IMG/VR virus record: IMGVR_UViG_3300029908_000004
Span: 1-64,000 of that record
DNA: 64,000 nucleotides
Reading direction: 5' to 3' (one strand)
Positions within the stretch are counted from its first letter, which is position 1. Every line of letters starts with the position of its first letter. The notes under the pieces were generated by a model that was not told the origin of the DNA, ran no database searches, and was given only the letters and a program-made list of their open reading frames with translations. Positions 1-64,000 of the stretch are shown piece by piece. Position numbers and translations under genes: made by a program.

Positions 1-841
1 CGACGTGTTCGTATAATGGTAGTTTCAACTTAGCTAACTTGTCCCGCATAGCTTTTACTTTATCTGGGTATTTCTGTAGTCTATCTTGACCTACATCCAT
101 ACTCTCAGAGTCATCAAACCACCCCTCTAAAGCGGGGTCGAAAGCCGTCCATTCATGGCGAGCCCCAGCCCCAACCATACTTAATGTGGCTTTGGAAGAT
201 AACGAAGAGGTACCTATTACAACTAAGTCTCTTCCTTCACTACCCGTGGATAGAACCATGTATCTTTCACCGGGTTTGAACTTAACGTTCGTGCTACCGG
301 GTACTTTATATTCTTTATTACAACGTAGAACTGTACCCTCACAACATCTATCAAACAGAGGTGTGTCACCAGTTACCGGTGGCGGTGGGAAAGGTGTACT
401 TTCTATCTCTTGACGTCTAGCTTCTTTCTTAGCCCAGTTAGTTAGTGTGGGAGAAATATACACTTTTATCCCATAGCTTTCGAATATCTTTGCGTAGGGG
501 TGGTCCTTAAAATCATTCTTTAGATATAACCACAACTCCATATTTAGTTGGCTGTTGTCACAGCACCCAGAAACACCATAGAAAGCAGGATTACGCATTT
601 CCATAACGTGTTTACGCTCTTCTAACTCTCTCCATATATCAACAGCTTCGAGATCATTCGGCTGTATAACTAAATATCTTCCACCCTTATGGAACGTTAC
701 TGATGGGTGTTCTACAACTAATTTTGGAGCTGGTTTAGATGATTTTACTTTCTTCTTTGGTGGCTCCGGTGTTGGATCATTTACTACACTTACGGTCTCT
801 ACCAATCCTACGACTGGAACTTGGATCTTCGTTCTCCTCAA
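1..841 (-). CDS. Large phage protein, N-terminal part (runs off the window start); function unknown
   Basis: Manual translation: an open frame from TTG at 841 to position 1 with no stop (MRRTKIQVPVVGLVETV...KLAKLKLPLYEHV). Absent from the ORF track. Confidence 0.7.
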   Translation of the reverse strand, partial: MRRTKIQVPVVGLVETVSVVNDPTPEPPKKKVKSSKPAPKLVVEHPSVTFHKGGRYLVIQPNDLEAVDIWRELEERKHVMEMRNPAFYGVSGCCDNSQLNMELWLYLKNDFKDHPYAKIFESYGIKVYISPTLTNWAKKEARRQEIESTPFPPPPVTGDTPLFDRCCEGTVLRCNKEYKVPGSTNVKFKPGERYMVLSTGSEGRDLVVIGTSSLSSKATLSMVGAGARHEWTAFDPALEGWFDDSESMDVGQDRLQKYPDKVKAMRDKLAKLKLPLYEHV

Positions 842-846
842 CTTGA

Positions 847-978
847 CTATCCCCCTAAATTAGGGAAAAGCTGTATCTTAAATGGTAGCTTTCCCTTAGT
901 GGCTTGGTAATATAATAAAGCCACATCCATTATTACTGCAACCATTACTACTATAATGGTCACGAAAAACATTCGCAT
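847..978 (-). CDS. Small membrane protein (43 aa)
   Basis: Manual translation MRMFFVTIIVVMVAVIMDVALLYYQATKGKLPFKIQLFPNLGG; one hydrophobic helix. Confidence 0.5.
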   Translation of the reverse strand: MRMFFVTIIVVMVAVIMDVALLYYQATKGKLPFKIQLFPNLGG

Positions 979-987
979 TAACTTCCT

Positions 988-1281
988 TTACATCTTATCG
1001 GGCTTGAACACTATACGTTTCTTCCCTTTGAATTGTGTTACAATCTTTCCTAATCTCCACAATCTCCTTGATGTAGGAGCTTTACGGATGGAAAGAGTCC
1101 CGAGGTTAGGGATTATTATCTCTTCACCTCGGGATATTGCTGCCTGTAAGACAGAAAATACTATGGATACAATAGCCTTAGATTTCCTGATGGGCAAACC
1201 CATCGTTGATGATACTAGCTTTGCTAGTTCTTTCTTGGTTATAGTTCTAGGCTTTTGCCCAAATGTATTCAATTGCCACAT
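988..1281 (-). CDS. HU/IHF-like DNA-binding protein
   Basis: TKKELAKLVS...SKAIVSIVFSVLQAAISRGEEIIIPNLGTLSIRK...KRIVFKP matches the HU/IHF pattern. Confidence 0.8.
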   Translation of the reverse strand: MWQLNTFGQKPRTITKKELAKLVSSTMGLPIRKSKAIVSIVFSVLQAAISRGEEIIIPNLGTLSIRKAPTSRRLWRLGKIVTQFKGKKRIVFKPDKM

Positions 1282-2236
1282 CTACTTTATTCACAATGTC
1301 TGGAATGATATCATCGTAGGACTTTTGCATGTGTCTGCATAGTATCTCTTCGATGGGGCCTTTTACAAAGCCTCTACCATCCTTTATTCTAGCTTCTATC
1401 TCTTTATGTGTTAATATACTACCAGTCTCATCGTATCTTTCTGATAAGTCTTCTCTGGCAGACATAACTATTTCGTCATGGACGACAAATAGGATTCTAG
1501 CATCTTCAGGACCGTAGTTTTTCTCTATCAATTCGTTGTAAACGCCAGCCATTGCTGGTTTTAGCATGTCAACGTTTCCAGCTTGAATAGGTTGATTACC
1601 AGCCCATCTACGTATTTGTGCTAGTAAACCATCTGCGTCTCTATCTTCAGCGGAAGGTAAAGTATAATGTCTAATCCTACCACGAGGAGATGTAGAATAC
1701 CCATAACGTACAGCATTGTTACCTGTTTCTTCTAACCATCTCTTCAAGACATGGAATTTAGCAAAGAAAGCATTTATGAAGTCTTGCGCTGCCTCTGGTG
1801 TCATCCCAGTCATTGCTGCAATTCTAGCAGCACCGGCACCATAAGTAGTGCCAAAGGTTACAGTCTTAATGTTGTTACGGATAGTAGATAATTCTTGGTG
1901 CCTAGGATGTAACGGATCCTTACGAGCTATATTAATAGTGTCATAATCAAAATTTAGTGAGGCACCAAATACTTCTACTGAATTATAACAATGTATGTCT
2001 TTACCTGAGTTAATAGCGGCTATTAGAACTGGATCACGGCTTAGGTGAGCCATAAGCTTCACTTCTATCTGTGCATAATCAGCAGATAGAATCCTATGTC
2101 CTTCTTGTGCTCTAATAGCCTCTCTAATATCAGGAACTCTGGTATAGATATCTGGTGAAACTTTACCATTTTCTTCTATGCGCGCATAGTATTCTTTAAG
2201 GCCGATTTTACCTATTGGCTTATAATTATATTCCAA
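1247..2236 (-). CDS. polA: Family A DNA polymerase, C-terminal (palm/fingers) subunit
   Basis: Motif A ILSADYAQIEVKLMAHLS, motif B RNNIKTVTFGTTYG, motif C ILFVVHDEIV. Confidence 0.93.
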   Translation of the reverse strand: MEYNYKPIGKIGLKEYYARIEENGKVSPDIYTRVPDIREAIRAQEGHRILSADYAQIEVKLMAHLSRDPVLIAAINSGKDIHCYNSVEVFGASLNFDYDTINIARKDPLHPRHQELSTIRNNIKTVTFGTTYGAGAARIAAMTGMTPEAAQDFINAFFAKFHVLKRWLEETGNNAVRYGYSTSPRGRIRHYTLPSAEDRDADGLLAQIRRWAGNQPIQAGNVDMLKPAMAGVYNELIEKNYGPEDARILFVVHDEIVMSAREDLSERYDETGSILTHKEIEARIKDGRGFVKGPIEEILCRHMQKSYDDIIPDIVNKVDVAIEYIWAKA

Positions 2237-2819
2237 TTGCTCCTTCTATTACTAGTTTTACTTTATCTAATGTGTCCTCTATCATTTTTCTGTATTCTAC
2301 AACAGATTTAGTATGCCCAAAACGAGAACATAATTTCATCCATATGGCTACACGAAGTACATCGTCTGGGGACCCGTTACTTTTTATTGTATTAGCTTTA
2401 TGAGATATAACCCAAGAGTTATTTTGTGTGTACCCCTCAATCGGAATGAATTTATCTATCGTTGCCGATTCCGGTACAGGTTTTTCTGTACCAATCATAA
2501 AGCTTGTTCCAAATACGGGGCATGTCTGATTTAGATACTCGTTAACAAAGTCCAATGTTATATCTATTGGAACGTTCTCCAGTCCTGAACGACGTTTAGC
2601 ATTGTTTAGTAAATATCTGGGTTGTTCAGCTTTCCTAGACTTTCTGTAATGTTCTTGTTTCTTAGCCCTCAATTCTATTGCGTTGTTGTGGTGGTGATCC
2701 CTACAGTTACAACGTCTAAGAGTTTGATGGTGTGTTAACTTCCCAGACCTATATTCCTGTAGTAAATCAGGATATTTTTCTAGTCTGGATAATAACTTGG
2801 CTTCTGATAATTTTTGCAT
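2226..2819 (-). mobile_element. Free-standing HNH-type homing endonuclease gene (HEG1)
   Basis: CPVFG...ATIDKFIPIEGYTQNNSWVISHKANTIK beta-beta-alpha motif; insertion flanked by a 7-nt direct repeat AGAGTTC (2134-2140 and 2861-2867, minus strand). Confidence 0.8.
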
Positions 2820-2837
2820 TGGTAATTCTCGTATACC

Positions 2838-3002
2838 TTACATAGTATAGGAGAATTGGTGAACTCTCCAAACAATTTTCTTGTATTGGGTGTTAACAAC
2901 CTCTAGGCCAGTGTCATCCTTGACCACTGGCCTTAAATCATAGTAATATTCTTTACCGTCTTTGATGCCGAGTGGTTGACGTTCGGCTACTATACTACCC
3001 AT
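2838..3002 (-). pseudogene. Displaced original 5' end of the polymerase C-subunit gene (54 aa)
   Basis: MGSIVAERQPLGIKDGKEYYY...KKIVWRV aligns with the current N-terminus MEYNYKPIGKIGLKEYY...PDIYTRV and breaks at the AGAGTTC repeat. Confidence 0.7.
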
Positions 3003-3004
3003 TA

Positions 3005-3454
3005 CTATTCTTCACCCTTTGCTCCATTTGGATCTTCTGTGTCATCCTCGTACAAATCACTAGAGTTAGTGTTATCGTCATTGTTCTCAGCGAGTTGACG
3101 ACCAAGGAGTTCTTGCTGTGCCCTCATGTTATTACGTAGTAACCTCTCAGTAAATCCTTCGAAAGTAATAACACCATTGTTATCTTTGTATGGGATCCAA
3201 ACACGATCACCAGCAATTTGTGTGAAATGAGTAGCTGCAGCCATAAGTAGTTGCAATTCAGCGATTTGTGCGTTGCCCCTACGAATCTGAGCCTGACTAA
3301 CTGCTTTACCAGCTTCACGTTCTGCTGTTACAGCATCAGTCTTTGCTGCTTCTAGATTTAGGAATAGCTGTTCGATTTCCTGTTGTGCCTCTGGTGATAG
3401 TTCATTAATTCTAATCTTTGTGGTTCGAAATGCTTTGCGGAATTGGTTTCCCAT
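3005..3454 (-). CDS. Hypothetical coiled-coil protein between the polymerase halves
   Basis: 149-aa ORF with SD (AGGAG), an alanine/glutamate-rich helix and an acidic tail. Confidence 0.75.
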   Translation of the reverse strand: MGNQFRKAFRTTKIRINELSPEAQQEIEQLFLNLEAAKTDAVTAEREAGKAVSQAQIRRGNAQIAELQLLMAAATHFTQIAGDRVWIPYKDNNGVITFEGFTERLLRNNMRAQQELLGRQLAENNDDNTNSSDLYEDDTEDPNGAKGEE

Positions 3455-3466
3455 AGCTATATTCTC

Positions 3467-3556
3467 CTATTGATACTTCATCCAAACATCTTTGAATTGC
3501 TTTTTAACAAATGCTAACTCTTTTGGATCTTTCACTACTGCGTAGCGCTCTTCCGG
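3467..3556 (-). pseudogene. Displaced original 3' end of the polymerase N-subunit gene
   Basis: PEERYAVVKDPKELAFVKKQFKDVWMKYQ* parallels the current end PTERFCEVKGEELSEIQQLFSEKIKQFTS*; it has no start codon. Confidence 0.7.
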
Positions 3557-3597
3557 ACTATCTGAGTTTCAATTTCGCTTGTTTTCGCTGGATCTAC

Positions 3598-3608
3598 TAT
3601 ACTATATA
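3598..3608 (+). promoter_or_regulatory. TATACTATATA promoter motif of HEG2
   Basis: Lies just upstream of SD AAGGAG and ATG 3626; the same motif precedes all six endonuclease genes. Confidence 0.6.
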
Positions 3609-3625
3609 ATAGCAAGGAGATCAAT

Positions 3626-4261
3626 ATGCGAGGTACTAAGTTAAAGTTAGTTAAAAATCAGGTATTTGGTTACCTAGAAATAATAGAGGAAGACGGATTC
3701 AAACTTCAACCTAGCAACTCTAAGAAGAACTTGAAGGGGATCCGCAAATACCTCTGGAAATGTAGATGTACAGCGCCTAGTATAAAAACCGGAATAGTTT
3801 GTAACAAAATAGTAACTATAGCCGGCTCTGATATGGTTTCTGGACGTGTTATAAGTTGTGGTTGTTGTAGGGGCCATTTCGGTATGGGTGGTTTAGGAAA
3901 AGAGTATTCAAAACGCCGTAACGGAATAGGTAATCCTGCTTTTAGGACTTTGTTACGTAGATATAAGGGTGGTGCTAAAGATCGTAGTATAAAATGGACA
4001 TTAACTGATGAAGAATTCCTGGGATTAACGAGTTCTCCTTGCTTTTATACAGGGAGGTTACCAAGTTCCGAATCCAGATCTGAGAAGTCCAATTTAGGAT
4101 TATATTTATACAATGGCATAGATAGACTAGATAGTTCTAAGGGATATACAAAGGATAATTGCGTACCTTGTTGTAAACAGGCAAACTTCGCTAAACATAC
4201 TCAATCTTTTGATGAATTCATTGAGATGTGTAATATGGTTTCAGACCGTTTTAGGAAGTAA
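3626..4261 (+). mobile_element. Antisense HNH homing endonuclease gene (HEG2)
   Basis: N-terminal WKCRC..C/SCGC element plus CFYTG...NGIDRLDSSKGYTKDNCVPCCKQANFAK; own SD and promoter. Confidence 0.88.
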
Positions 4262-5570
4262 ACTGTTTTATCTTTTCAGAGAAGAGTTGTTGTATCTCAC
4301 TTAGCTCTTCTCCCTTCACCTCACAAAACCTTTCCGTTGGGCGAGGCATTTGCTGGAAGTCACTAGAGTATCTACCTGTAGCGATTGTTCCCTTCTTAGA
4401 TAAACTACCGTCTCCAGAACCTAGTTGATTAAATTCTGGGTGTAACCGTCCAGTCTTTGTATTGACCCTCTTTAGTAGGTTTTCACCGTAAGTCGAAGTA
4501 ACTTTCATTACGTTAGAATACTCTGCTAATGCTTTAGCAATAGGGTGATCAATAGATTCCAATGTTTCTCTCTGGACATTTTCTATATCAAAGTCTAGAT
4601 TTCTCAACGCTGCCAATTTCTGAGCAGGGGAATTAAGATCAAATACATTCTTAACTTCTGGTATTAGGGATAATTCTACTTTACCTTTGCTTTTTAGTTC
4701 CTTGTCATAAGAATTGAGTATTTCTATTTCTAATTCTTTCTGCCTACTCTCCCAATAGGAGAGAGCTAGTTTAAGAGTGTCCCTATCTAAATTAACTCCA
4801 TTGAGTTCCATGGAAGCAGTCACAGGTAGTACGTTAAACTCATCTTGTGCTACTACTTCTAGTTTCCAATGTTTCAGTTGTTCTTTTTGTTCATTCATTA
4901 CTGGAAATAGTAGAATAATATCTCTGGCAGCGTAGTAAGCCATATCTTTGGATATCTTTTCTCCACGTTCTTTGAAGTGGATAAAGTCAGCTCTAACTTC
5001 CTTTGATATCATCCTATAAGGCTTATATCTACGTGCTAGATCTGCTAATCCTACCTTTATTCCATTCAAACCAGAAGTTAGTAGTTGTTCGGCTAGCATA
5101 GTATCATACATATTATTTATATGTATTTTATACTTAACAAATAAGTATTTGAAGTCATATACTAGGTTTTGACCTAGATGTAGAAGTGTTTTATTTTCTA
5201 GGACATCGGCGAGGTAAGGCACTAGTCCGGGTTGTATTAGAAATACTTTACTTTCATTACCTAATTGCAACAGTAATAATTTAGAACCTTCCCGCCAAGG
5301 ATCTAAACCAGATTTCTTATCTTCACCAGTAGTTTCTGTGTCTAACCCAATCGTACCCATTTCAATTAGGGTATCAACTATCCAAGACAGTTGTTTACAT
5401 TCTCTACCTTCATCAATAATTATCCATTGAGAACGAGGGACGGCTTCTGTCTCGAAGCCGTCCTCTAACCATTCTTTATAGCCAACAACATAATAGTTGA
5501 TTGGTATTTTCTCTTCTATTTGATGGCTTACTATCTCTATAGATTTGCCCCGTATTGGAGCTCTACTCAT
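4251..5570 (-). CDS. polA: Family A DNA polymerase, N-terminal subunit (3'-5' exonuclease plus thumb)
   Basis: ExoI GLDTETTG, ExoII GQNLVYDFKYL, ExoIII YAARD, and RLHPEFNQ...TGRYSS. Confidence 0.92.
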   Translation of the reverse strand: MSRAPIRGKSIEIVSHQIEEKIPINYYVVGYKEWLEDGFETEAVPRSQWIIIDEGRECKQLSWIVDTLIEMGTIGLDTETTGEDKKSGLDPWREGSKLLLLQLGNESKVFLIQPGLVPYLADVLENKTLLHLGQNLVYDFKYLFVKYKIHINNMYDTMLAEQLLTSGLNGIKVGLADLARRYKPYRMISKEVRADFIHFKERGEKISKDMAYYAARDIILLFPVMNEQKEQLKHWKLEVVAQDEFNVLPVTASMELNGVNLDRDTLKLALSYWESRQKELEIEILNSYDKELKSKGKVELSLIPEVKNVFDLNSPAQKLAALRNLDFDIENVQRETLESIDHPIAKALAEYSNVMKVTSTYGENLLKRVNTKTGRLHPEFNQLGSGDGSLSKKGTIATGRYSSDFQQMPRPTERFCEVKGEELSEIQQLFSEKIKQFTS

Positions 5571-5583
5571 TACTTAACCTCAT

Positions 5584-6159
5584 TCACTTTTCATTGAAAG
5601 GTCTATAAAATAGGGAGCTATACACAACCTGTGTTGCCATATCTCTCAATAACTCTAGATTACCTGATACCACACCAATAACTAAATCAAATGGGTACCC
5701 GTCTAATTGTGTTTCAGATGCGTGATTAGGATCTCTTGATGGGTCAATGAATTGTGTCCCATCTGGATTAAGTCTAATGATATCAATTACCAATCCACCT
5801 AATGATTTAATCCAGTTCGCTTCATTAATAAATCTTACATCCGTTATCACGGCGATTCCGGGTTCTTCTTGTAGTATTCTAGCGTTTACCTTACTTATCC
5901 AGCAATCTGGGTCTCTTGCTCTTTCTACTTCAGTACCTATGTACTGAAGCATCTTCGGATAATTATAGATTGGATCTGGTTTAGTATCCAATTCAATAAA
6001 TGGATATTTTATTACTAGACTCTCGTGGTTATCCCTACAAAAGATCTTCAATTCCTTCGCAAATGAATAAGTTCTTGCGTATGAATACTCTTCTAATATA
6101 GACTTGGCAAACGTGTCTTTACCTTGTCTAGCTTTGTGTCCTAGACCTATGATTAGCAT
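5584..6159 (-). CDS. Deoxynucleoside monophosphate kinase
   Basis: IIGLGHKARQGKDT P-loop, LQYIGTE, VITDVRFINEA, HASE. Confidence 0.9.
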   Translation of the reverse strand: MLIIGLGHKARQGKDTFAKSILEEYSYARTYSFAKELKIFCRDNHESLVIKYPFIELDTKPDPIYNYPKMLQYIGTEVERARDPDCWISKVNARILQEEPGIAVITDVRFINEANWIKSLGGLVIDIIRLNPDGTQFIDPSRDPNHASETQLDGYPFDLVIGVVSGNLELLRDMATQVVYSSLFYRPFNEK

Positions 6160-6647
6160 TATTTATGTTTGGTTTGGTTATCAAGAACCTTTTGTATATT
6201 TGCTGGTGAGTATGTGTCTGGCGGTTTAATAACCTTACCGTCTTCCCTCTTGTGGATAGTTCCATCTGACCAGACTTTACTCATATTAGAGCGGTTCACT
6301 TCTTCGAATACTTCTTGTCCTTCTACCCCAGCTGCACTGAAGGCTCCATAAGTAACAACTAATTGGTCTGCACAAGCGTCAACGTACTCAACAAAGTCGG
6401 GTTCGAAATTGTCTGTATCAATATAAACATCCTGTGAACCAATTCTTAGGACTTGCCCAGCTCTATCATTAATGAATAAATTACATCCACAAGCTTTTAC
6501 AAATTCCATTGCCTCTTCATATACTAATCTTGCTCTGAGACGCAATGTATCTTTATCAGGCAATTCTGGGCTACTCTTAACCTCTTGGCCAAAGAGTTCC
6601 ATCATCTTATTAACATCGCCTTGTGGATTATATGGTTTTTCTGACAT
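6159..6647 (-). CDS. MazG/PRA-PH-like NTP pyrophosphohydrolase
   Basis: LRARLVYEEAMEF...DACADQLVVTYG...EVNRSNMSK...REDGKVIKP. Confidence 0.85.
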   Translation of the reverse strand: MSEKPYNPQGDVNKMMELFGQEVKSSPELPDKDTLRLRARLVYEEAMEFVKACGCNLFINDRAGQVLRIGSQDVYIDTDNFEPDFVEYVDACADQLVVTYGAFSAAGVEGQEVFEEVNRSNMSKVWSDGTIHKREDGKVIKPPDTYSPANIQKVLDNQTKHK

Positions 6648-7068
6648 CCTTTAATTCCTCTTTCCAAGCTTCAGTTGCTATCCATCCTCTGGATATCCCA
6701 TCTACTGCTATGTAGGCTTCTATTACACTAGACAGCCTCTCTCCCAGTGGACGATCACTATCTTCTATTATACTAGCATGCTCATCTAATCTCAAACCAT
6801 ATTCACGAAGAATATTTTGTAGGACTGGCATTACAATACCCACTCCTAATTTTTCCAAAGACCTTACAACTCTTCCAGCATCTGTTAGATACAGTTTTTT
6901 CCCTTTAGGTTTTTGATATGCATAAACTATGATTTGTTCGTTGTCTTTTGTTTTAAAAGGTAGTTGTATTTGATAGGTAAGGACGAGATCTTTGACTTCA
7001 CTTATGATAATGTGCTTGGCGTTGTATAGTGGCAAAGCTTCTTTTAATATTTTTGCTTCACGTCTCAT
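6628..7068 (-). CDS. DUF1828-like protein
   Basis: QLPFKTKDNEQIIVY...YLTDAGRVV pattern. Confidence 0.55.
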   Translation of the reverse strand: MRREAKILKEALPLYNAKHIIISEVKDLVLTYQIQLPFKTKDNEQIIVYAYQKPKGKKLYLTDAGRVVRSLEKLGVGIVMPVLQNILREYGLRLDEHASIIEDSDRPLGERLSSVIEAYIAVDGISRGWIATEAWKEELKDVRKTI

Positions 7069-7114
7069 TAGTTTCTTTGCACCAGTTGGCTATAGTTTAT
7101 CTAAACAAATGGAA

Positions 7115-7138
7115 GCGCTAGGTATTTAATTCTAGCGC
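7115..7138 (-). terminator. Probable intrinsic terminator hairpin
   Basis: GCGCTAG/CTAGCGC stem followed by a T-rich tract on the minus strand. Confidence 0.45.
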
Positions 7139-7151
7139 CTCCCGTAATAGT

Positions 7152-7418
7152 TTACATACGTTTTGTTTCATTATCCCGCTCCAATGGCGGCTTCACACCT
7201 TCAATATCCAAACTTACAGTAGTGGATGTGTTTAGAGCTTCATACAGGTCTTCAGATAGTGAATCTGATATAACTAACCTAAGGGCTACTTCCATAAACC
7301 TTGGCGCTTTTTCTATCTTAATCAATTGGATACGAGCTGGTACCTTCATATCTTGAAATAGAAAACCACCATTGTTATAAACAGCGTTTACATTGACGTG
7401 TACTTTCCCATTTGCCAC
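7152..7418 (-). CDS. Hypothetical protein
   Basis: 88-aa ORF, GTG start with SD. Confidence 0.55.
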   Translation of the reverse strand: MANGKVHVNVNAVYNNGGFLFQDMKVPARIQLIKIEKAPRFMEVALRLVISDSLSEDLYEALNTSTTVSLDIEGVKPPLERDNETKRM

Positions 7419-7509
7419 GTGTCACCTCTGTATGCGTTTAAATTGAGGATTACTACTTTTCTACAGTCTTAATGTATTTGAGCATAGAACAATCACTCCT
7501 AAAAAATGA

Positions 7510-10032
7510 TTACTTACATTTAGAGTAACCACACAACACACTACATTCTGTGCAGCCTGATATAAATCTTAGCTGTGCCCCACAATCAGGGCATTTAGGT
7601 GTATGTTTTGTTATATTTTCATCTTTGATAGCTGCTAGCTTTGTCTCAATAACAAATGGTATATTGGAAATCTTTGAGGCGAAGTATGGTGCTGCCTTCT
7701 CAAAGATGACTTCATCTATTAGCTGAACGGCAGAAGTAAAACACTTACCGTTATACCATAAAGCAGACTGCCCACCAACTCTTCTTAGTTGTTGGCGTAT
7801 CTCTTTGGAAGACACATTGGATCTAAGCAATAAACTTATTAATCTACCTGCTAATTCTATCCATTCATTACCAGCGTTCTCACGTAGAAATACTTCTATT
7901 ACTCTACCCTCAATCTGATGATTAACGGTTACGTATAGCTTACCATCTCTACCATCTGGGATAACATAAGTTCCCCCATCTAGGAAATCTGGACGCTCAA
8001 TAACTTCTTTCTCTTGTATCGGTTTTAGTACTGTTTTAAGAGATGTGGGCTTCTTCTCTTCTCTTATTAGTACACCTTCACGACATCCGTCTCTGTATAC
8101 AGTTATTCCTTTTAGCTTAAGCTTGAATGCTAGGTTATATACATAAGCAACGTCCTCTACTGTGGACGTAGTTGGCATATTAACTGTTTTGGATATAGCG
8201 TTATCACAATACTTCTGAAATGCAGCTTGCATTCTAACGTGTTGTTCAGGGGTTACTTGACTAGCATCTACAAAATAACTAGGAAGTTTATCTTCTTTGT
8301 GTTCAGCTAACCAAGCTTCTGCCCTTGAATCATAGTACTCTCTTACACCAATTGTATCCTGTCTAGTATATTTAAAAGCAAATATAGGCTCTATACCAGA
8401 AGAACATTCATCTATAAGAGAAATAGTCCCTGTTGGGGCTATAACAGTAACGTGACAGTTTCTAACTCCATGCTTTTTGTACAACGAGTATAAGGTTTGG
8501 TTTTGAGTAATATAACGATGAGCAGGATGACAATTTATATCCTTAGATAATTGTCCCATCTTATTATCAAAGAATTCTACATTATTCTCTAGCTCTGGAA
8601 AGGGTCCAAACTCCTTGGAAAGCATAGTAGATTCAATCCAAGCGTAGTATTGTATCCACTGTCCTATCCTTTCACCCACTTCATATGATTCATCACTACC
8701 ATAAGCGATATGTAAATCTAATAGTAAATCTGCTACTCCCATTACACCTAAACCAATAGGTCTAGAAGCTTTGGTAGTGTCAGTTATCTCTTGGATAGGA
8801 TATTCGTTTTTCTCTATAACCGCATCTAGGAATCTAGCGGCCTTACGGGCTGTAATTGCTAATCTCTTCCAGTCTACATAGTTATACCAAGCATCTGATT
8901 TATCAGATGCTTTAGCTGTAAAGAATTTACTTACATTAATAGAACCAAGATTGCAAGAATTGTGATCTACTTGATAGTATTCCCCACACGGATTGGAATT
9001 ATGTATAGGTCCTAAAGACTTGACTGGGTTATCATCGTTGACAATATCATCAAACATAATTCCGGGTTCGGCAGAGGACCATGCTGATTCTAATATCCTC
9101 TGCCATAACAGCTTAGCTCTAACATATTTGATACCATCCTTCTCGACAACGATGTTAGCGTCATTGCGAGGATCCAGAACTGGACCTCTCCAGGGCTCAT
9201 AGCGTACTTGTTTTGCCCGTGGACCATTCTCCGGGTCATCTACAATAGCTCGGCGCAACATAAAGAGTCCATCTTCTTCAAGTACTTTCATGAACTCATT
9301 AGTTACTTTAACAGAGATATTGAAACCAGAGAATGGGGAATGCCAAGTATCTTGCTGAACACTGTTTCCATGGTCGGTGACGTCAAGCCAACCGACATCC
9401 TGCGCTACCTGGCGAGCTTGCTCTAGGCTCAGACCGTACTGGTTTAGCAGGGTGTTCAACAACCAAGGCCCAGTCTTGACTTTGCAATCTATAAAAGCCA
9501 AGATTTCAGGGTGCCAGACAGCTAACATCCACATCATAGCGATGCGCCTTCTGCCTCCCTGAACAATCGCTTCGCTCATAGCCTGAAATGGACCCATGAA
9601 GCTTATAACACCTGAAGCGATTCCACCTGAATTAGTTAACGCACCATATGGTCGGATTTGAGACCCGTCCATGCCAATACCACCACCAGTCTTCCCAATA
9701 ATGGCACCGTCTTGAATTGCTTTGAAGATACCTGGTATATCATCTGGTACATGGAGGATATAACAAGCAGATAAAGACTTCTTACTTACATAAGGATTCC
9801 CAGCATTAAACCATGTTGGGGAATTAGGAGAAAACTCCTGATTATACATTAGTCTGAAGAAAGATTCTTCTAGACCCTGTGGTTCCCCTGATGGATAAGC
9901 GCTGGAAATATCTTTTGCTACACGACGACAACAATGCTCCCATTCCGTCTCGATTTTATTGCCTTGTGGATCACGGAGATAGTAGCGTTCACTTAACACC
10001 TTTTCGGTGTTAGGTTTTAAAACTCTTCCCAT
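7510..10032 (-). CDS. nrdJ: Class II (adenosylcobalamin-dependent) ribonucleotide reductase with C-terminal TSCPD/zinc-ribbon domain
   Basis: PNSPTWFNAG, SACYIL, SNPCGE, CNLGSIN, RPIGLGVMG, IAPTGTIS, DNAISKTVN, LKGITVYRDG, terminal CPDCG...CSVLCGYSKC; no NrdB nearby. Confidence 0.92.
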   Translation of the reverse strand: MGRVLKPNTEKVLSERYYLRDPQGNKIETEWEHCCRRVAKDISSAYPSGEPQGLEESFFRLMYNQEFSPNSPTWFNAGNPYVSKKSLSACYILHVPDDIPGIFKAIQDGAIIGKTGGGIGMDGSQIRPYGALTNSGGIASGVISFMGPFQAMSEAIVQGGRRRIAMMWMLAVWHPEILAFIDCKVKTGPWLLNTLLNQYGLSLEQARQVAQDVGWLDVTDHGNSVQQDTWHSPFSGFNISVKVTNEFMKVLEEDGLFMLRRAIVDDPENGPRAKQVRYEPWRGPVLDPRNDANIVVEKDGIKYVRAKLLWQRILESAWSSAEPGIMFDDIVNDDNPVKSLGPIHNSNPCGEYYQVDHNSCNLGSINVSKFFTAKASDKSDAWYNYVDWKRLAITARKAARFLDAVIEKNEYPIQEITDTTKASRPIGLGVMGVADLLLDLHIAYGSDESYEVGERIGQWIQYYAWIESTMLSKEFGPFPELENNVEFFDNKMGQLSKDINCHPAHRYITQNQTLYSLYKKHGVRNCHVTVIAPTGTISLIDECSSGIEPIFAFKYTRQDTIGVREYYDSRAEAWLAEHKEDKLPSYFVDASQVTPEQHVRMQAAFQKYCDNAISKTVNMPTTSTVEDVAYVYNLAFKLKLKGITVYRDGCREGVLIREEKKPTSLKTVLKPIQEKEVIERPDFLDGGTYVIPDGRDGKLYVTVNHQIEGRVIEVFLRENAGNEWIELAGRLISLLLRSNVSSKEIRQQLRRVGGQSALWYNGKCFTSAVQLIDEVIFEKAAPYFASKISNIPFVIETKLAAIKDENITKHTPKCPDCGAQLRFISGCTECSVLCGYSKCK

Positions 10033-10068
10033 TAAAACCTTCCTGATATTACGAGATGTATACCTTTA

Positions 10069-10079
10069 TAGTATACTTT
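10069..10079 (-). promoter_or_regulatory. TATACTATAAA promoter motif upstream of nrdJ
   Basis: Same core as the HEG promoter motif, located just upstream of the ATG at 10032. Confidence 0.45.
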
Positions 10080-10282
10080 TACCAGTCTCAGGCTGGTTAA
10101 TTACTCTTTTGACTTCCCATTCTAATATAGCGGTTTCCTTAGGACAGCCACAAGGGATAGGTCTACAATTACAAGTCCTCCAGAGGACTGATACCCCATT
10201 CTCAGAGGCTTTTATAGCCTCTATCAAAGGTACATAAATAAATTTACGATCTAAATTATCTTCCGCAGAAGGAAAGATATAC

Positions 10283-11335
10283 TTACACTTTGGTTCCGGC
10301 ATTCTCGGAGTCTTCCTTTTTAGCAGCAACTATCATAGAACATATTTTGTAGATACTAGCTGCTGTGGAAGACAACGTTAAGCCGTCTTCCCATGATTGA
10401 TATAAAGATAGTTCATGGATAGCATTAGCGCATCTCATAGCGCGTTTACCATCTGATTGGAGTAGTAACCATTTAAATCTATTAGCTAATACAGAACGAA
10501 TAGCTTTACCATCCCCTGTATTAGCTTTGTTTAGGATACCACGAGTCTTTATCCAATCACCAGTTACAACTGCTTGCCATAGTTCAGAGACATTAACACC
10601 AATAAGATCAACAGGTTGAGCAGCTTCTTCTGGACTAGCACCAGCTAAACACTTCTCCATAGCCATCACAGCTAACCCCGGGCTAGTTATACCATTAGCT
10701 TTGAGAGCTATTATTAGCTTATCAGAGACTTTGTCTGGTAACATAGGTTGATTAGCTGCTGCCAAATGTAGATTAACACAGGTTACCAATTCTGCTAGTC
10801 CGTCTTCATTGACCCCCGGCAGAACAAAAGTTAGACATCTCCGCTTTATCGCTGGTAATAACTTGGCAGGATTCGTGGTACAAAGTATCCATATAGTATT
10901 ACTGGATTCCTCTTCAAATGACTTCAACAACACAGTTTGAGCTGGTTCAGTCGTTTTATGAACTTCATCTAGTATAATTATCCTGTGATCACCTTCTAAG
11001 GGGTATCTCCCAGCTAAGCTAACCAATGCCCTAGCATCATCTATACCATTGTTATCTGGTACATTTTGTTCGGTGATACTAAATGAGTTCTCATCATATT
11101 TTTTTATACATTCTATACAAGGCTCACCAAACTCTTTTACATGTTTACATTGTAAAGATACAGCTATGATCCTAGCTATAGTGGTTTTCCCAGAGCCCGG
11201 CTCTCCAATGAAAAGCCAGACTTTGGGGATTCTACCATTGGCTATTTGATTACGAATTTGATCTGTTATACCACGCGTGCCAACCATCATGTCTAAACGT
11301 TTAGGTCGACACGTTATACTAAGATTTTGGTCCAC
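10283..11335 (-). CDS. dnaX: DnaX (gamma/tau)-like clamp loader AAA+ subunit
   Basis: GEPGSGKTT Walker A, C..PCIECI zinc motif, IIILDEVH Walker B, CTTNPAKLLPAIKRRC. Confidence 0.88.
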   Translation of the reverse strand: MDQNLSITCRPKRLDMMVGTRGITDQIRNQIANGRIPKVWLFIGEPGSGKTTIARIIAVSLQCKHVKEFGEPCIECIKKYDENSFSITEQNVPDNNGIDDARALVSLAGRYPLEGDHRIIILDEVHKTTEPAQTVLLKSFEEESSNTIWILCTTNPAKLLPAIKRRCLTFVLPGVNEDGLAELVTCVNLHLAAANQPMLPDKVSDKLIIALKANGITSPGLAVMAMEKCLAGASPEEAAQPVDLIGVNVSELWQAVVTGDWIKTRGILNKANTGDGKAIRSVLANRFKWLLLQSDGKRAMRCANAIHELSLYQSWEDGLTLSSTAASIYKICSMIVAAKKEDSENAGTKV

Positions 11336-11553
11336 TACGGTTCCTCTATATTAAAATCATCAAAATATTTAACATCAGCATCAGTTTCACTGGAAAGAGT
11401 GTCTCTATTATTAGCTATTTTTATCAAGTCGTTGAGTGATGTACCCTCAGGAATGATAATTATCTCTTCGGTGTTGTTACCTTTTATACCAATATGTACA
11501 GGTAACCCAGCTACCAATAGCATTACGTCTGCTGCAGTTATACGTATATTCAT
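11335..11553 (-). CDS. Hypothetical protein
   Basis: 72-aa ORF translationally coupled to dnaX. Confidence 0.55.
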   Translation of the reverse strand: MNIRITAADVMLLVAGLPVHIGIKGNNTEEIIIIPEGTSLNDLIKIANNRDTLSSETDADVKYFDDFNIEEP

Positions 11554-11588
11554 TTAAACTAAACTTCTCCCTACAACTATTCCTAATC

Positions 11589-12347
11589 TTAAATGAGCGA
11601 TCTGCCTAGTATTTGTGAACTATAAGAATCTAACATAGCTGTAAATGTAGCCAATGGATTACGTTTATAAACACTTTCACTTGTAGTAACCGCTCTACCA
11701 AAACCAAAGTGTTCAGATGAGAAGCCACCTTCAGCAAAGCAGACAGCTGACCACTGTTCCTCTGTTGTTGGTATGCCCCTCTTCATTAACTCTACTGCTG
11801 TCTTTGCTTCTGGAGTAAGAATGTCATAGACATTTTCCCTATAAGTAAACACTTGTGCAGGTAGAAACTTTTTACTATTTCTCTGTCTATCTTCATCTGT
11901 AATCTCACGGTATAGCCACACCTTAGCAAAATCATGAAGGAAGATAGTTATAATTAAGTCTGTTTTAGAGAAGGTAAAGTCCCCTGGATATAGTTCCATG
12001 ATGTCTAACCCCATACCTAACATCTCACAACAGTGTTGGTCTAGTCCACCTACCCACCAGTGATGATGCTTAGCACCAGCACATAATTTTCTGAATGCTG
12101 GGTAGGCGTCATGGAGTTCTAAGTATTTCTGCTGTAGTTCTATTGGCTCTATCTGTAATAGGTACTCACGCATATTAGTTTCTAAGTACCTCTTACGGAT
12201 CAGTCTAGCATTCTCTTGCTTAAGCTTGGGTATAACCTCACGTATGTGATATTTAGTTACTTCCACTTTCTCAGGCTCCGGCTGGACTACTGGTACTACC
12301 TCTTTTTCCTTCTCATTCTCCATTTTAATCCTCGTCCCATTCTCCAT
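11589..12347 (-). CDS. HD-domain phosphohydrolase (YhaM-like)
   Basis: AGAKHHHWWVGGLDQHCCEM...IFLHDFAKV. Confidence 0.75.
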   Translation of the reverse strand: MENGTRIKMENEKEKEVVPVVQPEPEKVEVTKYHIREVIPKLKQENARLIRKRYLETNMREYLLQIEPIELQQKYLELHDAYPAFRKLCAGAKHHHWWVGGLDQHCCEMLGMGLDIMELYPGDFTFSKTDLIITIFLHDFAKVWLYREITDEDRQRNSKKFLPAQVFTYRENVYDILTPEAKTAVELMKRGIPTTEEQWSAVCFAEGGFSSEHFGFGRAVTTSESVYKRNPLATFTAMLDSYSSQILGRSLI

Positions 12348-12708
12348 AATTCAATGGTATACATTCATCAAAGTCTGAGTAAGCATCTGATGATAAGTAT
12401 ACAGAAACTCCTTTATCCCCTATGTATGCTATGACTGCTGGTTCACCATTGAAATAAGGAGCTTTAAGATTTATGATAATTTTCTGTCCGACATAAGGCT
12501 CACACATAGCATCTCCTATTTATTGCTTATCTACTCCCTACGTAATGGATAGAGGGCACCTTGGTAATCTGTATACGCTTGATCTGGGTCATCATCTACC
12601 CTTATTGTCTCATCATCTATCTCTACTGCATTGCTCTCAGCATCTACATCTTCTGAGTCAGCTACTCTTAGTGATACATTTACATAGTAGATTTTCATTT
12701 CCTATTAC

Positions 12709-12963
12709 CTAATCCTTCTTCAGGGCGTCGTTTATTTGGCAGCGTAGGCACCCAGCGTCTTCATAATTATCGTGTTTAATTTCAATTAATGCCTCACGTA
12801 GAAGCTCTTCCAATCTTTCTATACGTAGCTCAGCAGCCTTGGTCTCTGCCGTCCTAGCAGCTTTTACTAGCTCTCGTAAACATGACCACTCCGCATTGTT
12901 TAGATGATCGGCATTACGATATTTCTTAAGTAAATCAGATAGTTCTTTCTCAGTAGTTTCCAT
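12709..12963 (-). CDS. Hypothetical protein
   Basis: 84-aa ORF in the gene string. Confidence 0.55.
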   Translation of the reverse strand: METTEKELSDLLKKYRNADHLNNAEWSCLRELVKAARTAETKAAELRIERLEELLREALIEIKHDNYEDAGCLRCQINDALKKD

Positions 12964-12973
12964 ATTTCCAGTA

Positions 12974-13870
12974 TTATTTGTCTAACCTCAAACGATTAAA
13001 TACAGGAAATCTCATGGATTTATCTTCTGTTATTTCCTGAAACTTTACTTCAAATATTTGATCGATTAGCTTGCCTTCTTTATACATTTTCCAGAAGGTT
13101 TCCCTCTGGGTGTCATCAAAACCAGTGCCACATTCGGAGATAACGTGGTAAGATTTGTCATTCCACTCTACATCCCCTTCAAGTAGAACCTTGCCTAACC
13201 TTCCTACATGCTTACCATTACCCTCATAGGCTTCAGTAACAAATAAATCAGCGTCTGTCCATGGCTTAATCTTTAACCAATATGGGGAGCGTCTGCCTAG
13301 TTCATAAGGTCCGTCAGGATCCTTAACCATTCCACCTTCATAGCCCTTCTCTAACAAGTGAACGTACTCTTCTTGTATCTGAGCATAAGATGTAACTATT
13401 TGGTGTTCAACAAGTATCACACCATTAGGGTTAGCAGAACTCAAAGCATTTTCTAGCTTAGCATATCTATCTCGTAGTGGGGCATCTGTCCCACACAACT
13501 GGCCATGTACTAGGGGTACCATATCAAAGATATTAAACCTAATGTTAGCAGCGTCAGGATGTGGTTCTCTCTGTCTCTTCAGAATAGACATGGATTTATT
13601 CCAATTCTCACTGAAGAATTCACCATCGAGGAAATGATTAGCAAACTGTTTGCGAGTAAGTTGTTCTAGTATATGATCAATGTTCCAGAATGGCTTACCA
13701 TTACGGCTAAATCCAACTGCCTTACCTTTATTATCTACGATAACACCACGTAAACCATCTAGTTTTGGTTCCAACCACCATGGCTTGGTAATTTTAAATC
13801 TCTTTGGATTCAGTGTCTTAGCTAGCTGTGGATTTATAAGGAAAGAATGTTCTGGAGTTGTATCGCTCAT
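12974..13870 (-). CDS. lig: ATP-dependent DNA ligase
   Basis: EPKLDGLR adenylation motif, LDGEF, FDMV, EGGMVK, WLKIKP, ECGTGF, RFPVFNRLRLDK. Confidence 0.95.
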   Translation of the reverse strand: MSDTTPEHSFLINPQLAKTLNPKRFKITKPWWLEPKLDGLRGVIVDNKGKAVGFSRNGKPFWNIDHILEQLTRKQFANHFLDGEFFSENWNKSMSILKRQREPHPDAANIRFNIFDMVPLVHGQLCGTDAPLRDRYAKLENALSSANPNGVILVEHQIVTSYAQIQEEYVHLLEKGYEGGMVKDPDGPYELGRRSPYWLKIKPWTDADLFVTEAYEGNGKHVGRLGKVLLEGDVEWNDKSYHVISECGTGFDDTQRETFWKMYKEGKLIDQIFEVKFQEITEDKSMRFPVFNRLRLDK

Positions 13871-13881
13871 TTTATAACCTC

Positions 13882-14532
13882 TTAGAAAGAAATATCAATT
13901 TCTGTTATTATAGGTCCAGTACGTAGAAAGGATTCTGGAGAAAAGTCTTCTACTGTCCTAAATTCACCAATAGCTAGGTATAATGAAGAACATAGAGAAA
14001 ACACATCTACTTTTGATCCGTATATAGATATTGGGTACCCTCCACCACGAGCATTGTTATGGAAGTCAATTCTACTCATGATAGGCTTATCTAGAACCGG
14101 GATATCAGGAGAAACTAATATTCTTTTACATATAAAGTAGCTACGTCTACCTAGACCACACCTATAACATTGTATACCACATTCCTTAAGCTCAACAGAT
14201 GGTAGGTATTGTCGTTTTCTATACAAAGGCCAATTAGTTGGGGTCTCACACTTTATTTCTAACTGCATTGCGTTATACATATCATTTACAAGGTCACGGA
14301 GAGCCCAATCATTACCTTCAAAGTATACAGATGTCTCTGGTACTGACTCTTTCGAATGAAAACCTATTTGATAAAATATAGATTCGTATCTATCTTTTAT
14401 TTTTATGTGAGGCTCAACTTCATTAATAGATATGCTAGCTACTTTAAATCTATCTCTCCAATTTGTGGAGTAGTTATTTCTTTGCACAATTACATTTAGA
14501 CCAGACATATCAAGCTTATCCATTTGTTTCAC
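13882..14532 (-). CDS. Hypothetical protein
   Basis: 216-aa ORF in the operon. Confidence 0.65.
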   Translation of the reverse strand: MKQMDKLDMSGLNVIVQRNNYSTNWRDRFKVASISINEVEPHIKIKDRYESIFYQIGFHSKESVPETSVYFEGNDWALRDLVNDMYNAMQLEIKCETPTNWPLYRKRQYLPSVELKECGIQCYRCGLGRRSYFICKRILVSPDIPVLDKPIMSRIDFHNNARGGGYPISIYGSKVDVFSLCSSLYLAIGEFRTVEDFSPESFLRTGPIITEIDISF

Positions 14533-15211
14533 TAATCTCTTTCATTAAATCTAGTATCTTATTTGAATCTAAGTATTCTCTCTTAAATAGGAGTAAGTTT
14601 TGTTCCACTCTACCAGTCTTCTCTGGAGAAGGCTCTCTAAGTAGATAAGCTGGGTGTACCATGCAGAATACAGCGATGTTTGGTAAAATAGAAGTAGTAA
14701 ACCACCGTCCTTCATGAGTGTTTCCTTTCGGTTCCCCTCCAAGTATGGTTTTAGCCGCTACCCAGCCTAAAGTTATAACCACTTCTAAGTTTGGCATAGC
14801 AGTAAGCACACGAAGGGTTCTACTACCAAAGCAGGCTTTTATTTCATCTTTATCTGGAGGTTTCTGTGAAAGTCTGCCATCTACCCTTTGTTTTCCCGGT
14901 TGACATTGAACTACATTTGTTAATAAACATCTGTTCTGGTCTAGATTTATGAATCTTGCCCACTTATCCCACTCTCTACCTGATACACCTACTAACGGCT
15001 GCCCACGTTCTGTTTCTGTATCGCCCGGCGCTTCGCCTATGACCGCTACATTTCCATCTGGGTTACCACGTAGAATTAATCCCCTATTGTCTGGGTGTAA
15101 ATAAGATAACCTACATTCATTACAGGTTTTGGATAGTTCTTTGATTACTACCCTAGGGTCCTCTTTTATATTCGATTTTGTATCTGTTACAAGGAATGTT
15201 AATTGCCCCAC
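14516..15211 (-). CDS. Uracil-DNA glycosylase, family 4
   Basis: CNECRL, VIGEAPG..E...G.PLVG.SG, LTNVVQC, KAC, MVHPAYLLR. Confidence 0.9.
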   Translation of the reverse strand: MGQLTFLVTDTKSNIKEDPRVVIKELSKTCNECRLSYLHPDNRGLILRGNPDGNVAVIGEAPGDTETERGQPLVGVSGREWDKWARFINLDQNRCLLTNVVQCQPGKQRVDGRLSQKPPDKDEIKACFGSRTLRVLTAMPNLEVVITLGWVAAKTILGGEPKGNTHEGRWFTTSILPNIAVFCMVHPAYLLREPSPEKTGRVEQNLLLFKREYLDSNKILDLMKEISETNG

Positions 15212-15365
15212 GTTCGTTTTCTCCTACCAATTGTAGCTGAAGCGTCCCAGAATATTTCGTCTCTTAATTGGAACCTCCATGACGTCATCAGCACCATTGT
15301 AAAGCTACAAAGTACAAGCATCCAGAACTTCTTTGTGGCTAGTATTGACACAATGAAGTCGATCA

Positions 15366-16526
15366 CTATGGTTTTATCCCCATAACAACATATTTAGTTG
15401 TTATTTCATCCTCACCATCAGTAATAACTAATGGCTGTAACGGACCAGTAATCCCAACTTTCAGAGTTAGAGACTTAGATACACTAACTATATTAGACAA
15501 GTAGTCTATACCAATAGCTATCTTTATTGGTTCCTCTGTGTTAACATCCGCTGGTAACATTACTGGTAGAACATCATAAGAGTCACCTACCCCAGAGTCA
15601 TTCTTGGTAGTTATATATAATTCCGCTTTCTTTAACTCTATGTCTACGTATCCCTTGGAGTTCCGAAAGGTATTTGCCCTATCTAAGGCAGCTTTAAAAG
15701 CCATCCTATCGATAGTGAAAGTGATATTCCCCTTCTTCTCAAACACACTAGTTAGATTAGGATATTTACCAGACAATAAGATAGTGCCATACATAGTGTC
15801 ACCACATTTAAACACTATTTTATTGTTCCCATACCTAATTATGTTTATTACTTCTGTGGATCTCTTACCTAATAGTTTACCTAAAGGGGCTAGGGAAGCT
15901 TGAGGTAACTTAATTCCTTCTAATTCCCCCGGTTGTGCTTTAGATGCTTTAACGATTACACTTACAGCTATACAGTTATCTGTAGCTTGACCTTCATACC
16001 CAGTAGATGTACTTACTACATTCAAACAACTAAATATGTTACTTTGTCCAGTGTTATCTGTTGGTATACAGAACTGAGCACGACGAATGAACTCTGCCAT
16101 GTCTTTACCATTAACCTTGAAGATAGAAGGTTCCGTAAATGGTAACTTCTTTAGCTGATTTTCAACAGCAATAACGTTTATATCTGCAGTAACATGGAAT
16201 TTAGCCTTACCAAAGGCTACCTTTATTTTCTTGCCTTCTGATTCTAACGTAAGAGCAATCTCGTCGTCTCTTGGTCTGCCTTGCAAGCCACCTATTAATT
16301 GATCTGGGTTAAGAAGAACTTTACCCTCTTCCTCAATGATAGCTGGTATTTTAGTTAGGGTTTCTGAAAGTAGATTTGTAGAATAGATATATAAAAACTG
16401 CTGATCTGCTGATTTCTTCACCGCTTGTATATACACACAAGCAGTGGAGGTAGCACGTTTATCCGCAGTAGCAAAAACCTGGTTGACAGCGTCAACCAGG
16501 CTTCCAATGTTTACTTTGAGCCTCAT
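15366..16526 (-). CDS. dnaN: DNA polymerase III beta sliding clamp
   Basis: 386 aa with three-domain clamp features: QATDNCIA, LSGKYPNL, IGIDYL, C-terminal YVVMGIKP. Confidence 0.85.
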   Translation of the reverse strand: MRLKVNIGSLVDAVNQVFATADKRATSTACVYIQAVKKSADQQFLYIYSTNLLSETLTKIPAIIEEEGKVLLNPDQLIGGLQGRPRDDEIALTLESEGKKIKVAFGKAKFHVTADINVIAVENQLKKLPFTEPSIFKVNGKDMAEFIRRAQFCIPTDNTGQSNIFSCLNVVSTSTGYEGQATDNCIAVSVIVKASKAQPGELEGIKLPQASLAPLGKLLGKRSTEVINIIRYGNNKIVFKCGDTMYGTILLSGKYPNLTSVFEKKGNITFTIDRMAFKAALDRANTFRNSKGYVDIELKKAELYITTKNDSGVGDSYDVLPVMLPADVNTEEPIKIAIGIDYLSNIVSVSKSLTLKVGITGPLQPLVITDGEDEITTKYVVMGIKP

Positions 16527-16541
16527 AAGGCTTCTCCCACT

Positions 16542-17378
16542 TTAATTACTTAGTCTATCGTGACTCTCTTGAGAAACACTTGATATATGACGTTTCTTCT
16601 GACAAGAAACACAAAGATTCGCGTTGTACTTTTGCTTACTATTCGAAAGAACTTCTGGTATAGTAAGAGTAACTTCCCTGTTATTCACGGTTAGAATTGT
16701 AGTAGTTATAGGTTCACTGCAATCTTCACACTTCTGTGTGGGTATAAAGTGATCTGGTAGCTTAGGTTCTACTACCCACTTCCTTGCATCAGAATCGTAT
16801 GGAAATTCCATTGCTTCCATCTGATAGAAGTACTTTCCCGGACCGAAGGTAGATATACATCTTTTAACAGCCTGTGCAAAGGCAGAAGTAAAGGCATTCT
16901 CATCGCTACCTTCCTTCTCTCCTGTATCGCTAGCTACGCCTAATCCATCGATCCATACGGTTACCACACAACCTATCTTGTTACCGGGGTATACCTTATC
17001 TTCTGTAGCTGGTGAGCTACCATAACCCTTCTTACCCTTAACTAACTTCTGATAGTCAGTTGGGTACATGTTTTCGATCTTTACGCCCCAGTTCCAACGA
17101 CCAACTACTTTATTAAGTCGATCGTAGTACACACGGGTATCTGCGTATGCTGCTGCTACTGCTGTCTTAGCTCTATAGTTAACACTCTGTGGTCTAAATG
17201 AAACTTCTGAAGGTTCGAAATATTCTTCTAACTTTCTTAGTACTTCTTCGCGATTCTCCTCAGTAACTTTGTCTACTGGGAATCTAATTTCTGGCATCTG
17301 TTTTCTATGGCTCCGGGTAATTAAATAAAAACTTGGTACCTTTTCGATCTCTGATCGTGAAAGTAGCAAGTTCCCCAC
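16542..17378 (-). CDS. Rad52/Rad22-family ssDNA annealing protein
   Basis: AYADTRVYYDRLNKVVGRWNW...FAQAVKRCISTFGPGKYFY, plus a C-terminal zinc finger. Confidence 0.8.
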   Translation of the reverse strand: MGNLLLSRSEIEKVPSFYLITRSHRKQMPEIRFPVDKVTEENREEVLRKLEEYFEPSEVSFRPQSVNYRAKTAVAAAYADTRVYYDRLNKVVGRWNWGVKIENMYPTDYQKLVKGKKGYGSSPATEDKVYPGNKIGCVVTVWIDGLGVASDTGEKEGSDENAFTSAFAQAVKRCISTFGPGKYFYQMEAMEFPYDSDARKWVVEPKLPDHFIPTQKCEDCSEPITTTILTVNNREVTLTIPEVLSNSKQKYNANLCVSCQKKRHISSVSQESHDRLSN

Positions 17379-17480
17379 ACTTTGAACAAGGTTCTTTTTT
17401 ATCTGTATCGTAGTGGGCCACGATTACTTCAAAGGTTTCTTTACATTTAGGGCATATATATTCGTATATAGGAATTTTAT

Positions 17481-17849
17481 TTATCCTTTTACGGCTGGTT
17501 CTTCCACAGCCCCAACACTAGACACACGGTACCTAGTATTAAACTTGAACTTTCCTAGCTTCTTTACATGTTCCATAGCGCGTAGAGCTTTGGTACAAAT
17601 CTCTGTATCAATGGACCCAGAGAAGGCAGTAACAACTTCTTTACTGCCATTCCTATATTGTACCGTATTTGGGCTCTGAAAAGCAAATACTTTAGACGCT
17701 ATTTTCTTGTATGGGATACCTCTTATAGCATTCCCATCTTCCACAATACAAAGATCAACGTAAGCTAGTACACCAGTATTTTTATAGACTTCCTCTGTGC
17801 AAGTTGTTACTATTGCATGTGTTACACCTACCAATAATGGTGGCATCAT
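17481..17849 (-). CDS. Hypothetical protein
   Basis: 122-aa ORF in the operon. Confidence 0.55.
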   Translation of the reverse strand: MMPPLLVGVTHAIVTTCTEEVYKNTGVLAYVDLCIVEDGNAIRGIPYKKIASKVFAFQSPNTVQYRNGSKEVVTAFSGSIDTEICTKALRAMEHVKKLGKFKFNTRYRVSSVGAVEEPAVKG

Positions 17850-17859
17850 ACCCTCCTAG

Positions 17860-20094
17860 TTATGGGGTTAAGGCTTTTCTTAATCTCTGCATAAGAAATG
17901 TGTTTCTTTTACGGACTTCACCATTGTTCACTGCGAAGTTAATCGCTTCTTGTGTCCCCAGAAATAAAGCCATTCTCTTAGCTCTGGTAGTAGCTGTGTA
18001 TAATAGGTTTCTCTCTAACATAGGGCGATGTTGCCATAACATAACAACTATAGTCACTGGGTATTCGCTACCTTGTGACTTATGTATAGTAGTAGCATAG
18101 GCTAACTGTAATTCCTTTTCATCTTCATCATCATAGTTTACAGTAACGTTATCTATTTCTACTTGCATAGTATCTTCAGTATGGTCATAGCCCATCACAA
18201 AGCCTATGTCCCCATTGAAAACCTCTAACTTGTAGTTGTTCTTCATCTGCATAACTCTGTCACCAATACGGAAGCCAGCTTTACCAACTAGACAACCCTC
18301 TGGGTTCAGTGCTGTTCTTAACACTTCATTTAGTTCTATTACACCAGCAGAGTTTTTCTTCATTGGTACTAGAACTTGTACATCTCTTATGGAATTAAGG
18401 AATAGTTTCTGTGGTATGTACTTAGTTACCAGTGAAATCAAAGTCTCCTTTAACCAATGGACATCTTCCATTTTCTTTCCAGCATCTTCACTATAAGTAC
18501 GTGGTACACTCATTAGATACATGTTAGATACTACATCCTTTGGAAAGAATACTGGAGCCTCACCCCTACGTATATGATGGGCATTCTTTATGATAAGAGA
18601 GCCTTCCGCTTGTCTGAATACAGTATCTAGTACTGTCATTGGGAGCTTTCCACAGTCTATGATATCACGTAGCACCATCCCGGGCCCTACAGCAGGTAAC
18701 TGATCTACATCCCCAATAATAATCACTGAACAATGAGGTGGAACAGCATCAAATAGTTTATTAGCTAGGTCAAGATCTACCATTGAGAACTCGTCTAAGA
18801 TCAATAGATCAGCATCAATAGGATCCCAAGCATTGTGTGTAAACTGTCCTGTTATCTTATTGAATCCTAATAATCTATGAATAGTAGATGCTTCTCTTTC
18901 ACTTACTTCTGCTAGCCTCTTGGCTGCTCTACCTGTGGGACAAGCTAAAACTACATTCAATCCTAGTCTCTCTGCCACACGTACAATAGTCAAGGTGGTT
19001 GTCGTTTTCCCGGTACCCGGACCACCAGTAATAATAGATCCATGGTAGGAAAAGGCTTTTAATACAGCTTCTTTCTGTTCAGAACTAAGAACCATGTTAT
19101 GTTCCTTCTGAACAGCTTGTAACCTATCTTCTAGGTTAGGATTAGGTGTAAACCTATGAGTGGCCATTTCCACCAATCTTTTGGTGAGGTCTACCTCAGC
19201 TTTATGTATCATAGGTAAGTAAAGAATCTTTAATTCATTGCCAGCTCGATCTTTAATTGTTTCTTGGATTAAAGTCCCTGAAGATATAACATTATCTAGT
19301 TCTACATTAGTAATTTCACTGCTAGCACCAGTGAATACTATTACTTCTTCTATAAGCTTACCTCTATCTAAGAAGCAATGCCCATTTACCGTGGCTTCTT
19401 GTAGTACAAAGGTGAAAGCTGCCCTAACTCTTTCTGGGGATGTAGCCCAGCTAGAACTTATTAGCAGCGCCATTTTATCAGCAGTTTTAAACCCAATACC
19501 CTCTACTTGTGTTAGTCTATAAGGGTTTTCGATGAGTGTGACCTGTGCGTTAGCTCCAAACTCATTAGTAATTTTCCTAGACCAATCAGGACTAATCCCA
19601 TGATGAGCTAGGAAAATCTTCAATGGCTGTTGTGGTACAGTCATCGCCCAGTTATCTGCTATTTTCTTTGCCTTGGCTTGTGTTATCCCGACTACTTCAG
19701 TTAACCTATTTGGGTTATTGTCCAGTATGAACTTCAGCTCACTACCGAAGTGTACAGCCATTCTTCTTGCTATGACTGGTCCTACTCCCTTTATCTCTTT
19801 GTATAGGAACTTTTCTAAACCAGCGGTAGATGTAGGAATAAGTCTAATGGAACTAGTTGCTTTAAACTGTCTTCCATATATTTTATGGTCTTCCCAATTA
19901 CCAGTAAATTCTATGCACTCATCGATATCTGCTTCTGGCATGTACCCAGTTACTGTAATCTCTTTATGCTTTGACTTACATGTAGTGTAATCTAGCTCTC
20001 TAACGACACCTATCTTCCACAATCCCTCTGGTTGTCGGTACACAACACGGAGTATGTTCCCACGAATCGTTTCTATGTTATTTGTAGTTGCCAA
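17860..20094 (-). CDS. recD2: RecD2-like SF1B helicase
   Basis: N-terminal OB/HhH region (GVGPVIA), GGPGTGKTT, ILDEFSMVD, GDVDQLPAVGPG, YATTIHKSQGSEY, LLYTATTRAK. Confidence 0.95.
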   Translation of the reverse strand: MATTNNIETIRGNILRVVYRQPEGLWKIGVVRELDYTTCKSKHKEITVTGYMPEADIDECIEFTGNWEDHKIYGRQFKATSSIRLIPTSTAGLEKFLYKEIKGVGPVIARRMAVHFGSELKFILDNNPNRLTEVVGITQAKAKKIADNWAMTVPQQPLKIFLAHHGISPDWSRKITNEFGANAQVTLIENPYRLTQVEGIGFKTADKMALLISSSWATSPERVRAAFTFVLQEATVNGHCFLDRGKLIEEVIVFTGASSEITNVELDNVISSGTLIQETIKDRAGNELKILYLPMIHKAEVDLTKRLVEMATHRFTPNPNLEDRLQAVQKEHNMVLSSEQKEAVLKAFSYHGSIITGGPGTGKTTTTLTIVRVAERLGLNVVLACPTGRAAKRLAEVSEREASTIHRLLGFNKITGQFTHNAWDPIDADLLILDEFSMVDLDLANKLFDAVPPHCSVIIIGDVDQLPAVGPGMVLRDIIDCGKLPMTVLDTVFRQAEGSLIIKNAHHIRRGEAPVFFPKDVVSNMYLMSVPRTYSEDAGKKMEDVHWLKETLISLVTKYIPQKLFLNSIRDVQVLVPMKKNSAGVIELNEVLRTALNPEGCLVGKAGFRIGDRVMQMKNNYKLEVFNGDIGFVMGYDHTEDTMQVEIDNVTVNYDDEDEKELQLAYATTIHKSQGSEYPVTIVVMLWQHRPMLERNLLYTATTRAKRMALFLGTQEAINFAVNNGEVRKRNTFLMQRLRKALTP

Positions 20095-20096
20095 AA

Positions 20097-20351
20097 TTAT
20101 CTAGCTTCCTCTATCCTATTAGCGCTTATTATATGCTTTGATGTTATAGACATTGGGTCTATAGCTATTTTACCATTAACTGCCCCGCCTGTCACTGGCA
20201 CGTCTATAAAGCCTTCATTATCTATGGTTTCTAACATAGCCCGTCTGGCTCTATCAACAGCCTCCAACTCTCCACTAGCACAAATATCGAAGGAGAAATC
20301 TACTATCTCTCCTTCGTCTCTGAATCTAATGTGGTATAAAAACATTGACAC
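20097..20351 (-). CDS. Hypothetical protein
   Basis: 84-aa ORF with SD. Confidence 0.55.
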   Translation of the reverse strand: MSMFLYHIRFRDEGEIVDFSFDICASGELEAVDRARRAMLETIDNEGFIDVPVTGGAVNGKIAIDPMSITSKHIISANRIEEAR

Positions 20352-20368
20352 TTCTATTGGTTCCTTTC

Positions 20369-21142
20369 CTATATCTCGAACTCTGACTTTGGGTATTCTT
20401 CGTTATATAGCTCAAGTGGGTACCCAATAGCATTGCACAATAGTCTAGTATTATGCTCTGTAAAGTCTCTACGTGAATGTGTGTGTCCAAATATCCATAC
20501 ACTTGGTTCATTAGCAGTAATAATATCTTTCATATCACTTACAAAGTAGGGGCTAGTTTCGTGGTTTCTAAATTGAACCGGTTGACATTCATTGGTAGGA
20601 AGGTGATGAGTTATAACAATATCACCTTTCCTACATTCCTTACTAACCCAATTCCTAAAATCTGTGTTCTTATTATATGCCCACGGTAGTAAATCTTTGA
20701 TTAGGAAGGTGTCATTAATGCAACCTTTATTAATCTCAACCTCTGGGATATTTGGAAACCACATCGTGTCTCCTATGAAACGCTTATCTTCATATAGAAA
20801 CACCTCATTAGTTCGTAACACTTTGAGGTTTGTGAGCTCTGACTCTATCTCACTTATCCTATCATCTACATAAGCAGTTGACACAGCTTTATAATACTCA
20901 TGATTACCGGGTAGATATATTACCATTGGTGCTTGATCACAAAGATAATCCAATATTGTTTCTGGTTCCCATCTAGAATAACTAGGTGTACGAAAAGTAG
21001 TAAGATCCCCCGGTATTATCAATGGCATATCTTTACTAATCTTAAATTCTTCCAAATGTTTACGTTCACTTCCGCCCCAAAACTCAAGGTGTAGATCTGA
21101 TAGCAATGTTACAAACAATTTAACTCCTATCGTGCAAACCAA
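20369..21142 (-). CDS. Metallophosphoesterase
   Basis: SDLHLE, PGDL, PGNHEYY, ITHHLP, WIFGHTH. Confidence 0.9.
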   Translation of the reverse strand: MVCTIGVKLFVTLLSDLHLEFWGGSERKHLEEFKISKDMPLIIPGDLTTFRTPSYSRWEPETILDYLCDQAPMVIYLPGNHEYYKAVSTAYVDDRISEIESELTNLKVLRTNEVFLYEDKRFIGDTMWFPNIPEVEINKGCINDTFLIKDLLPWAYNKNTDFRNWVSKECRKGDIVITHHLPTNECQPVQFRNHETSPYFVSDMKDIITANEPSVWIFGHTHSRRDFTEHNTRLLCNAIGYPLELYNEEYPKSEFEI

Positions 21143-21486
21143 CTAAATCCAAGTTCGCCTTCAAACTTCTTATCAATTTCTTCAGTATGTGTATACCAAT
21201 TATAACGACATAGAATGACATAATCTTTCATTAGGGTTTTGTATAATTCAGGACTTTCTTTCTTTATCACAGAGATTACAGAGGCTCTTGGTCTTACTCT
21301 AATCTTCCTACCAGATATAACAGCTCTGATTAAAGCCAACGCTACTTCTCTTGCTTTTGGGTTCATACCACTGGTGTATCTAGTTGCTAGTATTATTCTT
21401 TCTATTAACTGATACTTTTGTTCTTCGTTTAAAGGCCGGCTTGTTACGCCTAAGTTTGTCTGGTTTTCTATTAAAGGTAGTGGCAT
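21127..21486 (-). CDS. Hypothetical protein (related to ORFs at 39476 and 40414)
   Basis: ALALIRAVIS...VISVIKKESPELY resembles the other two ORFs. Confidence 0.55.
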   Translation of the reverse strand: MPLPLIENQTNLGVTSRPLNEEQKYQLIERIILATRYTSGMNPKAREVALALIRAVISGRKIRVRPRASVISVIKKESPELYKTLMKDYVILCRYNWYTHTEEIDKKFEGELGFSWFAR

Positions 21487-21656
21487 TCGTTCTTTCTAAG
21501 AGCCCACCTAAATACCTCCTAACTCTGTTGTAGTACCATATAAAATCATAATCATACGGTCTCCATAACTCAAGAGAGTACTCTAATGGGAGAGATTTAA
21601 AACAAGGGTTACATATAGTTAGGAACTCTTCTTTCCTTCCTAAGCAAACACATTTA

Positions 21657-21950
21657 TTAGATCGTATTATTTGGATCGCCTGCTCTAGGCTGATTGACTT
21701 CTTCAAGACTTCCGCTAATGGAATTGGGATTTTCTCCATTTAATAGCTCTCTTCTCTTGAGTTCTTCTTTTACCTGTTCTTGTATACTCTTTTCAACTGG
21801 TAAAGACTCAAAGATAAATAACATACCTTGAGGTGTGCTCTCAATAAACTTTAATGAGAACCCTTCTGAAGCAATGTTATTCAAGGAAGCTTCCAATGAC
21901 GTTGCTTGGGTGTTCGTATATAAAAAACGTTTATAGGTAGGTCCCTTCAT
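21657..21950 (-). CDS. Hypothetical protein
   Basis: 97-aa ORF. Confidence 0.55.
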   Translation of the reverse strand: MKGPTYKRFLYTNTQATSLEASLNNIASEGFSLKFIESTPQGMLFIFESLPVEKSIQEQVKEELKRRELLNGENPNSISGSLEEVNQPRAGDPNNTI

Positions 21951-21960
21951 ATTATGTCCT

Positions 21961-22281
21961 TTATTCGATATCGGATCTAGTCATTTGATTATTTGTGCTG
22001 GCATGCTCGTATAGACACTCTTCAATTATTTGTTCCACGTCTACTACCGCTTGCATATAAACAAGGTCCTTAGATGTAAGAGCCATTGTCTTTCTAAGTA
22101 CCTTCCTTAGAACTTCTACAATAGCTTTATCCTTACAATCTTCCAAAGCATGATAAAGTCTAGCGCTAACGTCCGAGATACTAACTTGTTCCATCTCTGG
22201 CGAGCGTAATATCTCTCTTGCTACCTCTGGTCTGTCCTCAATGAAAGCTATTACAGCGTTCAGAGTTTTATTGTAAGACAT
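21961..22281 (-). CDS. Hypothetical protein
   Basis: 106-aa ORF. Confidence 0.6.
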   Translation of the reverse strand: MSYNKTLNAVIAFIEDRPEVAREILRSPEMEQVSISDVSARLYHALEDCKDKAIVEVLRKVLRKTMALTSKDLVYMQAVVDVEQIIEECLYEHASTNNQMTRSDIE

Positions 22282-22490
22282 TTTAACCTTCTTCGTCTTC
22301 TACGATATCACCAAAGAAATCATCTAATCTATCAGATAAATCTACCAATTCTTCTTCTTGTAGCTCAGTTCTCCCAAGCTCTTGCCATTTAAGGTTCAGG
22401 TATCCTATGCTCTCTTCTATAAAACTATCGAACTGTTCGTTATCCATCTATAAACGGGCAGAGAAGGCCAACTCCTCTGCCCAATCCTCT

Positions 22491-22892
22491 CTAAAAGGGT
22501 ATATCGTCGGGTGAAATACCACCAGCAGCCCCGGTTGATGCTACTGCAGTTGCTGTTTGTTCACTTACCTTACTAGCGCCTTCTCCAGAACGAGACAAGT
22601 TCTCTACACGATTAACAATAATCTTAGGGGCAACATGCTTAACGTTGTCCTTTGTATATTCTTCAATCTTGAGTTCACCCTCGACATATACCATTGAGCC
22701 TTTCTTCAAGTTGTTGCCTATATATTCTGCAGTCTTGTTAAAAGCTACCATGTTAATCCAAGTCGTTTCTTTCTTCTCTCCGCTGCCTTTATTCACAGCT
22801 ATAGAGAAAGTACAGAAAGGCGTTCCTGATTGACTTGTCTTGAGCTCGGGATCCTTGCCTATATTCCCGATGAACGTACATAAATTTGCCAC
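22491..22892 (-). CDS. ssb: Single-stranded DNA-binding protein
   Basis: IGNIGKDPEL...FSIAVN...WINMVAF...GSMVYVEGEL, C-terminal DDIPF; GTG start. Confidence 0.95.
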   Translation of the reverse strand: MANLCTFIGNIGKDPELKTSQSGTPFCTFSIAVNKGSGEKKETTWINMVAFNKTAEYIGNNLKKGSMVYVEGELKIEEYTKDNVKHVAPKIIVNRVENLSRSGEGASKVSEQTATAVASTGAAGGISPDDIPF

Positions 22893-23121
22893 GTAACTAC
22901 CTCATAATAAAATGTTTATTGGTTGTACTTCTTGTTGATGTTTATTGTGCAGCACTGTATACAGTATGCCTTCTCGCGGCATGCACAATTTAATGACAGA
23001 TTGCCTATGTCAACTCGAACAATCTGTCCTTTAATTGTATCTAATTGACATATTAGATACAAATTCTACGCTCTACTAACAGTCCGGATATATCGCAACG
23101 GGGTAATAGAAGCAGAAGAAA

Positions 23122-24009
23122 TTATGAATAACTGTAAGAAGACCTCTCCCTAGGTGGGGTAGGAGGCACAGGCTTAGAAAGTTTCTCAAGGGTAGGCTTG
23201 TTTCCTTGTTGCATTCTTTCTATTTCTAAGAATAATTCTGCCTTCAATGCAGACCTATCTACTTCACCTAAACACTTGATAGAACTGATACTCCACGTAA
23301 GTATATTAGCCAAGTCATTAGGACCTATGCTATAACCTCTTGCTATGAATTTAAGTAGCCTTGCTATATGCCCAGCACCTTCGTTACCGGGTACTCCACT
23401 AGAGTAGACTATCCTCTTGGCAGCTAGGTCTTGATAGTATGTATCACATACTAAACCACACCAATCACTACCATTATACCATATAACCGCTTTGGCGATT
23501 GTGAAATCAAACTTGTCTATTAAGTCCTTTGCATCTGTGAACTTCCATCGCCAAATGAATTGGATCGGGGGACAATCTAATCTCTTTGGTATAAGGAAAG
23601 AGTTTTCTGTTTCCTCAATCCCAGCTAGATCCGCAGAAGGTGACCATGTATGTAGATGACTTTGTAAATTAGCTTTGTCATAGGAAAAAAAGATATCATA
23701 ATCAGATATAGGTTCATTACCAATTACTGATCTTAAGTACCCACCAGCCAAATAAGCTTTGTTTGAATTAACTTTTAAGAAGTGAACAATCTTGTCTGGT
23801 AGAAGTAGAACAGCATTATACAAGTCTGTTTCATTCATATCTATTGTAATAGTAGCAGATGGTTTTTCTACCTCTTCCATAAAACATCTTACACATCCAC
23901 TACCTTCTCCATGAGGACAAGCGTCTTTCTTAGGCTTAACCTTTGCTTTGGCTCCAGCATTAGCTACTCTCTTTATCTCGTCTTCACTTTTCTTGTTGAA
24001 CCAAGTCAT
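23122..24009 (-). CDS. Nucleotidyltransferase (CCA-adding/poly(A) polymerase head-like)
   Basis: YLAGGYLRS...DYDIFF and FDFTI motifs. Confidence 0.65.
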   Translation of the reverse strand: MTWFNKKSEDEIKRVANAGAKAKVKPKKDACPHGEGSGCVRCFMEEVEKPSATITIDMNETDLYNAVLLLPDKIVHFLKVNSNKAYLAGGYLRSVIGNEPISDYDIFFSYDKANLQSHLHTWSPSADLAGIEETENSFLIPKRLDCPPIQFIWRWKFTDAKDLIDKFDFTIAKAVIWYNGSDWCGLVCDTYYQDLAAKRIVYSSGVPGNEGAGHIARLLKFIARGYSIGPNDLANILTWSISSIKCLGEVDRSALKAELFLEIERMQQGNKPTLEKLSKPVPPTPPRERSSYSYS

Positions 24010-24030
24010 AATGCTGCCTCCAAAGGGAAA

Positions 24031-24050
24031 GGGAACCAGTTAAGGTTCCC
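24031..24050 (-). terminator. Hairpin downstream of tRNA-Pro, probable terminator
   Basis: GGGAACC/GGTTCCC stem followed by TTT on the minus strand. Confidence 0.45.
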
Positions 24051-24057
24051 TTATAAA

Positions 24058-24134
24058 TGGTCGGAAAGGAGAGGCTCGAACTCCCAATTGTTCTCGGACC
24101 CAAACCGAGTGCCATACCATTAGGCGACTTTCCG
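24058..24134 (-). tRNA. tRNA-Pro(TGG)
   Basis: Cloverleaf; anticodon arm CTCGG-TT TGG GT-CCGAG; encoded CCA. Confidence 0.92.
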
Positions 24135-24150
24135 ATTAAACTGAATAGCT

Positions 24151-24543
24151 TTAAATATGAGGAGGTATGATACTATCATAGTCTTCCATCTCATGCGTTT
24201 GTTTGAACTTCTTAGCGGTTACAAATCCAACCTTATCACCTTTGTTAACTAGGATTAGAGCCATCTTCTGCATTTGATATAGATCTGGTTTACCCTTCTC
24301 TACGTATTCAGAACACTCTTTAACATTACAAGTGATCTCCAGTGGACCACCATAAATGCCAGTGAACTCTCTACAGAAGAAGTGCCTTTCGCTCTCAGAT
24401 TCACCAATTATCTTTGAACAATGCTCACAACTCATACAAAGGCTAGATTTACTATATTGTGGAGTTCCGTCTCTAATGTGTCTTTTCATTGGATACTCTA
24501 ATCCTTTAATCTTGGAGCGAGGGGTGAGAATTGAACTCACCAT
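24151..24543 (-). CDS. Cys-rich hypothetical protein (probable start at MKRHIRDG)
   Basis: CMSCEHC...C...C..C pattern; the upstream extension overlaps tRNA-Cys. Confidence 0.55.
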   Translation of the reverse strand: MVSSILTPRSKIKGLEYPMKRHIRDGTPQYSKSSLCMSCEHCSKIIGESESERHFFCREFTGIYGGPLEITCNVKECSEYVEKGKPDLYQMQKMALILVNKGDKVGFVTAKKFKQTHEMEDYDSIIPPHI

Positions 24544-24589
24544 TTATTAGTTTTGCAGACTAAGCCCTGAAGCCGATTGGATCCCCCGC
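24513..24589 (-). tRNA. tRNA-Cys(GCA)
   Basis: TTAGT-CT GCA AA-ACTAA; U73; CCA. Confidence 0.88.
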
Positions 24590-24937
24590 TTATGAAATTC
24601 TATAATACACGAGGACAGTAACCTCACTGTCCTCAGTTAGTTCGTTTCTATACGCACTCTTAAGAGAAGAAAGTAATGAGGAATAACTCCTGTCCTCTAC
24701 TATCTGTTCCATCTCCACATATCTAGCCGGTATATCCCTAAATATTCCTACCCAACGATCAAGTATCCTAGCGGTACCTATTACTTCATGTTGTTTCCCA
24801 CTAGGGGAACATATACAGATATCAACTATTTCTTCTAACCCAGCTAGCTCCAACCATTTTTGACCAAGGCGCACAGTAGAACCCTCGAACCCTACCTGAG
24901 TGTCAATGCTCCTTCTAGTGTGAAGAATCTTATTCAT
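24590..24937 (-). CDS. Hypothetical protein
   Basis: 115-aa ORF with SD. Confidence 0.6.
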   Translation of the reverse strand: MNKILHTRRSIDTQVGFEGSTVRLGQKWLELAGLEEIVDICICSPSGKQHEVIGTARILDRWVGIFRDIPARYVEMEQIVEDRSYSSLLSSLKSAYRNELTEDSEVTVLVYYRIS

Positions 24938-24982
24938 GTCGTCTCCAACAAGTTATAACTACTGTGTTTATTATACCATAGC

Positions 24983-25303
24983 CTAGTAAACTTCTCTGTC
25001 TAATCTTTCATTTGTTTTAACAGAAGTCTCTTCCGCACTCTTAGCTATAAGATCCCCTACAGAATTATGTTCAGGATAGTATTTCCTAAAGTGTATTATC
25101 AATGCTTGTCTAGAAGTTTCATATTTTTTAGTGTACTCTTCTAGTTCTTTATTATACTTCGCCAAGATCTGTTGTTCTCTGCTTATTACGTCTTGTATTC
25201 TAATGATGTTAGACGCTTCTGATGATAGTGTACCTGATAGACCTTGTTCCACTTTCAGTAGGCTTACACCGTCTAATTTTACGTCCTCTTTCTTGTGAGA
25301 CAT
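24983..25303 (-). CDS. Coiled-coil hypothetical protein
   Basis: Ends ERLDREVY, like the adjacent ORF (NRLDREVF). Confidence 0.6.
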   Translation of the reverse strand: MSHKKEDVKLDGVSLLKVEQGLSGTLSSEASNIIRIQDVISREQQILAKYNKELEEYTKKYETSRQALIIHFRKYYPEHNSVGDLIAKSAEETSVKTNERLDREVY

Positions 25304-25689
25304 TAGAACACCTCTCTATCTAGCCTGTTACTAATCTTCTGTTCTATAGCTATCACTGAGGTTTCCGTAGGTCTAAGAGGGTTAATTGAATGGAATACAA
25401 TTAATTCAGCTCGCAACTTTTCAGCTTCGTTTATTAAATCATCGAGCTCTTTCCTCTTGGTATTTAACACTTCGTTCAGTTGTGCGATCTTCTTTATGCA
25501 GGTATCCGCGTTACTCTCATACTCCGTTATAACAGCTATCTTTGTGGAAATGTTACCAAGCTTTTCATAGATGGAGCCTATCAATGCGCGCTCTTTATCA
25601 GCTATTTCTTTTAATGAGAAGGGTTTAACACTTACATCTGTGTTAGTACCCCCAGTAGGGCCCTCTGTTGCTTTGGAGTTCTCTGTCAT
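25303..25689 (-). CDS. Coiled-coil hypothetical protein (start MTENSK)
   Basis: SD GAGGAG precedes this ATG; the track's longer start overlaps tRNA-Leu. Confidence 0.6.
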   Translation of the reverse strand: MTENSKATEGPTGGTNTDVSVKPFSLKEIADKERALIGSIYEKLGNISTKIAVITEYESNADTCIKKIAQLNEVLNTKRKELDDLINEAEKLRAELIVFHSINPLRPTETSVIAIEQKISNRLDREVF

Positions 25690-25714
25690 GATAGACTCCT
25701 CTCTATTAATAAGT

Positions 25715-25797
25715 TGGTACTGGCGGAGGGACTCGAACCCCCAATCCCGAAGGCATCCGATCTTAAGCCGGATGTGTATGCATTCCACCACGCCAGC
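25715..25797 (-). tRNA. tRNA-Leu(TAA)
   Basis: TCCGG-CT TAA GA-TCGGA; long variable arm; CCA. Confidence 0.92.
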
Positions 25798-25803
25798 ACA
25801 TTG

Positions 25804-26124
25804 TTATAATGCTATAGTACCTGTACGGAAGGCATCCTGAGGTAAACCTTGTGCCTTTGCTCTACCTTCTTCAGCTACACCATCGTTAGGTGGTGGTGCT
25901 AATTGGAAGGAATTCCTAATCGTTTCTACTAACCCCGGTAGATCTTCAGCAGCTTGATCAACGAAAGATTGTGCTGCTTGATAATCAGATGCGTTTATAG
26001 CTATTACTGACCCATCTGAAGTATGAATACGTAGTTCAATGGCATCTCCTGATACCTTTGTTATAGTCGCTGTAACAATACAATGAAACTTTCCATTGTT
26101 TAACACTAAGTTAATAGTCTGCAT
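25804..26124 (-). CDS. Hypothetical protein
   Basis: 106-aa ORF with SD. Confidence 0.6.
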   Translation of the reverse strand: MQTINLVLNNGKFHCIVTATITKVSGDAIELRIHTSDGSVIAINASDYQAAQSFVDQAAEDLPGLVETIRNSFQLAPPPNDGVAEEGRAKAQGLPQDAFRTGTIAL

Positions 26125-26144
26125 TTTATCCTTTGTTTAATTTG

Positions 26145-26347
26145 TGGTGCTCACGGCGAGATTCGAACTCGCGACCCACACATTAGATTGTGTGTCTAAG
26201 TAGCTATAACGCGCTTTCCTACACATTTCAGTGATAGGAGTTAATCCTATCTCGGTTACGATGTACCTTTCGGGGCCTCCGCAACTCACTACCTATGACG
26301 AGCTTCCTAAGTTTGCTCCGCTCTTTCCATTCTAAGCTATCGTGAAC
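26145..26347 (-). ncRNA. 203-nt tRNA-like RNA: acceptor, D and T arms intact, anticodon region replaced by a long insertion
   Basis: GTTCACG/CGTGAGC-A-CCA acceptor; GCTT..GAGC D arm; GCGAG-TTCGAAT-CTCGC T arm. Confidence 0.7.
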
Positions 26348-26353
26348 AATATT

Positions 26354-26404
26354 TGGTACCGACGACGGGGATCGAACCTGCAACGGCTTTCGCCTCAACT
26401 GATT
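26354..26404 (-). pseudogene. Orphan 3' half of a type II tRNA (Leu-like)
   Basis: Variable arm GGCGAAAGCC, degenerate T arm, CGTCGGT-A-CCA; abuts the CCA of tRNA-Leu(TAG). Confidence 0.7.
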
Positions 26405-26481
26405 TGGTCCGGGAGGTCGGACTTGAACCGACAGAATCGAGTTCCTAAGACTCGCACGTTTGCCAATTACGTCACCCCCGG
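26405..26481 (-). tRNA. tRNA-Leu(TAG) with a short variable loop
   Basis: CGAGT-CT TAG GA-ACTCG; 5-nt variable region; CCGGGGG/CTCCCGG-A-CCA. Confidence 0.85.
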
Positions 26482-26508
26482 TTATTGGTTTCTATAGCAT
26501 GGCAATTT

Positions 26509-26733
26509 TTAGTTAGGTTTAGAGTATAGAAAAACTTGTTCGTTGTTCGGATTACCAAGGTTCATTAAACCATTCTGTATATTTCTCCCCAAGTCATTGG
26601 CTTCTTGGTCCGAATCGGTAGCCCATATCTTATGGGCCCATTCACCCTTACCTAATACTACCAGATGAACTTCATTCTTCAATAACTTTGTTAATTCATT
26701 ATTATTGGTATACTTGATGTGTCTAATAGACAT
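26509..26733 (-). CDS. Hypothetical protein
   Basis: 74 aa; its SD AGGAGG overlaps the anticodon loop of the tRNA 5' fragment just upstream. Confidence 0.6.
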   Translation of the reverse strand: MSIRHIKYTNNNELTKLLKNEVHLVVLGKGEWAHKIWATDSDQEANDLGRNIQNGLMNLGNPNNEQVFLYSKPN

Positions 26734-26740
26734 TGTAGTC

Positions 26741-26779
26741 CTCCTAAGCGTGCGCGTCTTTCAGTTCCACCATCTGGGC
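26741..26779 (-). pseudogene. Orphan 5' half of tRNA-Leu(TAG)
   Basis: GCCCAGATGGTGGAACTGAAAGACGCGCACGCTTAGGAG; stops at the anticodon loop. Confidence 0.65.
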
Positions 26780-26782
26780 TTA

Positions 26783-26974
26783 CTACGCTATCCTTATAAT
26801 TTGGAGCAATTCTTCTTTGCTTCTACAAAAATCGGTGTACAGTTTAGCAAAATCATTTGCTGCCATACAAGTACATCCAGAGAAACTACAACTTACTTTA
26901 TGAGTTCTAGTATGTATTACTTTAATAGCTAAGTCAAGAGTCTCTAGAACTTTCTCGTGTTCATCAAGTGTCAT
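26783..26974 (-). CDS. Hypothetical protein
   Basis: 63-aa ORF with SD. Confidence 0.5.
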   Translation of the reverse strand: MTLDEHEKVLETLDLAIKVIHTRTHKVSCSFSGCTCMAANDFAKLYTDFCRSKEELLQIIRIA

Positions 26975-26983
26975 AAATAACTC

Positions 26984-27366
26984 CTAGAAGTATTCTATTT
27001 TTATATTCTCTTGGGACATCATCTGGTCTACCTTCTTCCAGATTTCTTCATCAGTCATTTCTATGATAACATTACTTTGACCTAGTCTACGTGCTACTTC
27101 TATTTTATGCCAAGCTTTGAACGCAGAGGTATTAACACACTTAACGAACGCCTGTTCTTTGTTCTTGGCTTGGTCTCTACCATCTCTATGCTCAGCTGTT
27201 GCTCCAGAATCAATGTGGATACACCTTACACCATTCTGTTTGGCGTTTCTGTGAATATAGGTCTCCCGACCTAATGCTGACCGCCGTTACCGCCCGTGCA
27301 GAAAGTCTCAAAGGTAAAATCCTTGCGAGTGAGAGTAAATAATAGGTGCTTTTCTTTTTTAGACAT
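26984..27366 (-). CDS. GGQ peptide-release-factor-like protein (RF-1 domain, ArfB-like), interrupted by a 20-nt coding gap
   Basis: Frame 1, 27366-27274: MSKKEKHLLFTLTRKDFTFETFCTGGNGGQH then TAG. Frame 2 resumes at CAC 27253: HRNAKQNGVRCIHIDSGATAEHRDGRDQAKNKEQAF...IKIEYF*. The joined product would be 119 aa. Confidence 0.85.
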
Positions 27367-27949
27367 CTTGATTCCCCTTCTTGTGTTTAGCTAGGTAAGC
27401 AATGGCTTCTTCTAGGAGATGCTCATCTTCATTCAATAAACCTATGGCTGTGTTGCATTTGCTACATAGTAATCCTCTATGCTTCCCAGAGGAGTGGCAG
27501 TGATCCAGAGACAATCTAATCAATTTACCTTGTCTTGTCTTTGTTTCTTTCTCTTTACAGATAGCACACTTGCCTTCCTGTGCTTCATGAAGGTTATTAT
27601 ATTCCTGCCTTGTGACTCCGTACTTAGTTTTCAAGCAACTATTATAAGACTGCTCATATATCTTATCTTTGTTCTTGTGTCTGTTTCTAGTTGTTATCAG
27701 TCCTGTAGACTTGCTCCAGCAGGTTTTACAGATATGCCTTTTTCCTAATCTATCCCTCCGGTCGTAAAATTCACCTGATGTTTTATCAAGCTTGCATTTA
27801 GTACATATTCTTCCGGTTGGAGTTTCCAGTATAGATTTCTGGTATAGATTAAAGCAATTAGTAGAACAGAATGATTTACGGTTTGGTTTTATTTGACTGG
27901 GCTTCTTGGGGTGTACTTTCGTACAGTAGGTACATATTACATTCATCAT
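27359..27949 (-). mobile_element. Endonuclease VII-like HNH homing endonuclease gene (HEG3)
   Basis: LKTKYGVTRQEYNNLHEAQEGKCAIC...LSLDHCHSSGKHRGLLCSKCNTAIG; N-terminal zinc fingers. Confidence 0.9.
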
Positions 27950-28074
27950 GTACCTATATAGTATGTGACCTCCGTTACCTTTCTGTGTTGTCCACCCTTA
28001 CCGCCTGTACAGAAGGTCTGAAACTCAAAGTCTTTCCTTGTCAGAGAGAATAAGAGGTGTTTCTCCTTAGACAT
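27946..28074 (-). pseudogene. Original 5' part of the release-factor-like gene, truncated by HEG3
   Basis: MSKEKHLLFSLTRKDFEFQTFCTGGKGGQHRKVTEVTYYIGT*; breaks at CACAGAAA, which is repeated at 27246-27253. Confidence 0.85.
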
Positions 28075-28093
28075 AACTAACTCCTGTTGGGAG

Positions 28094-28333
28094 CTAGCTT
28101 AACCCCCCAACCTTCCAGTCCGTATGTAATAAGTCTTTATGTCGTAAGGTTGTAAACATACGGGAAACTTTCCATAGACGAGAGTCATCCATAAGTGAGA
28201 TTATACTATCTACTTGATAACCTTTTGTCTTTGGCAACCATACAACCACTTTTACTCCAGTTGGTTGATAATACTTAGCATCCAATTCTTGGAGTTCACA
28301 CTGAACATATAGCTCTTCTTCTTTTCCAATCAT
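28094..28333 (-). CDS. Hypothetical protein
   Basis: 79-aa ORF. Confidence 0.55.
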   Translation of the reverse strand: MIGKEEELYVQCELQELDAKYYQPTGVKVVVWLPKTKGYQVDSIISLMDDSRLWKVSRMFTTLRHKDLLHTDWKVGGLS

Positions 28334-28336
28334 ACA

Positions 28337-28639
28337 CTAGCTGTCCTTATCCTTAGACATATTCTTTATGTTTTCTATTAGTTCATCCACTAAATGGATC
28401 TTCACCCCATTGTTCTTATCCATGGCAATGATCCCCGACATAACTATTTCCTGATTCTCTGTGTGTTCCTTCAGCAAGTCTTTTTTGTTTAGTAAATCTA
28501 GCATTGCCTGTCCACCAGCCTGAACACCATCCCTTATACCTATTTTAAACCCCATCAGCAACCCCCTCCTTCTACCCTCAAAGAAGCAGGCCACTCCACC
28601 TACAATGTAGATAGCCATTATCATAAATACCTGTGTCAT
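28337..28639 (-). CDS. Membrane-anchored hypothetical protein
   Basis: N-terminal hydrophobic helix; SD. Confidence 0.6.
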   Translation of the reverse strand: MTQVFMIMAIYIVGGVACFFEGRRRGLLMGFKIGIRDGVQAGGQAMLDLLNKKDLLKEHTENQEIVMSGIIAMDKNNGVKIHLVDELIENIKNMSKDKDS

Positions 28640-28659
28640 AAATTCTCCTTGGTGGAAGC

Positions 28660-28735
28660 TGGTGGGAACGAAGAGATTCGAACTCTTATGGTCGACGCTT
28701 AAAAGGCGTGTGCATCACCCTTCTGCCACGTTCCC
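28660..28735 (-). tRNA. tRNA-Lys(TTT)
   Basis: ACGC-CT TTT AA-GCGT; CCA. Confidence 0.9.
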
Positions 28736-28761
28736 CAGTTTAAAAGAATAGTCTAGGTAGT

Positions 28762-29583
28762 CTACCACCCAAGCCATCTATCATTGTTTGATGTTTCACT
28801 TATTGAAGCGGACCTCTTACCATACTTAAGGATATATCCGCGTTCTTTCTCAAGTAGTTCTTCTATCCTTAATAGTTCTCTGGAGTTAGCCAGACGGGAA
28901 CCGACAAGAATTTTCTCCCCAACTTCATAGATACGTGATTCTCCGATATTTGGATCCCATCGCATCTCTGGCTTGGTAAGGGTTACCCAGCTATTCTTAC
29001 GCCATCTTTCTTCATTGACCTTATTAACGTAGTTGTACCCACGAATTAATCTATACTCACAAGCAGAGTCTACCCACAAGGTCCGAATGTTCTTCGCCAT
29101 CTGCTTTGTTATATTGTGGTTATCGATATAACTATACTTCTTATAGCAAAGGAGATTAGTTATTGGATGAACATAGAAACCAGAGACCTCCATTTTATGT
29201 AAATGGGAAGGTATTGCCATAACGGTTTTACCATCTTTTCCCATGAAGCAATTGGTGGTAACGTTCCATTTAATCCAGTGTAAGATAAAATTATTCACAT
29301 TGGTACGGGCGTCTACTACTTCCCGAATCTCACTGTATATTTTATCCCATGGTTTTCCAACACTCTTGTGTAAAAATCTTGTCAAAGGGGTTGTATATTC
29401 TATCTTGTCGTTACAATCCCATCCGTAGACACGGCCTCTCAAAGACAGGTGCGTGATGTTATCACTCGTACCTTCTTCATATTTTGAAACGTCTTTGGTA
29501 TCGAGCTTCTTTGCAGTCTTCGCAGTGGGGTATTTGTTGACACGACCACGTTCATAGACTATTTTGCCAAAGTCTTTACGCAT
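28762..29583 (-). CDS. Hypothetical protein
   Basis: 273-aa ORF with SD; PLTRFLHKSVGKPWDKIYSEI motif. Confidence 0.75.
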   Translation of the reverse strand: MRKDFGKIVYERGRVNKYPTAKTAKKLDTKDVSKYEEGTSDNITHLSLRGRVYGWDCNDKIEYTTPLTRFLHKSVGKPWDKIYSEIREVVDARTNVNNFILHWIKWNVTTNCFMGKDGKTVMAIPSHLHKMEVSGFYVHPITNLLCYKKYSYIDNHNITKQMAKNIRTLWVDSACEYRLIRGYNYVNKVNEERWRKNSWVTLTKPEMRWDPNIGESRIYEVGEKILVGSRLANSRELLRIEELLEKERGYILKYGKRSASISETSNNDRWLGW

Positions 29584-29598
29584 ATTATCCTTTAAGTA

Positions 29599-29675
29599 TG
29601 GTGCCCATGACTAGATTCAAACTAGCACCCTCTGTCTTCGGAGGACAGTGCTCTATTCATTTGAGCTACACGGGC
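29599..29675 (-). tRNA. tRNA-Arg(CCG)
   Basis: CTGTC-CT CCG AA-GACAG; CCA. Confidence 0.92.
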
Positions 29676-30042
29676 GATATGGGTCAATAATGAAACGACA
29701 GTGCCCTCTTAATTCATTGGCTATGTTCATAGCACCAACTGGGTTTAGCGAGTGTATTATTATCAGTGGTGGTGGTACACCTTGCTTGTCTATAACTCTT
29801 AATAGGTACCTAGCACAATCAAGACCAGTCTTCTCATTGTAAGTGGTATATGGAACAGGTCTATTTGGGTCGCCCTCGCCCTCAATGTACTCAAAGTAAT
29901 GTTCCATAGATAAATCATGATCAAGGCTAACAATATCTGGCATCCCATTTTCATCTATAAACTTAACAAATGCTTTATAATCTCTTACCACGATCCATGT
30001 TTTATCATAGGGATCACGAATGTCATCTAGGAATAAATTCAT
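29653..30042 (-). CDS. Cyclic-phosphate-processing receiver-like domain protein
   Basis: NLFLDDIRDP...IVSLDHDL...TGLDCARYL...IIHSLNPVGA. Confidence 0.75.
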   Translation of the reverse strand: MNLFLDDIRDPYDKTWIVVRDYKAFVKFIDENGMPDIVSLDHDLSMEHYFEYIEGEGDPNRPVPYTTYNEKTGLDCARYLLRVIDKQGVPPPLIIIHSLNPVGAMNIANELRGHCRFIIDPYRPCSSNE

Positions 30043-30335
30043 ATTTTTACCTCTTTAAACAAACCTAATTTATTATATCCATGACAAGGACGAGTGTAGC
30101 TATGTGGTTCCCCATGACTGTGGTATGTAACAATCTTTGGGAGTTTACAGATGATATAGCGATCTTTGGAAAAGATTCCGCAAAGTACGGAATTAAAGGT
30201 AGGTGCACGCCCACGATGTTTAACTCTTTCCTTAAAGAAACAAGTATTATTTAAAACCGTAAACTTGTCTCCATCCAGTTCGATGAATAGATAACCACCA
30301 CAAGTACTACATTTTCTGCTTAGAATCGTCAGCAT
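30039..30335 (-). CDS. Cys-rich hypothetical protein
   Basis: 98-aa ORF. Confidence 0.5.
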   Translation of the reverse strand: MLTILSRKCSTCGGYLFIELDGDKFTVLNNTCFFKERVKHRGRAPTFNSVLCGIFSKDRYIICKLPKIVTYHSHGEPHSYTRPCHGYNKLGLFKEVKI

Positions 30336-30552
30336 TTTTTATACTCTCTAAGATACCTTCCACTGAACCAGAGAAATTATACATGTAGTCAAAGAGTTTA
30401 TCATCTTGGAGGGAACCTCTTTCATTCTTCACTCCCTCTTTAATGTTTAACTCTTTACAACATTTAGAGTATATCTCATCTCGTTTCTTGGTGATACCAC
30501 GAATCTTCTTGGAATACTTACTTATGATTTTGGTTTTATCCTTCTTATCCAT
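30307..30552 (-). CDS. Hypothetical protein
   Basis: 81-aa ORF. Confidence 0.5.
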   Translation of the reverse strand: MDKKDKTKIISKYSKKIRGITKKRDEIYSKCCKELNIKEGVKNERGSLQDDKLFDYMYNFSGSVEGILESIKNADDSKQKM

Positions 30553-31111
30553 CTATCACCTCTGGGGTGTACCCATCAAACTTAGGATGTTCCCCAATAG
30601 TTCTAGTGTCCATATAAACTTTCAACTCTTCGAAACTTACTGGAGAAAAGTTCCAACAATCAACACCTATATCACAGGACTTCCCGTATGGTGGTAACCC
30701 TCCATGAGAGTGCCCATATAGATGCCAAGTTCCCCTCAGATCATGTCGCCAAGTACGCATAGCATAGTGACACAGCACTATACTCTGAGCCCCTACTGTG
30801 ACTTCTAACATAGAGTAACAGCCAATGAAAGGACTAGTTTTAGCTCTTATCCGCATAAGTAGGTTGTCATGGTTACCATCTACCAAAATGATACGACCAT
30901 GTAGTTTACGAATTATGGGTTCTAAGTCTACTGGTTTCATCTTCATAGCAAAATCACCAAGATGATATACCAAATCGTTTGGTTTGATCTTACTATTCCA
31001 ATTTTCTATGAGCTTGCTGTTCATCTCTGATACATCAGCAAATGGGCGCTTACAAAGTCTTATGATATTTTCGTGACCGAAATGGGTATCGGCAGTGAAG
31101 AAAGTGTTCAT
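30545..31111 (-). CDS. Calcineurin-like phosphoesterase
   Basis: TADTHFGHENI, YHLGDF, GNHD, LCHY, HLYGHSH, DIGVD. Confidence 0.92.
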   Translation of the reverse strand: MNTFFTADTHFGHENIIRLCKRPFADVSEMNSKLIENWNSKIKPNDLVYHLGDFAMKMKPVDLEPIIRKLHGRIILVDGNHDNLLMRIRAKTSPFIGCYSMLEVTVGAQSIVLCHYAMRTWRHDLRGTWHLYGHSHGGLPPYGKSCDIGVDCWNFSPVSFEELKVYMDTRTIGEHPKFDGYTPEVIDG

Positions 31112-31141
31112 ACGAGTCTCTCAAATTCTAGATTTTTATGT

Positions 31142-31218
31142 TGGGAGCCCTAGTAGGATTCGAACCTACCTAATCCATCTACAGTAAACTGTTTAGGAAA
31201 CAGTGCTGGTATAGGGCC
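31142..31218 (-). tRNA. D-armless tRNA-Arg(CCT)-like RNA with a long variable region
   Basis: GGCCCTA/TAGGGCT acceptor; only TACCAGC before ACTGT-TT CCT AA-ACAGT; canonical T arm; CCA. Confidence 0.65.
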
Positions 31219-31244
31219 TTATCAATTATTGTGGTCTCTTAGAA

Positions 31245-31321
31245 TGGTGCACCCGGAGAGAGTCGAACTCCCGGCCTTTTCGTTCGTAGCGAATTGCTCT
31301 TGTCCACTGAGCTACGGGTGC
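31245..31321 (-). tRNA. tRNA-Arg(ACG)
   Basis: TTCG-CT ACG AA-CGAA; CCA. Confidence 0.92.
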
Positions 31322-31837
31322 TTATTTCTCACTACGGGCTAACCAACCAGCTAGGTACTTAGAATACTTAGCGGGATCAGTGCTTACCAGATGTTCATAG
31401 TAAACCTTTTGCTGTAGCCTAATAATTGGTAGTAAATAATTTCTTTCTAATTCAGTATATCCTATTGTAGAAGGATTTAAACTACCATCTGCTTTTATCT
31501 TGGCACCTAGTGAAATCAAAGCTTTCTGTAATATTAGTATTGCCTCCTTGGGAGAAGCATTAACAGCTATATCAAATATCTTGTTTGCTATGTCTTGCGT
31601 TGGTAATCTATTAATAGCTGTAGCTAACCAATAATCATTGGAATATATCTTCTTAGCATATTCTAATGCTTCAGCAGTGTCCATGGTATAGAAACCATCA
31701 CTAACTGCCTTAGGATGTGCACTACTGTTGATACCAAATCTAGCCTGAGCTCCATCGGGTTCTGTGGTAACTACACCAGTTCTGGCATAGTCCTCGGATA
31801 ACATCATGAAATCGAATGCTGAATCAAAGGTGTTCAT
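31322..31837 (-). CDS. Glycoside hydrolase family 108-like peptidoglycan hydrolase
   Basis: FDFMMLSED...DGAQARFGI...IYSNDYW...FDIAVN...ILQKAL...DG...GWLARS. Confidence 0.8.
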   Translation of the reverse strand: MNTFDSAFDFMMLSEDYARTGVVTTEPDGAQARFGINSSAHPKAVSDGFYTMDTAEALEYAKKIYSNDYWLATAINRLPTQDIANKIFDIAVNASPKEAILILQKALISLGAKIKADGSLNPSTIGYTELERNYLLPIIRLQQKVYYEHLVSTDPAKYSKYLAGWLARSEK

Positions 31838-31867
31838 ATCTTTGATTAGTATACTTATTTCTTGATA

Positions 31868-31953
31868 TGGTGCACGCAGGAGGACTCAAACCTCCGAAGG
31901 TCTAAGACCGACGGGTTTACAGCCCGTAGTAATTGTCGCTATACGATACGTGC
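31868..31953 (-). tRNA. tRNA-Tyr(GTA)
   Basis: ACGGG-CT GTA AA-CCCGT; long variable arm; CCA. Confidence 0.92.
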
Positions 31954-31957
31954 ATTT

Positions 31958-32362
31958 CTATTCCTTAACTCTATACTTTTCTATCTGGTTTTCCTGCACT
32001 ATTTTCTGTCTTGCTTCGTCTAAATATAGTAGGGCCACGGCTCGCTTTTTAAACTCATCAGGGTCCCAATAACCAACGAAGTTTGAGTTAGGGTTCATTC
32101 CTAATGAGTCTACCTCATCGTTGTTCCATTGACTTCTAGTGGGTATATGCCCACAATCCTTTAGAACGTGGATGATAGCAGCTCTACGCCCCATCTCACC
32201 AAACAATTCTTCTGCTTTGTTTATGCCTTCATCATGGTGGCGATCGAACCTATGTCTTGGCCCATATCTATCAAAAGCGGAGTCCATCCAAAGGTTTGCT
32301 TCTTCGCACCTATCACCTAGTATACGCTCACAATCTCTACAATGCTCATCAAAGTGTGCCAT
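31958..32362 (-). CDS. His-rich conserved hypothetical protein (DUF6915-like)
   Basis: HFDEHC...WMD...HRFDRHHDEGI...HVLKDCGHIPT. Confidence 0.6.
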   Translation of the reverse strand: MAHFDEHCRDCERILGDRCEEANLWMDSAFDRYGPRHRFDRHHDEGINKAEELFGEMGRRAAIIHVLKDCGHIPTRSQWNNDEVDSLGMNPNSNFVGYWDPDEFKKRAVALLYLDEARQKIVQENQIEKYRVKE

Positions 32363-32678
32363 TATTAGTCTCTTTCATTTGCTCGAACTTAGATATTGAT
32401 GCTTTCCTATTACAAGAACTACACCTCACATATTTAATAGGAACATCAATTAGCCCTAAAGATAATGGATGTTGTCTGCACTTGCCAACCACTGTCTTAT
32501 CTACCTTTGTTACACCACAACAATGAAATGCAGTGTCACCAGAGATCAAGTCTCTAGCTCGTGGTCTCCACCAGTGATATTCTACATCTATAATTATTGG
32601 ACGATAGGAGCTTATCCTTAAAATCTCTCCACAACTACATTTACGAGCGTACCATATCTTTTCCATGAGAGTTTTCAC
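32349..32678 (-). CDS. Cys-rich paralog family member 1
   Basis: WYARKCSCGEILRI...CSSC..KASISKF. Confidence 0.7.
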   Translation of the reverse strand: MKTLMEKIWYARKCSCGEILRISSYRPIIIDVEYHWWRPRARDLISGDTAFHCCGVTKVDKTVVGKCRQHPLSLGLIDVPIKYVRCSSCNRKASISKFEQMKETNNGTL

Positions 32679-32985
32679 TATCCACCATTAATTCAAATTT
32701 AGATATATGTGCCCTCTTAGAACAAGACATACAATTTAAATTTAAGATACCTACACAAGATTTATGCATGTAATGGATCGTATTACAATCTTTAAGTGTT
32801 TTTTTATCTACCTTAGTTAATTCGCATCCATAAAAACTAATATCCCCATTTATAAGTTCTTTATGGCTAGGTATCCAAATTTTAATACCAATTAGATTTA
32901 AACGATGGAGTGATAATGGATGGGGAGTCTTTATTCTAAGAACCTCCCCACAACTACATTTACGGGCGTACCATAATTCTTTCGT
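32641..32985 (-). CDS. Cys-rich paralog family member 2, with ACG at the start position
   Basis: Manual translation (T/M)KELWYARKCSCGEVLRI...CMSCSKRAHISKF; SD AAGGAG lies 6 nt before the ACG; no in-frame ATG upstream. Confidence 0.6.
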   Translation of the reverse strand, partial: TKELWYARKCSCGEVLRIKTPHPLSLHRLNLIGIKIWIPSHKELINGDISFYGCELTKVDKKTLKDCNTIHYMHKSCVGILNLNCMSCSKRAHISKFELMVDSENSHGKDMVRS

Positions 32986-33001
32986 ATGATTCTCCTTAGA
33001 A

Positions 33002-33078
33002 TGGAGTTCCCGGAGAGGCTCAAACTCTCAACCTAAGGGTTAGAAACCCTTTGCTCTGTTCAATTGAGCTACGGGAAC
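33002..33078 (-). tRNA. tRNA-Arg(TCT)
   Basis: AAGGG-TT TCT AA-CCCTT; CCA. Confidence 0.93.
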
Positions 33079-33084
33079 TTATAT

Positions 33085-33408
33085 CTATACATCAGGCAAT
33101 GAGTTAAACTTTGATACCGAAACTCTACTTTTACAGCTAGAGCAAACGAAGTTAAAAAACCGATAATAACTCTCTGGGTATAGTTTATGCATTGTCTTAT
33201 CTATTTCTGTTAGTTCACAGTCAAATAGTTTAGCGTGTTTATTAAAGCTTTTCATTTCGGGTCTCCAAACACATAGTCCTTTTCTACCAGCAGTAGTGTC
33301 TAGATTACTAAATAAAGGCTCATGCATACATATTCTTATTATTTGACCACATTTACAAATAGCTGCCATCCAATGTTCTTGCATATAAACTCTTTGTGGC
33401 GGAGACAC
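33085..33408 (-). CDS. Cys-rich paralog family member 3
   Basis: WMAAICKCGQIIRI...CSSCKSRVSVSKF. Confidence 0.65.
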   Translation of the reverse strand: MSPPQRVYMQEHWMAAICKCGQIIRICMHEPLFSNLDTTAGRKGLCVWRPEMKSFNKHAKLFDCELTEIDKTMHKLYPESYYRFFNFVCSSCKSRVSVSKFNSLPDV

Positions 33409-33485
33409 CCGGGCTCGAACCGAGACTGCCTTTACAGGTCAGGATGGGTTAGCAACCCACTGCAATGCCATTATGCCATGTCTCC
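33397..33485 (-). tRNA. tRNA-Ser(GCT)
   Basis: GTGGG-TT GCT AA-CCCAT; long variable arm; G73; CCA. Confidence 0.9.
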
Positions 33486-33851
33486 ACTTTTCTCTCTTAA
33501 GTATTGTATTTCTGGGTAAGTCTTAAACTTCTCTTCCGCTTCTAAGTATAGGTCATTAAGCTCTTTAGCTTCTTCATTAACTTTTCCTCTATACTTATCA
33601 ATATCACGTAGCATATAAGTTTTTACTATATCAGAGGTACCTTTTGCCTTTCCAGTAAGCCATAGCACCCTTACTTCAGAGACGTATATACTCATGTAGA
33701 GGTTTGTGTCCTCAGAATCAGCTGGGGTTATCCCAATTATTATCCCAATGTTCTTCTTATGAGTGGAACGACAAACATGTTTACCCATTAGACTCTGTGC
33801 GTTAGCATGGGGTATCCATCCTAATCTACATCCAGTTATCAATGTACCCAT
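33471..33851 (-). CDS. Hypothetical protein
   Basis: 126-aa ORF. Confidence 0.6.
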   Translation of the reverse strand: MGTLITGCRLGWIPHANAQSLMGKHVCRSTHKKNIGIIIGITPADSEDTNLYMSIYVSEVRVLWLTGKAKGTSDIVKTYMLRDIDKYRGKVNEEAKELNDLYLEAEEKFKTYPEIQYLREKSGDMA

Positions 33852-33862
33852 TATATAATCCT

Positions 33863-33889
33863 TGGCTCCGACTTAGGGATTCGAACCCC
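33863..33889 (-). pseudogene. Orphan tRNA 3' end (Gln-like)
   Basis: GGGGTTCGAATCCCTAAGTCGGAGCCA. Confidence 0.65.
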
Positions 33890-33900
33890 AATAAACAGCT

Positions 33901-33986
33901 TGGCTGGGAAGGAGGGACTCGAACCCACACGTCTTTCGACACTGGTTCCAAAGACCAGCGCGTCTAATCCATTTCGCCACTTCCCA
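33901..33986 (-). tRNA. tRNA-Gln(TTG) with a long variable arm
   Basis: CTGGT-CT TTG GA-ACCAG; U1-A72, G73; variable arm TGTCGAAAGACG. Confidence 0.85.
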
Positions 33987-34177
33987 ATTATTAAGGCTTC
34001 TCGCCTTTCTTCACTACTACTACAGTGAGAGGTCTATTATTCCCAAGTGCAGAGAACCTTTTCCTCTGTAAGTCTTCTAAACTACCTTCTACTATTGGTT
34101 CTGGCTTAGCAGTAGGTTCAAAGTGAACCACCTTCTTCTTCTTTTCCCTAGCCTTCTTCTTCATACACCTTCCTAAT

Positions 34178-34252
34178 TGGTAGCACTAATGAGCTTCGAA
34201 CTCATATTCTCACTGTGAAGGAGTGGCGACCTAACCCTTAGTCGATAGTGCT
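34178..34252 (-). tRNA. tRNA-Glu(TTC), C33 variant
   Basis: CCACT-CC TTC AC-AGTGA; CCA. Confidence 0.8.
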
Positions 34253-34255
34253 ATA

Positions 34256-34846
34256 TTAATGTTTCTTAACTTCTTTCACATTGACGCTGCTAACATCTAT
34301 ATCTTTAGGACACCAATTAAAGACTGGGCTTTTAGACACTTCATTTAACGCCATCATTTGGGCATGTCCTGCGTTATACGCACTTTTTATTATTACCAAA
34401 CGTGAGATAGTAGTCATTGTTTCTACAGTCACATAGTAATCACCAGTTTCCTCTGTGATTCCCATTTCTTCAAGGACACTGTTCGCCCAGTTAACTTCCT
34501 TATCAGTTGCTGTGGTAGCAGTGAACTCGAAGTAATGATCAGGAATATATTGACACTTGGGAAACTGTTCCCTAGTACGTCTCACAATTAATCTTTGATG
34601 TGGATGAGTCTTAGGATAGACATGTTCGTCTGTTGTTAAATTAGACGTCCCACTTGTATCAGACCAGTTCCAACTACTACGTGATTTACTTTTCATGAAA
34701 AATATAACTTTTACAGACTTCACCTTATGATTAATGGTGTTACCTATCGTAAGATTTAAGTCCAATATTGCCAGAGCTTTCACTCTCTTTTGTATCTCTG
34801 TACCTATCTTGATACGTTCTTCTTCAGTCATTCTTGCTATTGCCAT
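34256..34846 (-). CDS. Hypothetical protein
   Basis: 196-aa ORF with SD. Confidence 0.7.
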   Translation of the reverse strand: MAIARMTEEERIKIGTEIQKRVKALAILDLNLTIGNTINHKVKSVKVIFFMKSKSRSSWNWSDTSGTSNLTTDEHVYPKTHPHQRLIVRRTREQFPKCQYIPDHYFEFTATTATDKEVNWANSVLEEMGITEETGDYYVTVETMTTISRLVIIKSAYNAGHAQMMALNEVSKSPVFNWCPKDIDVSSVNVKEVKKH

Positions 34847-34861
34847 GATTTCCTTTGTATC

Positions 34862-34938
34862 TGGTGGTGCTAGTGAGATTCTAACTCACATTCTGTATCT
34901 TGAGAGGATACCTACCTATCCAGTTAGTAGATAGCACC
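34862..34938 (-). tRNA. tRNA-Glu(CTC)
   Basis: GTATC-CT CTC AA-GATAC; T loop TTAGAAT; CCA. Confidence 0.78.
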
Positions 34939-34950
34939 TTTTATAAGAAT

Positions 34951-35025
34951 TGGTAGTCCCGGTTGGAATTGAACCAACAACCTTTCCGTTATCAGCAGAA
35001 TGCTCCACCCTTGAGCTACGGAACT
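34951..35025 (-). tRNA. tRNA-Ile(GAT)
   Basis: TTCTG-CT GAT AA-CGGAA; CCA. Confidence 0.93.
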
Positions 35026-35256
35026 ACGAGATTAAATAATGCTGGGGACTTAAGTGTTATATCTAATTGGTAAATACCCTACATACACAGTAGTTAACTT
35101 ATTTAATTCCTCACAACAAATTGAGCAAGCGTTAACATAATAATAAATCTTAGGTTCATTGTTAAACGTACCCAAAGATTGTCTTACTATTTGTTTAGTC
35201 CCATTACACTTCCAACATATTCTTGAATGTATAGTTTTTCTATCGAACATAACTCT

Positions 35257-35330
35257 TGGCTCCGACCGGTGGATTCGAACTACCATAACAACTTCCAGAG
35301 AGTTGTGTCCTACCATTAAACGAGGTCGAA
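35257..35330 (-). tRNA. tRNA-Gln(CTG)
   Basis: CAACT-CT CTG GA-AGTTG; U1-A72; G73; CCA. Confidence 0.88.
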
Positions 35331-35933
35331 TTAATTCTTTAACACAGCCCAAGCGTTTACTAATGTTTCAAATGTTTCTTCTACCCTAGTAATCTTAGAA
35401 ACTCTTGGTACTTCCTTAAGATCTTTTATAGCTTCCTCATGGGCTAGCAAAGCTTCTAGTAGCCTCTGATCAACTTCAGAACGCCTGTCAAGTGCTATTA
35501 CCTCTGGCTTCATACCTCTATCCATTGCTAGATTAGCTAATGAATCGGCATGTTTATTCTGTTCTCTAGGTACCCACTTCAATGTAAGATTAACTCCAAG
35601 CTTCTTCAGCTTGGCCATTCTAATACGGGCTGCTTTGTATAGCTCTAATAAGTCTACACTTTTAACATTCCAGTTACCGCTCAGTTGCTCGATTATTAGC
35701 TTGGAATCAGAGTGAACTACAACAATATTATAGTTCATTTCTATAGCATAATCCAGAGCTCTAATAAGTGCTGTGTACTCGGCATAGTTATTACTTTTAT
35801 CTTTAAGATAGTCGCTCTTCTCAAGGATACAAGTCTTCTTATTACCCTCTACAAGTATACCTGATACGCCTATCCCTGCTGCTCCCGGGTTAGCTCTTGA
35901 ACCACCATCACAGTAGAGCCAAAGCTCAGGCAT
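35331..35933 (-). CDS. rnhA: Ribonuclease HI
   Basis: YCDGGSRANPG.AGIG...NNYAEYTAL...HSDSKL...WVPREQNKHADSLAN. Confidence 0.93.
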   Translation of the reverse strand: MPELWLYCDGGSRANPGAAGIGVSGILVEGNKKTCILEKSDYLKDKSNNYAEYTALIRALDYAIEMNYNIVVVHSDSKLIIEQLSGNWNVKSVDLLELYKAARIRMAKLKKLGVNLTLKWVPREQNKHADSLANLAMDRGMKPEVIALDRRSEVDQRLLEALLAHEEAIKDLKEVPRVSKITRVEETFETLVNAWAVLKN

Positions 35934-35952
35934 CTTGTACCTCTACTTTCCT

Positions 35953-36026
35953 TGGAGAGATGTATCGGGTTCGAACCGATGATTACGCGTTGGCAACGCA
36001 TTATTTTGCCCCTAAATTAACATCTC
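35953..36026 (-). tRNA. tRNA-Gly(GCC)
   Basis: ATGCG-TT GCC AA-CGCGT; U73; CCA. Confidence 0.8.
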
Positions 36027-36282
36027 GTATCTGTTCTACACTAAACTTAGATTTAAGGCGTATGACACCCTCTAAATCTGTAGTAAATTTAAAGAAGATC
36101 CCACGTCTATTCAATTTATCTATTAGGGTATCGATATGTATTTTACGAGATTCATCATCCCCACCAACATGGCTTATTACATCACGTAATGTACGTATCT
36201 CATCATAACTAAGTACAATAGAATAGAGTTCTACATTAGAATCAGCCTTAGAACGGAAGATATTTATCCTTGTACTCTTCAT
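36001..36282 (-). CDS. Tandem paralog family (RINIF...VGG...R) member 1
   Basis: LRDVISHVGG; similar to the ORFs at 36331 and 36533. Confidence 0.6.
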   Translation of the reverse strand: MKSTRINIFRSKADSNVELYSIVLSYDEIRTLRDVISHVGGDDESRKIHIDTLIDKLNRRGIFFKFTTDLEGVIRLKSKFSVEQIRDVNLGAK

Positions 36283-36330
36283 GATTAAGCCTCAGTGAAG
36301 TATATGGAATCCTTCATATCCTCTCATCCA

Positions 36331-36555
36331 CTATTGTAGATACCACTTTGAAATTCGTATGTTATCAACATACTTCCTACGACTTGTAATAGCAGACCCA
36401 CCAACAGACCCCAGTATATCACGTAATACTTGCGCTTCTTCGAAGTTGAGGGTTATAGTGTAGTAGGTTGTTTCATTAGGTATGCTTATACGAATGGAAT
36501 TGAATACATTTATTCTTATATGTTTCATAATGTTACCTGAAATAAATAGCGCCAA
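36331..36555 (-). CDS. Tandem paralog family member 2
   Basis: RINVF...LRDILGSVGG...SRRKYVD. Confidence 0.55.
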   Translation of the reverse strand: MALFISGNIMKHIRINVFNSIRISIPNETTYYTITLNFEEAQVLRDILGSVGGSAITSRRKYVDNIRISKWYLQ

Positions 36556-36796
36556 AATCCATATCAGATCTTCTGCGTCCGACGTTATCTTTTATTCCAC
36601 TTGCGTCAAGGCTTCTTAGTACCTCATCGGCATAGCACCTTCGAGTGGTGCGAGGGCCGCCGACACTCATTAAGATATCAAACAAAGTCTCAGCTTGCTT
36701 AGTATTCAACTTCAGTATAATAGGAGCTTCTTCTTTCACAGGTCTATTATTCTGCAAAAATATATTCAATCTATCGGTTAAATGTGGATTTTCCAT
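36533..36796 (-). CDS. Tandem paralog family member 3
   Basis: RLNIF...LFDILMSVGG...TRRCYAD. Confidence 0.55.
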   Translation of the reverse strand: MENPHLTDRLNIFLQNNRPVKEEAPIILKLNTKQAETLFDILMSVGGPRTTRRCYADEVLRSLDASGIKDNVGRRRSDMDFGAIYFR

Positions 36797-37029
36797 TTGT
36801 GTCCGTTTTTACAAGAACCAACCTTCGTTTTGGTTTGACATACGACTTGTGGATTCGTTTCAGGACGAGCTGGGTTACATGATGCGGGGGACTCACTTGG
36901 ACAATGAGGACAGTAGCTAACTATTCTCATTCTACCTCTTGCTCCTCCCGGGGAACTATGCGCTCTACCATTCATTTGTTTCAACTTACGTTTCGTAACC
37001 GTTGAATGTTTAACTACCCCTGCTGCCAT
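36778..37029 (-). CDS. Small Cys-containing hypothetical protein
   Basis: CPHC...C...CKNGH. Confidence 0.5.
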   Translation of the reverse strand: MAAGVVKHSTVTKRKLKQMNGRAHSSPGGARGRMRIVSYCPHCPSESPASCNPARPETNPQVVCQTKTKVGSCKNGHKWKIHI

Positions 37030-37056
37030 ATTTTCCTTCCCTGTGTTAAGTCATAC

Positions 37057-37191
37057 GGATATAGTTTGAACAAGATGTTTTTCGATGCTACCATTACACC
37101 AAGCTGGCATAAATTATTAAATGGTGCCAGCCCTGGGATTTGAACCCAGACCCGTTCGTTATGAGTGAAGATAACCTTGCTCTGTCGACCC
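37057..37191 (-). ncRNA. YrlA-like Y RNA 1 (permuted tRNA-like domain)
   Basis: GGGTCGA-N8-GGTTATC, then T arm CTGGG-TTCAAAT-CCCAG, acceptor GGCTGGC/GCCAGCT closed by a loop, D arm GTGT-AATGGTA-GCAT, and 3' CTTGTTCAAACTATATCC pairing with the 5' end. Confidence 0.85.
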
Positions 37192-37214
37192 GTATGATTT
37201 GAATTTAATGATGA

Positions 37215-37348
37215 GGATATGGGGTGGAATTGGGTAAGCCTTTCGGCTGACGGATGTTCTACCATTTGAACTACATCCACTCGATTGAATGGAAGATTGG
37301 ACTCGAACCAATAACATTCTGTTTGAGATAACCAATTTCTATCGACCC
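37215..37348 (-). ncRNA. YrlA-like Y RNA 2
   Basis: GGGTCGA-N8-GGTTATC; ATTGG-TTCGAGT-CCAAT; acceptor hairpin; GTTC-AAATGGTA-GAAC; 3' CCAATT...ATATCC. Confidence 0.85.
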
Positions 37349-37359
37349 TCATCTAATAC

Positions 37360-37824
37360 TTATTGTGTAGCTTCCTTTTCGTTCCTTGATGGTGAGGTGC
37401 ACTCCTTGCGCGTGTTGGCCACCATCTCCTCGTACATGTGACCAAGCTGCTCTGATTCTTGGGCATGAGCTTCTGCCACTTCATCTACCACTACAGCTTC
37501 TGCCTGTGGTTGAGTACGTGGTGTCTTCAGCCAAAGAAGAGCAGCTTCCTGCGTACGCTGTGGGAACTTATCGTAACACAAGATTGCAGAAAGGATATTT
37601 ACTTTGATATCCCCTTCAACCTTTACAGTATCAGAGAGCCAGCTACCATTGGTCAGTCTTGATACAGCGATATGACGCCCCAACTTCTTGTTGAAACAAT
37701 CCTTTGGGTTGTGTGTGGAAACGGCGAAGATAGCTTCGTCTTCGGTCTGGGTATAAGCAACGCAAGCAACGGGGAAGCGATTCTCGTTGCGAAGAGAAAA
37801 TACCTTTACTGTTGGTTCAGTCAT
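37360..37824 (-). CDS. Conserved phage hypothetical protein
   Basis: 154 aa with SD; FAVSTHNPKDCFNKKLGRHIA motif. Confidence 0.65.
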   Translation of the reverse strand: MTEPTVKVFSLRNENRFPVACVAYTQTEDEAIFAVSTHNPKDCFNKKLGRHIAVSRLTNGSWLSDTVKVEGDIKVNILSAILCYDKFPQRTQEAALLWLKTPRTQPQAEAVVVDEVAEAHAQESEQLGHMYEEMVANTRKECTSPSRNEKEATQ

Positions 37825-37846
37825 ACTACTTCTCCTTTGGGGTTAA

Positions 37847-37920
37847 TGGTGGGACTAGGAGGAGTCGGACCTCCCTCGACGAATTAAGAATCCGCTGCAT
37901 GGCCGATGTGCTATAATCCC
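37847..37920 (-). tRNA. tRNA-Lys(CTT)
   Basis: GCGGA-TT CTT AA-TTCGT; CCA. Confidence 0.85.
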
Positions 37921-38119
37921 TTATTGTTTAGTCCTGTACTGCTATCACGTATTCTAAGAGACCTATTAGATCCTGAGCTATGCTTTTTAGCATAGCGGCT
38001 CCAACAACATCTCCTTTTTCTCGTAAATGTTTATCTAACAGCTCAAATCCATTGACAAACATTTCCGCTTGAGCTTCTGCTTCTTCTTGGGTTAACTCTG
38101 GCATATCATATCCTTTGTA

Positions 38120-38197
38120 TGGTGGCTAGAGAGGGAGTTGAACCCCCGACACACGGATTTTCGGTCCGCTGCTCTACCGAGACTGAGCTATCTAGCC
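38120..38197 (-). tRNA. tRNA-Phe(GAA), C33 variant
   Basis: GCGGA-CC GAA AA-TCCGT; CCA. Confidence 0.9.
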
Positions 38198-38380
38198 ATA
38201 TTTAAACTACGATTTTCTGTTAAGGAATCGTTCTAACACTACGAAAATAATGAACATAACTAATACTAAAACAATAGTCATAATTACCTTTATGTATTAA
38301 GTCTTATGTTGTAGTAGTTATAGTACAGATTCTGGATGGGCCTGAGGTCTAGAATTTATAACTACAACTACTACAAGCTC

Positions 38381-38899
38381 TTACAAGCTCTGGCGTTGGG
38401 AGATAGGTACTGCTGAGTTACATAACCACAAAGGTAAGTAGTCTGTTATACCTACTAGCCTAGAACTTTCTATTGGTTCTGTACAAATAGCTGTTAGTAC
38501 TAGTCCATCTATTCCATATATCTTCGGATTCTGATCATGGAAGGCATGGATAGGTATAAAAGCTTTGTTTAATAATGTTACTACATGCCATAGTTCATCA
38601 CTATTTCTGGCACCTAGTATCACTGTTGTAATAGGTATTATATCATCGGCCCTAGAGAATTTCATTAAACTAATAAGTCCTGGAGCGATACCCTTCTTCT
38701 TTCCCTTAGTTCTAGCATTATGTTCTTGAACTCTATCTAGGGAAACTCTCATCTTAGATACGACATGAGCTACTTGAGCAGCCGCTCTACCCCAATCTTG
38801 AGGTATGGTTCTACGAATTCTACGTGTAGTAAGGTGAGAAAATATTTCTACTTGTACTGTCTCAGCAACCACTACTACTATTCTTTTCTCTTCTGTCAT
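38381..38899 (-). CDS. Peptidyl-tRNA hydrolase PTH2-like protein
   Basis: GRAAAQVAHV...VILGARNSDEL...HAFHDQN...LTAI...P...ITDYLPLW. Confidence 0.75.
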   Translation of the reverse strand: MTEEKRIVVVVAETVQVEIFSHLTTRRIRRTIPQDWGRAAAQVAHVVSKMRVSLDRVQEHNARTKGKKKGIAPGLISLMKFSRADDIIPITTVILGARNSDELWHVVTLLNKAFIPIHAFHDQNPKIYGIDGLVLTAICTEPIESSRLVGITDYLPLWLCNSAVPISQRQSL

Positions 38900-38901
38900 A
38901 T

Positions 38902-39111
38902 CTAATCCTTGAAGGAAGAAGGAGAGTCAGATATTATTATTTCTGTTGGTGGTTCTACAGGATAAGCATTTACCGCGTCAAGAATAAACTTCATTACATG
39001 ACTACGATCACAGGCAAGTCCAACTGGTTCTCCATCGGCTGAAATGATTTCCATTCCTTCTTGCTTCCATGGTCGTGGTGGTACCTTAGGTAGTCGTATT
39101 GTTCTACTCAT
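38902..39111 (-). CDS. Hypothetical protein
   Basis: 69-aa ORF. Confidence 0.5.
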   Translation of the reverse strand: MSRTIRLPKVPPRPWKQEGMEIISADGEPVGLACDRSHVMKFILDAVNAYPVEPPTEIIISDSPSSFKD

Positions 39112-39127
39112 AAATCCTTTGAAGTAA

Positions 39128-39156
39128 TGGCGGTAGAGAGGAGAGTCGAACTCCTA
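39128..39156 (-). pseudogene. Orphan tRNA 3' end (Ser-like, G73)
   Basis: TTAGGAGTTCGACTCTCCTCTCTACCGCCA, just downstream of tRNA-Ser(TGA). Confidence 0.6.
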
Positions 39157-39181
39157 AGTCCGGTTAGGGTACTATAGTTTA

Positions 39182-39274
39182 TGGAGGAAGCGGTCCGATT
39201 CAAACGGACGGACCCCATCATTGGGCATCGGAAGTTTTCAGGACTTCTGCATTAGTTCGCTCTGCCACGCTTCC
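39182..39274 (-). tRNA. tRNA-Ser(TGA), C33 variant
   Basis: GAAGT-CC TGA AA-ACTTC; long variable arm; CCA. Confidence 0.87.
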
Positions 39275-39397
39275 AATAACCGGTAACCTCTGTTTCTAAC
39301 TGAAAATTGGACCCCTCAGTTATGCGTCGGACTAGCTAGAACGAGTTGATGCTACGCCCCATCACCGGTTACTACAACAACTCTAATTACTTATAAT

Positions 39398-39485
39398 TGG
39401 AGGAAGGAGAGGGAGTCAGACTCTCAAGTCCCTTACGGGCACCCTGAGTTTCTAGCTCAGTTGGCTTATCGATGCCTACCCTTCC
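39398..39485 (-). tRNA. tRNA-Ser(AGA)-like, degenerate D and T loops
   Basis: CTGAG-CT AGA AA-CTCAG; long variable arm; GGAAGGG/TCCTTCC-T-CCA. Confidence 0.6.
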
Positions 39486-39859
39486 TTTAATTCTAATTTC
39501 TTACAATTACATTCATTACATGCAGAATTATCATAATTATGAGACCAATAGAAATGTCCACAAATACATGTGTCTATTCCTATTGACATGAATGGTGTTA
39601 TTTGATGAAGAAGCACTTGATCTTGTTTCAAGAACCTATATAGAGAAGATCGCTTCTCTGTTCGACATCTTTTTGCATTAGGATTAAGTATTGTATGCAT
39701 CAAATCTAACAAATCTAATCCTAATGTTCTAGAACCACAGAACTTTTTATCCTTACTAACTTTCTTTAACAAGTGTAAGGCTAAAGTATCCCTGTCCTCT
39801 TGTGGTAATTGTATACGCTTCTGACTATAAAAATTCGCTAATATCTCTAATCTTTTCAT
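39476..39859 (-). CDS. Hypothetical protein (paralog of the ORF at 40414)
   Basis: LALHLL...TILNP...LKQDQVLLHQITPF...CICGH. Confidence 0.6.
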   Translation of the reverse strand: MKRLEILANFYSQKRIQLPQEDRDTLALHLLKKVSKDKKFCGSRTLGLDLLDLMHTILNPNAKRCRTEKRSSLYRFLKQDQVLLHQITPFMSIGIDTCICGHFYWSHNYDNSACNECNCKKLELKEG

Positions 39860-40167
39860 GGTGTTATAGATGTTATCTTTGGTAGAGTTGGTAGTTCTCT
39901 AGGTGATAGTGTTGGTAAACAAGGTTCATGTAATACTAATGTGGGCTGGATAAGGAGCGTCTTGTTCTTAGAGAATCGTTTGTAATATTCGATCCAAATA
40001 GCAGCATCCTGATTGGAACTTTCTAAAGCTGCATCCCAAACAAGGCTACATTCAGCCCAATGTCCGTGCCCAACGAACCCTGTGACACCTTCCATCCAAA
40101 CCACTCTGCACTTATTTTTGGCGAACGCAGAAGAACATAGTAGAAGTATAATTAATAGTTTTTTCAT
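39856..40167 (-). CDS. Secreted hypothetical protein
   Basis: Signal peptide MKKLLIILLLCSSAFA. Confidence 0.6.
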   Translation of the reverse strand: MKKLLIILLLCSSAFAKNKCRVVWMEGVTGFVGHGHWAECSLVWDAALESSNQDAAIWIEYYKRFSKNKTLLIQPTLVLHEPCLPTLSPRELPTLPKITSITP

Positions 40168-40493
40168 TTACTAGACCCTATCTTACAATCACAACCAAAT
40201 GTTTCTGGTTGTGATACCTCAGTTATGAAGCGGTCTGGGGCTCTTCTTGGTTTATCACATACCGAACAAACTTTTCCTGCTCCACAACAATCCTCGCAGG
40301 TAGTGGTCTTACCATGACAGTAGACACACACTTTTGTTGGTGGGAGTAACACGTCTAACTCATCTACTTGAATGGCAAGATTATCCAAAGTAATCCATTC
40401 ATTTTTGTCGTAGTTAGCAGGCCTCTCTGATGTACACCCACGAGCTTTCCCCCATAGATGTACTACTAAGCTGTGCATACTTTGTTTGTTCAT
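40164..40493 (-). CDS. Cys-rich hypothetical protein
   Basis: CVYCHG...CEDCCGAGKVCSVC. Confidence 0.55.
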   Translation of the reverse strand: MNKQSMHSLVVHLWGKARGCTSERPANYDKNEWITLDNLAIQVDELDVLLPPTKVCVYCHGKTTTCEDCCGAGKVCSVCDKPRRAPDRFITEVSQPETFGCDCKIGSSK

Positions 40494-40926
40494 GAGGTTT
40501 CTCCCTAGAACCCAGACTTGATTTTGAGCTCTTCACACTTACCCTTGGCTTTACCGCGTGTTCACAACCAGTGCACTTCCATTTTTTACCTATGTAATCA
40601 TGATTAAAGGATATATGCCCACATTCACAATATGGATCGTAATCACATATGAAAGGGCTTAGTTGTCCTAATAACACTGGGTCGTCTTTCTTTAGCTGAC
40701 GGATAAAGTTAGATTGTTTAAATAATAAAACTTTACTCTGTGTTGGATCTAGTATAGCCCTCGTCGTCTCTGCTAAGTCTTTTATAGAGGCGTTGGTGTC
40801 CCAGATATGCTCGTTGGTTAAAGACCACTTGAACAAGAATAACGCTAAGGCTTCCCTAAGTGCAGTGTCCATTACTATAGTCTGTTTACTATAGTCTTCC
40901 ATAATTTGTTGATATTTAGATTTCAT
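40414..40926 (-). CDS. Hypothetical protein (paralog of the ORF at 39476)
   Basis: ALALFL...AILDP...LKKDDPVLLGQLSPF...CECGH. Confidence 0.6.
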   Translation of the reverse strand: MKSKYQQIMEDYSKQTIVMDTALREALALFLFKWSLTNEHIWDTNASIKDLAETTRAILDPTQSKVLLFKQSNFIRQLKKDDPVLLGQLSPFICDYDPYCECGHISFNHDYIGKKWKCTGCEHAVKPRVSVKSSKSSLGSREKPHEQTKYAQLSSTSMGESSWVYIREAC

Positions 40927-40936
40927 AATATATGTT

Positions 40937-40966
40937 TGGAGCTATCGAAGAGTCTCGAACTCTTGA
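40937..40966 (-). pseudogene. Degenerate tRNA 3' part
   Basis: AAGAG-TTCGAGA-CTCTT-CGATAGC-T-CCA with no matching 5' acceptor or D arm. Confidence 0.5.
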
Positions 40967-41006
40967 GTTTTATTTGTAGATTAAAATTGTAGCTGAACTC
41001 CCTCAA

Positions 41007-41270
41007 CTATAAAACCATTATCTTGTCACATTCAGCTTTGTTCTTTTCTTCTTTTAGTCTTGCATCTTCTACAAGGAATGGAAGATATAATCGTTCGGCA
41101 TATTCTAGCTTAGCATTTAGCTGGGCTATTTTGTAGTTGTACGCCTCTACTTCAAGGATATCCGGGCCTACTACACTCCATGCACTAGGATTATATAATT
41201 CTCTTATTTCTTTACGACAGTTAACTATCGTTGTTCCTAATTCTTTTCTTATTGATTCAAGTGTCCACAT
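41007..41270 (-). CDS. Hypothetical protein
   Basis: 87-aa ORF. Confidence 0.55.
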   Translation of the reverse strand: MWTLESIRKELGTTIVNCRKEIRELYNPSAWSVVGPDILEVEAYNYKIAQLNAKLEYAERLYLPFLVEDARLKEEKNKAECDKIMVL

Positions 41271-41277
41271 ATATGTA

Positions 41278-41301
41278 TGGAGCTGAGAGTCGTGATTGAA
41301 C
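41278..41301 (-). pseudogene. Orphan tRNA 3' end (Thr-like)
   Basis: GTTCAATCACGACTCTCAGCTCCA, downstream of tRNA-Thr. Confidence 0.55.
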
Positions 41302-41319
41302 GGACGCTAGCTTATAAGT

Positions 41320-41394
41320 TGGAGCTACCAGAGAGATTTGAACTCCCGATTGACTGATTACAGATCAGTTGCTGTTCCACTGAGCCATGGTAGC
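41320..41394 (-). tRNA. tRNA-Thr(TGT), C33 variant
   Basis: ACTGA-TC TGT AA-TCAGT; GCTACCA/TGGTAGC-T-CCA. Confidence 0.82.
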
Positions 41395-41426
41395 TAATAA
41401 GACTTTCCTTTTGGTGACCGGTGGGT

Positions 41427-41448
41427 TGGGGTGCATGATGGGAGTCGA
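41427..41448 (-). pseudogene. 3' fragment of the original tRNA-His
   Basis: TCGACTCCCAT-CATGCAC-C-CCA pairs at all 8 positions (one G-U) with the 5' fragment GGTGCGTG at 42278-42285. Confidence 0.8.
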
Positions 41449-41488
41449 TTGACACTTTCGACTAAGTTATTCTATACTATATAGTTAT

Positions 41489-42154
41489 ATGATAACCCTA
41501 AGTATGGAACAATTTACCAAACTAAATAGTCGCTCACCAGTAGAATGTAAATGTGAACAATGTAACAGTCTTTTCTACAGAGTAAAACATGATTTACAGA
41601 CAGCTATTCGTAGGAAAGAACCAATATCATTTTGTTCGCCGAAGTGTTATGGTTTATACAGAAACACTAAGACTACTGTCAAATGTTTATGGTGTAAGTC
41701 TGAAGTAGTTAGAATACCAACTACTAAGAATGTCTTCTGTTCGAGATCGTGTTCTGCAAAATATAATAACACACATAAAACATTTGGGACTAGAAGATCG
41801 AAACTTGAGAGATTTCTAGAAGAACAAATAAAATTATCGTACCCCAATTTGGAGCTTATATGCAATAGCAAATCAGTCATCGGTTCAGAGTTAGATTTCT
41901 ATTTCCCGAGGCTCAGATTGGCGATAGAACTCAATGGTATTCTGCACTACGAACCAATCTATGGGACAGATAAATTCTCTAAAATTGTTGACAATGATAG
42001 ACAAAAAGTTAGATTATGTGAAGCTATGGGTATTGAGCTAGCAGTTATTAATTCTTCGTCATGTTCACGCATGAGCGCAGTATTTAAAACTAAGTATTTG
42101 GGGATAACACGTGAATTAATAGACTCTGTTATTGATAGAGGAAATTTGGGGTAG
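41489..42154 (+). mobile_element. Antisense PD-(D/E)XK/Vsr-like homing endonuclease gene with zinc fingers (HEG4)
   Basis: ELDFYFPRLRLAIELNGILHY; CSPKC/CSRSC repeats; TTGACA-18nt-TATACT promoter at 41449-41478. Confidence 0.8.
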
Positions 42155-42221
42155 ATAGAGAGGTTCAAACTCTCGCTAAGGGAGCCACAGACCCTCGTGC
42201 TTTCATTACACTATACCTACC
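42147..42221 (-). tRNA. tRNA-His(GTG), replacement copy
   Basis: G-1:C73; AGGGT-CT GTG GC-TCCCT; CCA. Confidence 0.88.
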
Positions 42222-42244
42222 ATACTAAAAACTCCGTCGTCAGA

Positions 42245-42285
42245 GGTGCCACAGACCAGCGCCTCACCGTTTGGCTTCACGCACC
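42245..42285 (-). pseudogene. 5' fragment of the original tRNA-His
   Basis: GGTGCGTGAAGCCAAACGGTGAGGCGCTGGTCTGTGGCACC. Confidence 0.8.
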
Positions 42286-42288
42286 ATG

Positions 42289-43393
42289 TTAATATTTTGA
42301 AAGTTGTTCCATATTTCTATGTACTATTGACTTATTTGTTAGTTTAACATAACAGTAACCCGGATTACTGGAATAGTACATAACCTTACCTACCCGACCC
42401 CTCAGATTATCATTGTCACCTATGAGTATTACGTCATCACTAATATTTAGCTTGGGGAGTATTGGATTAGTCCAAATTATTATACGATCAATGTTATACC
42501 TTTTTGGCAATGGAACTCAAATATTCTATACAATCTTTGTCAAGTTCTACTGCGTATTGATAAGCAAACAAAGCTAATACGTGGGACAGCCTTTGTTCAT
42601 TATCAGTCCCTTCATGTCTTATAACTAAATCCCTTATACCGCCTCGCTTTAAGAAAGATTCTGCTTCTTTTATTAACTTACCTTCTAAAACTGTGGTAGG
42701 AAATGGTTCGCCTAGTCTCCACATATCTATCCTATATTCTCTCCAGAAATTCTTCTGGGACACAATATACCTTTGAATTAAAGAATGCATCATAGTACTC
42801 AACATAATAGTTACAATTTAAGTTGATTGGACCATTGTATGTAGGAGAGTAGGTACGAGAACATATAATCTTTACTAGTGAGTGTGATGGTATTTGTGTA
42901 TATCCTGTTTTCGTTAACGCGAAGGCACCATAACGAAAGGGTTCAGGCTTGATTAATATACATATCCTATCCATGGCACGCCCTCTCTAACTGTTCAGCC
43001 GCCACCAAGAGACACCTTCCTGTCCGTAATTCTTCAATCAAGAAAAGAATATTACTAATACTATCATTGAGGGGAAATTGTACTATAAAAATACTGCCTT
43101 TATTAGGTCCACTTATAAAAGTTACTGCTTCTCCAGCTTCCAGTTTGGTAGGTCTTGGACCATTATATAAACAAATTCTATCCATATCACAATCTTTCTA
43201 TATACTTAGATGGAATAATATACCTCTGGCCATTTCTTATGATTTCACAGCATTCATCATTTAAATATATGAGGCCCTTTAGATAAATGTCTGTTATTAC
43301 CCCAGTAAATTCATAGCCAGATCCTGCTCGTACGTTTACTCTAAGACCAACTTCAAGATTCTTCGGTATATGCCAGATACACATACGGTCCAT
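42289..43393 (-). other. Tandem array of small DRIC/DRMC-motif paralogs (42289-42510, 42732-42974, 42967-43185, 43187-43393) plus an unrelated ORF at 42494-42805
   Basis: N-termini IDRIIIW, MDRICIL, MDRICLY and MDRMCIW; SH3/KOW-like beta pattern; ends E(Q)LS/LERI/LERA/IERL. Confidence 0.65.
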
Positions 43394-43591
43394 AGCATGC
43401 CTCTGGTTACCTCTTTTGCAAGTCCTTAATCAGTGAGTTTAAGGCTTTATTCTCGAAGAAACCAGAAGGATCAAATTCTAGTTCAGCAACTGTGTCGTCC
43501 TGTAAGTAGAAGATTTGTGTCTTACCTTGGGTGTTCTTTACGATCTTGATATGTCCTGTCCATAGTGTCTGTTCATCCATAATTATCTCCT

Positions 43592-43667
43592 TGGAGCTAC
43601 CGCCGGGGATCGAACCCGGGACCTCTACTATACCAAAGTAGCACTCTACCGACTGAGCTACAGTAGC
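43592..43667 (-). tRNA. tRNA-Thr(GGT)
   Basis: CTACT-TT GGT AT-AGTAG; CCA. Confidence 0.93.
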
Positions 43668-44042
43668 TTATACTTCATTCCTTGATTCCAATTCGTCAAC
43701 AACAGTTCGTTCTTTATTAGCATGAACTGGCTTTTTATTAATCTTTACTTTATCTATATTAATCTTCTGAAGACAGGCTATTATTCGCTTCTTGTCTGAA
43801 TCAACTTTTTTCATAGCAGCTTCGACTTGTCCTTGTATCTTATTAACTTCAGACTGTCGCTGCTCCAGATTCTTCTCGGCTTGCGCGAAGCTGGCAAGTG
43901 CCCGTTTATTTTCGTAATCCAGATTTGCTATTTCACTTAAATGAGATTGGATACTATCCAACATTCTCCTACCCGTTGGATCGATGATCCTGTCAAGGAT
44001 TGATCCTTTCGCTACACTTTTCTTTACTATCTTTTTCATCAT
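43668..44042 (-). CDS. Coiled-coil hypothetical protein
   Basis: 124-aa ORF. Confidence 0.6.
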   Translation of the reverse strand: MMKKIVKKSVAKGSILDRIIDPTGRRMLDSIQSHLSEIANLDYENKRALASFAQAEKNLEQRQSEVNKIQGQVEAAMKKVDSDKKRIIACLQKINIDKVKINKKPVHANKERTVVDELESRNEV

Positions 44043-44178
44043 TGTGCCACCGCCTCTGAAAATGTAAGAATCGAAATTAGTGAATCTGGAAAAATAAGTG
44101 CTATACCACTAAATCTGAAGATTAAAGAAGAGCTTTTTTGTCTCGCGTGTTGACTTTAGGACAACCTCTCTAGTTAGC

Positions 44179-44514
44179 TTACTTAGGCAACTTACCCTTG
44201 CTTCTAAGCTTTTCTTCAGATTCATCAAATTCGTGTTTTAGCTGTTGCCCCTGAACTGCCACTTTTACGCATAATTCCAAATATTCATCAAAATCTGACC
44301 AGTAGTCATAAGACATGGGTTCGGATTTACGACCAGAGGTGTAAGTTACAACTATATTAGGGGAACCATACACCCCGTTTTTCTTTATTTCTGTTATAAC
44401 ACCATTTTTTGTAGGATAACACGTCTTGTAAACACGTTTACCAATTTTCAACTGGTCATTTTTTATGTGAGCTCTGCTTTTCAGAATTACTTGTGATGGA
44501 AGAAGTTTTGCCAT
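44179..44514 (-). CDS. Hypothetical protein
   Basis: 111-aa ORF. Confidence 0.6.
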   Translation of the reverse strand: MAKLLPSQVILKSRAHIKNDQLKIGKRVYKTCYPTKNGVITEIKKNGVYGSPNIVVTYTSGRKSEPMSYDYWSDFDEYLELCVKVAVQGQQLKHEFDESEEKLRSKGKLPK

Positions 44515-44559
44515 AAACTAGAAACCTTTTGTCTATACTATATAATAGTGAGGTGATCA

Positions 44560-44781
44560 ATGAACGATAATTTGATTAAAATCTGCCGTAAATGTAAAAT
44601 CCCTAAAGATCGTGACGAATTCCCGTGGAAGAACAAATCCAAAGGAATTCGCCATAATACTTGTAAGCATTGTACACGGGACTATAGTGAAAACTATTAC
44701 AAGTCAAATCAAAATGAACTATCAGAGAAAGCTAAACTACACCAAAGGGAGAAAAGAGCTGCTAAACCAAATGTGGTTTAA
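44560..44781 (+). pseudogene. Truncated antisense homing endonuclease (N-terminal zinc finger only; HEG5)
   Basis: KICRKCKIPK...EF...TCKHC; promoter TATACTATATA at 44534-44544 and SD GAGGTG; no nuclease domain. Confidence 0.65.
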
Positions 44782-46502
44782 GCTTCTAATTCCTTCTCTC
44801 GTGGTTCAGCATCATAGCTATCAATAGACAGTTTCATGTCCTCAGAGAACTTTATAGCCACTTCTACTGATCTCTTGATATCTCCTATTCTAATCTCACG
44901 ACCATTATCTGCCCGAGCTAGTGTTTGTGACAAACGGATGGCATTTTTGATTTGTCGTCCGTTTAGATTATAAACACTCATCTCTTTCGACCACTGTGCA
45001 TTCATTTTGGCCGCTTCTAGTAGGTTGTACCAGATTTTCTCTCTCTTTTCCTGTCCGTTGTTACAGAAATGAAGTGCTACAGAGATGCGGCTATAAAATG
45101 CCTTATCAATATTCTTGACACGATTGGTGGTAAGGAAAAGTACTCCGTTGTGATATTCTAGCAAACGAAGGAAAACACCAACCATAGCATTTCTTTCGAT
45201 GTCGTGCTCATCACGAGCTTCCAAGAAGATATCTGCCTCATCCAGAAGGATAACAGCATCCCAAATCGTTGCTACCTCCAAGATATTGCGTAAATGAGAT
45301 TCCAAGTGTTCTGTATCTGTTCCCAATTCTCCTACTGAGACTGAATACAGTGGCTTGTGAAGAATTTCTGCAACTGCTTCAGCAGAAGCAGTTTTACCTA
45401 ACCCCGGTTCTCCATGAAGCAGGAAGATGCAGCCTCCACCTTTACCTTCAATGATATCGGTGAATCCGCCACCATGGTATTTAACCAGAGAGTAAATCAA
45501 ATCCTTACTGTCTTGATCCAACACCAGTCGATCAAAAGCATCCTCACGGAAATTGATCTCGCTCAAGCCAGAAAGTCTTAGACGTCCCCATTCCTTAACT
45601 TGTAAGCTAAACCCCAGAAGATATGGATAACAGCGCCAATAGTCTTCTTCTTTTAACTTGGTTTCATCTTTTTGGGTAACTTCTACTTCATCGTCGTCTT
45701 CCAAATTGATACCCAACATACGTCCACATTGGCCCCAAACGTCAGGTTTTAATCTGGAGAAGGAAACTGGATCGATTACCACACGACCAGAAGCTCTCGT
45801 TATCTTGTTCCCGAGCCAACTTGGTGATATCATGTTGCCTTCGTAATGAAGGTACCTACCCGGTTTAGACATTGATAGAATCTTCTCTCCACGTTCGGAC
45901 ATGGACTTCTTCTCAGAGTCAGTGACCAACCGAATTGGTAACGAACTAATTGGTACGCTACCCGGGAATCCGTTTATTCCGAATGAATAATCATTCTCCA
46001 CGATTTTGCCGCATAACCCATGTATAACCCTTAGGGAGATCCTGAATACAGGACCCATCCATGTATAATCTATTCTTGACTTCCTGACGATACCACCAAT
46101 GGCTTCTTCCCCTTGGATAACAACTTCTTTCTCTTCTGGGAAATATCTTATCATATCGTTAAGGGTAAGAACTCCGTTATCGATTCTTGCTAAGAATAAT
46201 TTCTCTAACAATTCCCCCATCGACTGAATATATTTATAAAGGTCTTTACCCTTTTTGTCAGTTTTCAGCGATGTCCCCTCGTTTGATACATAGCCGTGAT
46301 AAAACTGACACAATACATAGATAGGGTATCTATGACGATATATAATTGCGGCTTCGTAATCCCATACTTTTGTTAGATCGCTAAACACTAAAGTCTTTAT
46401 ATATTGGTCTTTAACAGATCGGAAACAGACCACTTCTTCACCAGAAATATCAAGAATTGTGTAGAAGTCTGTTGCATTAATTAATTTCTCTGCGATTTCC
46501 AT
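44778..46502 (-). CDS. AAA+ ATPase
   Basis: LLHGEPGLGKTASAEAVAE, ILLDEADIFLE, LFLTTNRV..IDKAFYSRI; start placed at MEIAEK because the longer frame overlaps two tRNAs. Confidence 0.88.
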   Translation of the reverse strand: MEIAEKLINATDFYTILDISGEEVVCFRSVKDQYIKTLVFSDLTKVWDYEAAIIYRHRYPIYVLCQFYHGYVSNEGTSLKTDKKGKDLYKYIQSMGELLEKLFLARIDNGVLTLNDMIRYFPEEKEVVIQGEEAIGGIVRKSRIDYTWMGPVFRISLRVIHGLCGKIVENDYSFGINGFPGSVPISSLPIRLVTDSEKKSMSERGEKILSMSKPGRYLHYEGNMISPSWLGNKITRASGRVVIDPVSFSRLKPDVWGQCGRMLGINLEDDDEVEVTQKDETKLKEEDYWRCYPYLLGFSLQVKEWGRLRLSGLSEINFREDAFDRLVLDQDSKDLIYSLVKYHGGGFTDIIEGKGGGCIFLLHGEPGLGKTASAEAVAEILHKPLYSVSVGELGTDTEHLESHLRNILEVATIWDAVILLDEADIFLEARDEHDIERNAMVGVFLRLLEYHNGVLFLTTNRVKNIDKAFYSRISVALHFCNNGQEKREKIWYNLLEAAKMNAQWSKEMSVYNLNGRQIKNAIRLSQTLARADNGREIRIGDIKRSVEVAIKFSEDMKLSIDSYDAEPREKELEA

Positions 46503-46519
46503 ACGAATTGTCCTTTTCT

Positions 46520-46595
46520 TGGAGCTGGTGACCGAAGTCGAATCGATAACCTCTACTTTACGAAAGTATTGCTCTTCCAATTGAGCTACACCAGC
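46520..46595 (-). tRNA. tRNA-Thr(CGT)
   Basis: TACT-TT CGT AA-AGTA; CCA. Confidence 0.88.
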
Positions 46596-46604
46596 GTTGA
46601 TATC

Positions 46605-46689
46605 TGGAGCGAGAGACGGGATTTGAACCCGCATGTCTTTCAACGGTAGCTTGGAAGGCTACTGACCAACCGAGTAGGTCATCTCCCGC
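46605..46689 (-). tRNA. tRNA-Gly(TCC) with a long variable arm
   Basis: GTAGC-CT TCC AA-GCTAC; variable region CGTTGAAAGACAT; U73; CCA. Confidence 0.82.
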
Positions 46690-46959
46690 TTATGTATTCG
46701 CTGTTGCTTCTGTGAAATCCAGATATACGTACTTTCCGGTACAGGAGGCAGTATCTGGCCCCAACTTCTCGAAAAACTCGATAGCCGCTGGGTTGGTAAG
46801 CGTCAGCTCGACGCTTCCTGATGGTGTAGAATTGGAAAAGCTCTCGTTTTCCGGGTTAGATTCGTCGCCCTTGTAAACGGCATAAAGCTTGACTACCACA
46901 TTCCCATATTGATCCTTGAGAATGTTGCTTACGGTGAACTTTGCTCGTACTCTTTCCAT
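46690..46959 (-). CDS. Conserved hypothetical protein
   Basis: VRAKFTVS...ENESFSNSTPSGSVELTLTNPAA...YVYLDF. Confidence 0.75.
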   Translation of the reverse strand: MERVRAKFTVSNILKDQYGNVVVKLYAVYKGDESNPENESFSNSTPSGSVELTLTNPAAIEFFEKLGPDTASCTGKYVYLDFTEATANT

Positions 46960-47546
46960 TTGATTTTCCTTTTCCCGTAGTTACGGGAGTCAAGTGTGTA
47001 ATTCCCAAAAATAAGATGGTGGGACCACGAGCGCGAACACAGCTCAAGCTGTATCCCACCATCAATAAAGCTATTCAGTTGTCAAATATCTATAATAGAC
47101 TGCCTAGGCAACCTATTGGTAAGCGTTAAGATTTATCATAATTCACTAGATGATCAAGCTCGCCTAAATCTAGTTCGTCTATATCTTCGGACTCATAGCC
47201 CTGTTCTTTGGCTAAAGCTAACATTGAGTATACTTGTTCATCCGAGTATTCCCAATGTCCCTTCCCTCTTATCTTGTGGTAAATTCCAAATCCCATTTGC
47301 CTACCTAAACTAAAAGGGAGAATGATTAACATTCTCCCTCTGTGATACAGAAACTTGTATGCTTAAGCTACAAGATTTTACCAAGAGGGTTCGTAGTGTT
47401 AATATGGGTGAATGAACTACCCGAATACACGAGTCCTGTGCGCCCCGTAAAGGGTGTTTCACTGGATAATACGAATTGATATCTTGGTTTCATTTTTGCT
47501 TAACTCTGATTAGTATAGCACTTCTTAGTACAAAGTCCAGAACTAT

Positions 47547-48095
47547 TTATCCAATACTTTCGGGGTCATCATCAACATAGTTTACTGTAGCCATAGAAGC
47601 AGGCATACAAAACTCATTCACTGACATTTTGTAACCACGGTTTGAGATTGTGAATGAATCTTTCCAGTTCCATTCGTCCATTACATAATTACGGAAATCT
47701 TCTTCCGTTACTTCAATGATCGTGTCAGAAGACATTTCTAGCATTGTAATCGCTCTGTCGTAGGACCTAAGATAACAACATGGGGCTGATTCAGATATGC
47801 TTAGTGAACTTATTTGTTTTGAAATGTCAATCTTAGCATCAGGCTCTTTGACTTTTGAGACTGCCCAAGTAAGTTTCTTCTTACACAGAGTCCGGAAATC
47901 GGCTACTGCTTCACGATATTCCTTCTCGTGTTTGATCCTGTTTGATTTCAGTTTCGTAACAAGGTCGGAGACCTTCATTTTTACGGATTTCATTTGAATC
48001 TCTTCTCCTAAGGTATATGGTTTGAAAGGACGATATTGTTGGTAGTTAGTAGGCTGTATATCAGTGAATTCAGCGAATAATATTGGATTTGGCAT
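47547..48095 (-). CDS. Hypothetical protein
   Basis: SYDRAITMLEMSSD...FRNYVMDEWNWK. Confidence 0.7.
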   Translation of the reverse strand: MPNPILFAEFTDIQPTNYQQYRPFKPYTLGEEIQMKSVKMKVSDLVTKLKSNRIKHEKEYREAVADFRTLCKKKLTWAVSKVKEPDAKIDISKQISSLSISESAPCCYLRSYDRAITMLEMSSDTIIEVTEEDFRNYVMDEWNWKDSFTISNRGYKMSVNEFCMPASMATVNYVDDDPESIG

Positions 48096-48121
48096 ATGAC
48101 AGGGAGTACACCACTGTATTC

Positions 48122-48316
48122 CTAGTTATCTTTAGATCCACATTTCAAAACGTTCTGAAATATATTTATTAATAACTGTCTATTAAGTTCTTGTTGTTCA
48201 ATTATACTCTTCAAAGCTGCCCTTGAGTAGGAGTTATGGAAATACAAAGTTACTATCAAAGCTACAAACCATGCAGTTGTAGGTAGTACAAAGACCCAAA
48301 ATTCATGAGCGGTCAT
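48122..48316 (-). CDS. Small membrane protein
   Basis: N-terminal transmembrane helix. Confidence 0.55.
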   Translation of the reverse strand: MTAHEFWVFVLPTTAWFVALIVTLYFHNSYSRAALKSIIEQQELNRQLLINIFQNVLKCGSKDN

Positions 48317-48853
48317 TTATATCTTCTCTCCTTGACCCTTCTCTGCGGATTCTTCTTTAGTACCTACCAAACCAATGTGAGTTAATCTCCCCGGGGTGTC
48401 AGCTTCAGTTAGAACCTTCTTCATAACTCCCAATAGGAGAAGAGCACTTTCACGTTGACCTTCTGTTATATCCTCGTGCGTATCAACTGAACGCTTAACT
48501 AATAGTTCCTTAAGAACTATACGTTCGTCGTCACTGATAGTTAGAGTATCTAATTTCTCTAATAACTTGTCCATTTGAAGATATCGAGGGTGAGGATGAT
48601 GCAAATCAGCTGTTAATTTAGCTTGGACTGTCGCCCATAACGGTGTGACTTGAGTATTTAGAACTGTTAGTTGTTTATCGATATCTTGTTTCCATACCAA
48701 CAACGCGTCCTCAGCTTCTTTTCTGTCTTTTTTAGCTTGTACATATAACGTATACACCAAGCCAAGTGTAGCAGAAAACCCAGCTAGTAAAAAACTGAAC
48801 CACCAATTTCCTGTTGTTGCTAACTCTGTAAATACTATTGTAAAAAGTAACAT
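48317..48853 (-). CDS. Membrane-anchored coiled-coil protein
   Basis: Transmembrane helix followed by a helical region. Confidence 0.6.
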   Translation of the reverse strand: MLLFTIVFTELATTGNWWFSFLLAGFSATLGLVYTLYVQAKKDRKEAEDALLVWKQDIDKQLTVLNTQVTPLWATVQAKLTADLHHPHPRYLQMDKLLEKLDTLTISDDERIVLKELLVKRSVDTHEDITEGQRESALLLLGVMKKVLTEADTPGRLTHIGLVGTKEESAEKGQGEKI

Positions 48854-48929
48854 AACTCAATGTCCCCGTCTATCCATTAAATGCTTGGAACTCTGGGGTT
48901 CACTGGTTGTAATGGGTCTTTCTGTTCCC

Positions 48930-49260
48930 AGGTAGACCCTAACCCGGTTAATCAACTAAGAAGATTAACAATACGCTGGGGCAGAAACACTGGCTAGGCT
49001 GGAAATCATCCAGGCTGGCAGAGTGTCGATACCAACAGCGTTTACGTTAACAGTTTTGCCTGTTATTGTTGTATAGTCGTTTAACGTGAGCCTATAGCAC
49101 GACCTGTCATTATTTGCAATTCATACCAAGCGAACCCGGGAGCGGCCCCTATGGTGGACACTCGGGATTCAACCTCCGTGCCCTTATAATTGGTGGACCG
49201 CGAGGGAGTTGAACCCTCGTTAATGGTCATGCTTACAAATAAATCATACAGGTTTAACCG
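48930..49260 (-). ncRNA. ssrA: Circularly permuted two-piece tmRNA
   Basis: The acceptor piece (49260-49191: T arm GAGGG-TTCAACT-CCCTC, GCGGTCC-A-CCA) precedes the coding piece starting GGGCCGC at 49148 (G3:U70). Helix 2 TTGCAAATAA/TTATTTGTAA; pk1-like element; AATAACA-GGC resume context; tag ORF 49060-48965. Confidence 0.85.
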
Positions 49261-49746
49261 TTAGAACTTAAATACTATTCCACCGCTATAACGAAACCCA
49301 GAGACCCCTTTACCATCATGAATTGAATATATGTGGTCTAGGTCAATGGCTCTAATAGCAACATGTTTAAATAGGTTGTAATCAACTGCTCCGCCAGTGG
49401 CTATAGCAAATCCAGAATCCGAAAACTTATTAATCTCTGCACGTTCCCAGCCTAGTAATACGTGGCTGGATACGTCTATGTTTCCTACTGAGAATAACTT
49501 TACAGTAGGACCAACAGAGTATACATAAGCTCGCTTACCGTCTGAGAAATTGCCACTTAGGTCTACTGTTGCACCAAACCTAGGAGTGAAGAAGTAAGTT
49601 CCATCTGCTTGATACCCAAGCACGTTGGAAAACTGACTTACATCTGTATGGCGATATTGAATACCACCGTAGACCTCGACCTTGTCTTGGGCGAGTGCGA
49701 AAGTACTTAATAGTACCATAGCAACAGCTAACATGAAATTACGCAT
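49261..49746 (-). CDS. Outer-membrane beta-barrel protein (8-stranded, OmpX/Ail-like)
   Basis: Signal peptide, amphipathic strands, C-terminal GIVFKF. Confidence 0.75.
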   Translation of the reverse strand: MRNFMLAVAMVLLSTFALAQDKVEVYGGIQYRHTDVSQFSNVLGYQADGTYFFTPRFGATVDLSGNFSDGKRAYVYSVGPTVKLFSVGNIDVSSHVLLGWERAEINKFSDSGFAIATGGAVDYNLFKHVAIRAIDLDHIYSIHDGKGVSGFRYSGGIVFKF

Positions 49747-49863
49747 TTATATTTCTCTCCTTGGAAATCTTATGGGAATCAGGTGCAGGGCTTTAGGCTA
49801 CAATCCCATCTTGTAGTAGCTCCTAAAGTGTCTAGTGTTACCTAGAGCCTACACCCTCACTAT

Positions 49864-49938
49864 TGGCGATCCAGATCGGATTTGAACCGACACAAACTTC
49901 AGAGACAGTGAAGTGCACTGCCGTTATGCTACTGGACC
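49864..49938 (-). tRNA. tRNA-Asp(GTC)
   Basis: CTTCA-CT GTC TC-TGAAG; G73; CCA. Confidence 0.9.
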
Positions 49939-49950
49939 AAAATCTTAGGT

Positions 49951-50213
49951 GGATATAATTGGAATTGGATATTTCGGATATCTTAGTCCAGCAAACATCA
50001 CCAGCGTCAAATATCCTACACCTTTATGTGGTCAAAGGTAACCGCACTGACTTCTCAATACTAGTAGTGTCTTAACCAGACACAGGCTTATAACTATTTA
50101 ACCTCTGTGTTTGCTATTCTTTCAAATAGCTCTTCTCTATCAGAGAAGGTTTAATTGTCCCCGAGGTAACGGGTACTTGCACGGTTATAGAGATAACCAA
50201 GTTCCGGCGACCC
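49951..50213 (-). ncRNA. Long Y-RNA-family member (about 263 nt)
   Basis: GGGTCGC-N8-GGTTATC at the 5' end; GGAACTTGG pairs with the 3' CCAATTCC; ends TATATCC; several internal hairpins. Confidence 0.65.
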
Positions 50214-50223
50214 ACCAAAGGTC

Positions 50224-50394
50224 TTAATGCTTTATTGTTACTCCTGCTGTGTTTACAAAACCTAATAACACGGTTAGAGCCCAGAAGAATAACCCCCAAG
50301 CTAGCATATTAAATCTAGGATTGGGGAAATTAACACCACAAGCTGCGATCAATAAACAAACCACAGCTAAAATCATTAGAACTAAACCTACCAT
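50224..50394 (-). CDS. Small membrane protein with two transmembrane helices (56 aa)
   Basis: MVGLVLMILAVVCLLIAACGVNFPNPRFNMLAWGLFFWALTVLLG... Confidence 0.65.
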   Translation of the reverse strand: MVGLVLMILAVVCLLIAACGVNFPNPRFNMLAWGLFFWALTVLLGFVNTAGVTIKH

Positions 50395-50445
50395 TGTAAA
50401 ACCCCCATATTTACCTTCTAGAGGTTCAACGAACGTAGTTTGTTG

Positions 50446-50667
50446 TTATTGCAATCCAAGTAGTGGAAGTTTTGCTCCACCACTCTTACCTCTTGTCTTC
50501 TTGCCGGGCTTGAACTTAGCCTTGGCATATCTGACAGAGGGTGGGTATGCTTTCATTACCCTTTCACGATGAGCTTCACGTTCAGCTGCCTTACGAAGTC
50601 TCGTAGCTTCTTTCTGCTCTTCAGTCCTTGGGAGATGTACAGTTTCTCCATTCACTCGACAGCGCAT
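50446..50667 (-). CDS. Small basic protein
   Basis: 73 aa, K/R-rich; SD AAGGAG. Confidence 0.55.
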   Translation of the reverse strand: MRCRVNGETVHLPRTEEQKEATRLRKAAEREAHRERVMKAYPPSVRYAKAKFKPGKKTRGKSGGAKLPLLGLQ

Positions 50668-50709
50668 ATGTAGCTCCTTTTAATGTTTGGAACTATTTAT
50701 TCATCTCTC

Positions 50710-50784
50710 GGATATGGATTGACAAAGGTATTGCCTGCACGCAGGCTGTCATTTTAATTGTAGATAACCTTTATACTTCGACCC
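50710..50784 (-). ncRNA. Short Y-RNA-family member
   Basis: GGGTCGA-N8-GGTTATC...CCTTTGTCAATCCATATCC; ends pair. Confidence 0.8.
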
Positions 50785-50802
50785 GAGATTCTTTGTTGCT
50801 TA

Positions 50803-50904
50803 AGATGTAGATTGATAAGGGAATGCCTTTTCCCGAGATGGATCCGGGAACCACTGTAGGCAACAGCTAGCTTGCGCTTTTAGATAACCCTTGTCGTTCG
50901 ACCC
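50803..50904 (-). ncRNA. Y-RNA-family member
   Basis: GGGTCGA-N8-GGTTATC...CCCTTATCAATCTACATCT. Confidence 0.8.
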
Positions 50905-50926
50905 TAAGCGGAATTTATATTGTTAT

Positions 50927-51026
50927 GGATATGGATTGATAAGGTTATGCCTTATTTGGGTATCGAAACCCGCTGCAGGCGACAGTTAGACTTTCGTCCA
51001 TCCAGATAATCCTCGTCGGTCGACCC
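50927..51026 (-). ncRNA. Y-RNA-family member with a T-loop-like hairpin
   Basis: GGGTCGA-N8-GATTATC...GGGTTTCGATACCC...CCTTATCAATCCATATCC. Confidence 0.8.
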
Positions 51027-51044
51027 ATAACAAAGTTGTTAAAA

Positions 51045-51188
51045 CTACTTCTTTTTACCACCCTTACCACGGTTACCACCAACGGTTGTGGTGGCTGTCT
51101 TGTTCAATGACTCGAAGCCGCCCTTTTTACTTGGTTTGCCAGTGCTACCGATCTTACCCTGACCCGGATCTTTACCCTTGTGAATCAT
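51045..51188 (-). CDS. Gly/Lys-rich basic peptide (47 aa)
   Basis: MIHKGKDPGQGKIGSTGKPSKKGGFESLNKTATTTVGGNRGKGGKKK; SD upstream. Confidence 0.55.
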   Translation of the reverse strand: MIHKGKDPGQGKIGSTGKPSKKGGFESLNKTATTTVGGNRGKGGKKK

Positions 51189-51219
51189 CGTACTCTCCCT
51201 TATTTGTACTACTTAATAT

Positions 51220-51240
51220 TGGTGGACCCAGCGAGAATTG
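51220..51240 (-). pseudogene. 3' fragment of the original tRNA-Ala
   Basis: CAATTCTCGC-TGGGTCC-A-CCA (U70) pairs with the 5' fragment GGGCTCT. Confidence 0.72.
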
Positions 51241-51283
51241 CACCTTTGTAAATGTTATACTATATAGATACGAAAGGATTTGT

Positions 51284-51362
51284 TGGTGGATCGTATGAGA
51301 ATCGAACTCATCTGAAATCTTCTTTGCAAAAGAAGTGACCACCCCGTGCAGTCCCACAACCC
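51284..51362 (-). tRNA. tRNA-Ala(TGC), replacement copy
   Basis: CTTCT-TT TGC AA-AGAAG; G3:U70; CCA. Confidence 0.88.
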
Positions 51363-51368
51363 ATTTAT

Positions 51369-51899
51369 ATGCCAATTCGTAACTGTTTATATTGTAACAA
51401 ACTATTTGATGCTCCACAACGTGATATTACCAGAGGTAATGGTAAATACTGTTCCAGGAAATGCTCTGGAAACTATAAGAGCTCTCTTCCTAGTAAAGCT
51501 CCTATTATAGAGCTTACTTGTGCTTATTGTAATAGTACATTTACTAAGCCTTCCAGATACGTTAGAAAAGCCAATTCTAGAAGCGGATTGCGCTTTTGTA
51601 ACCGTAAGTGTAAAGAACTTGGACAGCGATTAGACGGTGGTAACATAAAAGCTATACAACCATCTCATTTTGGCACAGGTACCGGAGAACACCATTATAG
51701 AGCAAAAGCTCTAAACGCATTCCCAAATAAGTGTAATAGATGTGGATATGATGAATTAATAGGGATCCTTGTTGTACACCACAAGGATCGTAACCGTTCC
51801 AATTCTCATCTATCAAACTTAGAGATTCTGTGCCCAAATTGTCACGCTAAAGAACATTACATTAATCACGATGGATCGTATAGCTCAAAGAGAAAATGA
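51369..51899 (+). mobile_element. Antisense HNH homing endonuclease gene (HEG6)
   Basis: CNRCG...VHHKDRNRSNSHLSNLEILCPNCHAKEH; CSRKC repeats; promoter motif at 51256-51266. Confidence 0.9.
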
Positions 51900-51900
51900 T

Positions 51901-51944
51901 GCTGCTTTGCAAGAGCATTGCTCTCCCGAATGAGCTAAGAGCCC
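51901..51944 (-). pseudogene. 5' fragment of the original tRNA-Ala(TGC)
   Basis: GGGCTCTTAGCTCATTCGGGAGAGCAATGCTCTTGCAAAGCAG, abutting the HEG6 stop codon. Confidence 0.8.
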
Positions 51945-52284
51945 ACGTCGTGCTTTCCTATTTAGTATACCACCAAATGTTGGAAAACACTAGAATCTTT
52001 AATCTCTTTCTCTTTCTCTTTCGCGACTCAACGCCTTCTGTTCGCGAGACCACCAGAACTTCCATGAAACACTTCTACCATCGTAGTACCAGCCAAGCGC
52101 TTTCAAACGTTCGTACGTTTCTGGTGAGGTTCCTGTCTTCTTAAGTTCTTCTGGCATTTTCTTTTCCTCATCTTGGGATTTTAGTGGAGTAGCCCGGCTA
52201 TCCGCGTCGGGCTACCCCGGTTAATTTGATGTCAAACCTAAATGGTTTTAACAAATTACGGTAGTTGTATAAACACGTGTCTGG

Positions 52285-52465
52285 AACTACGATTGTTTAC
52301 GTTAATCTCGGTGCTTTACCATTGAGCTACTCAGGCATATGTTTTGGGGCCCGAGGAGAGCATCGAACTCTCATACCCGATTTTGAAAGAAATCGTCTAC
52401 CAGATGTTGTTTCTACCAAGTGAACCTCTTGGGTAATAGATTAACGTTAAACTTAATCGTTTATT
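52285..52465 (-). ncRNA. Permuted tRNA-like RNA with a long closing stem and no GGGUCGA motif
   Basis: T arm GAGAG-TTCGATG-CTCTC, CTCGGGC-C-CCA, short linker, GCCTGAG, D arm GCTC-AATGGTA-AAGC; flanks ACGTTAATCT/AGATTAACGT pair. Confidence 0.7.
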
Positions 52466-52790
52466 TAACCTGACCCTGAGGTTGAAAGAATCCTTGCGGA
52501 CTCTTCCCAAGCTTGTTAGTTATTAGCCACTTTGTCTTTGTACTTAAGACCGGGCTTATTGCGTTTGTCCATCTTTTTCTTTGCTGATGCAATGTGTTTC
52601 TGCTTGTTACTGAACTTCATTGTACCACCTCTATAAAACATTTCTCCTACGGCAAGAAGACGAATCTTCTAGGTGGTAACATCGCATTAAACCCACGACT
52701 CTTGTTGGTTATGACCCAACCTCCGTTTACTACGTCCGTGCGACTAGTTCGTAGCGACCTCGGGGATTCCGTCCTATAGGAGAAAACTTA

Positions 52791-53549
52791 TTATGCTAAT
52801 GGAACAAGGATATAATCCATCAGCTTCTTGCCAATCTTTGAGCTTGATACGTCAATGTCCTGCTCATTGGCGCGGGCTCTTGCCTTCTTGACGAATCTTG
52901 ACAGGTTTTCAACCCTCTCCAGAAGTGAAGCTTTCATAACTGGAGTCAACATTGAGGACCATTCCTGAGTTCTCAATAGACCTGTTGCAATGGTTTCTTC
53001 CAGAATTTGACACTGTGCTGGATGTTTGTCTGTAGCCGGGTACAGAACTAGTGGTTTCTTTACAAGTGTTTTGCGCTCTGATTCCACGTCTCTCGCTTGA
53101 TAGATTCCTACTGAGCGGTTATCGTCTTGCTTGAACCCTTTTGTTGGATCAAGTGTTGGAATAGCTGTCAGAAGAACCTGAACTTCCTTCAACCTCTTTT
53201 CCAACTGCAATAGACTTGTGGCGGGGACATCCTTCAGGATTGTGTTTCCGTCATCGTCTACCACATCTGCTCTTGCTTGAGTATTTGCTACATCAACCTG
53301 ATGTGACAGGTCAATACTCTTGATCTGGAATGCCGACCACCACAACAGTTCATCTTTCACTGTTGTCTGAATCTCTGACACTTCCTCGATCTTGACTGGT
53401 GCACCTTCTGTATAAGCAGAGTAGGTCTTACGAATCTCACTGAAATGAGATCTTTTCTTCTCGAAGGTGGCCTCTAATTCAGTCCGTGTTTTTGCGGCTT
53501 GATTTTCCAAATTCTTCTCAACCGCTAGTAACTCATGTAGCTTTGGCAT
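52791..53549 (-). CDS. Conserved phage coiled-coil protein
   Basis: MPKLHELLAVEK...VPATSLLQLEK...IPTLDP...YPATDKHPAQ...KKARARAN. Confidence 0.8.
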   Translation of the reverse strand: MPKLHELLAVEKNLENQAAKTRTELEATFEKKRSHFSEIRKTYSAYTEGAPVKIEEVSEIQTTVKDELLWWSAFQIKSIDLSHQVDVANTQARADVVDDDGNTILKDVPATSLLQLEKRLKEVQVLLTAIPTLDPTKGFKQDDNRSVGIYQARDVESERKTLVKKPLVLYPATDKHPAQCQILEETIATGLLRTQEWSSMLTPVMKASLLERVENLSRFVKKARARANEQDIDVSSSKIGKKLMDYILVPLA

Positions 53550-53610
53550 ATCTGAACCTCACTTGGGTTTCTCTTTGTAAGTTTGAGTTTAGTTAAAAGG
53601 GCATGGTACT

Positions 53611-53844
53611 TTAGTACATGTCCTGATCTTGTGGTGATATAAAAGGAGGAGGTGGTGCGCCCGGTTCCCCAGTGGCTAATGCATTGCGACCAGCAGCTAA
53701 GATAATACGAATTTCTTGTATTACTCTCCAGTTCTCGTATGAGAATCTTTGAGCTGCTGTTTGGTCGTATTCAGTCATTACTTCTTCTATCATATCAAAC
53801 TGAATACGATTAAATGTTACTGTAATCTGTTCTTCCTGTCCCAT
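53611..53844 (-). CDS. Hypothetical protein
   Basis: 77-aa ORF. Confidence 0.55.
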   Translation of the reverse strand: MGQEEQITVTFNRIQFDMIEEVMTEYDQTAAQRFSYENWRVIQEIRIILAAGRNALATGEPGAPPPPFISPQDQDMY

Positions 53845-53872
53845 TTTACCTTTGTTTAGAATTGCAGATTGT

Positions 53873-54016
53873 CTAGATATTTCTGCCAGAGAATAGCCCT
53901 ATCATTAATACTATAAAGGCTAGTACTAGTAAAAGGTGGATTAAACCGCCTGCTATATGGAGACCGAAACCAAGTAACCATAAAAATAGTAAAATTATTA
54001 ATATCGTCCAAAGCAT
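53873..54016 (-). CDS. lmo0937/DUF5670-like small membrane protein (47 aa)
   Basis: MLWTILIILLFLWLLGFGLHIAGGLIHLLLVLAFIVLMIGLFSGRNI. Confidence 0.8.
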   Translation of the reverse strand: MLWTILIILLFLWLLGFGLHIAGGLIHLLLVLAFIVLMIGLFSGRNI

Positions 54017-54068
54017 ATGAATCCTTCACGTTATTGTAGGGTGGTTCCCCACCCTACAATGTTGAATG

Positions 54069-54224
54069 TTAGAGCCTACCCAATACTAGAAGTATAATGA
54101 GGATTAAAAGAACTAATCCTATTCCTCCACTTGGAAAGTATCCCCAATTCTGACTGTGTGGCCAAGAAGGCAACGCACCGACGAAGAAGAAGATCAATAG
54201 TATTACTAGGATTATTCCTAACAT
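54069..54224 (-). CDS. DUF3309-family small membrane protein (51 aa)
   Basis: MLGIILVILLIFFFVGALPSWPHSQNWGYFPSGGIGLVLLILIILLVLGRL. Confidence 0.85.
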   Translation of the reverse strand: MLGIILVILLIFFFVGALPSWPHSQNWGYFPSGGIGLVLLILIILLVLGRL

Positions 54225-54235
54225 CTGTTACTCCT

Positions 54236-54895
54236 TTACATTGATACGTTTATTGCTATTGCTACACCAGCATGTCTACTATCATATAGATAATACCCAC
54301 CACCTTCATAAACAATATAGCAATCATCTGTATCATACCAGTTATCGCCCCAGTCCCCGGGATAAGGGTCAGCTAGTACAAACCAAAAACCGTTATATTG
54401 GAAGCTTGGGAACCCATTAACCAATCTATATGGGTAGCTGCCAATTCTGAATGAGTGTTCTCTTCCGAATGACGTTCTAAACCTATCATCTGGAATATGA
54501 TACCCGTTATACCCGCCACGAGCTGCCCAAGTCTTATGTTCACCAGCCCAATTACCTGACTTGTGAGCTTGCCAATCACTTCTTTGTTCTTTTGGTCTCT
54601 GTTCTTGTTTAGGCTGTTGAGCTTGCTTCGGAGCATGTTGTTGTTTAGGCTGTTGATCTCTTTGTTCTACTCGTTGAGCGCTCGGCTTCGACATCTGAGA
54701 AGGCTGGCTGCGTGGATGTGATTGAGGACGCTGTTGGTCCATATTATGTTGTGGTTTCGCACTCTGTTGTGATTTAACTTGTTCGTGCTGTTGAGCTGGC
54801 TTTTCTTGCTTTTCACCAGACTTCTGTGCGTATACTGGGGCTATCCCAATAAGTGCACACATCAAGATACCTAAGTATCTACTTTTCATGAACAT
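54236..54895 (-). CDS. Secreted Q/P-rich protein with an aromatic beta-rich C-terminal domain (RcnB-like)
   Basis: Signal peptide, low-complexity QQP region, HIPDDRFRTSFGREHSFRI...WYDTDDCYIVY. Confidence 0.7.
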   Translation of the reverse strand: MFMKSRYLGILMCALIGIAPVYAQKSGEKQEKPAQQHEQVKSQQSAKPQHNMDQQRPQSHPRSQPSQMSKPSAQRVEQRDQQPKQQHAPKQAQQPKQEQRPKEQRSDWQAHKSGNWAGEHKTWAARGGYNGYHIPDDRFRTSFGREHSFRIGSYPYRLVNGFPSFQYNGFWFVLADPYPGDWGDNWYDTDDCYIVYEGGGYYLYDSRHAGVAIAINVSM

Positions 54896-54974
54896 TGTTC
54901 TCCATTGCTACTAATAAAAGCTCAATGGCTTTCACTTGTTTCAGTCCTACATGTTTAATTAGTATACGATAATT

Positions 54975-55373
54975 CTATCCATCTATGTTAGTGTTTTGTT
55001 TCTTCTTCCAGTCACGTATTGCAGCCGCTATCGCGTCTTGGGCAAGAACCGAGCAATGAATCTTGACCGGAGGCAGTGACAGCTCTTTCACTATGTCGGT
55101 GTTCTTGATCTGCAGAGCCTCGTCCACCGTCTTGCCTTTTACCCACTCGGTCGCCAGCGATGACGATGCGATCGCCGAGCCGCAGCCGAACGTCTTGAAC
55201 TTCGCGTCCTCGATGATCCTGGTCTGCGGGTTTACCCGGATTTGCAGCTTCATGACGTCGCCGCATTCCGGAGCGCCGACCAGCCCGGTGCCAACCTCAT
55301 CTGCATTCTTGTCCATGGTGCCGACGTTGCGCGGATTGGTGTAGTGATCCAGTACCTTATCGCTGTAAGCCAT
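54975..55373 (-). CDS. iscU: Fe-S cluster scaffold protein IscU/NifU
   Basis: YSDKVLDHYTNPRNVG...GAPECGDVMKLQI...KFKTFGCGSAIASSS...LPPVKIHCSVLA. Confidence 0.97.
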   Translation of the reverse strand: MAYSDKVLDHYTNPRNVGTMDKNADEVGTGLVGAPECGDVMKLQIRVNPQTRIIEDAKFKTFGCGSAIASSSLATEWVKGKTVDEALQIKNTDIVKELSLPPVKIHCSVLAQDAIAAAIRDWKKKQNTNIDG

Positions 55374-56067
55374 CCATCTCCTCTACTTGTTGCAAAACAC
55401 TTCTTACCTTGTTTATATCTAAGCTACTATCATCTTCAGTTCTAACTCTACGCTGCATGTCGATCCAATATGGAGCACGGCAAACGTCATTAATTCTTGA
55501 GATCTCTTCCTTCACGTTATCTGGTCCTAATCCACCAGCAAACCCTATCGGGAATGCAAACGTTGGTGACGGCCATTTGTCTGGGATGATACCCCTTCCA
55601 CCGGATTTGTCAAATAATCCTTGAGCTCTGAATCCACAAGATTTCAGTGCATAAGGTAGTAGGTTATTTACCCCGTCCAACTGAAAGATAAACTTTTTCT
55701 GACTAAGCTCCTTAAGTCTGTTTACCATACTAAATGTGGAACTGTGTGTTTCGCTGTGAGTGTTAATCTGAATTCTATCGCTTATATTAACACAAGCAGG
55801 TAGAGCTGTCCAGTCTAACTCACCAATCAGTAATTCTTTAACCCATGCACCACAGATATGTGTAGCTACCTGAAGTTCATTTATCTCAGCAGCTTTGGAG
55901 AATTGTGATATCCAATGATTGAATGGAAATCTAGGCTCACCGAAGTGGTCTCTAGATACTAAGATCCCCCATTCTACGAATGGGAACTCTTTACTAAGCT
56001 CAACCAGATCGTTGATATTGGTAGCATCATCAGCTCCAGTGATTGTTACTGTGTGTGGATAAAACAT
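55357..56067 (-). CDS. TIM-barrel protein (phosphoribosylanthranilate isomerase-like)
   Basis: VTITGADD...VEWGIL...LFDKSGGRG...GFAGGLGPDNV...YWIDM; start placed at MFYPH. Confidence 0.65.
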   Translation of the reverse strand: MFYPHTVTITGADDATNINDLVELSKEFPFVEWGILVSRDHFGEPRFPFNHWISQFSKAAEINELQVATHICGAWVKELLIGELDWTALPACVNISDRIQINTHSETHSSTFSMVNRLKELSQKKFIFQLDGVNNLLPYALKSCGFRAQGLFDKSGGRGIIPDKWPSPTFAFPIGFAGGLGPDNVKEEISRINDVCRAPYWIDMQRRVRTEDDSSLDINKVRSVLQQVEEMDGLQR

Positions 56068-56116
56068 AAACTCCTTTGTTTGGCATGGGCACGAGGGCGG
56101 AGATAGAACTAAGTTT

Positions 56117-56143
56117 TGGCACCAGATGGAAGAATCGGACTCC
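56117..56143 (-). pseudogene. Orphan tRNA 3' end (Trp-like)
   Basis: GGAGTCCGATTCTTCCATCTGGTGCCA, downstream of tRNA-Trp. Confidence 0.55.
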
Positions 56144-56166
56144 TGAGTCCTGATACTTAAATTCTT

Positions 56167-56240
56167 TGGCACAAGCACCAGGATTTGAACCCGTACGAAC
56201 TGTTTTGGAGACAGTCATGCTACCGTTACATCATGCTTAT
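56167..56240 (-). tRNA. tRNA-Trp(CCA)
   Basis: ACTGT-CT CCA AA-ACAGT; G73; CCA. Confidence 0.92.
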
Positions 56241-56282
56241 GCGATAGCCTTTTACTACATGGAAAGGCCTTCCATGTCCATA

Positions 56283-56603
56283 TTACTTCTTAAACAGTCT
56301 TTCTAATTCTCTTACATCCGGGTTAATAGGCTCTGGTTCATCCATGTTGTCATCATCATCATCATCATCGTCATCGTCATCATTGTCAAAGTATCGGTCG
56401 TAGACATATACTTGACAATTACACCTTGTAAGTGCATTTTCCATTACACAACAACCATGTTTACCTTCAGTGTGACGACATCTGAAGTGCCCACATTGAC
56501 ATACACCCGGTTTGAGTCTCAAGAGTTCTTTTATAAGTAATAATATAACAATAATCATCATTATTGCTACTACAATGATAAACAACTGAGTTATCAAGGT
56601 CAT
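56283..56603 (-). CDS. Membrane-anchored protein with a Cys/His motif and a poly-Asp tract
   Basis: Transmembrane helix, CQCGH..C.H, and a long Asp run encoded by GAT/GAC repeats. Confidence 0.65.
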   Translation of the reverse strand: MTLITQLFIIVVAIMMIIVILLLIKELLRLKPGVCQCGHFRCRHTEGKHGCCVMENALTRCNCQVYVYDRYFDNDDDDDDDDDDDNMDEPEPINPDVRELERLFKK

Positions 56604-56621
56604 AATAGCCTCTCTTTACAT

Positions 56622-56696
56622 TGGTACGCCGTGAGAGATTTGAACTCCCAACCTCTTGCTTGTAACGCAAATACTCTACCATTGAGCTAACGGCGT
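56622..56696 (-). tRNA. tRNA-Val(TAC)
   Basis: TTGC-GT TAC AA-GCAA; CCA. Confidence 0.9.
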
Positions 56697-56698
56697 AT

Positions 56699-56956
56699 TT
56701 ATTGTATCTCGTTATCGGTTATGTGGATCTTGCCTTTTTCCGTTGGTTCCACTCGGATATGTGGTTTGATGTAGCTTTTATCAATCAGTCCATTATTTAA
56801 CAGTGTAACATGAATTCTCATGTTATCTTGGATTACATCCGTTAGAACGTCATTCTGTACGATTACTGCTTCGTTTAAGTTACGAAGGGTAAGGTATTGT
56901 GAGATATTAATTAAAGCTAACCCAATCATTGAAATGATCATAATTCTCTTTGCCAT
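56699..56956 (-). CDS. Membrane-anchored hypothetical protein
   Basis: N-terminal hydrophobic segment. Confidence 0.55.
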   Translation of the reverse strand: MAKRIMIISMIGLALINISQYLTLRNLNEAVIVQNDVLTDVIQDNMRIHVTLLNNGLIDKSYIKPHIRVEPTEKGKIHITDNEIQ

Positions 56957-56986
56957 TACCCTACCCTTCTTTCTTAAGAGGCGGAT

Positions 56987-58687
56987 TTACTCCGCTTCTG
57001 CTTCTTCAGTTTCCAATACTTCCGTTTTCCCTGAAACGAATTGGGCAATCAACGAAGGCACATTGGTATCGAATCCAACCACGTCCAACGAACGTACATC
57101 GTTTGGATCTGCGATCGAGAATCCAGTTGCTGTCATCCCGATGACAATCTGATGAGCGTTACGTCCAGAACTCTGACGATAGCTCTCCAAAGCGCTAAAT
57201 ACGTGTTTAGGTCCTGCCCAAGTCTCGTTGTCAGTGATGTTGACAAACACATCGACTGGCATCTTCTTTTCTTGTGCATCCTTATATGGAAGTGAACAAT
57301 CTGTTCCTCCCCACCCTGTGCGTAGTGCCTTGGATATTGCTGCGTCTAGCTTCATGGATTTAACCAATCCAACATCAATCATCTTGGTGTTGTAGGAAGC
57401 AACGTGATGCCATGGCTCATTATGCATGATTACCATAGCCATTGCTACTGCACCCATGATTGGTGACATGTTTGGACAACCAACAAGATTTCCCCATCCC
57501 ATTGAGCCGGAACAATCCAAGCCAATGTAATAGTTCAAATTGGTGGTTTCAGCATTCTTAAACGTCTTATAGAACGCTGCGTCCATAGCATCCAAAACTG
57601 GTTTCACCACTGTCCAAGTCAACGAGCCACGAATGCCATGACCAGTTTGATAGGTTAACATAGCATTCAGAACAGTTAGTGGGTGAACACGACTACGTTG
57701 CAGATATTCCTGATCCGACAGACGTGTTACTACTAGCTTTGACGCCTCTGATAGAGGAGCTAACAGCTTGATGCTACTCATCTTACCAAGGTTCCTGATC
57801 ATTGCGTTCATGGGCATTTTCTGAAGCAATGCCTCCCAAACTGCAACGTGGTTCAATGCCTCTGTAGGGATCATTTCGCGAGTGAGGTTGTACTTCTGAA
57901 TCGCTGAAATGATTACCTTTGGGTCTTTTTCATTCTTCATTGCCTCGAACTGCTTAATCAGTTCTGGCAAGTCCTTCTCTAAATCGGTTGCTCCGTGCAG
58001 ACCTTTGGTAGCCCAATCAAACAAGGCTTTCTGCCCATTCGACAACGTAGCATGGGTACCTGCATGGGTGGCACGAAGGATGTCGCGATGGCTCCATCCT
58101 TGTGTTCCATCCACACGCCGTGATTGGTATTTCACCATCTGATAAGCCAGTTTCTGCTCATCTTTCTGTGTGTACCAATCTGCTACGCCGTTGCGTAGTG
58201 ACCTATTCCAACGCATCTTTGCGGCACCTTCGGCCTGTTTTGACCGCATGCCTTTCAGATATTCCATTAGTTGGAACAAATGCGTTCCGATACGTGCTAC
58301 GTCTGGCAGTTTATCCAAGGCGTAACCACGAGTGGATTTGTCACCGAATGCTATACACTGTGCCAACGCGAACAGGGCATAGTCATTCTTTGGAGCCCGG
58401 CCAGATACAGAGATATCGACAATCGTTTTTACTGTCTTCTCTCCATCTGCCGAAATACAGCGTTCAACGCACTTTGCGTTGTCACGCGTCAACTTGTCGG
58501 CACCAACATAATAAGTGCCACCTTCGCTTCCAAGAATTATAAATCTCTGGAGTCGGTCCCAGTCACTCAGTTCAAAAACATAACCTCCAGCGTTATTCTG
58601 AACTTGATTCTTTTCTGGGAATGGTTCACTTTGAGGAATTGTTGGCTTCATCGCCCCATACACATTTGTTAGGTTGGGTTTCTTCAT
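56987..58687 (-). CDS. rsr: Ro60/Rsr TROVE-domain RNA-binding protein with a vWA domain
   Basis: QVQNNAGGYVF...DRLQRFIILGSEGGTYY...KYQSR..GWSHRDILRATH...MIRNLGKMS...SRVHPL...LDCSGSM...GGTDCSLP...TDNETW...VVGFDTNVP. Confidence 0.96.
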   Translation of the reverse strand: MKKPNLTNVYGAMKPTIPQSEPFPEKNQVQNNAGGYVFELSDWDRLQRFIILGSEGGTYYVGADKLTRDNAKCVERCISADGEKTVKTIVDISVSGRAPKNDYALFALAQCIAFGDKSTRGYALDKLPDVARIGTHLFQLMEYLKGMRSKQAEGAAKMRWNRSLRNGVADWYTQKDEQKLAYQMVKYQSRRVDGTQGWSHRDILRATHAGTHATLSNGQKALFDWATKGLHGATDLEKDLPELIKQFEAMKNEKDPKVIISAIQKYNLTREMIPTEALNHVAVWEALLQKMPMNAMIRNLGKMSSIKLLAPLSEASKLVVTRLSDQEYLQRSRVHPLTVLNAMLTYQTGHGIRGSLTWTVVKPVLDAMDAAFYKTFKNAETTNLNYYIGLDCSGSMGWGNLVGCPNMSPIMGAVAMAMVIMHNEPWHHVASYNTKMIDVGLVKSMKLDAAISKALRTGWGGTDCSLPYKDAQEKKMPVDVFVNITDNETWAGPKHVFSALESYRQSSGRNAHQIVIGMTATGFSIADPNDVRSLDVVGFDTNVPSLIAQFVSGKTEVLETEEAEAE

Positions 58688-58771
58688 TTTCTTTTGACCT
58701 CTTACGAGACTACCAAGATAATCTGGCTTCTCGCATCCTTTATATTTGCTTTGGAGATTTTGGTTTACCCT

Positions 58772-58930
58772 TTAAGAACGATTTTCTTTGGTGAGCAGCT
58801 GGGCAACCGTTTCCAGTGAATTGAAGCTTGGGACGTGGGCGTCTGGAGGCGCTGGGTGCAAACCCTTTGCCACAGCCGTCATCTCCTCACGCAACGATTT
58901 CAGCGATTGAATTTTCAACTTGCTCGTCAT
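58772..58930 (-). pseudogene. Truncated bacterial HTH regulator (HVO_A0114/MarR-like N-terminus)
   Basis: MTSKLKIQSLKSLREEMTAVAKGLHPAPPDAHVPSFNSLETVAQLLTKENRS*; stops before the HTH. Confidence 0.5.
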
Positions 58931-58940
58931 CCTACACCCC

Positions 58941-58993
58941 GGATATGATGTTGCATAGGGTTTGTTGTCAAGGTAACCCTACGCGTTCGACCC
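58941..58993 (-). ncRNA. Minimal Y-RNA-family member (53 nt)
   Basis: GGGTCGA-N8-GGTTACC...CCCTATGCAACATCATATCC. Confidence 0.75.
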
Positions 58994-59014
58994 GTGGTCG
59001 AATTTTGTTGCTAT

Positions 59015-59076
59015 GGATATAATACGATTGAAGGCGTTTTTATCTGCAATGATTGATAACCTTCATTCTTCGACCC
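59015..59076 (-). ncRNA. Minimal Y-RNA-family member
   Basis: GGGTCGA-N8-GGTTATC...CCTTCAATCGTATTATATCC. Confidence 0.75.
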
Positions 59077-59096
59077 ATAGCCGATATTAATAGAGT

Positions 59097-59164
59097 GGAT
59101 ATAAACAACTTTGCTGGGATATTGTTTAAATTAGCAGTTTAAGGTAACCCAACGATCTCGACCC
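59097..59164 (-). ncRNA. Minimal Y-RNA-family member
   Basis: GGGTCGA-N8-GGTTACC...CCCAGCAAAGTTGTTTATATCC. Confidence 0.75.
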
Positions 59165-59331
59165 ACTCCATGATTTGATGGTGGAAAGAGGTATTGTATG
59201 TTTGGCCCAACACCGGCCTAGATATATCCGCAGTGCTGGTTTCCTCTCTTACAAATTACCTAGTTCTAGGCACCAAATAACCGTAAGCCACCAAACTTTA
59301 TTACTTCGTTTCAAAATCTTTAATATCTAGT

Positions 59332-59452
59332 AGATATAAATTTGACTGGATGTTTTAGAGTGTCCTGCCAATTAGACGATGCCGGTTACCCGGTAGAGAG
59401 ATTCGAACTCCCATAACCCGCTCCATAGGCGATAACCCAATCGGGTCGACCC
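59332..59452 (-). ncRNA. YrlA-like Y RNA 3
   Basis: GGGTCGA-N8-GGTTATC; GGGAG-TTCGAAT-CTCTC; acceptor hairpin ACCGG-GTAA-CCGG; D arm GTCT-AATTGGC-AGGAC; 3' ATATCT. Confidence 0.85.
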
Positions 59453-59502
59453 ACTAGATAAATTCATTTGCTCCCTAGGAGCGCTTTACATTCTTATGGT
59501 GT

Positions 59503-59565
59503 GGATATAAACAACTTAGTCAGGAAGTTTATCAAAGTAATAAGGTAATCCTAACTATTCGACCC
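59503..59565 (-). ncRNA. Minimal Y-RNA-family member
   Basis: GGGTCGA-N8-GATTACC...CCTGACTAAGTTGTTTATATCC; shares its 3' 17 nt with the 59097 copy. Confidence 0.75.
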
Positions 59566-59688
59566 AAACCATTTCCTATGCGAGGAGCAATAACAATATA
59601 ATAAAGAGAACTGGGTGAAGGTTCCAGAAAGCCAGAATTAGTGCTCCCTTTCCTAGTAGGGCAAGTAGAATTAGAATTAATATCATAA

Positions 59689-59919
59689 TTACCTCTCAAT
59701 TGTTGTTTCTTCTTCTTCTTTGTGTTTATTTCTTAGAGAGAGAATCATACGGGAAACTTCTTCTGCCGTTAACATTACGTCTCCCATCCTTCTGAACGCT
59801 TCTGCTAAGTTAGTAAGTGTTAGGTCGTAAAGGGTATCCATCCCATTTTCCACAATTTCCTTTACTCCACTTTCTTTCTTTTGATCCACAAACCATTTAT
59901 CCCAAAACATAGTATTCAC
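59689..59919 (-). CDS. Hypothetical protein
   Basis: 76-aa ORF. Confidence 0.55.
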   Translation of the reverse strand: MNTMFWDKWFVDQKKESGVKEIVENGMDTLYDLTLTNLAEAFRRMGDVMLTAEEVSRMILSLRNKHKEEEETTIER

Positions 59920-59955
59920 CTTAAGTGTTTCTACTTCCCGTAGTATTCTCTAAAT

Positions 59956-60032
59956 TGGCTGAGAGGGAGGGATTCGAACCCTCGGAATCTCTGGCTTAAC
60001 AGGCCAGCGCATTACCACTTTGCTACCTCTCA
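59956..60032 (-). tRNA. tRNA-Asn(GTT)
   Basis: CTGGC-CT GTT AA-GCCAG; G73; CCA. Confidence 0.93.
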
Positions 60033-60454
60033 TCATTGTTACAACTTTCTTTCTCACGTGGTAACTTTATGATACCTTTTGGTTTATTAGATTTGTATTT
60101 AGTATTGAGTTCATCAGTACCCATACATATATAATGTCCATTAAGTGGATGTTCTGGTAATTCATCTAACATAGCCATAGCTAACCTATTGAAAATGAAG
60201 TCTTTAAGGTATTTAGATTTCTTCAATTTCCCTAAATTGTGAAAGCTATAGCCGAGTCTAGAGGAACCATTTGTTCTATGTTCCCATCTACGAAACATCT
60301 TACCATTAACTATCTTACCGTCTATCTCAGCTATGAATAGATGTTCAGCTCTCATTCCTGTACGTTGTATATAAGAATGGGCTAATATCTTTACCTTGTG
60401 ACCATCTTTGGTAATGTACTTTTCTTTATTCATAATGAGGAATAAACTTTTCAT
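60023..60454 (-). CDS. Hypothetical protein
   Basis: 143-aa ORF. Confidence 0.55.
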   Translation of the reverse strand: MKSLFLIMNKEKYITKDGHKVKILAHSYIQRTGMRAEHLFIAEIDGKIVNGKMFRRWEHRTNGSSRLGYSFHNLGKLKKSKYLKDFIFNRLAMAMLDELPEHPLNGHYICMGTDELNTKYKSNKPKGIIKLPREKESCNNDER

Positions 60455-60680
60455 TTGCTTCGTTACGTAATGTAACTCTACCAGTTAAACCAGATTTTAC
60501 GCTGGTTAGGGTATAGACACCTTTAGTTTCAGATCTGGTTATAGTTACTTCCTCTTCTATATGGAAGGGTAGACGTTTGTAATAGTCCATGTCAACTATT
60601 ATTTCCATTCCATTGTCACTTAATAGTTGAACTGTTACATCACCCATTGCACCTATGTACATTATTCCACCTATAAACAT
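60426..60680 (-). CDS. Hypothetical protein
   Basis: 84-aa ORF. Confidence 0.5.
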   Translation of the reverse strand: MFIGGIMYIGAMGDVTVQLLSDNGMEIIVDMDYYKRLPFHIEEEVTITRSETKGVYTLTSVKSGLTGRVTLRNEANEKFIPHYE

Positions 60681-60687
60681 GTTGTAC

Positions 60688-60978
60688 CTACTGACGTTTC
60701 AACTCTACATCTTCAAGCCAGAACGTAACTGTCTGTAATACTTTTGTAAAATCATGAGTTATACTTGATACTCTTCCAATACCGTGACCTCTTTCACTAG
60801 GCATCGCATCAAACACTGCTAGTGAAACAGAATCTGGTATCGTAAATCTTAGATTATCCCCAATTGCTGGTATGGCTTCAATTGTGGGCGTTAGTTCCGC
60901 TTCCATATATACACTTGAGTGTTTGTGATCGCTCTGCTTCCAACCAACAATGGCTTTCATATTCCCCCTATGCAACAA
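60688..60978 (-). CDS. Hypothetical protein
   Basis: 96-aa ORF. Confidence 0.5.
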   Translation of the reverse strand: MLHRGNMKAIVGWKQSDHKHSSVYMEAELTPTIEAIPAIGDNLRFTIPDSVSLAVFDAMPSERGHGIGRVSSITHDFTKVLQTVTFWLEDVELKRQ

Positions 60979-61028
60979 ATCCCTCTAATTATAGAGGGAT
61001 TGGTAGAGTTAACTCATCTACACCCTCA

Positions 61029-61634
61029 TTATTTACGCAAGTTCCCCCATACGCTTGAACTGGCGTTGAGATCGACGGTATTGTAGGTTTCCATTCCCAT
61101 GTCTTTACTATTTAGTATAGTATGATTTTGTGTAAATTGGAAATCATGATAATCATTTACTAAATGTATGCTTGTGCCTTCGTACGCGGCGGTCTCTTTT
61201 AACCCGATAGCCGCACCAGAAAAGGTGAAATCTTTTACTATCAGTATATCAAGATCTTCATAAATTTCTGTCTGTACATTAACTATTTCATAGCTCATTC
61301 CTAATCTTGAGCTGTGGTCCTCTAATTCACGAACAACCAGTGGAAAGTTAACAGCAAATATATAACCATATACCTTTACATAGGTTATATCGTCTTTAAC
61401 TTCCAGACTTCCAAAGTTAATGATACCAACCGGTCTTTCCGCGTTATGAGAACGAAAGTCATAATTACAGTTGACTGGTGTTCCCTCCAAGGTCGGCAAT
61501 GCCTTGATTGTGCCTGACTCTGTTAGGATAACCTTTTTACCGTTGGTTCCCTTTGGTGTTCTTGTTGAGACAACGCCAATAACTGTTAATATTCCTTCAA
61601 AATATCTCTTGTTAGGATGAGCTTCTGTGAGCAT
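61029..61634 (-). CDS. Prohead-protease-like protein
   Basis: LPTLEGTPVN...H...VGII...GYIFAVNFP...LGMSYEI...FTFSGAAI.LKETAAY..TSI; start placed after the tRNA remnant. Confidence 0.55.
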   Translation of the reverse strand: MLTEAHPNKRYFEGILTVIGVVSTRTPKGTNGKKVILTESGTIKALPTLEGTPVNCNYDFRSHNAERPVGIINFGSLEVKDDITYVKVYGYIFAVNFPLVVRELEDHSSRLGMSYEIVNVQTEIYEDLDILIVKDFTFSGAAIGLKETAAYEGTSIHLVNDYHDFQFTQNHTILNSKDMGMETYNTVDLNASSSVWGNLRK

Positions 61635-61652
61635 TGTAACAGTCCTCAAGAT

Positions 61653-61679
61653 TGGGAGCGGAGGTTGGATTTGCACCAA
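61653..61679 (-). pseudogene. Orphan tRNA 3' end (Met-like)
   Basis: TTGGTGCAAATCCAACCTCCGCTCCCA shares the CCGCTCCCA end with the adjacent tRNA. Confidence 0.65.
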
Positions 61680-61683
61680 ATTA

Positions 61684-61757
61684 TGGGAGCGGGTTCTGGT
61701 AACGATCCAGCTTTTGGGCTTATGAGGCCCACGTAGCAACCTGTCTACTTACCCGCA
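61684..61757 (-). tRNA. tRNA-Met/Ile2(CAT), atypical T loop and 1-72 mismatch
   Basis: TGGGC-CT CAT AA-GCCCA; T loop ATCGTTA; CCA. Confidence 0.75.
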
Positions 61758-61808
61758 TATTGTTTGTCTAAATCACTTCCGTTAGGAAGTGATTTTAGTC
61801 TTAGAAGT

Positions 61809-62084
61809 TTAGAGTAAATCGTCCTCTGTCCCTTTTGGACTTGATGGTACAATTGCAAATCTCTTATTTTCAATGAATCTATGAATAATTTCGTGGATCT
61901 GATCTGCATCTAACACGTCAAGGTCACCACCTTGAGTCCTTTGATGTACAGGACTTAGTGCTGTAGATATGTTGTTTATCTCTAAGTATCCAAAGGGTAC
62001 ACCGAAACGGAGTATTTCTACTCTTAGACACGTAGTTAAATGATAAGTTATCGTACCATTCTTTAACTCTTCTTTTGTATTCAT
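61809..62084 (-). CDS. Hypothetical protein
   Basis: 91-aa ORF. Confidence 0.55.
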   Translation of the reverse strand: MNTKEELKNGTITYHLTTCLRVEILRFGVPFGYLEINNISTALSPVHQRTQGGDLDVLDADQIHEIIHRFIENKRFAIVPSSPKGTEDDLL

Positions 62085-62338
62085 TATTTCTTTACCACCA
62101 ACACTACACTTAATGCATTACTGGATATACGTCTCCATTTAGCTTTGAGTGGGTCTGATGCCTCTTCCCATATTTCGACAGAGCAAAATCCGTTAAATGC
62201 TGCTTCTGCAGCTTTTTCTATCACCGCTAGTAACATTTCTTTTGATACTTCTATCTTCAAAGAGCTTTCTTTTCGATATCTTTGTCACTTGGATAATCAT
62301 CTTCTATACTTAGACTGAATTTTTTGTCTACCATAGTG

Positions 62339-62590
62339 TCACTTCTTCTTTTTTATTAGTGGTTCCAAGACAAGTCTGACTATTTTTATCCACAGATCTC
62401 TGTTGTATGGTGAACACTCTTGCCAATCGTGTTCAGAAAGACCAGTATGGCCCATATACGCTCTACGAGCAGCTTCTTCTATAAAATCCTCTACATTATC
62501 TACTACTAAAGATAATAAATCTTTGGCATTAACTACTTCCTTCTTAATAGGATAGTCTCGTTCTATCTCTAAACTGTTTTTATCTGCCAT
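62339..62590 (-). CDS. Hypothetical protein
   Basis: 83-aa ORF. Confidence 0.55.
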   Translation of the reverse strand: MADKNSLEIERDYPIKKEVVNAKDLLSLVVDNVEDFIEEAARRAYMGHTGLSEHDWQECSPYNRDLWIKIVRLVLEPLIKKKK

Positions 62591-62909
62591 GGATCATTAC
62601 ACCTATTCTTAATCCTAAAGCTGTTACCTGTATTATTAAACAAGCAAAGAAAAGTAAAGCAGACCACCACATATCCCTTTGAATACACTTTCTCATACTT
62701 ATTAGGGCAAGGACACTGAATGAACCACACCATACTATCCAAAATATGTTCATATCATTCTTTCCACCACTCAGGTTTAACCTTCGCTAAGATTAGCGCA
62801 AGTGTACTTGGATACACAACAGCATGGTCTGATAGGATATCGTGGTTAAAGGTTAAATAAGCTACTTCTTTAAAGAAGATTCTTAATAATCTTAACTCTT
62901 CTTCTTCTG

Positions 62910-63176
62910 TCATAACCCTACCTTATTGTGATATTTATTCTTATGGACATTTTCTTTCTGGTTACCTATATGATAATGCCCACAATCACAACCATAGACC
63001 AAGCACTTACAATCTGGGTCTTTCCTTAGCATCCCTCTCAGATGTGCTTTTGCTTGACCTATGGTATCGTGACAATGCTTGTGTAATTGACAACTACAGG
63101 AGGTATTCATAAACCCTCTTGATATGATTATTTCAAAGAACTTTGTGAGGCAGGGAATTTCCAACCATGCCCACAC
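62910..63176 (-). CDS. Cys/His-rich hypothetical protein
   Basis: CSC..HKHCH...AKAH...VYGCDCGHYHIG. Confidence 0.55.
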   Translation of the reverse strand: MWAWLEIPCLTKFFEIIISRGFMNTSCSCQLHKHCHDTIGQAKAHLRGMLRKDPDCKCLVYGCDCGHYHIGNQKENVHKNKYHNKVGL

Positions 63177-63358
63177 TCAACCCACCAAGCTGGTGAAGTA
63201 AGGTATTTGTCTCCATCTTTTGATACTGAATATTTGGAGAGAATGGTTACTTCTTCTCCTATAGATGGATACTTTACCTTATCGCCCACTTTCATTGTGC
63301 GAGTATTTACTTTGTTTTTCATTGAATCTCCAATCGGTAGAGCTTCCCGATTCTCCAA
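63128..63358 (-). CDS. Hypothetical protein
   Basis: MKVGDKVKY SH3-like pattern. Confidence 0.5.
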   Translation of the reverse strand: MENREALPIGDSMKNKVNTRTMKVGDKVKYPSIGEEVTILSKYSVSKDGDKYLTSPAWWVECGHGWKFPASQSSLK

Positions 63359-63595
63359 CTCTACATGGTTTTCTGTCCTTTCGGACTGGGCCGTAACCCT
63401 CGAAGCTGAAAAACCTCGTGTTCAGGATGGAGTATCATCCTACGATTAGATTAGTGAGGTCGCATCAGAGCCCTAATCTAATCTTCACTTAGCGTCTAAT
63501 TTATTGATCGTATCTTTTCCGCCACGATTGGAGCATCTAAGGTGGAAATGTGAAAGCACATTTTATGGTTGATGAGACCAACCACCTAAGACATT

Positions 63596-63826
63596 TTACT
63601 TCTTCTTCTTCTTTTCTTCCAATGCAACTTCCCTGATACGCAACTCATTGGGTTTGGTCCCAACATCAGTGATGTGGTCGCCAAGGTGCTTACGCAAGCC
63701 ACTTCCCCTGCGCTTGGAATGAACCTGACCAGACGGATCAATCTTGCCACGATATTTCTTGTGGATCCCGTCAACTTTTGCTTCGTTTCTTTCCTGCTTC
63801 GGGTTGAACAACGTCAAGTCGGACAT
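63596..63826 (-). CDS. Small basic protein
   Basis: 76 aa; SD AAGGGA; poly-Lys tail. Confidence 0.6.
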   Translation of the reverse strand: MSDLTLFNPKQERNEAKVDGIHKKYRGKIDPSGQVHSKRRGSGLRKHLGDHITDVGTKPNELRIREVALEEKKKKK

Positions 63827-63843
63827 AATTTCCCTTCTGTTGT

Positions 63844-64000
63844 TTAAAGTTTGTTGTAAAGGTTGTTTAAGGTTGTTATTTCTTCTTGAGCTGTGTGAGG
63901 CATCCCAATAAGATCTCTTAGTTCTCTTTCTTGTTTACATATTGGACAAGGTTGCCCCATAACGTAGCCATTTATACATAGGCTACAATTGTGGTAGGAT
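63844..64000 (-). CDS. 3' end of an ORF that begins beyond the window
   Basis: ...SYHNCSLCINGYVMGQPCPICKQERELRDLIGMPH...YNKL*. Confidence 0.5.
   Translation of the reverse strand, partial: SYHNCSLCINGYVMGQPCPICKQERELRDLIGMPHTAQEEITTLNNLYNKL

What the first reader, a model, noticed from the sequence alone, without database searches (positions are those of the whole stretch)
48930..49260. Phage-encoded permuted two-piece tmRNA with a non-canonical long tag
Seen: the acceptor piece (T arm plus GCGGTCC-ACCA) lies upstream of the GGGCCGC 5' piece with G3:U70. Helix 2 (TTGCAAATAA/TTATTTGTAA, TGGT/ACCA) and the terminal pair CGGTTAA/TTAACCG close the permuted structure. The tag after AATAACA-GGC reads (A)GKTVNVNAVGIDTLPAWMISSLASVSAPAYC*, 31 codons without the terminal Ala-Ala. 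Known: permuted tmRNAs occur in a few bacterial lineages, and ClpXP recognises C-terminal Ala-Ala. Inference: it rescues stalled ribosomes while redirecting or avoiding degradation of the tagged products.
Basis: partly seen in the sequence, partly recalled or inferred. Interest (0 to 1): 0.8.

Follow-up and report, generated by a model that had tools for sequence, protein, structure and literature searches.

The report
Divergent two-piece tmRNA in peat phage
A large uncultured peat phage carries, among its 29 tRNA genes, a transcribed but unusually divergent copy of the split ("two-piece") ribosome-rescue RNA tmRNA. Its predicted tag is long and lacks the usual Ala-Ala degradation signal. This is a new member of a known class, not a new kind of system.

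Summary
On the minus strand (49260 to 48911) lies a circularly permuted tmRNA gene. The T arm and the GCGGUCC-ACCA strand come first, then a 42-nt intervening sequence. Next come GGGCCGC (G3:U70), a D-loop analogue, helix 2, a PK1-like hairpin and a resume codon GGC with U-5/A-4. A 31-codon frame then ends in UAA.

Both standard detectors just miss it. Rfam RF04321 gives 42.5 bits against a cutoff of 47 (E 7.5e-7). Peat metatranscriptome contigs cover it at 4-10 times the depth of its neighbours, so it is expressed. Processing into two pieces is not shown.

Phage two-piece tmRNAs are already known, and I found at least 100 in IMG/VR. This one differs in four ways:
- its tag ends in Tyr-Cys, whereas all 66 other distinct tags end in Ala;
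- a near-invariant A in the tRNA-like domain is C;
- its intervening sequence is a degenerate duplicate of the acceptor end that folds into a G3:U minihelix with ACCA;
- all five copies found are identical, so the tag frame cannot be tested by comparison.

The claim that it redirects or avoids degradation remains untested.

The parts
49191..49260 (-). Predicted acceptor piece (70 nt; 5' boundary uncertain). It holds the 5' strand of the closing helix (49260-49254), the 3' strands of helix 2 (49253-49248, 49242-49233, 49231-49224), the T arm (49218-49202, loop UUCAACU), and the acceptor 3' strand GCGGUCC plus the encoded ACCA (49201-49191).
   Evidence: Direct reading; Rfam RF04321 alignment; ARAGORN -ps95 3' tRNA domain; cofold probabilities.
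49149..49190 (-). Intervening sequence (42 nt). Bases 49183-49152 form a minihelix, GGGCAC / GUGUCC with G3:U, an imperfect T-arm-like loop and its own ACCA. It is a degenerate duplicate of the T arm and acceptor 3' end.
   Evidence: Local alignment to 49223-49191 scores 25; 1 of 2000 shuffles reaches that. The fold is -11.8 kcal/mol. No other permuted tmRNA with a second UCCACCA was found among the hits that 3 collection scans returned (80 of the 108 genome hits were fetched and checked).
48911..49148 (-). Predicted coding piece (about 238 nt; 3' boundary uncertain). It holds the acceptor 5' strand GGGCCGC (49148-49142), the D-loop analogue UCCCGGGUUCGC (49141-49130), the 5' strands of helix 2 (49128-49102), the PK1 region (49101-49072), the tag frame, the closing-helix 3' strand (48951-48945) and the 3' hairpin (48939-48914).
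   Evidence: The 3' hairpin loop ACCUGGGAACAGAAA matches the alpha_tmRNA consensus and loci L093 and L009.
48965..49060 (-). Predicted tag reading frame. Resume codon GGC (49060-49058) preceded by U-5 A-4; 31 sense codons; UAA at 48967-48965; a second in-frame stop (UAG) two codons later. Codons 8-29 lie in a long imperfect hairpin (49040-48973).
   Evidence: ARAGORN -ps95; comparison with L009; frame rule from PMC2481249; hairpin in the MFE and centroid folds.
49292..49323 (-). 5' arm of a possible long-range stem around the whole precursor. It lies inside the 3' end of the upstream ORF.
   Evidence: Present in the MFE and centroid of the 456-nt fold. 26 interrupted pairs, duplex -26.4 kcal/mol, reached by 2-4% of shuffled flanks and 1 of 120 genomic controls. 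Suggestive only.
48872..48902 (-). 3' arm of the same possible precursor stem.
49261..49746 (-). Upstream ORF (161 aa, signal peptide, predicted 8-stranded outer-membrane beta-barrel). It is probably co-transcribed with the tmRNA.
   Evidence: One metatranscriptome contig spans 48976-49752 at depth 88. No promoter-like site lies between the ORF and the tmRNA. Structure look-alikes belong to the OMP_b-brl family.

Best explanation
This is a genuine, transcribed, strongly diverged, circularly permuted (two-piece) tmRNA gene of a large uncultured peat phage. It sits inside the phage's tRNA array.

Proposed mechanism:
- The gene is transcribed together with the upstream outer-membrane-protein gene (supported by RNA contigs, not proven).
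- Host tRNA-processing enzymes cut at the tRNA-like domain. This releases a roughly 70-nt acceptor piece ending in ACCA and a roughly 238-nt coding piece starting at GGGCCGC (inferred from the family).
- The two pieces stay together through the acceptor stem and helix 2 (shown by sequence and folding).
- Host AlaRS charges the RNA through G3:U70 and A73. With SmpB, which was not found in this window, it enters stalled ribosomes (inferred).
- Translation resumes at GGC, adds Ala plus 31 residues ending in Tyr-Cys, and stops at UAA, which frees the ribosome (inferred).

The likely benefit to the phage is ribosome recycling during infection. Because the tag has no C-terminal Ala-Ala, ClpXP-type degradation of tagged products is probably weak or absent. 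Whether that loss is adaptive or mere drift is unknown.
For: - Every family-defining structural element is present and in permuted order.
- Rfam tmRNA_permuted gives E 7.5e-7, with an alpha_tmRNA-like 3' hairpin.
- ARAGORN at 95% threshold calls a permuted tmRNA with this tag.
- In the cofold of the two pieces, the acceptor stem and T arm have P about 1.0 and helix 2 has P 0.6-0.84.
- Fold z-scores are -4.0 and -3.6.
- The gene is on the same strand as the 29 tRNA genes and lies among them.
- It is identical in five contigs assembled from peat samples, of 143, 215, 152 and 4 kb plus the window.
- RNA-library contigs cover it at depth 88-96, against 0-23 for the flanks.
- The resume context matches L009 and the U85/A86 rule.
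- Phage two-piece tmRNAs are an established class.
Against: - It is below the curated thresholds of both detectors. Other viral permuted tmRNAs score 70-136 bits.
- The nucleotide after UUCG in the D-loop analogue is C. It is A in 83 of 84 unique viral permuted tmRNAs. The junction before the T stem is UAAC instead of GGAC.
- The tag ends in Cys, whereas all 66 other distinct tags end in Ala.
- The tag frame has no comparative support, because all copies are identical.
- PK1 has low probability in the nested thermodynamic model.
- Two-piece processing is not shown.
- No SmpB was found among the roughly 37 window ORFs scanned.
Confidence: 0.6

Rival explanations
1. The RNA is derived from tmRNA but no longer tags proteins. 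Its tRNA-like domain is kept and highly expressed, while its message part has drifted. It would then act as a tRNA-like-domain-only rescuer, or as a decoy that competes with host tmRNA for SmpB, AlaRS or EF-Tu and so damps host trans-translation. Alternatively it is simply decaying.
For: - Scores below threshold, a unique change at a near-invariant junction nucleotide, and a non-canonical tag whose frame runs through a structural hairpin.
- A CDS-less tmRNA-like RNA of mycobacteriophage DS6A is reported to inhibit host tmRNA (PMC11915505).
- Phage plaque assays in E. coli need ribosome release, not the tag (PMC2481249).
Against: - The acceptor stem, G3:U70, ACCA, T arm, helix 2, the U-5/A-4 resume context and an in-frame stop are all intact.
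- The RNA is abundant.
- The resume context is shared with L009, which has a conventional tag end.
Confidence: 0.25
2. It is a captured piece of a host ssrA gene with no present function, such as an attachment site or an integration/excision scar. The duplicated acceptor 3' end would be the scar.
For: - tmRNA genes are frequent integration sites, and partial 3'-end duplicates are common in bacterial genomes (108 loci; PMC11915505).
- The intervening sequence is a degenerate duplicate of the acceptor end.
Against: - Both pieces of the gene are complete, not only a 3' fragment.
- No integrase or recombinase was detected in the neighbouring ORFs.
- The duplicate has acquired its own complementary 5' strand.
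- The region is highly represented in RNA libraries.
- No cellular genome among 185,579 species representatives carries this tRNA-like-domain variant.
Confidence: 0.05
3. It is a chance resemblance within the 3' untranslated region of the upstream gene.
For: Neither detector passes its default threshold.
Against: - The pattern occurs in 0 of 100 shuffles.
- Rfam gives E 7.5e-7.
- Several independent modules appear in the correct order, including the alpha-type 3' hairpin motif.
Confidence: 0.03

Closest known systems
Alphaproteobacterial two-piece tmRNA (Caulobacter crescentus ssrA; Keiler, Shapiro & Williams 2000, as cited in PMC9004378; Rfam RF01849 / RF04321)
   Same: - Permuted gene order: acceptor piece, intervening sequence, coding piece.
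- A 7-bp acceptor stem with G3:U70 and an encoded CCA.
- Helix 2 holding the pieces together.
- A 3' hairpin whose loop carries ACCUGG-AACAGAA.
   Different: - Only 27 bits on RF01849 (cutoff 50) and 42.5 on RF04321 (cutoff 47).
- The A after UUCG is replaced by C.
- The tag is 31 codons ending in Tyr-Cys, instead of about 10-14 codons ending in Ala-Ala.
- There is almost no pseudoknot region after the tag.
- The intervening sequence is a tRNA-like minihelix.
Phage-encoded two-piece tmRNAs (OM43 phage Melnitz and pelagimyophages; 53 two-piece among 133 unique phage tmRNAs; PMC9004378)
   Same: A phage-borne permuted ssrA of alpha-like type, placed among phage tRNA genes and downstream of a promoter shared with another gene. 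The presumed role is ribosome rescue during infection.
   Different: - 50 of the 53 phages with two-piece tmRNAs in that survey came from marine or aquatic samples; this phage is from peat.
- No riboswitch was found here.
- There is no DNA similarity to any of 50,697 deposited phage records.
- The tag is non-canonical.
tmRNA of IMG/VR contig UViG_3300010396_000007 (locus L009), the nearest sequence relative found
   Same: - The same resume context (AACAAUA-R-MM-GGC-AAA).
- A tag starting Gly-Lys with a hairpin inside a long (26-codon) frame.
- An ACCUAGCAACAGAAG-type 3' hairpin.
- The contig shares three proteins with the window at 27-38% identity.
   Different: - L009 passes ARAGORN and Rfam (72.8 bits).
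- Its tag ends Val-Met-Ala.
- Its intervening sequence is short and has no minihelix.
- Its junction nucleotides are canonical.
CDS-less tmRNA-like RNA of mycobacteriophage DS6A (mentioned in PMC11915505)
   Same: A phage RNA that keeps the tRNA-like domain while the tagging function is absent or doubtful. It is a precedent for an inhibitory or decoy role.
   Different: DS6A is a standard-order gene with no reading frame at all. Here a resume context, an open frame and a stop codon are present.
Alanine acceptor minihelices (classical AlaRS minihelix substrates, from my own knowledge; and the conserved hairpin after tRNA-Ala in Saccharibacteria seen)
   Same: A short hairpin whose stem carries G3:U and ends in ACCA, placed directly after an alanine-accepting RNA gene.
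   Different: Here it lies between the two halves of a tmRNA gene and is clearly a degenerate duplicate. No function is known for either natural case.

Membership tests
Circularly permuted (two-piece) tmRNA | Acceptor stem built from two separate strands, with G3:U70, discriminator A73 and CCA | tested here: met
   GGGCCGC (49148-49142) pairs 7/7 with GCGGUCC (49201-49195), followed by ACCA. Pair probability is about 1.0.
Circularly permuted (two-piece) tmRNA | T arm with a 5-bp stem and a 7-nt UUCRANN loop next to the acceptor 3' strand | tested here: met
   GAGGG-UUCAACU-CCCUC. Probability is about 1.0.
Circularly permuted (two-piece) tmRNA | Gene order: acceptor piece upstream of coding piece, separated by an intervening sequence | tested here: met
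   Pattern match at 49215-49131; 0 of 100 shuffles match. ARAGORN labels it 'Permuted'.
Circularly permuted (two-piece) tmRNA | Helix 2 joining the two pieces next to the tRNA-like domain | tested here: met
   Segments of 6, 10 and 7 bp, recovered by the Rfam alignment, the MFE fold and the cofold.
Circularly permuted (two-piece) tmRNA | Conserved junction nucleotides of the tRNA-like domain (GGNUUCG-A on the 5' side, GGAC before the T stem) | tested here: not met
   GG and UUCG are present, but the next base is C (A in 83 of 84 unique viral examples). UAAC replaces GGAC and is unique among the 84.
Circularly permuted (two-piece) tmRNA | Pseudoknot PK1 shortly upstream of the resume codon | tested here: inconclusive
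   Hairpin CGUG/CACG is aligned by Rfam. A second stem UAUAG/CUAUA was seen by eye, 12 nt before the resume codon. The first stem has low probability (about 0.1) in the nested thermodynamic model, because another helix competes with it.
Circularly permuted (two-piece) tmRNA | Resume codon with the upstream frame-setting U-5 / A-4, followed by an open frame and a stop | tested here: met
   U49065 and A49064 precede GGC at 49060; UAA follows 31 codons later. The rule is from PMC2481249.
Circularly permuted (two-piece) tmRNA | Tag ending in a hydrophobic residue plus Ala-Ala (or at least Ala) | tested here: not met
   The tag ends Ala-Tyr-Cys. All 66 distinct tags of 103 other viral permuted tmRNAs end in Ala.
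Circularly permuted (two-piece) tmRNA | Passes curated detector thresholds (Rfam gathering score; ARAGORN default) | tested here: not met
   42.5 bits against 47. ARAGORN is negative at default settings and positive at 95%.
Circularly permuted (two-piece) tmRNA | The precursor is cut into two RNAs | tested here: inconclusive
   Only assembled contigs of RNA runs were available. One low-depth contig (48944-49139) covers the coding piece alone, but others span the intervening sequence.
Circularly permuted (two-piece) tmRNA | Alanylation, SmpB binding and trans-translation | not testable with these tools
   No SmpB gene was found among the ORFs scanned, but only 64 kb of a genome of at least 215 kb was seen.
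Alphaproteobacterial subtype (Rfam RF01849) | Clade-specific 3' hairpin and overall score above 50 bits | tested here: inconclusive
   The hairpin motif matches well, but the total is 27 bits. The best nhmmer neighbour, L093, is RF01849-positive.
Phage attachment site derived from ssrA | Only the 3' fragment of the gene, with an integrase adjacent | tested here: not met
   The gene is complete with both halves. No integrase domain was found in the neighbouring ORFs.

The most novel reading that the evidence does not exclude
The gene may yield three RNAs rather than two. The same tRNA-type cuts that free the acceptor and coding pieces would release the intervening 32-nt hairpin as an alanine-type acceptor minihelix (G3:U, ACCA). 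That hairpin could serve as a processing guide or as a chargeable RNA in its own right. Alongside it, the tag would have been remodelled so that rescued proteins escape ClpXP-type degradation. The conserved, covarying G3:U-ACCA hairpins found right after tRNA-Ala in Saccharibacteria would then be an independent example of the same device.
Probability: 0.1. Interest if true: 0.7.

Novelty: new member of a known kind. Interest (0 to 1): 0.38.

Why it matters
Phage-encoded tmRNAs show that large phages invest in keeping ribosomes running. This example extends two-piece phage tmRNAs from mostly marine or aquatic phages to a peat phage.

It also shows that divergent copies slip under the default thresholds of both standard detectors, so surveys may undercount them.

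If its unusual tag is really translated, it would be a natural test of whether phages need only ribosome release or also control the fate of tagged proteins.

The minihelix in the intervening sequence, and its look-alikes after tRNA-Ala in Saccharibacteria, are a small open question about natural alanine minihelices.

Tried and rejected
- **Close relatives for covariation and coding tests.** An exact 26-mer scan and a relaxed tRNA-like-domain pattern were run in IMG/VR and in JGI metagenomes. The flanking-ORF search returned only the same phage. All copies are 100% identical, so no test was possible.
- **Relatives found through the nearby AAA protein** (43% identity, loci L124-L128). They have large tRNA arrays but no tmRNA within 10 kb. 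A UCCACCA-ending element in L126/L128 gave no significant Rfam match.
- **Deposited phage genomes.** No DNA match in near or distant mode.
- **A second 5' half upstream.** A sequence at 49308-49292 gave a 27-bit hit to the standard tmRNA model. Its similarity to the real 5' half is not significant, since 405 of 2000 shuffles reach it. Rejected.
- **Other tag frames.** GCA gives AKLLT then stop, and CAA gives QNC then stop. Both put the U-A dinucleotide at the wrong distance. Rejected as the main frame.
- **Host inference.**
  - No cellular genome carries this tRNA-like-domain variant.
  - Look-alikes of the outer-membrane protein point to Acidobacteriota.
  - IscU look-alikes point to Bacteroidota.
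  - The Acidobacteria loci in hand have standard one-piece tmRNAs.
  - The host is unresolved.
- **Promoter and terminator scan.** Nothing lies between the upstream ORF and the tmRNA.
- **Adapter-flanked RNA contig** (48936-49312). I considered it as evidence of a discrete molecule. Its ends fall inside the upstream ORF and inside the 3' hairpin, and a neighbouring contig also carries an adapter, so it is probably a single library fragment.

Full report
**What the window is.** The 64-kb window has about 40% G+C and nearly all genes on the minus strand. ARAGORN finds 28 tRNA genes between 24 and 60 kb. Rfam adds one more at 42150-42220, which reads as tRNA-His.

Recognisable proteins include a class II ribonucleotide reductase, RecD2 helicase, a PolA fragment, clamp and clamp-loader proteins, endonuclease VII, RNase H, a GH108 lysozyme with a peptidoglycan-binding domain, IscU, and a Ro60/TROVE protein.

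The same DNA occurs in IMG/VR viral contigs of 143 and 215 kb and in JGI contigs. Sixteen DNA and six RNA runs from peat or permafrost hold it. Deposited phage genomes show no DNA similarity, and the best protein identities are below 30%. It is therefore a large, novel, uncultured phage from peat.

**Checking the observation.** I number the RNA from window position 49260 as 1.
- The T arm is at 43-59, the acceptor 3' strand GCGGUCC at 60-66, and ACCA at 67-70.
- After 42 nt comes GGGCCGC (113-119), which pairs 7/7 with the 3' strand and places G3 opposite U70.
- Next is UCCCGGGUUCGC, the D-loop analogue.
- Three helix-2 segments follow, pairing 133-139, 142-151 and 154-159 with 30-37, 19-28 and 8-13.
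- A hairpin CGUG/CACG follows, with a possible second pseudoknot stem UAUAG/CUAUA.
- Then come the single-stranded CAACAAUAACA and GGC at 201.

A generic pattern for a permuted tRNA-like domain matches the window once and matches none of 100 shuffles. Rfam's tmRNA_permuted model aligns 49253-49010 at 42.5 bits, E 7.5e-7. The alpha_tmRNA model aligns the 3' part. There, the hairpin GGGUC-(U)ACCUGGGAACAGAAA-GACCC (48939-48914) mirrors the alphaproteobacterial consensus.

Folding the precursor gives z = -4.0 and recovers helix 2, the T arm and the 3' hairpin. Co-folding the two predicted pieces gives these pair probabilities:

| Element | Pair probability |
|---|---|
| Acceptor stem and T arm | about 1.0 |
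| Helix 2 | 0.6-0.84 |
| Alternative helix 176-187/303-314 | 0.33-0.48 |

The core observation is confirmed.

**Why the detectors miss it.**
- ARAGORN at default settings and Rfam at gathering scores report nothing.
- Other viral permuted tmRNAs score 70-136 bits on the same Rfam model.
- I found four causes of the shortfall:
  - The base after UUCG is C, whereas it is A in 83 of 84 unique viral examples, and the junction before the T stem is UAAC rather than GGAC.
  - The intervening sequence is long.
  - The tag does not resemble the consensus.
  - There is almost no pseudoknot region after the tag.

**The tag.** Three lines favour GGC as the resume codon.
- ARAGORN chooses it.
- It places U at -5 and A at -4, as in E. 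coli U85/A86, the main frame-setting nucleotides (PMC2481249).
- The nearest relative, L009, has AAUAGAC-GGC-AAA at the same place.

The other two frames stop after 5 and 3 codons. The frame gives 31 codons ending Ala-Tyr-Cys, then UAA, with a UAG two codons later.

Among 103 ARAGORN-positive permuted tmRNAs from viral contigs, tags reach 33 residues. All 66 distinct tags end in Ala. Long tags are therefore not unusual in phage tmRNAs, but this C-terminus is.

Codons 8-29 lie in a long hairpin. L009 also has a hairpin inside its frame. The long frames may therefore come from reading into structural RNA.

I could not test whether the frame is under coding constraint. Every copy found is identical, and no variants appear in the RNA contigs. 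By my own estimate, an open frame of 31 codons arises by chance about one time in four or five.

**Expression.** Four metatranscriptome runs were laid on 48300-49950.
- In X14, a contig spanning 48936-49312 has depth 96. The upstream ORF has depth 23, and nothing else is covered.
- In X8, one contig spans 48976-49752 at depth 88. The downstream ORF is at 7-10, and the region beyond 49816 is at 23.
- In X17, a low-depth contig covers 48944-49139, which is the coding piece only.

Uniform DNA carry-over would not give this pattern, so the RNA is abundant. It is probably made from a promoter upstream of the 161-aa ORF, since no promoter-like site lies between them.

These are assembled contigs, so they cannot show processing. 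The adapter-flanked ends in X14 fall at non-meaningful positions.

**Unusual features not in the finding.**
- **Minihelix in the intervening sequence.** It contains a second UCCACCA.
  - Its similarity to the T arm and acceptor end is significant: 1 of 2000 shuffles reaches it.
  - It has gained a complementary 5' strand. As a result it folds as GGGCAC/GUGUCC with G3:U, followed by ACCA (-11.8 kcal/mol).
  - Other permuted genes have plain hairpins here.
  - No other permuted tmRNA with this arrangement turned up among the hits returned for one pattern scanned in the viral and genome collections (80 of the 108 genome hits were fetched and checked).
- **Possible precursor stem.** A 26-pair interrupted stem can form between 49323-49292 and 48902-48872 and would enclose the whole gene. 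It appears in both the MFE and centroid folds. It is moderately unusual: 2-4% of shuffles and 1 of 120 genomic controls reach its energy. It may be a processing stem of the precursor.

**Comparison with known systems.**
- Two-piece tmRNAs are established in Alphaproteobacteria, some Betaproteobacteria and Cyanobacteria.
- Phage-encoded two-piece tmRNAs are published. Phage Melnitz and pelagimyophages carry them, and 53 of 133 unique phage tmRNAs are two-piece, mostly marine (PMC9004378).
- Huge phages carry tmRNA and SmpB (PMC7162821).
- The 2025 tmRNA database lists 79 phage and 11,946 permuted sequences.
Of the 121 loci then in hand (these plus two from an earlier exact-match scan), ARAGORN called a tmRNA in 103 at default settings.

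The class is therefore known, and this is a divergent member with alpha-like features. L033 keeps a homologue of window ORF 47547-48095 just downstream of its own tmRNA. L009 shares three proteins with the window. Both hint at distant kinship of these loci.

**Mechanism and rivals.**
- **Most likely (about 0.6): a working two-piece tmRNA.**
  - It would be processed at its tRNA-like ends, charged with alanine through G3:U70, and used with host or phage SmpB to free stalled ribosomes.
  - The non-canonical tag would make proteolysis of the products doubtful.
- **Main rival (about 0.25): the message part no longer functions.**
  - The RNA would act only through its tRNA-like domain, or as a competitor of host tmRNA.
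  - The DS6A case reported in PMC11915505 is a precedent.
  - The atypical junction nucleotide and the sub-threshold scores argue for this view. The intact acceptor stem, resume context, stop codon and high RNA level argue against simple decay.
- **Unlikely: an integration scar or a chance resemblance.**

**Host.** The host is unresolved.

**Verdict.** The structural observation is right and the identification as a phage permuted tmRNA is right. The tag prediction is the best available but unproven. The functional inference about degradation is speculation. I rate this a new, divergent member of a known kind, of moderate interest.

Noticed in passing
L134:5874-5912 (Saccharibacteria OX335598.1); also L138, L153, L155, L184, L186, L192, L196, L204, L223, L239: About 25 genomes, mostly Saccharibacteria and other CPR bacteria, carry a conserved hairpin of about 33 nt. 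It lies 2-7 nt after tRNA-Ala(UGC) and, where a downstream tRNA was checked, before tRNA-Ile. The stem has G3:U and is followed by ACCA (for example GGGGUG...CACUCC-ACCA). Both stems covary between lineages. It looks like a natural alanine acceptor minihelix of unknown function.
   Followed up: partly
window 42150-42220 (-): Rfam finds a 29th tRNA that ARAGORN misses. By eye its anticodon loop reads CUGUGGC, so it is probably tRNA-His(GUG). No tRNA-Met was seen in the window.
   Followed up: partly
window 56987-58687 (-): A phage-encoded Ro60 (TROVE plus vWA) protein sits inside the tRNA array. Bacterial Ro60 proteins work with Y-RNA-like RNAs that have a tRNA-like module. No Y-RNA match reached threshold in the window, and I did not look for a divergent one.
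   Followed up: no
window 49261-49746 (-): The ORF just upstream of the tmRNA, and apparently co-transcribed with it, is a signal-peptide-bearing 8-stranded outer-membrane beta-barrel look-alike. Its nearest model clusters are mostly from Acidobacteriota. This is a weak host lead and an odd partner for a tmRNA.
   Followed up: partly
window 54975-55373 (-) and 52791-53549 (-): The phage encodes an IscU/NifU-type iron-sulfur scaffold protein (185 bits) and a DUF7873 protein (216 bits) within the tRNA region.
   Followed up: no
L124:7252-7330, L126:7717-7792, L128:7476-7551: Distant relatives of this phage (AAA protein 43% identical; contigs of 88-277 kb) carry a tRNA with anticodon CUA, an amber suppressor. 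This hints at stop-codon reassignment in that group. No such tRNA was found in the window.
   Followed up: no
window 51369-51899 (+): An HNH homing-endonuclease-like ORF lies on the plus strand amid otherwise minus-strand genes, next to tRNA-Ala (51284-51362).
   Followed up: no
L063 and L119 (IMG/VR UViG_3300017925_000001, 110 kb): This is another viral permuted tmRNA that ARAGORN calls only at a relaxed threshold. Its predicted tag (ATEKPMVMAAACGR) also does not end in Ala. Non-canonical tags may therefore recur among sub-threshold phage tmRNAs.
   Followed up: no

What the first reader, a model, noticed from the sequence alone, without database searches (positions are those of the whole stretch)
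49951..50213. Unusually long, multi-hairpin Y-RNA-family member
Seen: a variant 5' motif, GGGTCGC-N8-GGTTATC, whose GGAACTTGG pairs with CCAATTCC about 240 nt downstream before a TATATCC end. The interior holds several hairpins (CTTCTCT/AGAGAAG, GCTATT/AATAGC, GTGTCT/AGACAC, ACCTTT/AAAGGT) and no tRNA-like domain. Inference: a new effector domain attached to a Ro60 handle.
Basis: partly seen in the sequence, partly recalled or inferred. Interest (0 to 1): 0.6.

Follow-up and report, generated by a model that had tools for sequence, protein, structure and literature searches.

The report
Oversized Y-RNA-like RNA in a jumbo phage
A 215-kb phage from peat that encodes its own Ro60 protein and about a dozen Y-RNA-like genes also makes a 263-nt version, about twice the length of the next longest, whose conserved closing stem encloses about 215 nt of hairpins instead of a tRNA-like domain; what that interior does is unknown.

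Summary
On the minus strand, window 50213-49951, GGGUCGC-N8-GGUUAUC opens an element that closes 263 nt later in CCAAUUCC-AAUU-AUAUCC. All the listed hairpins are present.

Ten other elements in the window share this handle, all on the minus strand. A TROVE/vWA Ro60 gene lies 6.5 kb away on the same strand. The same motif sits next to Ro60 genes in many distant phages: 50 of 51 matches in 21 loci are on the Ro60 strand. GGGUCGC is a common variant there, so the '5' variant' is ordinary.

The paralogs span 53-135 nt; this one spans 263 nt and has no tRNA-like domain. Metatranscriptome contigs lie at 49956-50208 and 49952-50181, so a discrete RNA of about this size is made.

Not shown: Ro60 binding, the fold of the interior, or any function. 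I found no ortholog, so the interior has no covariation support. The neighbouring proteins are also orphans.

Verdict: a real, expressed, unusually long member of the bacterial/phage Y-RNA-like (Yrl) family. It is a new variant of a known kind. The 'new effector domain' idea is plausible but untested.

The parts
49948..50216 (-). The whole element, closing stem included: a 269-nt Y-RNA-like RNA (263 nt from GGG to AUAUCC)
   Evidence: Fold z = -3.96. RNA-library contigs lie at 49956-50208 (X15) and 49952-50181 (X17).
50210..50216 (-). Outer stem, 5' strand GGUGGGU
   Evidence: Pairs with AUCCACC at 49948-49954, mean pair probability 0.96. The same register is used in all paralogs.
49948..49954 (-). 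Outer stem, 3' strand AUCCACC. It overlaps the conserved 3' motif AUAUCC at 49951-49956.
   Evidence: The 3' motif AUAUCC, or a close variant of it, ends all 11 copies.
50207..50213 (-). 5' motif GGGUCGC, corresponding to GNCGAA of bacterial Yrl RNAs (the presumed Ro60 contact)
   Evidence: The motif is described in PMC4201824. C at position 7 is also seen in L110 and L146.
50197..50205 (-). Inner stem, 5' strand GGAACUUGG
   Evidence: Pairs with CCAAUUCC at 49961-49968 with a bulged C, probability 0.6-0.8.
49961..49968 (-). Inner stem, 3' strand CCAAUUCC
   Evidence: This strand is identical in the paralog at 37348-37215.
50192..50198 (-). GGUUAUC, containing the conserved YUAY of Yrl RNAs. 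Here it can also form a small hairpin with AUAACC at 50183-50188.
   Evidence: hairpin probability 0.3.
49976..50182 (-). Interior of about 207 nt, specific to this copy. Hairpins at 50173-50160, 50148-50132, 50130-50113 (can close on a GAAA loop), 50083-50067, 50039-50020 and 50016-49976.
   Evidence: Pair probabilities 0.5-0.99. No paralog anywhere in the genome, stops in all six frames and no frame open across it. No Rfam family.
49864..49938 (-). tRNA-Asp(GUC). Nine bases separate it from the end of the closing stem (12 from the end of AUAUCC). It is the likely co-transcript, and RNase P cleavage at its 5' end would define the 3' side of the element.
   Evidence: The processing step is inferred.
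56987..58687 (-). Phage Ro60 ortholog, 566 aa, with TROVE and vWA_Ro60 domains: the presumed protein partner
58941..59565 (-). Cluster of five shorter Y-like paralogs directly upstream of Ro60: 59565-59503, 59452-59332, 59164-59097, 59076-59015, 58993-58941
50710..51026 (-). Three shorter paralogs: 51026-50927, 50904-50803, 50784-50710
37057..37348 (-). Two paralogs with tRNA-like domains: 37348-37215 (the closest relative of the finding's handle) and 37191-37057

Best explanation
The element is a phage-encoded non-coding RNA of the bacterial/phage Y-RNA-like (Yrl) family.

Shown: its 5' and 3' ends form the two-step closing stem that all members in this genome share. That stem consists of a variable outer helix ending in GGGU:AUCC, an internal loop holding the CG(A/C) of the GNCGAA-type motif, an inner helix of about 8 bp, and then GGUUAUC. 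An RNA of this extent is present in peat metatranscriptomes.

Inferred: the RNA is transcribed on the minus strand together with the upstream small membrane-protein gene and the downstream tRNA-Asp, then cut out of that precursor, with RNase P at the tRNA defining its 3' side. The handle docks on the phage's own Ro60 ring. The roughly 215-nt interior, six or seven hairpins in place of the tRNA-like or short-hairpin module of its paralogs, acts as the variable adaptor end of a Y RNA. It would bring another protein or RNA to Ro60, or gate Ro60 differently.

The handle is most similar to the tRNA-like paralog at 37348-37215. The element therefore probably arose by duplication of such a copy followed by replacement or expansion of the distal module.
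For: Family and handle:
- Eleven copies of the motif, all on the minus strand, against about 1.5 expected by chance.
- The cognate 5'/3' pairing beats all non-cognate combinations in 14 of 15 family members. The one exception had a 3' end that I mis-assigned at first and later corrected. The finding itself scores -18.9 against a non-cognate mean of -12.0, sd 2.1.
- An unbiased scan of candidate 3' sites picks a length of 263 nt.

Link to Ro60:
- A TROVE + vWA_Ro60 gene lies on the same strand, 6.5 kb away.
- Five paralogs lie directly upstream of it. Related phages with 70-72% identical Ro60 have the same arrangement.
- In 21 IMG/VR Ro60 loci (34-44% identity), 50 of 51 motif matches are on the Ro60 strand, mostly within 5 kb upstream. 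The motif also sits upstream of Ro60 in L143-L145.
- The motif matches the published GNCGAA and YUAY features (PMC4201824).
- The GGGUCGC-type copy in L110 aligns over its full length to Rfam YrlA at E = 4e-4.

Expression:
- In RNA run X15 a 253-nt contig lies at 49956-50208, separate from its neighbour at 50201-50460. In X17 a contig lies at 49952-50181. X18 and X4 contigs run across the 5' boundary, which fits a longer precursor.

Non-coding and structured:
- Stops in all six frames and no Pfam match for the small ORFs.
- Fold z = -3.96. The minus strand folds better than the plus strand, -85 against -76 kcal/mol.

Precedent:
- D. radiodurans Yrn2 is made on one precursor with tRNA-Asp and Yrn1 (PMC4201824).
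Against: - No ortholog of this copy was found, so neither its handle nor its interior has covariation support of its own.
- The first A of CGAA, invariant in the other ten copies of this genome, is C here.
- The handle pairing alone is only modestly better than chance.
- Rfam YrlA, YrlB and Y_RNA do not match the element at E <= 10.
- The contigs give neither strand nor exact ends, and the tool warns that contig depth is a poor measure of level.
- The interior fold is a thermodynamic prediction only, and parts of it are ambiguous: GUGUCU/AGACAC competes with ACACAG/CUGUGU.
- The genome has no RtcB. No candidate partner for the interior is known.
Confidence: 0.6

Rival explanations
1. A decayed or hitch-hiking family member. 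A former Y-like gene acquired about 150 nt of extra sequence in its distal part. It is still cut out and accumulates because the closing stem protects it, but it no longer works with Ro60 and the interior has no function.
For: The conserved A of CGAA is replaced by C, the only such case in this genome. The interior has no relative anywhere searched. The flanking genes are orphans, so the region turns over quickly.
Against: C at that position is common in Ro60-linked copies elsewhere, including a full tRNA-like copy right next to Ro60. Both handle helices are intact. The interior folds much better than shuffled sequence, with several perfect 6-7-bp hairpins. The RNA was assembled from four separate RNA libraries.
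Confidence: 0.2
2. The shared handle is mainly a processing and stability cassette for RNAs cut out of the long tRNA-array transcripts, for example a site for a double-strand-specific nuclease. The long RNA would then be a separate regulatory RNA or decoy that only borrows the cassette, acting without Ro60.
For: All copies lie among 28 tRNA genes on one strand. The element abuts a tRNA and an ORF, and RNA contigs cross its 5' boundary. The copies at 37 kb and 50-51 kb are 6-21 kb from Ro60.
Against: Across 21 unrelated Ro60 loci the motif follows the Ro60 gene and its strand, 50 of 51 matches. It also matches the published Ro60-contact motif. Both observations tie the handle to Ro60 rather than to tRNA arrays in general.
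Confidence: 0.12
3. It is not an independent RNA. It is the structured 3' untranslated region of the 56-codon membrane-protein gene, or the leader of tRNA-Asp, and the resemblance of its ends to the Y-like handle is chance.
For: It starts 7 nt after the stop codon of ORF 50224-50394 and ends 9 nt before the tRNA. The handle pairing alone reaches only about p = 0.02-0.08.
Against: A 24-nt match to the family's 5' motif (83% to the copy at 37348), the exact 3' motif and in-register pairing together are unlikely by chance. In two RNA runs a separate contig ends within 5 nt of the proposed ends.
Confidence: 0.05

Closest known systems
YrlA-type bacterial and phage Y RNAs (Chen et al. 2014, PMC4201824; Rfam RF02553)
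   Same: The 5' and 3' ends pair into a long stem. There is a GNCGA-type motif near the 5' end and a YUAY about 10 nt later. The gene lies on the same strand as a Ro60 ortholog. Two paralogs in this window and the copies in L110 and L143 give sub-threshold YrlA matches.
   Different: There is no T-arm or D-arm tRNA-like domain, which is the hallmark of YrlA. It is 263 nt long, against about 110-147 nt for characterised YrlA. It has CGCC where the motif has CGAA. It lies 6.5 kb from Ro60, whereas nearly all published best matches lie within 4 kb. Rfam gives no match to this copy.
Hairpin-type bacterial Y RNAs without a full tRNA-like domain (S. Typhimurium YrlB, RF02565; D. radiodurans Yrn2; Thermus phage phiLo Yrl1/Yrl2, PMC12135203)
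   Same: A Ro60-type handle carries a distal part that is not tRNA-like. Several such RNAs sit beside one Ro60 gene. Yrn2 is co-transcribed with tRNA-Asp. The phiLo Yrls were identified by their CGAA motif and position upstream of phage Ro60.
   Different: Those RNAs are simple long hairpins with a small loop. Here the distal part is a multi-branched region of about 215 nt with six or seven hairpins.
Metazoan Y RNAs (Rfam RF00019; 84-112 nt in humans, PMC8973356)
   Same: Modular design: a stem made from both ends with a conserved Ro60-contact sequence (GGUCCGA in vertebrates, GGGUCGN here), plus a variable distal module that binds other factors.
   Different: Metazoan Y RNAs are polymerase III transcripts with a 3' oligo-U La site and are much shorter. 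There is no detectable sequence homology beyond the short motif.

Membership tests
Y RNA / Yrl family (Ro60-associated ncRNAs) | The 5' and 3' ends base-pair into a closing stem | tested here: met
   Outer stem probability 0.96, inner stem 0.6-0.8. The cognate pairing ranks first against 14 non-cognate partners. It is the best of 11 local 3' candidates.
Y RNA / Yrl family (Ro60-associated ncRNAs) | Conserved Ro60-contact motif near the 5' end (GNCGAAN0-1G in bacteria; PMC4201824) | tested here: inconclusive
   The element has GUCGCCG. GNCG is kept and AA is replaced by CC. Ro60-adjacent copies in L110 and L146 also carry C after CG, so the strict published motif is not met but the natural variation of the family is.
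Y RNA / Yrl family (Ro60-associated ncRNAs) | Encoded near a Ro60 (TROVE) gene on the same strand | tested here: met
   Ro60 lies at 56987-58687 on the minus strand. The element is 6.5 kb downstream on the same strand, farther than the 4 kb typical in PMC4201824.
Y RNA / Yrl family (Ro60-associated ncRNAs) | Physically bound by Ro60, and dependent on Ro60 for accumulation | not testable with these tools
   This needs EMSA or co-immunoprecipitation with the phage Ro60.
Y RNA / Yrl family (Ro60-associated ncRNAs) | Expressed as a discrete small RNA | tested here: met
   Separate RNA-library contigs lie at 49956-50208 (X15) and 49952-50181 (X17). Strand and exact ends are not resolved by contigs.
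YrlA subfamily (Rfam RF02553) | tRNA-like domain with T-arm and D-arm | tested here: not met
   ARAGORN and Rfam tRNA/YrlA find nothing inside 49951-50213. The paralogs at 37348, 37191 and 59452 do have T-arm sequences.
YrlA / YrlB / Y_RNA covariance models of Rfam 15 | Score at or above the gathering threshold | tested here: not met
   No match even at E <= 10 over 48500-51500. These models are narrow: even the clear tRNA-like copies reach only 26-36 bits against a threshold of 69.

The most novel reading that the evidence does not exclude
Phage Ro60 works with a whole set of interchangeable adaptor RNAs, at least 12 in this genome. The 263-nt member carries a large, independently folded domain that recruits a partner no known Y RNA recruits, such as a host RNA-decay or defence component, or a specific host or phage RNA. 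That would make it the first 'long' Y RNA with a complex effector module.
Probability: 0.25. Interest if true: 0.75.

Novelty: new variant of a known kind. Interest (0 to 1): 0.5.

Why it matters
Y RNAs are thought to work as modular adaptors: one end holds Ro60 and the other decides what Ro60 acts on. Very few distal modules are known. They are the tRNA-like domain, simple hairpins, and the PNPase-binding end.

This element is a naturally occurring, well-expressed copy whose distal module is about 215 nt of new structured RNA. It sits in a genome that also supplies ten shorter paralogs as built-in controls. That makes it a convenient test of the adaptor idea: same handle, different cargo. It also offers a way into what phage-encoded Ro60 is for, which is still an open question.

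The wider survey adds two points. The GGGUCGN-N8-GGUUAYC handle marks Ro60-linked RNAs across many unrelated phages. Multi-copy arrays of such RNAs are common, which is useful for annotating phage genomes.

Tried and rejected
Searches for orthologs of the long element all failed:
- The only other copy in IMG/VR, L108, is 100% identical.
- The handle-plus-first-hairpin pattern found nothing in viral contigs.
- The same pattern found 31 hits in metagenome contigs. Thirty are one unrelated sequence, mostly on gut-metagenome contigs, and one is a chance hit.
- The flanking 161-aa and 56-aa proteins have no relatives among 5.8 billion proteins.
- The Ro60 protein finds no close relative in viral contigs or GTDB genomes.
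- The three closest Ro60 relatives (70-75% identity) sit on contigs of 2-9 kb that do not reach the syntenic position, and one of them has no DNA held.
- BLAST and nhmmer of the element against all fetched Ro60 loci and against its own genome found nothing beyond the 5' motif.

A covariance model of the handle was started (alignments A1-A3) and abandoned. MAFFT misplaced the 3' strands because the linker lengths differ, and a 215-nt insertion would be penalised out of detection. I used the cognate versus non-cognate duplex test instead.

The 106 IMG/VR hits to the short motif are mostly chance. Only 4 have a Ro60 gene in the fetched flank.

Other readings rejected:
- A peptide-coding reading: stops in every frame, and no Pfam hit for the 30-61-codon ORFs.
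- Any other known RNA family: no Rfam match.
- A link to RtcB RNA repair: the genome has no RtcB.

The sigma-70 promoter and terminator scan was uninformative.

Nothing in this window called for a referred step.

Full report
**Where the window comes from.** The window is the first 64 kb of a 215,291-bp IMG/VR virus record, 41% G+C, rated complete by CheckV. It carries phage replication genes: DNA polymerase, clamp and clamp loader, ligase, an exonuclease V-like helicase and a class II ribonucleotide reductase. Near-identical DNA occurs in many peat metagenomes and metatranscriptomes. Everything relevant lies on the minus strand: 28 tRNA genes, a tmRNA-like gene, and a 566-aa Ro60 ortholog with TROVE and vWA_Ro60 domains at 56987-58687. 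That Ro60 is about 40% identical to the Ro-like proteins of cluster C mycobacteriophages.

**The observation.** Read on the minus strand, 50213-49951 begins GGGUCGC-CGGAACUU-GGUUAUC and ends CCAAUUCC-AAUU-AUAUCC. GGAACUUGG pairs with CCAAUUCC (8 bp, one bulged C). Just outside, GGUGGGU pairs with AUCCACC.

In the thermodynamic ensemble the outer stem has probability 0.96 and the inner stem 0.6-0.8. The interior hairpins range from 0.5 to 0.99. The 285-nt stretch folds at -85 kcal/mol, z = -3.96. The plus strand reaches -76.1, and the mirrored minus-strand structure scores only -69.6 on the plus strand. All six frames contain stops, the small ORFs match no Pfam family, and ARAGORN and Rfam find no tRNA-like part.

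**It is one of a family.** The motif GGGUCG(A/C)-N8-RGRUUAYC occurs 11 times in the genome. All copies are on the minus strand and all are in the tRNA region. Shuffled sequence gives about 1.5 matches.

Each copy closes in the same way:
- a variable outer helix that ends in GGGU:AUCC;
- a loop containing CGA;
- a variable inner helix of about 8 bp;
- GGUUAYC at the top;
- on the 3' side, the inner strand, a 4-10-nt linker and (U/C)AUAUCC.

The helices differ in sequence between copies but stay complementary. I paired every 5' segment with every 3' segment of 15 family members, 11 from this genome and 4 from related phages. The cognate partner was the best in 14 rows. The exception was a copy whose 3' end I had first placed wrongly. 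For the finding the cognate energy is -18.9 kcal/mol against a non-cognate mean of -12.0, sd 2.1. An unbiased scan of all 11 candidate 3' sites within 420 nt also picks the site at 263 nt.

Taken alone, the pairing is only moderately unusual. Eight percent of random 36-mers do as well, and the cognate site ranks 3rd of 163 ATATCC sites in the genome. The case therefore rests on the combination of motif, register and expression data.

**The handle is tied to Ro60.**
- Five copies lie directly upstream of the Ro60 gene (58941-59565).
- The two fetchable related phages, with Ro60 70-72% identical (L109, L110), have the same elements in the same place. These include covarying changes inside the 'conserved' GGGU:AUCC (GAGG:UCUUC in L109).
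- More distant phages, with Ro60 46-51% identical (L143-L145), carry the motif in the gap upstream of Ro60.
- Four of the 106 IMG/VR hits to the short motif have a Ro60 gene in the fetched flank.
- In 21 IMG/VR loci retrieved only by their Ro60 gene (34-44% identity), I counted 51 motif matches in 13 loci. Fifty are on the Ro60 strand, mostly within 5 kb upstream, with up to nine or ten copies per locus.

The motif corresponds to two features Chen et al. (2014) described for bacterial and phage YrlA/YrlB. One is GNCGAAN0-1G near the 5' end, likened to the GGUCCGA contacted by Xenopus Ro60. The other is a conserved YUAY (PMC4201824). The L110 copy aligns over its full length to Rfam YrlA at E = 4e-4, below the family's high threshold. 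Two elements in the window give weaker YrlA matches: the copy at 37348-37215 and a separate YrlA-like element at 52280-52399.

Position 7 is C in the L110 copy and in five of the nine L146 copies.

**What is unusual.** The ten paralogs span 53, 62, 63, 68, 75, 100, 102, 121, 134 and 135 nt from GGG to AUCC. This one spans 263 nt. Confidently paired elements in the other phage loci span 53-138 nt. The few longer assignments there are ambiguous.

The longer paralogs owe their length to a tRNA-like domain. This one instead has about 215 nt with six or seven hairpins, one of which can close on a GAAA tetraloop. The interior has no detectable relative in the genome or in any locus fetched. The handle is closest to the tRNA-like copy at 37348-37215: 25 of 32 nt at the 5' end, and an identical inner 3' strand. 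That suggests descent from such a copy.

**Expression.** Contigs from four peat metatranscriptome runs were laid on 48000-53500.
- In X15 a 253-nt contig lies at 49956-50208. It is separate from the neighbouring contig at 50201-50460, and long stretches on either side have no contig at all.
- In X17 a contig lies at 49952-50181.
- In X18 (50031-50335) and X4 (49816-50975) contigs cross the 5' boundary.

Uneven coverage of this kind is not what DNA contamination would give. The contig ends fall within 5 nt of the proposed RNA ends. The crossing contigs point to a longer precursor that also carries the upstream 56-codon membrane-protein gene.

The tool warns that contigs show neither strand nor exact ends nor level. 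I therefore report the contigs' word depth (230 against about 25 for the neighbour) only as a hint. No sequence differences were seen in the element in any run.

**Mechanism.** Shown: the handle architecture, its family-wide covariation, its genomic link to Ro60, and the presence of an RNA of this extent.

Inferred: processing from a polycistronic transcript, with RNase P cleavage at tRNA-Asp, which begins 9 nt after the closing stem. D. radiodurans offers a precedent, since Yrn2 is made with tRNA-Asp and Yrn1 on one precursor. Also inferred is docking of the handle on phage Ro60, with the interior acting as the variable adaptor end. Known Y RNAs tether Ro60 to PNPase, and the Thermus phage phiLo Yrl RNAs bind host PNPase.

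No partner can be named. The genome has no RtcB.

**Limits.** No ortholog of this copy could be found by any route (see Tried and rejected), so the interior fold is a prediction only. Ro60 binding is untested, and the copy departs from the strict CGAA motif.

**Verdict.** This is a real, expressed, unusually long member of a known RNA family: a new variant of a known kind. The 'effector domain' idea remains open.

Noticed in passing
window 48911-49312 (-): A tmRNA-like gene. Rfam permuted-tmRNA scores 42.5 bits (threshold 47), with weaker standard and alpha-tmRNA matches; ARAGORN does not call it. An RNA-library contig covers 48936-49312 with Illumina adapter sequence at both ends, which suggests a discrete RNA of about 377 nt. 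A two-piece tmRNA in a phage would be unusual.
   Followed up: partly
window 37057-59565 (-), and loci L146, L164: The phage carries at least 12 Y-RNA-like genes: 11 with the GGGUCG handle, plus a YrlA-like element at about 52280-52405 with a GACGAU motif and T and D arms. They are scattered through a 28-tRNA array. Arrays of 9-10 handle motifs also lie beside Ro60 in unrelated IMG/VR phages.
   Followed up: partly
window 59176-59322 (-); L109:6052-6232: A further conserved non-coding stretch sits inside the Y-RNA cluster upstream of Ro60. The blocks AGAGGAAACC and GGGCCAAACAUACAAUACCUCU are identical in a phage whose Ro60 is 72% identical, and 4 of 21 predicted pairs show changes on both sides. 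It may be another Ro60-linked RNA of a different type.
   Followed up: partly
window 52219-52327: In RNA run X15 a fragment with adapter sequence at both ends lies here. It overlaps the 3' part of the YrlA-like element and the sequence downstream, and may be a processed RNA species.
   Followed up: no
window 49951-49985 (-): The 3' 35 nt of the element carry three AUAUCC motifs (GAUAUCC, AAUAUCC, UAUAUCC). Doubled (A)UCC motifs also end the copies at 51026, 50784 and in L110. They could allow alternative registers with GGGU, or form part of the protein-binding site.
   Followed up: no
window 51369-51899 (+): An HNH endonuclease ORF is the only plus-strand gene in this neighbourhood. It lies next to tRNA-Ala (51284-51362) and is probably a homing endonuclease.
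   Followed up: no
window 49261-49746 (-), 50224-50394 (-): The two ORFs flanking the element and its tRNA (161 aa, and 56 aa with two predicted membrane helices) have no relatives among 5.8 billion proteins apart from identical copies.
   Followed up: yes
window 52791-53549 (-): A 252-aa protein gives a strong full-length match to DUF7873 (216 bits). Its function is unknown. It lies between the Y-like copies and Ro60.
   Followed up: no

What the first reader, a model, noticed from the sequence alone, without database searches (positions are those of the whole stretch)
51220..51944. HNH cassette that splits tRNA-Ala and supplies a new tRNA-Ala inside its own antisense leader
Seen: the tRNA-Ala(TGC) 5' half ends at the HNH stop codon, and the 3' remnant with U70 lies at 51220-51240. 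An intact divergent tRNA-Ala (51284-51362) sits between the HNH promoter motif (51256-51266) and the HNH ATG, so the HNH mRNA leader is antisense to that tRNA. Inference: the same strategy as the His cassette, with possible tRNA-mediated antisense control of nuclease translation.
Basis: partly seen in the sequence, partly recalled or inferred. Interest (0 to 1): 0.72.

Follow-up and report, generated by a model that had tools for sequence, protein, structure and literature searches.

The report
Homing nuclease cassette carrying spare tRNA-Ala
A small selfish DNA cassette, made of a DNA-cutting enzyme gene plus its own alanine tRNA gene, sits inside a giant peat phage's original alanine tRNA gene, breaking it and replacing it, and the same design turns up in other uncultured phages.

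Summary
On the minus strand, a canonical tRNA-Ala(UGC) 5' part (positions 1-48; 51944..51897) ends at the HNH stop codon. A decayed 3' part (positions ~52-76 plus CCA; 51244..51220) lies about 650 bp away. Between them are a promoter-like motif, an intact but unusual tRNA-Ala (51284-51362, the only tRNA-Ala in the 215-kb genome) and an intact 176-aa HNH gene on the opposite strand.

Comparative data support a mobile cassette. The three closest HNH homologues (65-69% identity) have the same motif, spacer, antisense tRNA-Ala and HNH start, and their contigs match this genome almost only across the cassette. A 38%-identical homologue (L107) lies with its own tRNA-Ala between two halves of a split tRNA-Ala whose acceptor strands pair 7/7. 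A syntenic relative (L157) has an intact tRNA-Ala and no HNH. In 83 homologue loci, tRNA-Ala is about 18-fold enriched next to the gene.

Best reading: a free-standing HNH homing endonuclease that invades tRNA-Ala genes at the variable-loop/T-stem junction and brings a replacement tRNA. Cleavage, immunity of the carried tRNA, and the transcription start are all inferred. The proposed tRNA-mediated antisense control of translation is untested and less likely than plain convergent-transcription antisense effects. I rate it a new variant of a known kind (compare T4 SegB).

The parts
51220..51244 (-). 3' remnant of the resident tRNA-Ala 'A': T loop, T-stem 3' strand, acceptor 3' strand with U70, and ACCA. 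It is decayed (G at position 55; the 7:66 pair is mismatched).
   Evidence: Sequence. nhmmer matched model 56-76 weakly. It pairs 6 of 7 with the acceptor of the 5' part. Equivalent remnants occur in L073, L074, L075 and L107.
51245..51896 (.). The inserted cassette, about 650 bp: junction filler, promoter-like motif, spacer, tRNA-Ala B and the HNH coding sequence.
   Evidence: It is bounded by the two halves of tRNA-Ala A. tblastx homology to L073, L074 and L075 is confined to 51216-51896, apart from one weak hit elsewhere.
51256..51267 (+). Promoter-like motif TATACTATATAG, the putative HNH promoter.
   Evidence: Exact copy also at 41473-41484, upstream of another plus-strand nuclease gene. 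15 copies with at most 1 mismatch in the genome, 10 of them followed within 60 nt by an ORF of at least 50 aa. Conserved in the L073-75 cassettes and upstream of genes in related contigs.
51268..51283 (+). Conserved spacer ATACGAAAGGATTTGT with a Shine-Dalgarno-like GAAAGGA, 7 nt before the GTG formed by the antisense CCA end of the tRNA.
   Evidence: Nearly identical in the window, L073, L074 and L075. uORF analysis.
51284..51362 (-). Intact tRNA-Ala(UGC) 'B', 79 nt with encoded CCA. It has G3:U70, a 6-bp D stem and a 7-nt variable loop, and is the only tRNA-Ala in the genome.
   Evidence: ARAGORN; cloverleaf minimum-free-energy fold; covariation in 41 relatives; 78% identity to the tRNA-Ala of Aeromonas Lahexavirus phages.
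51369..51899 (+). HNH endonuclease gene, 176 aa: N-terminal CxxC/CSxxC zinc-finger-like repeats and a C-terminal HNH motif. Its ATG is 6 nt from the tRNA 5' end with no Shine-Dalgarno. Its stop codon lies in the old tRNA's variable loop.
   Evidence: ORF; Pfam HNH 22.2 bits against a 21.4 cut-off; phrog_1271 at 2e-21; invariant C/H/D/N residues kept; 312 homologues.
51897..51944 (-). 5' part (positions 1-48) of the resident tRNA-Ala(UGC) 'A': acceptor 5' strand with G3, D arm, anticodon arm and variable loop.
   Evidence: nhmmer E 4e-6, model 1-44; Rfam tRNA partial match. It is the only clear orphan tRNA 5' fragment found in the genome; the one other 5'-type hit is the D arm inside the Y RNA-like element.
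51958..51969 (-). The same promoter-like motif (TATACTAAATAG) on the minus strand, 13 nt upstream of the old tRNA's first base. It would drive minus-strand transcription through the pseudo-tRNA, antisense to HNH and into tRNA-Ala B.

Best explanation
This is a compact mobile cassette built around a free-standing HNH homing endonuclease.

Inferred mechanism: the nuclease cuts tRNA-Ala genes that lack the cassette, near the variable-loop/T-stem junction. The break is repaired by copying the cassette from a genome that has it. The target tRNA is left as a 5' part and a 3' remnant.

Shown: the cassette brings a whole, divergent tRNA-Ala gene, so the phage keeps a tRNA-Ala. In this genome that gene is the only tRNA-Ala.

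Inferred: the carried tRNA is assumed not to be cut. The nuclease gene lies antisense within a minus-strand tRNA/gene array. Its likely promoter and a Shine-Dalgarno-like element lie beyond the carried tRNA, so its mRNA would begin with the tRNA's antisense. The whole gene would also be overlapped by read-through minus-strand transcripts, which would keep nuclease expression low.
For: Anatomy:
- The two tRNA-A pieces together cover positions 1-48 and about 52-76, and their acceptor strands pair 6 of 7 including G3:U70.
- The HNH ORF is intact with all family-invariant residues.
- B is a covariation-supported tRNA-Ala and the only one in the 215-kb genome.

Mobility as a unit:
- The nearest HNH homologues (69, 67 and 65% identity) in L073, L074 and L075 have the same motif, 16-nt spacer and antisense tRNA-Ala, with 2-6 nt before the HNH ATG. 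Each has a tRNA 3' remnant just outside.
- tblastx between those contigs and this whole genome finds only the cassette, plus one weak hit elsewhere.

Independent case: L107 (38% identity) has 5' fragment, HNH (antisense), intact tRNA-Ala, 3' fragment. The fragment acceptor strands GGGGCAG and CTGCTCC pair 7 of 7, and the HNH stop is again at the junction.

Empty site: L157, syntenic with L073-75, has an uninterrupted tRNA-Ala and no HNH. Its homology to L075 starts in the T arm.

Target preference:
- In 83 homologue loci, 33 of 71 tRNAs adjacent to the HNH are Ala, against 11 of 235 non-adjacent ones.
- Head-to-head is the commonest geometry, with 15 adjacent tRNA-Ala.
- All Ala-linked homologues fall in one half of the HNH tree.

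Other layouts also leave fragments next to an intact tRNA-Ala (L055, L084, L103, L104).

Precedent: T4 SegB recognises the T-arm motif of tRNA genes and spreads itself together with flanking tRNA genes (PMC2330249; PMC13096335).
Against: - No cleavage activity, target site or immunity of tRNA B has been shown.
- The 3' remnant in the window is weak on its own. At least 10 other orphan tRNA 3' fragments lie in this genome's tRNA region, so some such fragments arise by other routes.
- ARAGORN does not call a tRNA when the two halves are joined with N filler, because the T-stem 5' strand is missing.
- In L074 and L075 the 5' and 3' fragments do not pair with each other, so their histories are more complex than one clean insertion.
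- The window's cassette carries a different tRNA-Ala type (B) from L073-75, so the tRNA module has been exchanged at least once.
- The window phage and the L073-75 group share the promoter motif and a tRNA-Ala ... tRNA-Asp order. They may be distant relatives, so ancient vertical inheritance is not excluded.
- No cassette-free variant of this phage was seen in four runs.
Confidence: 0.7

Rival explanations
1. Recombination scars rather than a tRNA-carrying cassette. Under this reading tRNA-Ala B is the resident gene. The A fragments are debris of nuclease-triggered duplications, deletions or exchanges between tRNA genes through their conserved T arms, as in SegB-driven segmental amplification. 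The nuclease simply sits beside its tRNA.
For: There are many orphan 3' fragments across the tRNA region. In L074 and L075 the fragments do not match each other. There are several different fragment/intact layouts among homologues. SegB precedent: PMC13096335.
Against: The motif and spacer on one side of the tRNA and the HNH on the other are conserved together in contigs with no other similarity. In the window and in L107 the intact tRNA lies between complementary halves of one tRNA. A5 is the genome's only clear orphan 5' fragment and lies exactly at the HNH stop.
Confidence: 0.15
2. An old, vertically inherited and now immobile arrangement. A single ancient insertion in an ancestor of this phage group was kept because the phage needs tRNA-Ala B, and the nuclease is domesticated or idle.
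For: The same promoter motif and the same Ala ... Asp tRNA order occur in the window and in the L073-75/L157 group. The 3' remnant is decayed. Identical copies occur in other peat samples with no polymorphism.
Against: L157 lacks the cassette and has an intact tRNA-Ala. HNH identity is 65-69% while the flanking genes show no detectable similarity. The split architecture appears at four or more places on the HNH tree, although deep branches are unresolved. The ORF is intact with all invariant residues.
Confidence: 0.1
3. One reading: mature tRNA-Ala B, or its precursor, pairs with the complementary HNH leader and controls nuclease translation.
For: The geometry is conserved. In the window, L073-75 and L107 the tRNA 5' end is 1-6 nt from an ATG that has no Shine-Dalgarno. 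A Shine-Dalgarno-like element sits just beyond the tRNA 3' end.
Against: A folded, aminoacylated tRNA is a poor antisense partner (general knowledge). Other head-to-head homologues have their own Shine-Dalgarno in a 12-40 nt gap. The uORF that reaches the HNH start in L073, L074, L075, L092 and L107 stops 54 nt short in the window, and that pattern is not beyond chance. The leader has no special fold. No strand-specific RNA data were available.
Confidence: 0.15
4. An intron-like or split functional tRNA. Under this reading the A halves are joined at the RNA level, by a group I intron or by trans-splicing, so tRNA A is still made.
For: The two halves are near-complete and in the right order and strand.
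Against: No intron family matches even at E up to 10. The intervening RNA would be antisense HNH plus a whole tRNA. The T-stem 5' strand is missing and the T loop is mutated.
Confidence: 0.02

Closest known systems
T4/T6 SegB, a free-standing homing endonuclease in the phage tRNA gene cluster (PMC2330249, PMC13096335)
   Same: It is a free-standing nuclease gene inside a phage tRNA array. Its recognition element is the conserved T-arm of tRNA genes. It spreads itself together with neighbouring tRNA genes, and SegB homologues are statistically linked to tRNAs.
   Different: SegB is GIY-YIG, not HNH. It sits between intact tRNA genes and has no isotype preference. No split target tRNA with a replacement tRNA inside the inserted unit, and no tRNA inside the nuclease leader, is described in the parts of those papers I read.
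'Fractured genes': homing endonuclease genes inserted into protein genes, which are rescued by split inteins (PMC2677866, abstract only)
   Same: A free-standing nuclease gene physically splits a host gene, and the element comes with a device that preserves the host function.
   Different: There the rescue is protein trans-splicing of the two halves. Here the halves are abandoned and a complete spare gene is supplied.
Integrative elements (prophages, ICEs) that insert into tRNA genes and carry a copy of the tRNA 3' end (textbook knowledge)
   Same: Insertion into a tRNA gene with a duplication that keeps one intact copy and leaves a displaced fragment. Layouts such as L084, L104 and L103 look like this.
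   Different: There is no integrase or att recombination here. The driver is an HNH nuclease with repair-mediated copying, and a whole tRNA is carried rather than a matching 3' end.
Synthetic 'cleave-and-rescue' and 'home-and-rescue' gene drives (my own knowledge, not checked in the library)
   Same: The logic matches: a nuclease that disrupts a useful gene is linked to a recoded copy that the nuclease does not cut.
   Different: Those are engineered Cas9 systems in animals. Here immunity of the carried tRNA is only inferred, and phage tRNAs are helpful rather than essential.
Group I introns with homing endonuclease ORFs in bacterial and phage tRNA genes (PMC3984707, abstract)
   Same: A homing element inside a tRNA gene that avoids loss of the tRNA function.
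   Different: No ribozyme is present. The insertion is in the T-stem rather than the anticodon loop, and function is kept by a second gene rather than by splicing.

Membership tests
HNH endonuclease (Pfam PF01844; PHROG 1271) | Profile match above the curated threshold | tested here: met
   Pfam HNH 22.2 bits against a 21.4 cut-off, which is marginal. phrog_1271 at 2.4e-21 over residues 4-163.
HNH endonuclease (Pfam PF01844; PHROG 1271) | Conserved catalytic and metal-binding residues of the HNH motif (His, Asn, His, with flanking Cys pairs) | tested here: met
   H137, H138, D140, N150, C155, C158, H159 and H163 are invariant in a 19-sequence alignment that includes the window protein. No solved structure is close enough for a sequence match, and the fold was not modelled.
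Free-standing homing endonuclease gene | Present or absent at the same locus among related genomes | tested here: met
   L157 has an intact tRNA-Ala and no HNH, while the syntenic L073, L074 and L075 carry the cassette. This was shown for the sister group only. For this phage itself, only identical copies were found.
Free-standing homing endonuclease gene | The gene and its immediate flanks are shared between genomes that are otherwise dissimilar | tested here: met
   tblastx of L073, L074 and L075 against the whole 215-kb genome hits only 51216-51896, plus one weak hit elsewhere.
Free-standing homing endonuclease gene | Site-specific cleavage of the allele that lacks the gene, and resistance of the allele that has it | not testable with these tools
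   Needs an enzyme assay. The only indication is that insertion junctions sit at tRNA positions about 43-52 in the window, L074 and L107.
SegB-type tRNA-cluster homing endonuclease | GIY-YIG catalytic domain | tested here: not met
   Only HNH-type families match. It works like SegB but is not a member.
Bacterial-type tRNA-Ala (element B) | Cloverleaf, UGC anticodon, G3:U70 identity pair, A73 and CCA | tested here: met
   ARAGORN call. The minimum-free-energy cloverleaf has a 7-bp acceptor stem and a 5-bp T stem. G3:U70 is present in 40 of 41 family members, with compensatory changes in three stems. It falls below Rfam's tRNA gathering score because of an atypical D arm.
Group I/II intron in a tRNA gene | Ribozyme core detectable between the two tRNA halves | tested here: not met
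   There is no intron family among Rfam matches at E up to 10 over 50600-52500. The same holds at E up to 1 for the L055 split tRNA.
Integrase-mediated island in a tRNA gene | An integrase or recombinase gene and att repeats at both ends | tested here: not met
   The 650-bp insertion holds only the tRNA and the HNH ORF. The only repeat is a 10-mer of doubtful meaning.

The most novel reading that the evidence does not exclude
A natural 'home-and-rescue' selfish element family. HNH homing endonucleases home into phage tRNA-Ala genes at the variable-loop/T-stem junction and carry a divergent, cleavage-immune tRNA-Ala. That tRNA is embedded, antisense, in the nuclease's own leader, so nuclease expression is tied to transcription of the tRNA it brings. 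Such cassettes would also be a route by which unusual tRNA scaffolds, such as the 6-bp D-stem B type, spread between phages.
Probability: 0.4. Interest if true: 0.75.

Novelty: new variant of a known kind. Interest (0 to 1): 0.62.

Why it matters
Homing endonucleases usually avoid harming their host by hiding in self-splicing introns or inteins, or by sitting between genes. Here the element destroys its target gene and pays the cost by importing a working copy. That is a third solution, with the same logic as engineered cleave-and-rescue gene drives.

It would also explain three things:
- how phage tRNA sets turn over,
- why tRNA arrays are littered with orphan fragments,
- how atypical tRNA scaffolds move between unrelated phages.

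The family is large (hundreds of homologues) and has a clear isotype preference. It therefore offers a set of natural nucleases whose DNA targets, tRNA-Ala genes, can be predicted and tested.

Tried and rejected
- GenBank phage search. Megablast found nothing. blastn found only the 82-nt tRNA-Ala in Aeromonas Lahexavirus phages, which have no adjacent HNH.
- IMG/VR searches for the A-type 5' half, the HNH and a flanking protein. These gave only an identical copy of this phage and two very distant relatives without a usable locus. The spacer pattern gave one chance hit.
- Joining the two A halves with 0-5 N and running ARAGORN gave no tRNA call, because the T-stem 5' strand is absent. This is inconclusive rather than negative.
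- Group I intron reading: no ribozyme match.
- Metatranscriptome and metagenome runs from peat hold the region, but only as unstranded contigs. There is no transcription start, no strand information and no cassette-free joint.
- Translational coupling through the antisense tRNA. The uORF is open to the HNH start in 5 of 14 head-to-head loci, about what chance gives (roughly 30% per frame), and it is closed in the window.
- The 10-nt repeat TGGATCGTAT (51287-51296 and 51872-51881) could be a trace of a template switch, but 6 of its 10 bases are fixed by the conserved DG[PS]Y codons. About 0.25 such repeats are expected by chance in the region. Left unexplained.
- Sigma-70 scan: nothing convincing for the HNH. 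A minus-strand ATTACA-18-TATAAT inside the HNH gene could serve tRNA B, but its conservation may only reflect the coding sequence.
- PDB sequence search: no informative match.
- No structure or complex prediction was run, because neither would bear on the main claim.

Full report
**Setting.** The window is the first 64 kb of a 215,291-bp IMG/VR virus record, 41% G+C, found in peat metagenomes. It carries a long minus-strand array of tRNA genes. ARAGORN finds 28 in the window and 30 in the genome. Rfam adds a tRNA-His at 42150-42220. Almost all genes around the finding are on the minus strand. The 176-aa ORF at 51369-51899 is one of a few plus-strand ORFs.

**The observation.** I read the minus strand from 51969 downwards. 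It contains, in order:
- a copy of a promoter-like motif (TATACTAAATAG, 51969-51958);
- 13 nt later, a canonical tRNA-Ala 5' part (51944-51897): GGGCTCT, D arm, anticodon arm with UGC, CAUCA;
- the antisense of the HNH ORF;
- 6 nt of spacer;
- an intact tRNA-Ala (51362-51284);
- a 16-nt spacer;
- the antisense of the motif TATACTATATAG (51267-51256);
- 11 nt of filler;
- GGTGCAATTCTCGCTGGGTCCACCA (51244-51220), a T loop, T-stem 3' strand, acceptor 3' strand and ACCA.

A tRNA-Ala profile finds the 5' part at E 4e-6 (model positions 1-44). It finds the 3' piece only weakly (6.9 bits). The Rfam tRNA model gives 19.6 bits over 51872-51944. The HNH stop codon is the complement of variable-loop bases 46-48.

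The two pieces together lack only about positions 49-51. Their acceptor strands pair at 6 of 7 positions, including G3:U70. By my arithmetic the chance of that is about 0.02 for a given 7-mer, and about 0.01 once the requirement for an adjoining ACCA within 100 nt either side of the cassette end (about 200 positions) is added. ARAGORN does not call the joined halves, because the T-stem 5' strand is gone. The caveat is that the 3' remnant is decayed and would not be convincing alone.

**The parts.**

*The HNH ORF.* It matches Pfam HNH just above threshold and PHROG 1271 strongly. It keeps every residue that is invariant among 19 homologues. It has more than 300 homologues at E below 1e-5.

*tRNA-Ala B.* It is unusual: G8, a 6-bp D stem with a 5-nt loop, and a 7-nt variable loop. 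This is why Rfam's tRNA model misses it. Its D-arm signature occurs in 66 IMG/VR contigs. The 41 distinct tRNA-Ala members keep G3:U70 in 40 cases and show many compensatory changes in the acceptor, anticodon and T stems. Aeromonas Lahexavirus phages have a 78%-identical copy. B is the only tRNA-Ala in the genome.

*The motif.* It is over-represented, with 2 exact and 13 one-mismatch copies against roughly 0.1 and 3 expected. Ten of the 15 copies are followed within 60 nt by an ORF of at least 50 aa in the same direction. Four of those ORFs are nuclease genes. The same motif precedes genes in contigs related to the sister cassettes. It behaves like a promoter of this phage group. This is inference, not proof.

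**Comparative evidence for a mobile unit.** The three nearest HNH homologues have 69, 67 and 65% identity. They come from a JGI metagenome, an NCBI MAG and a Logan assembly. Each lies on the strand opposite to its neighbours. Each has, upstream in this order:
- a tRNA 3' remnant,
- the motif,
- a nearly identical 16-nt spacer,
- an intact antisense tRNA-Ala,
- 2-6 nt,
- the HNH ATG.

tblastx of these 3-7 kb loci against the whole 215-kb genome hits only 51216-51896, apart from one weak hit elsewhere. Their carried tRNA-Ala is a different type from B, so the tRNA module has been swapped within a conserved frame.

I then scanned metagenome contigs with an alignment of the family, which returned 80 further loci.
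- tRNA-Ala made up 33 of the 71 tRNAs lying within 120 nt of the HNH gene, but only 11 of the 235 tRNAs elsewhere in the same loci. That is about 18-fold enrichment by my arithmetic.
- The commonest layout is the window's head-to-head one, with 15 adjacent tRNA-Ala.
- All Ala-linked genes fall in one half of the HNH tree. The window clusters with L073-75 at 100/100 support.

The clearest independent case is L107 (38% identity). It reads: 5' fragment (1-46), HNH stop at the junction, HNH, 1 nt, intact divergent tRNA-Ala, hairpin spacer with a TATACTA-like motif and GAGGAG, then 3' fragment. The fragment acceptor strands GGGGCAG and CTGCTCC pair 7 of 7. L074 also has both fragments, and L073, L075 and L087 have the 3' one.

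L157 is a 232-kb contig syntenic with L073-75. It has an uninterrupted tRNA-Ala followed by the same odd tRNA-like gene and has no HNH. Its DNA homology to L075 begins in the T arm. Other family members show variations on the theme:
- L055: a sense-oriented HNH inside a B-type tRNA-Ala, after the anticodon loop, with no intron.
- L103: 5' fragment, HNH, intact tRNA.
- L084 and L104: 3' fragment, HNH, intact tRNA.

**Mechanism.**

*Shown:* the anatomy, the conservation of the unit, the isotype preference, and the empty site in a sister group.

*Inferred:* the HNH protein cuts cassette-free tRNA-Ala genes near positions 43-52, and the break is repaired from a cassette-bearing genome. The old halves or the tRNA's own conserved parts would serve as homology. 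The carried tRNA would escape cutting.

The closest experimentally studied system is T4 SegB. It recognises the T-arm motif of tRNA genes, cuts near their 3' ends, and drives inheritance of itself plus neighbouring tRNA genes (PMC2330249). It can also amplify a tRNA gene (PMC13096335). SegB is GIY-YIG, shows no isotype preference, and sits between intact genes.

**Expression.** In the window, L073-75 and L107 the ATG has no Shine-Dalgarno and lies 1-6 nt from the tRNA's 5' end. A Shine-Dalgarno-like GAAAGGA (GAGGAG in L107) lies just beyond the tRNA's 3' end, 7 nt before the GTG that the antisense CCA end creates.

Translation from there runs in frame into HNH in L074 and L075. It ends on or just after the HNH ATG in L073, L092 and L107. 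In the window it stops 54 nt short, and the overall pattern is no better than chance. The leader has no unusual fold.

The minus-strand motif upstream of the old tRNA would send transcripts through the entire HNH gene in antisense and on into tRNA B. This is a simpler source of antisense damping than pairing by the mature tRNA.

Peat metatranscriptome contigs cover the region: X10 spans 51095-52128 and X20 spans 51624-52001. They carry no strand information, and the runs may contain DNA.

**Caveats.**
- At least ten other orphan tRNA 3' fragments lie in this genome's tRNA region, so fragments also arise in other ways.
- The L074 and L075 fragments do not pair with each other.
- The window phage and the L073-75 group share the promoter motif and an Ala ... 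Asp tRNA order, so they may be distant relatives.
- No cassette-free variant of this phage was found.
- A 10-nt repeat (51287-51296 and 51872-51881) remains unexplained.

**Verdict.** The 'splits one tRNA-Ala and supplies another' reading is well supported by comparison. The antisense-control idea is open. I found no description of a homing endonuclease cassette that carries a replacement tRNA inside the split target in three full-text searches. I rate it a new variant of a known kind.

Noticed in passing
window 52280-52399 (-) and 56987-58687 (-): A Y RNA-like element: T arm, closed acceptor-like stem, D arm. It matches Rfam YrlA at 26.6 bits, E 0.005, below the gathering score. It lies 4.6 kb from a phage-encoded Ro60/Rsr orthologue (TROVE 1e-39, Ro60 vWA 2e-47). 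A metatranscriptome run has an adapter-flanked contig at 52219-52327 with depth 72.
   Followed up: partly
window 50700-51040 (-): Three tandem, related elements of about 100 nt (GGGTCGA...GGTTATCT...CCTTATCAATCCATATCC) lie between tRNA-Asp and the cassette. They look like structured small RNAs and have no Rfam match.
   Followed up: no
window 49956-50208: The highest depth in the randomly primed metatranscriptome run X20 (about 230, against 0-30 nearby) lies just upstream, in minus sense, of tRNA-Asp. No ORF or known RNA is assigned there.
   Followed up: no
window 26145-26184, 26354-26390, 31142-31177, 37122-37169, 39128-39161, 40937-40969, 49191-49237, 59393-59420 (all -): Orphan tRNA 3' fragments (T arm, acceptor 3' strand, CCA) are scattered through the tRNA array. 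The one at 49191-49237 ends in GGTCCACCA, like a tRNA-Ala. They may be scars of earlier tRNA replacement events.
   Followed up: partly
window 41427-42220: The 'His cassette'. A 221-aa plus-strand nuclease (PHROG homing/HNH families, no Pfam hit) follows an exact copy of the motif (41473-41484). Its 3' end overlaps by 5 nt an intact tRNA-His, which ARAGORN misses and Rfam scores at 50 bits. A possible tRNA-His 3' remnant (...CACCCCA) lies near 41430. The geometry differs from the Ala cassette.
   Followed up: partly
window 3626-4261 (+), 27359-27949 (-), 44560-44781 (+): Further genes sit directly behind one-mismatch copies of the same motif: an endonuclease VII-like protein (by PHROG), a zinc-finger plus Endonuclease_7 protein (Pfam 5e-22), and a 73-aa plus-strand ORF of unknown function.
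   Followed up: partly
window 51284-51362 and loci L008-L072: The B-type tRNA scaffold (G8, 6-bp D stem with a 5-nt loop, 7-nt variable loop ending in CAG) is widespread in uncultured phages. It is used for tRNA-Ala and also for tRNA-Asp (GUC).
   Followed up: partly
window 51287-51296 and 51872-51881: An exact 10-nt direct repeat, TGGATCGTAT, links the antisense 3' end of tRNA-Ala B and the D-G-S-Y codons near the HNH C-terminus. Together with the 5' half it gives a tRNA-length (73 nt) pseudo-gene without a T arm. It may be chance or the trace of a template switch.
   Followed up: partly
L055 6330-7125 (-); L103 1135-1694; L084 2386-3078: Other layouts of the same HNH family. L055: a B-type tRNA-Ala split after the anticodon loop by a sense-oriented HNH gene, with no intron. 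L103: a 5' fragment, HNH, then an intact tRNA-Ala. L084: a 3' fragment, HNH, then an intact tRNA-Ala.
   Followed up: partly
L157 2971-3054, L073 3542-3624, L075 2572-2655; L158 3420-3498: An odd CCA-ending tRNA-like gene (GGGGAAGTAGCATAAA...CCCACCA), not called by ARAGORN, lies next to the tRNA-Ala locus in the sister phage group. L158 has a tRNA-Ala with a non-canonical T loop (GGCAGAG).
   Followed up: no
window 51272: A metatranscriptome contig (run X10) reads T instead of G in the conserved spacer (ATACGAAAGG becomes ATACTAAAGG). The DNA runs show G. It is probably a strain variant.
   Followed up: no
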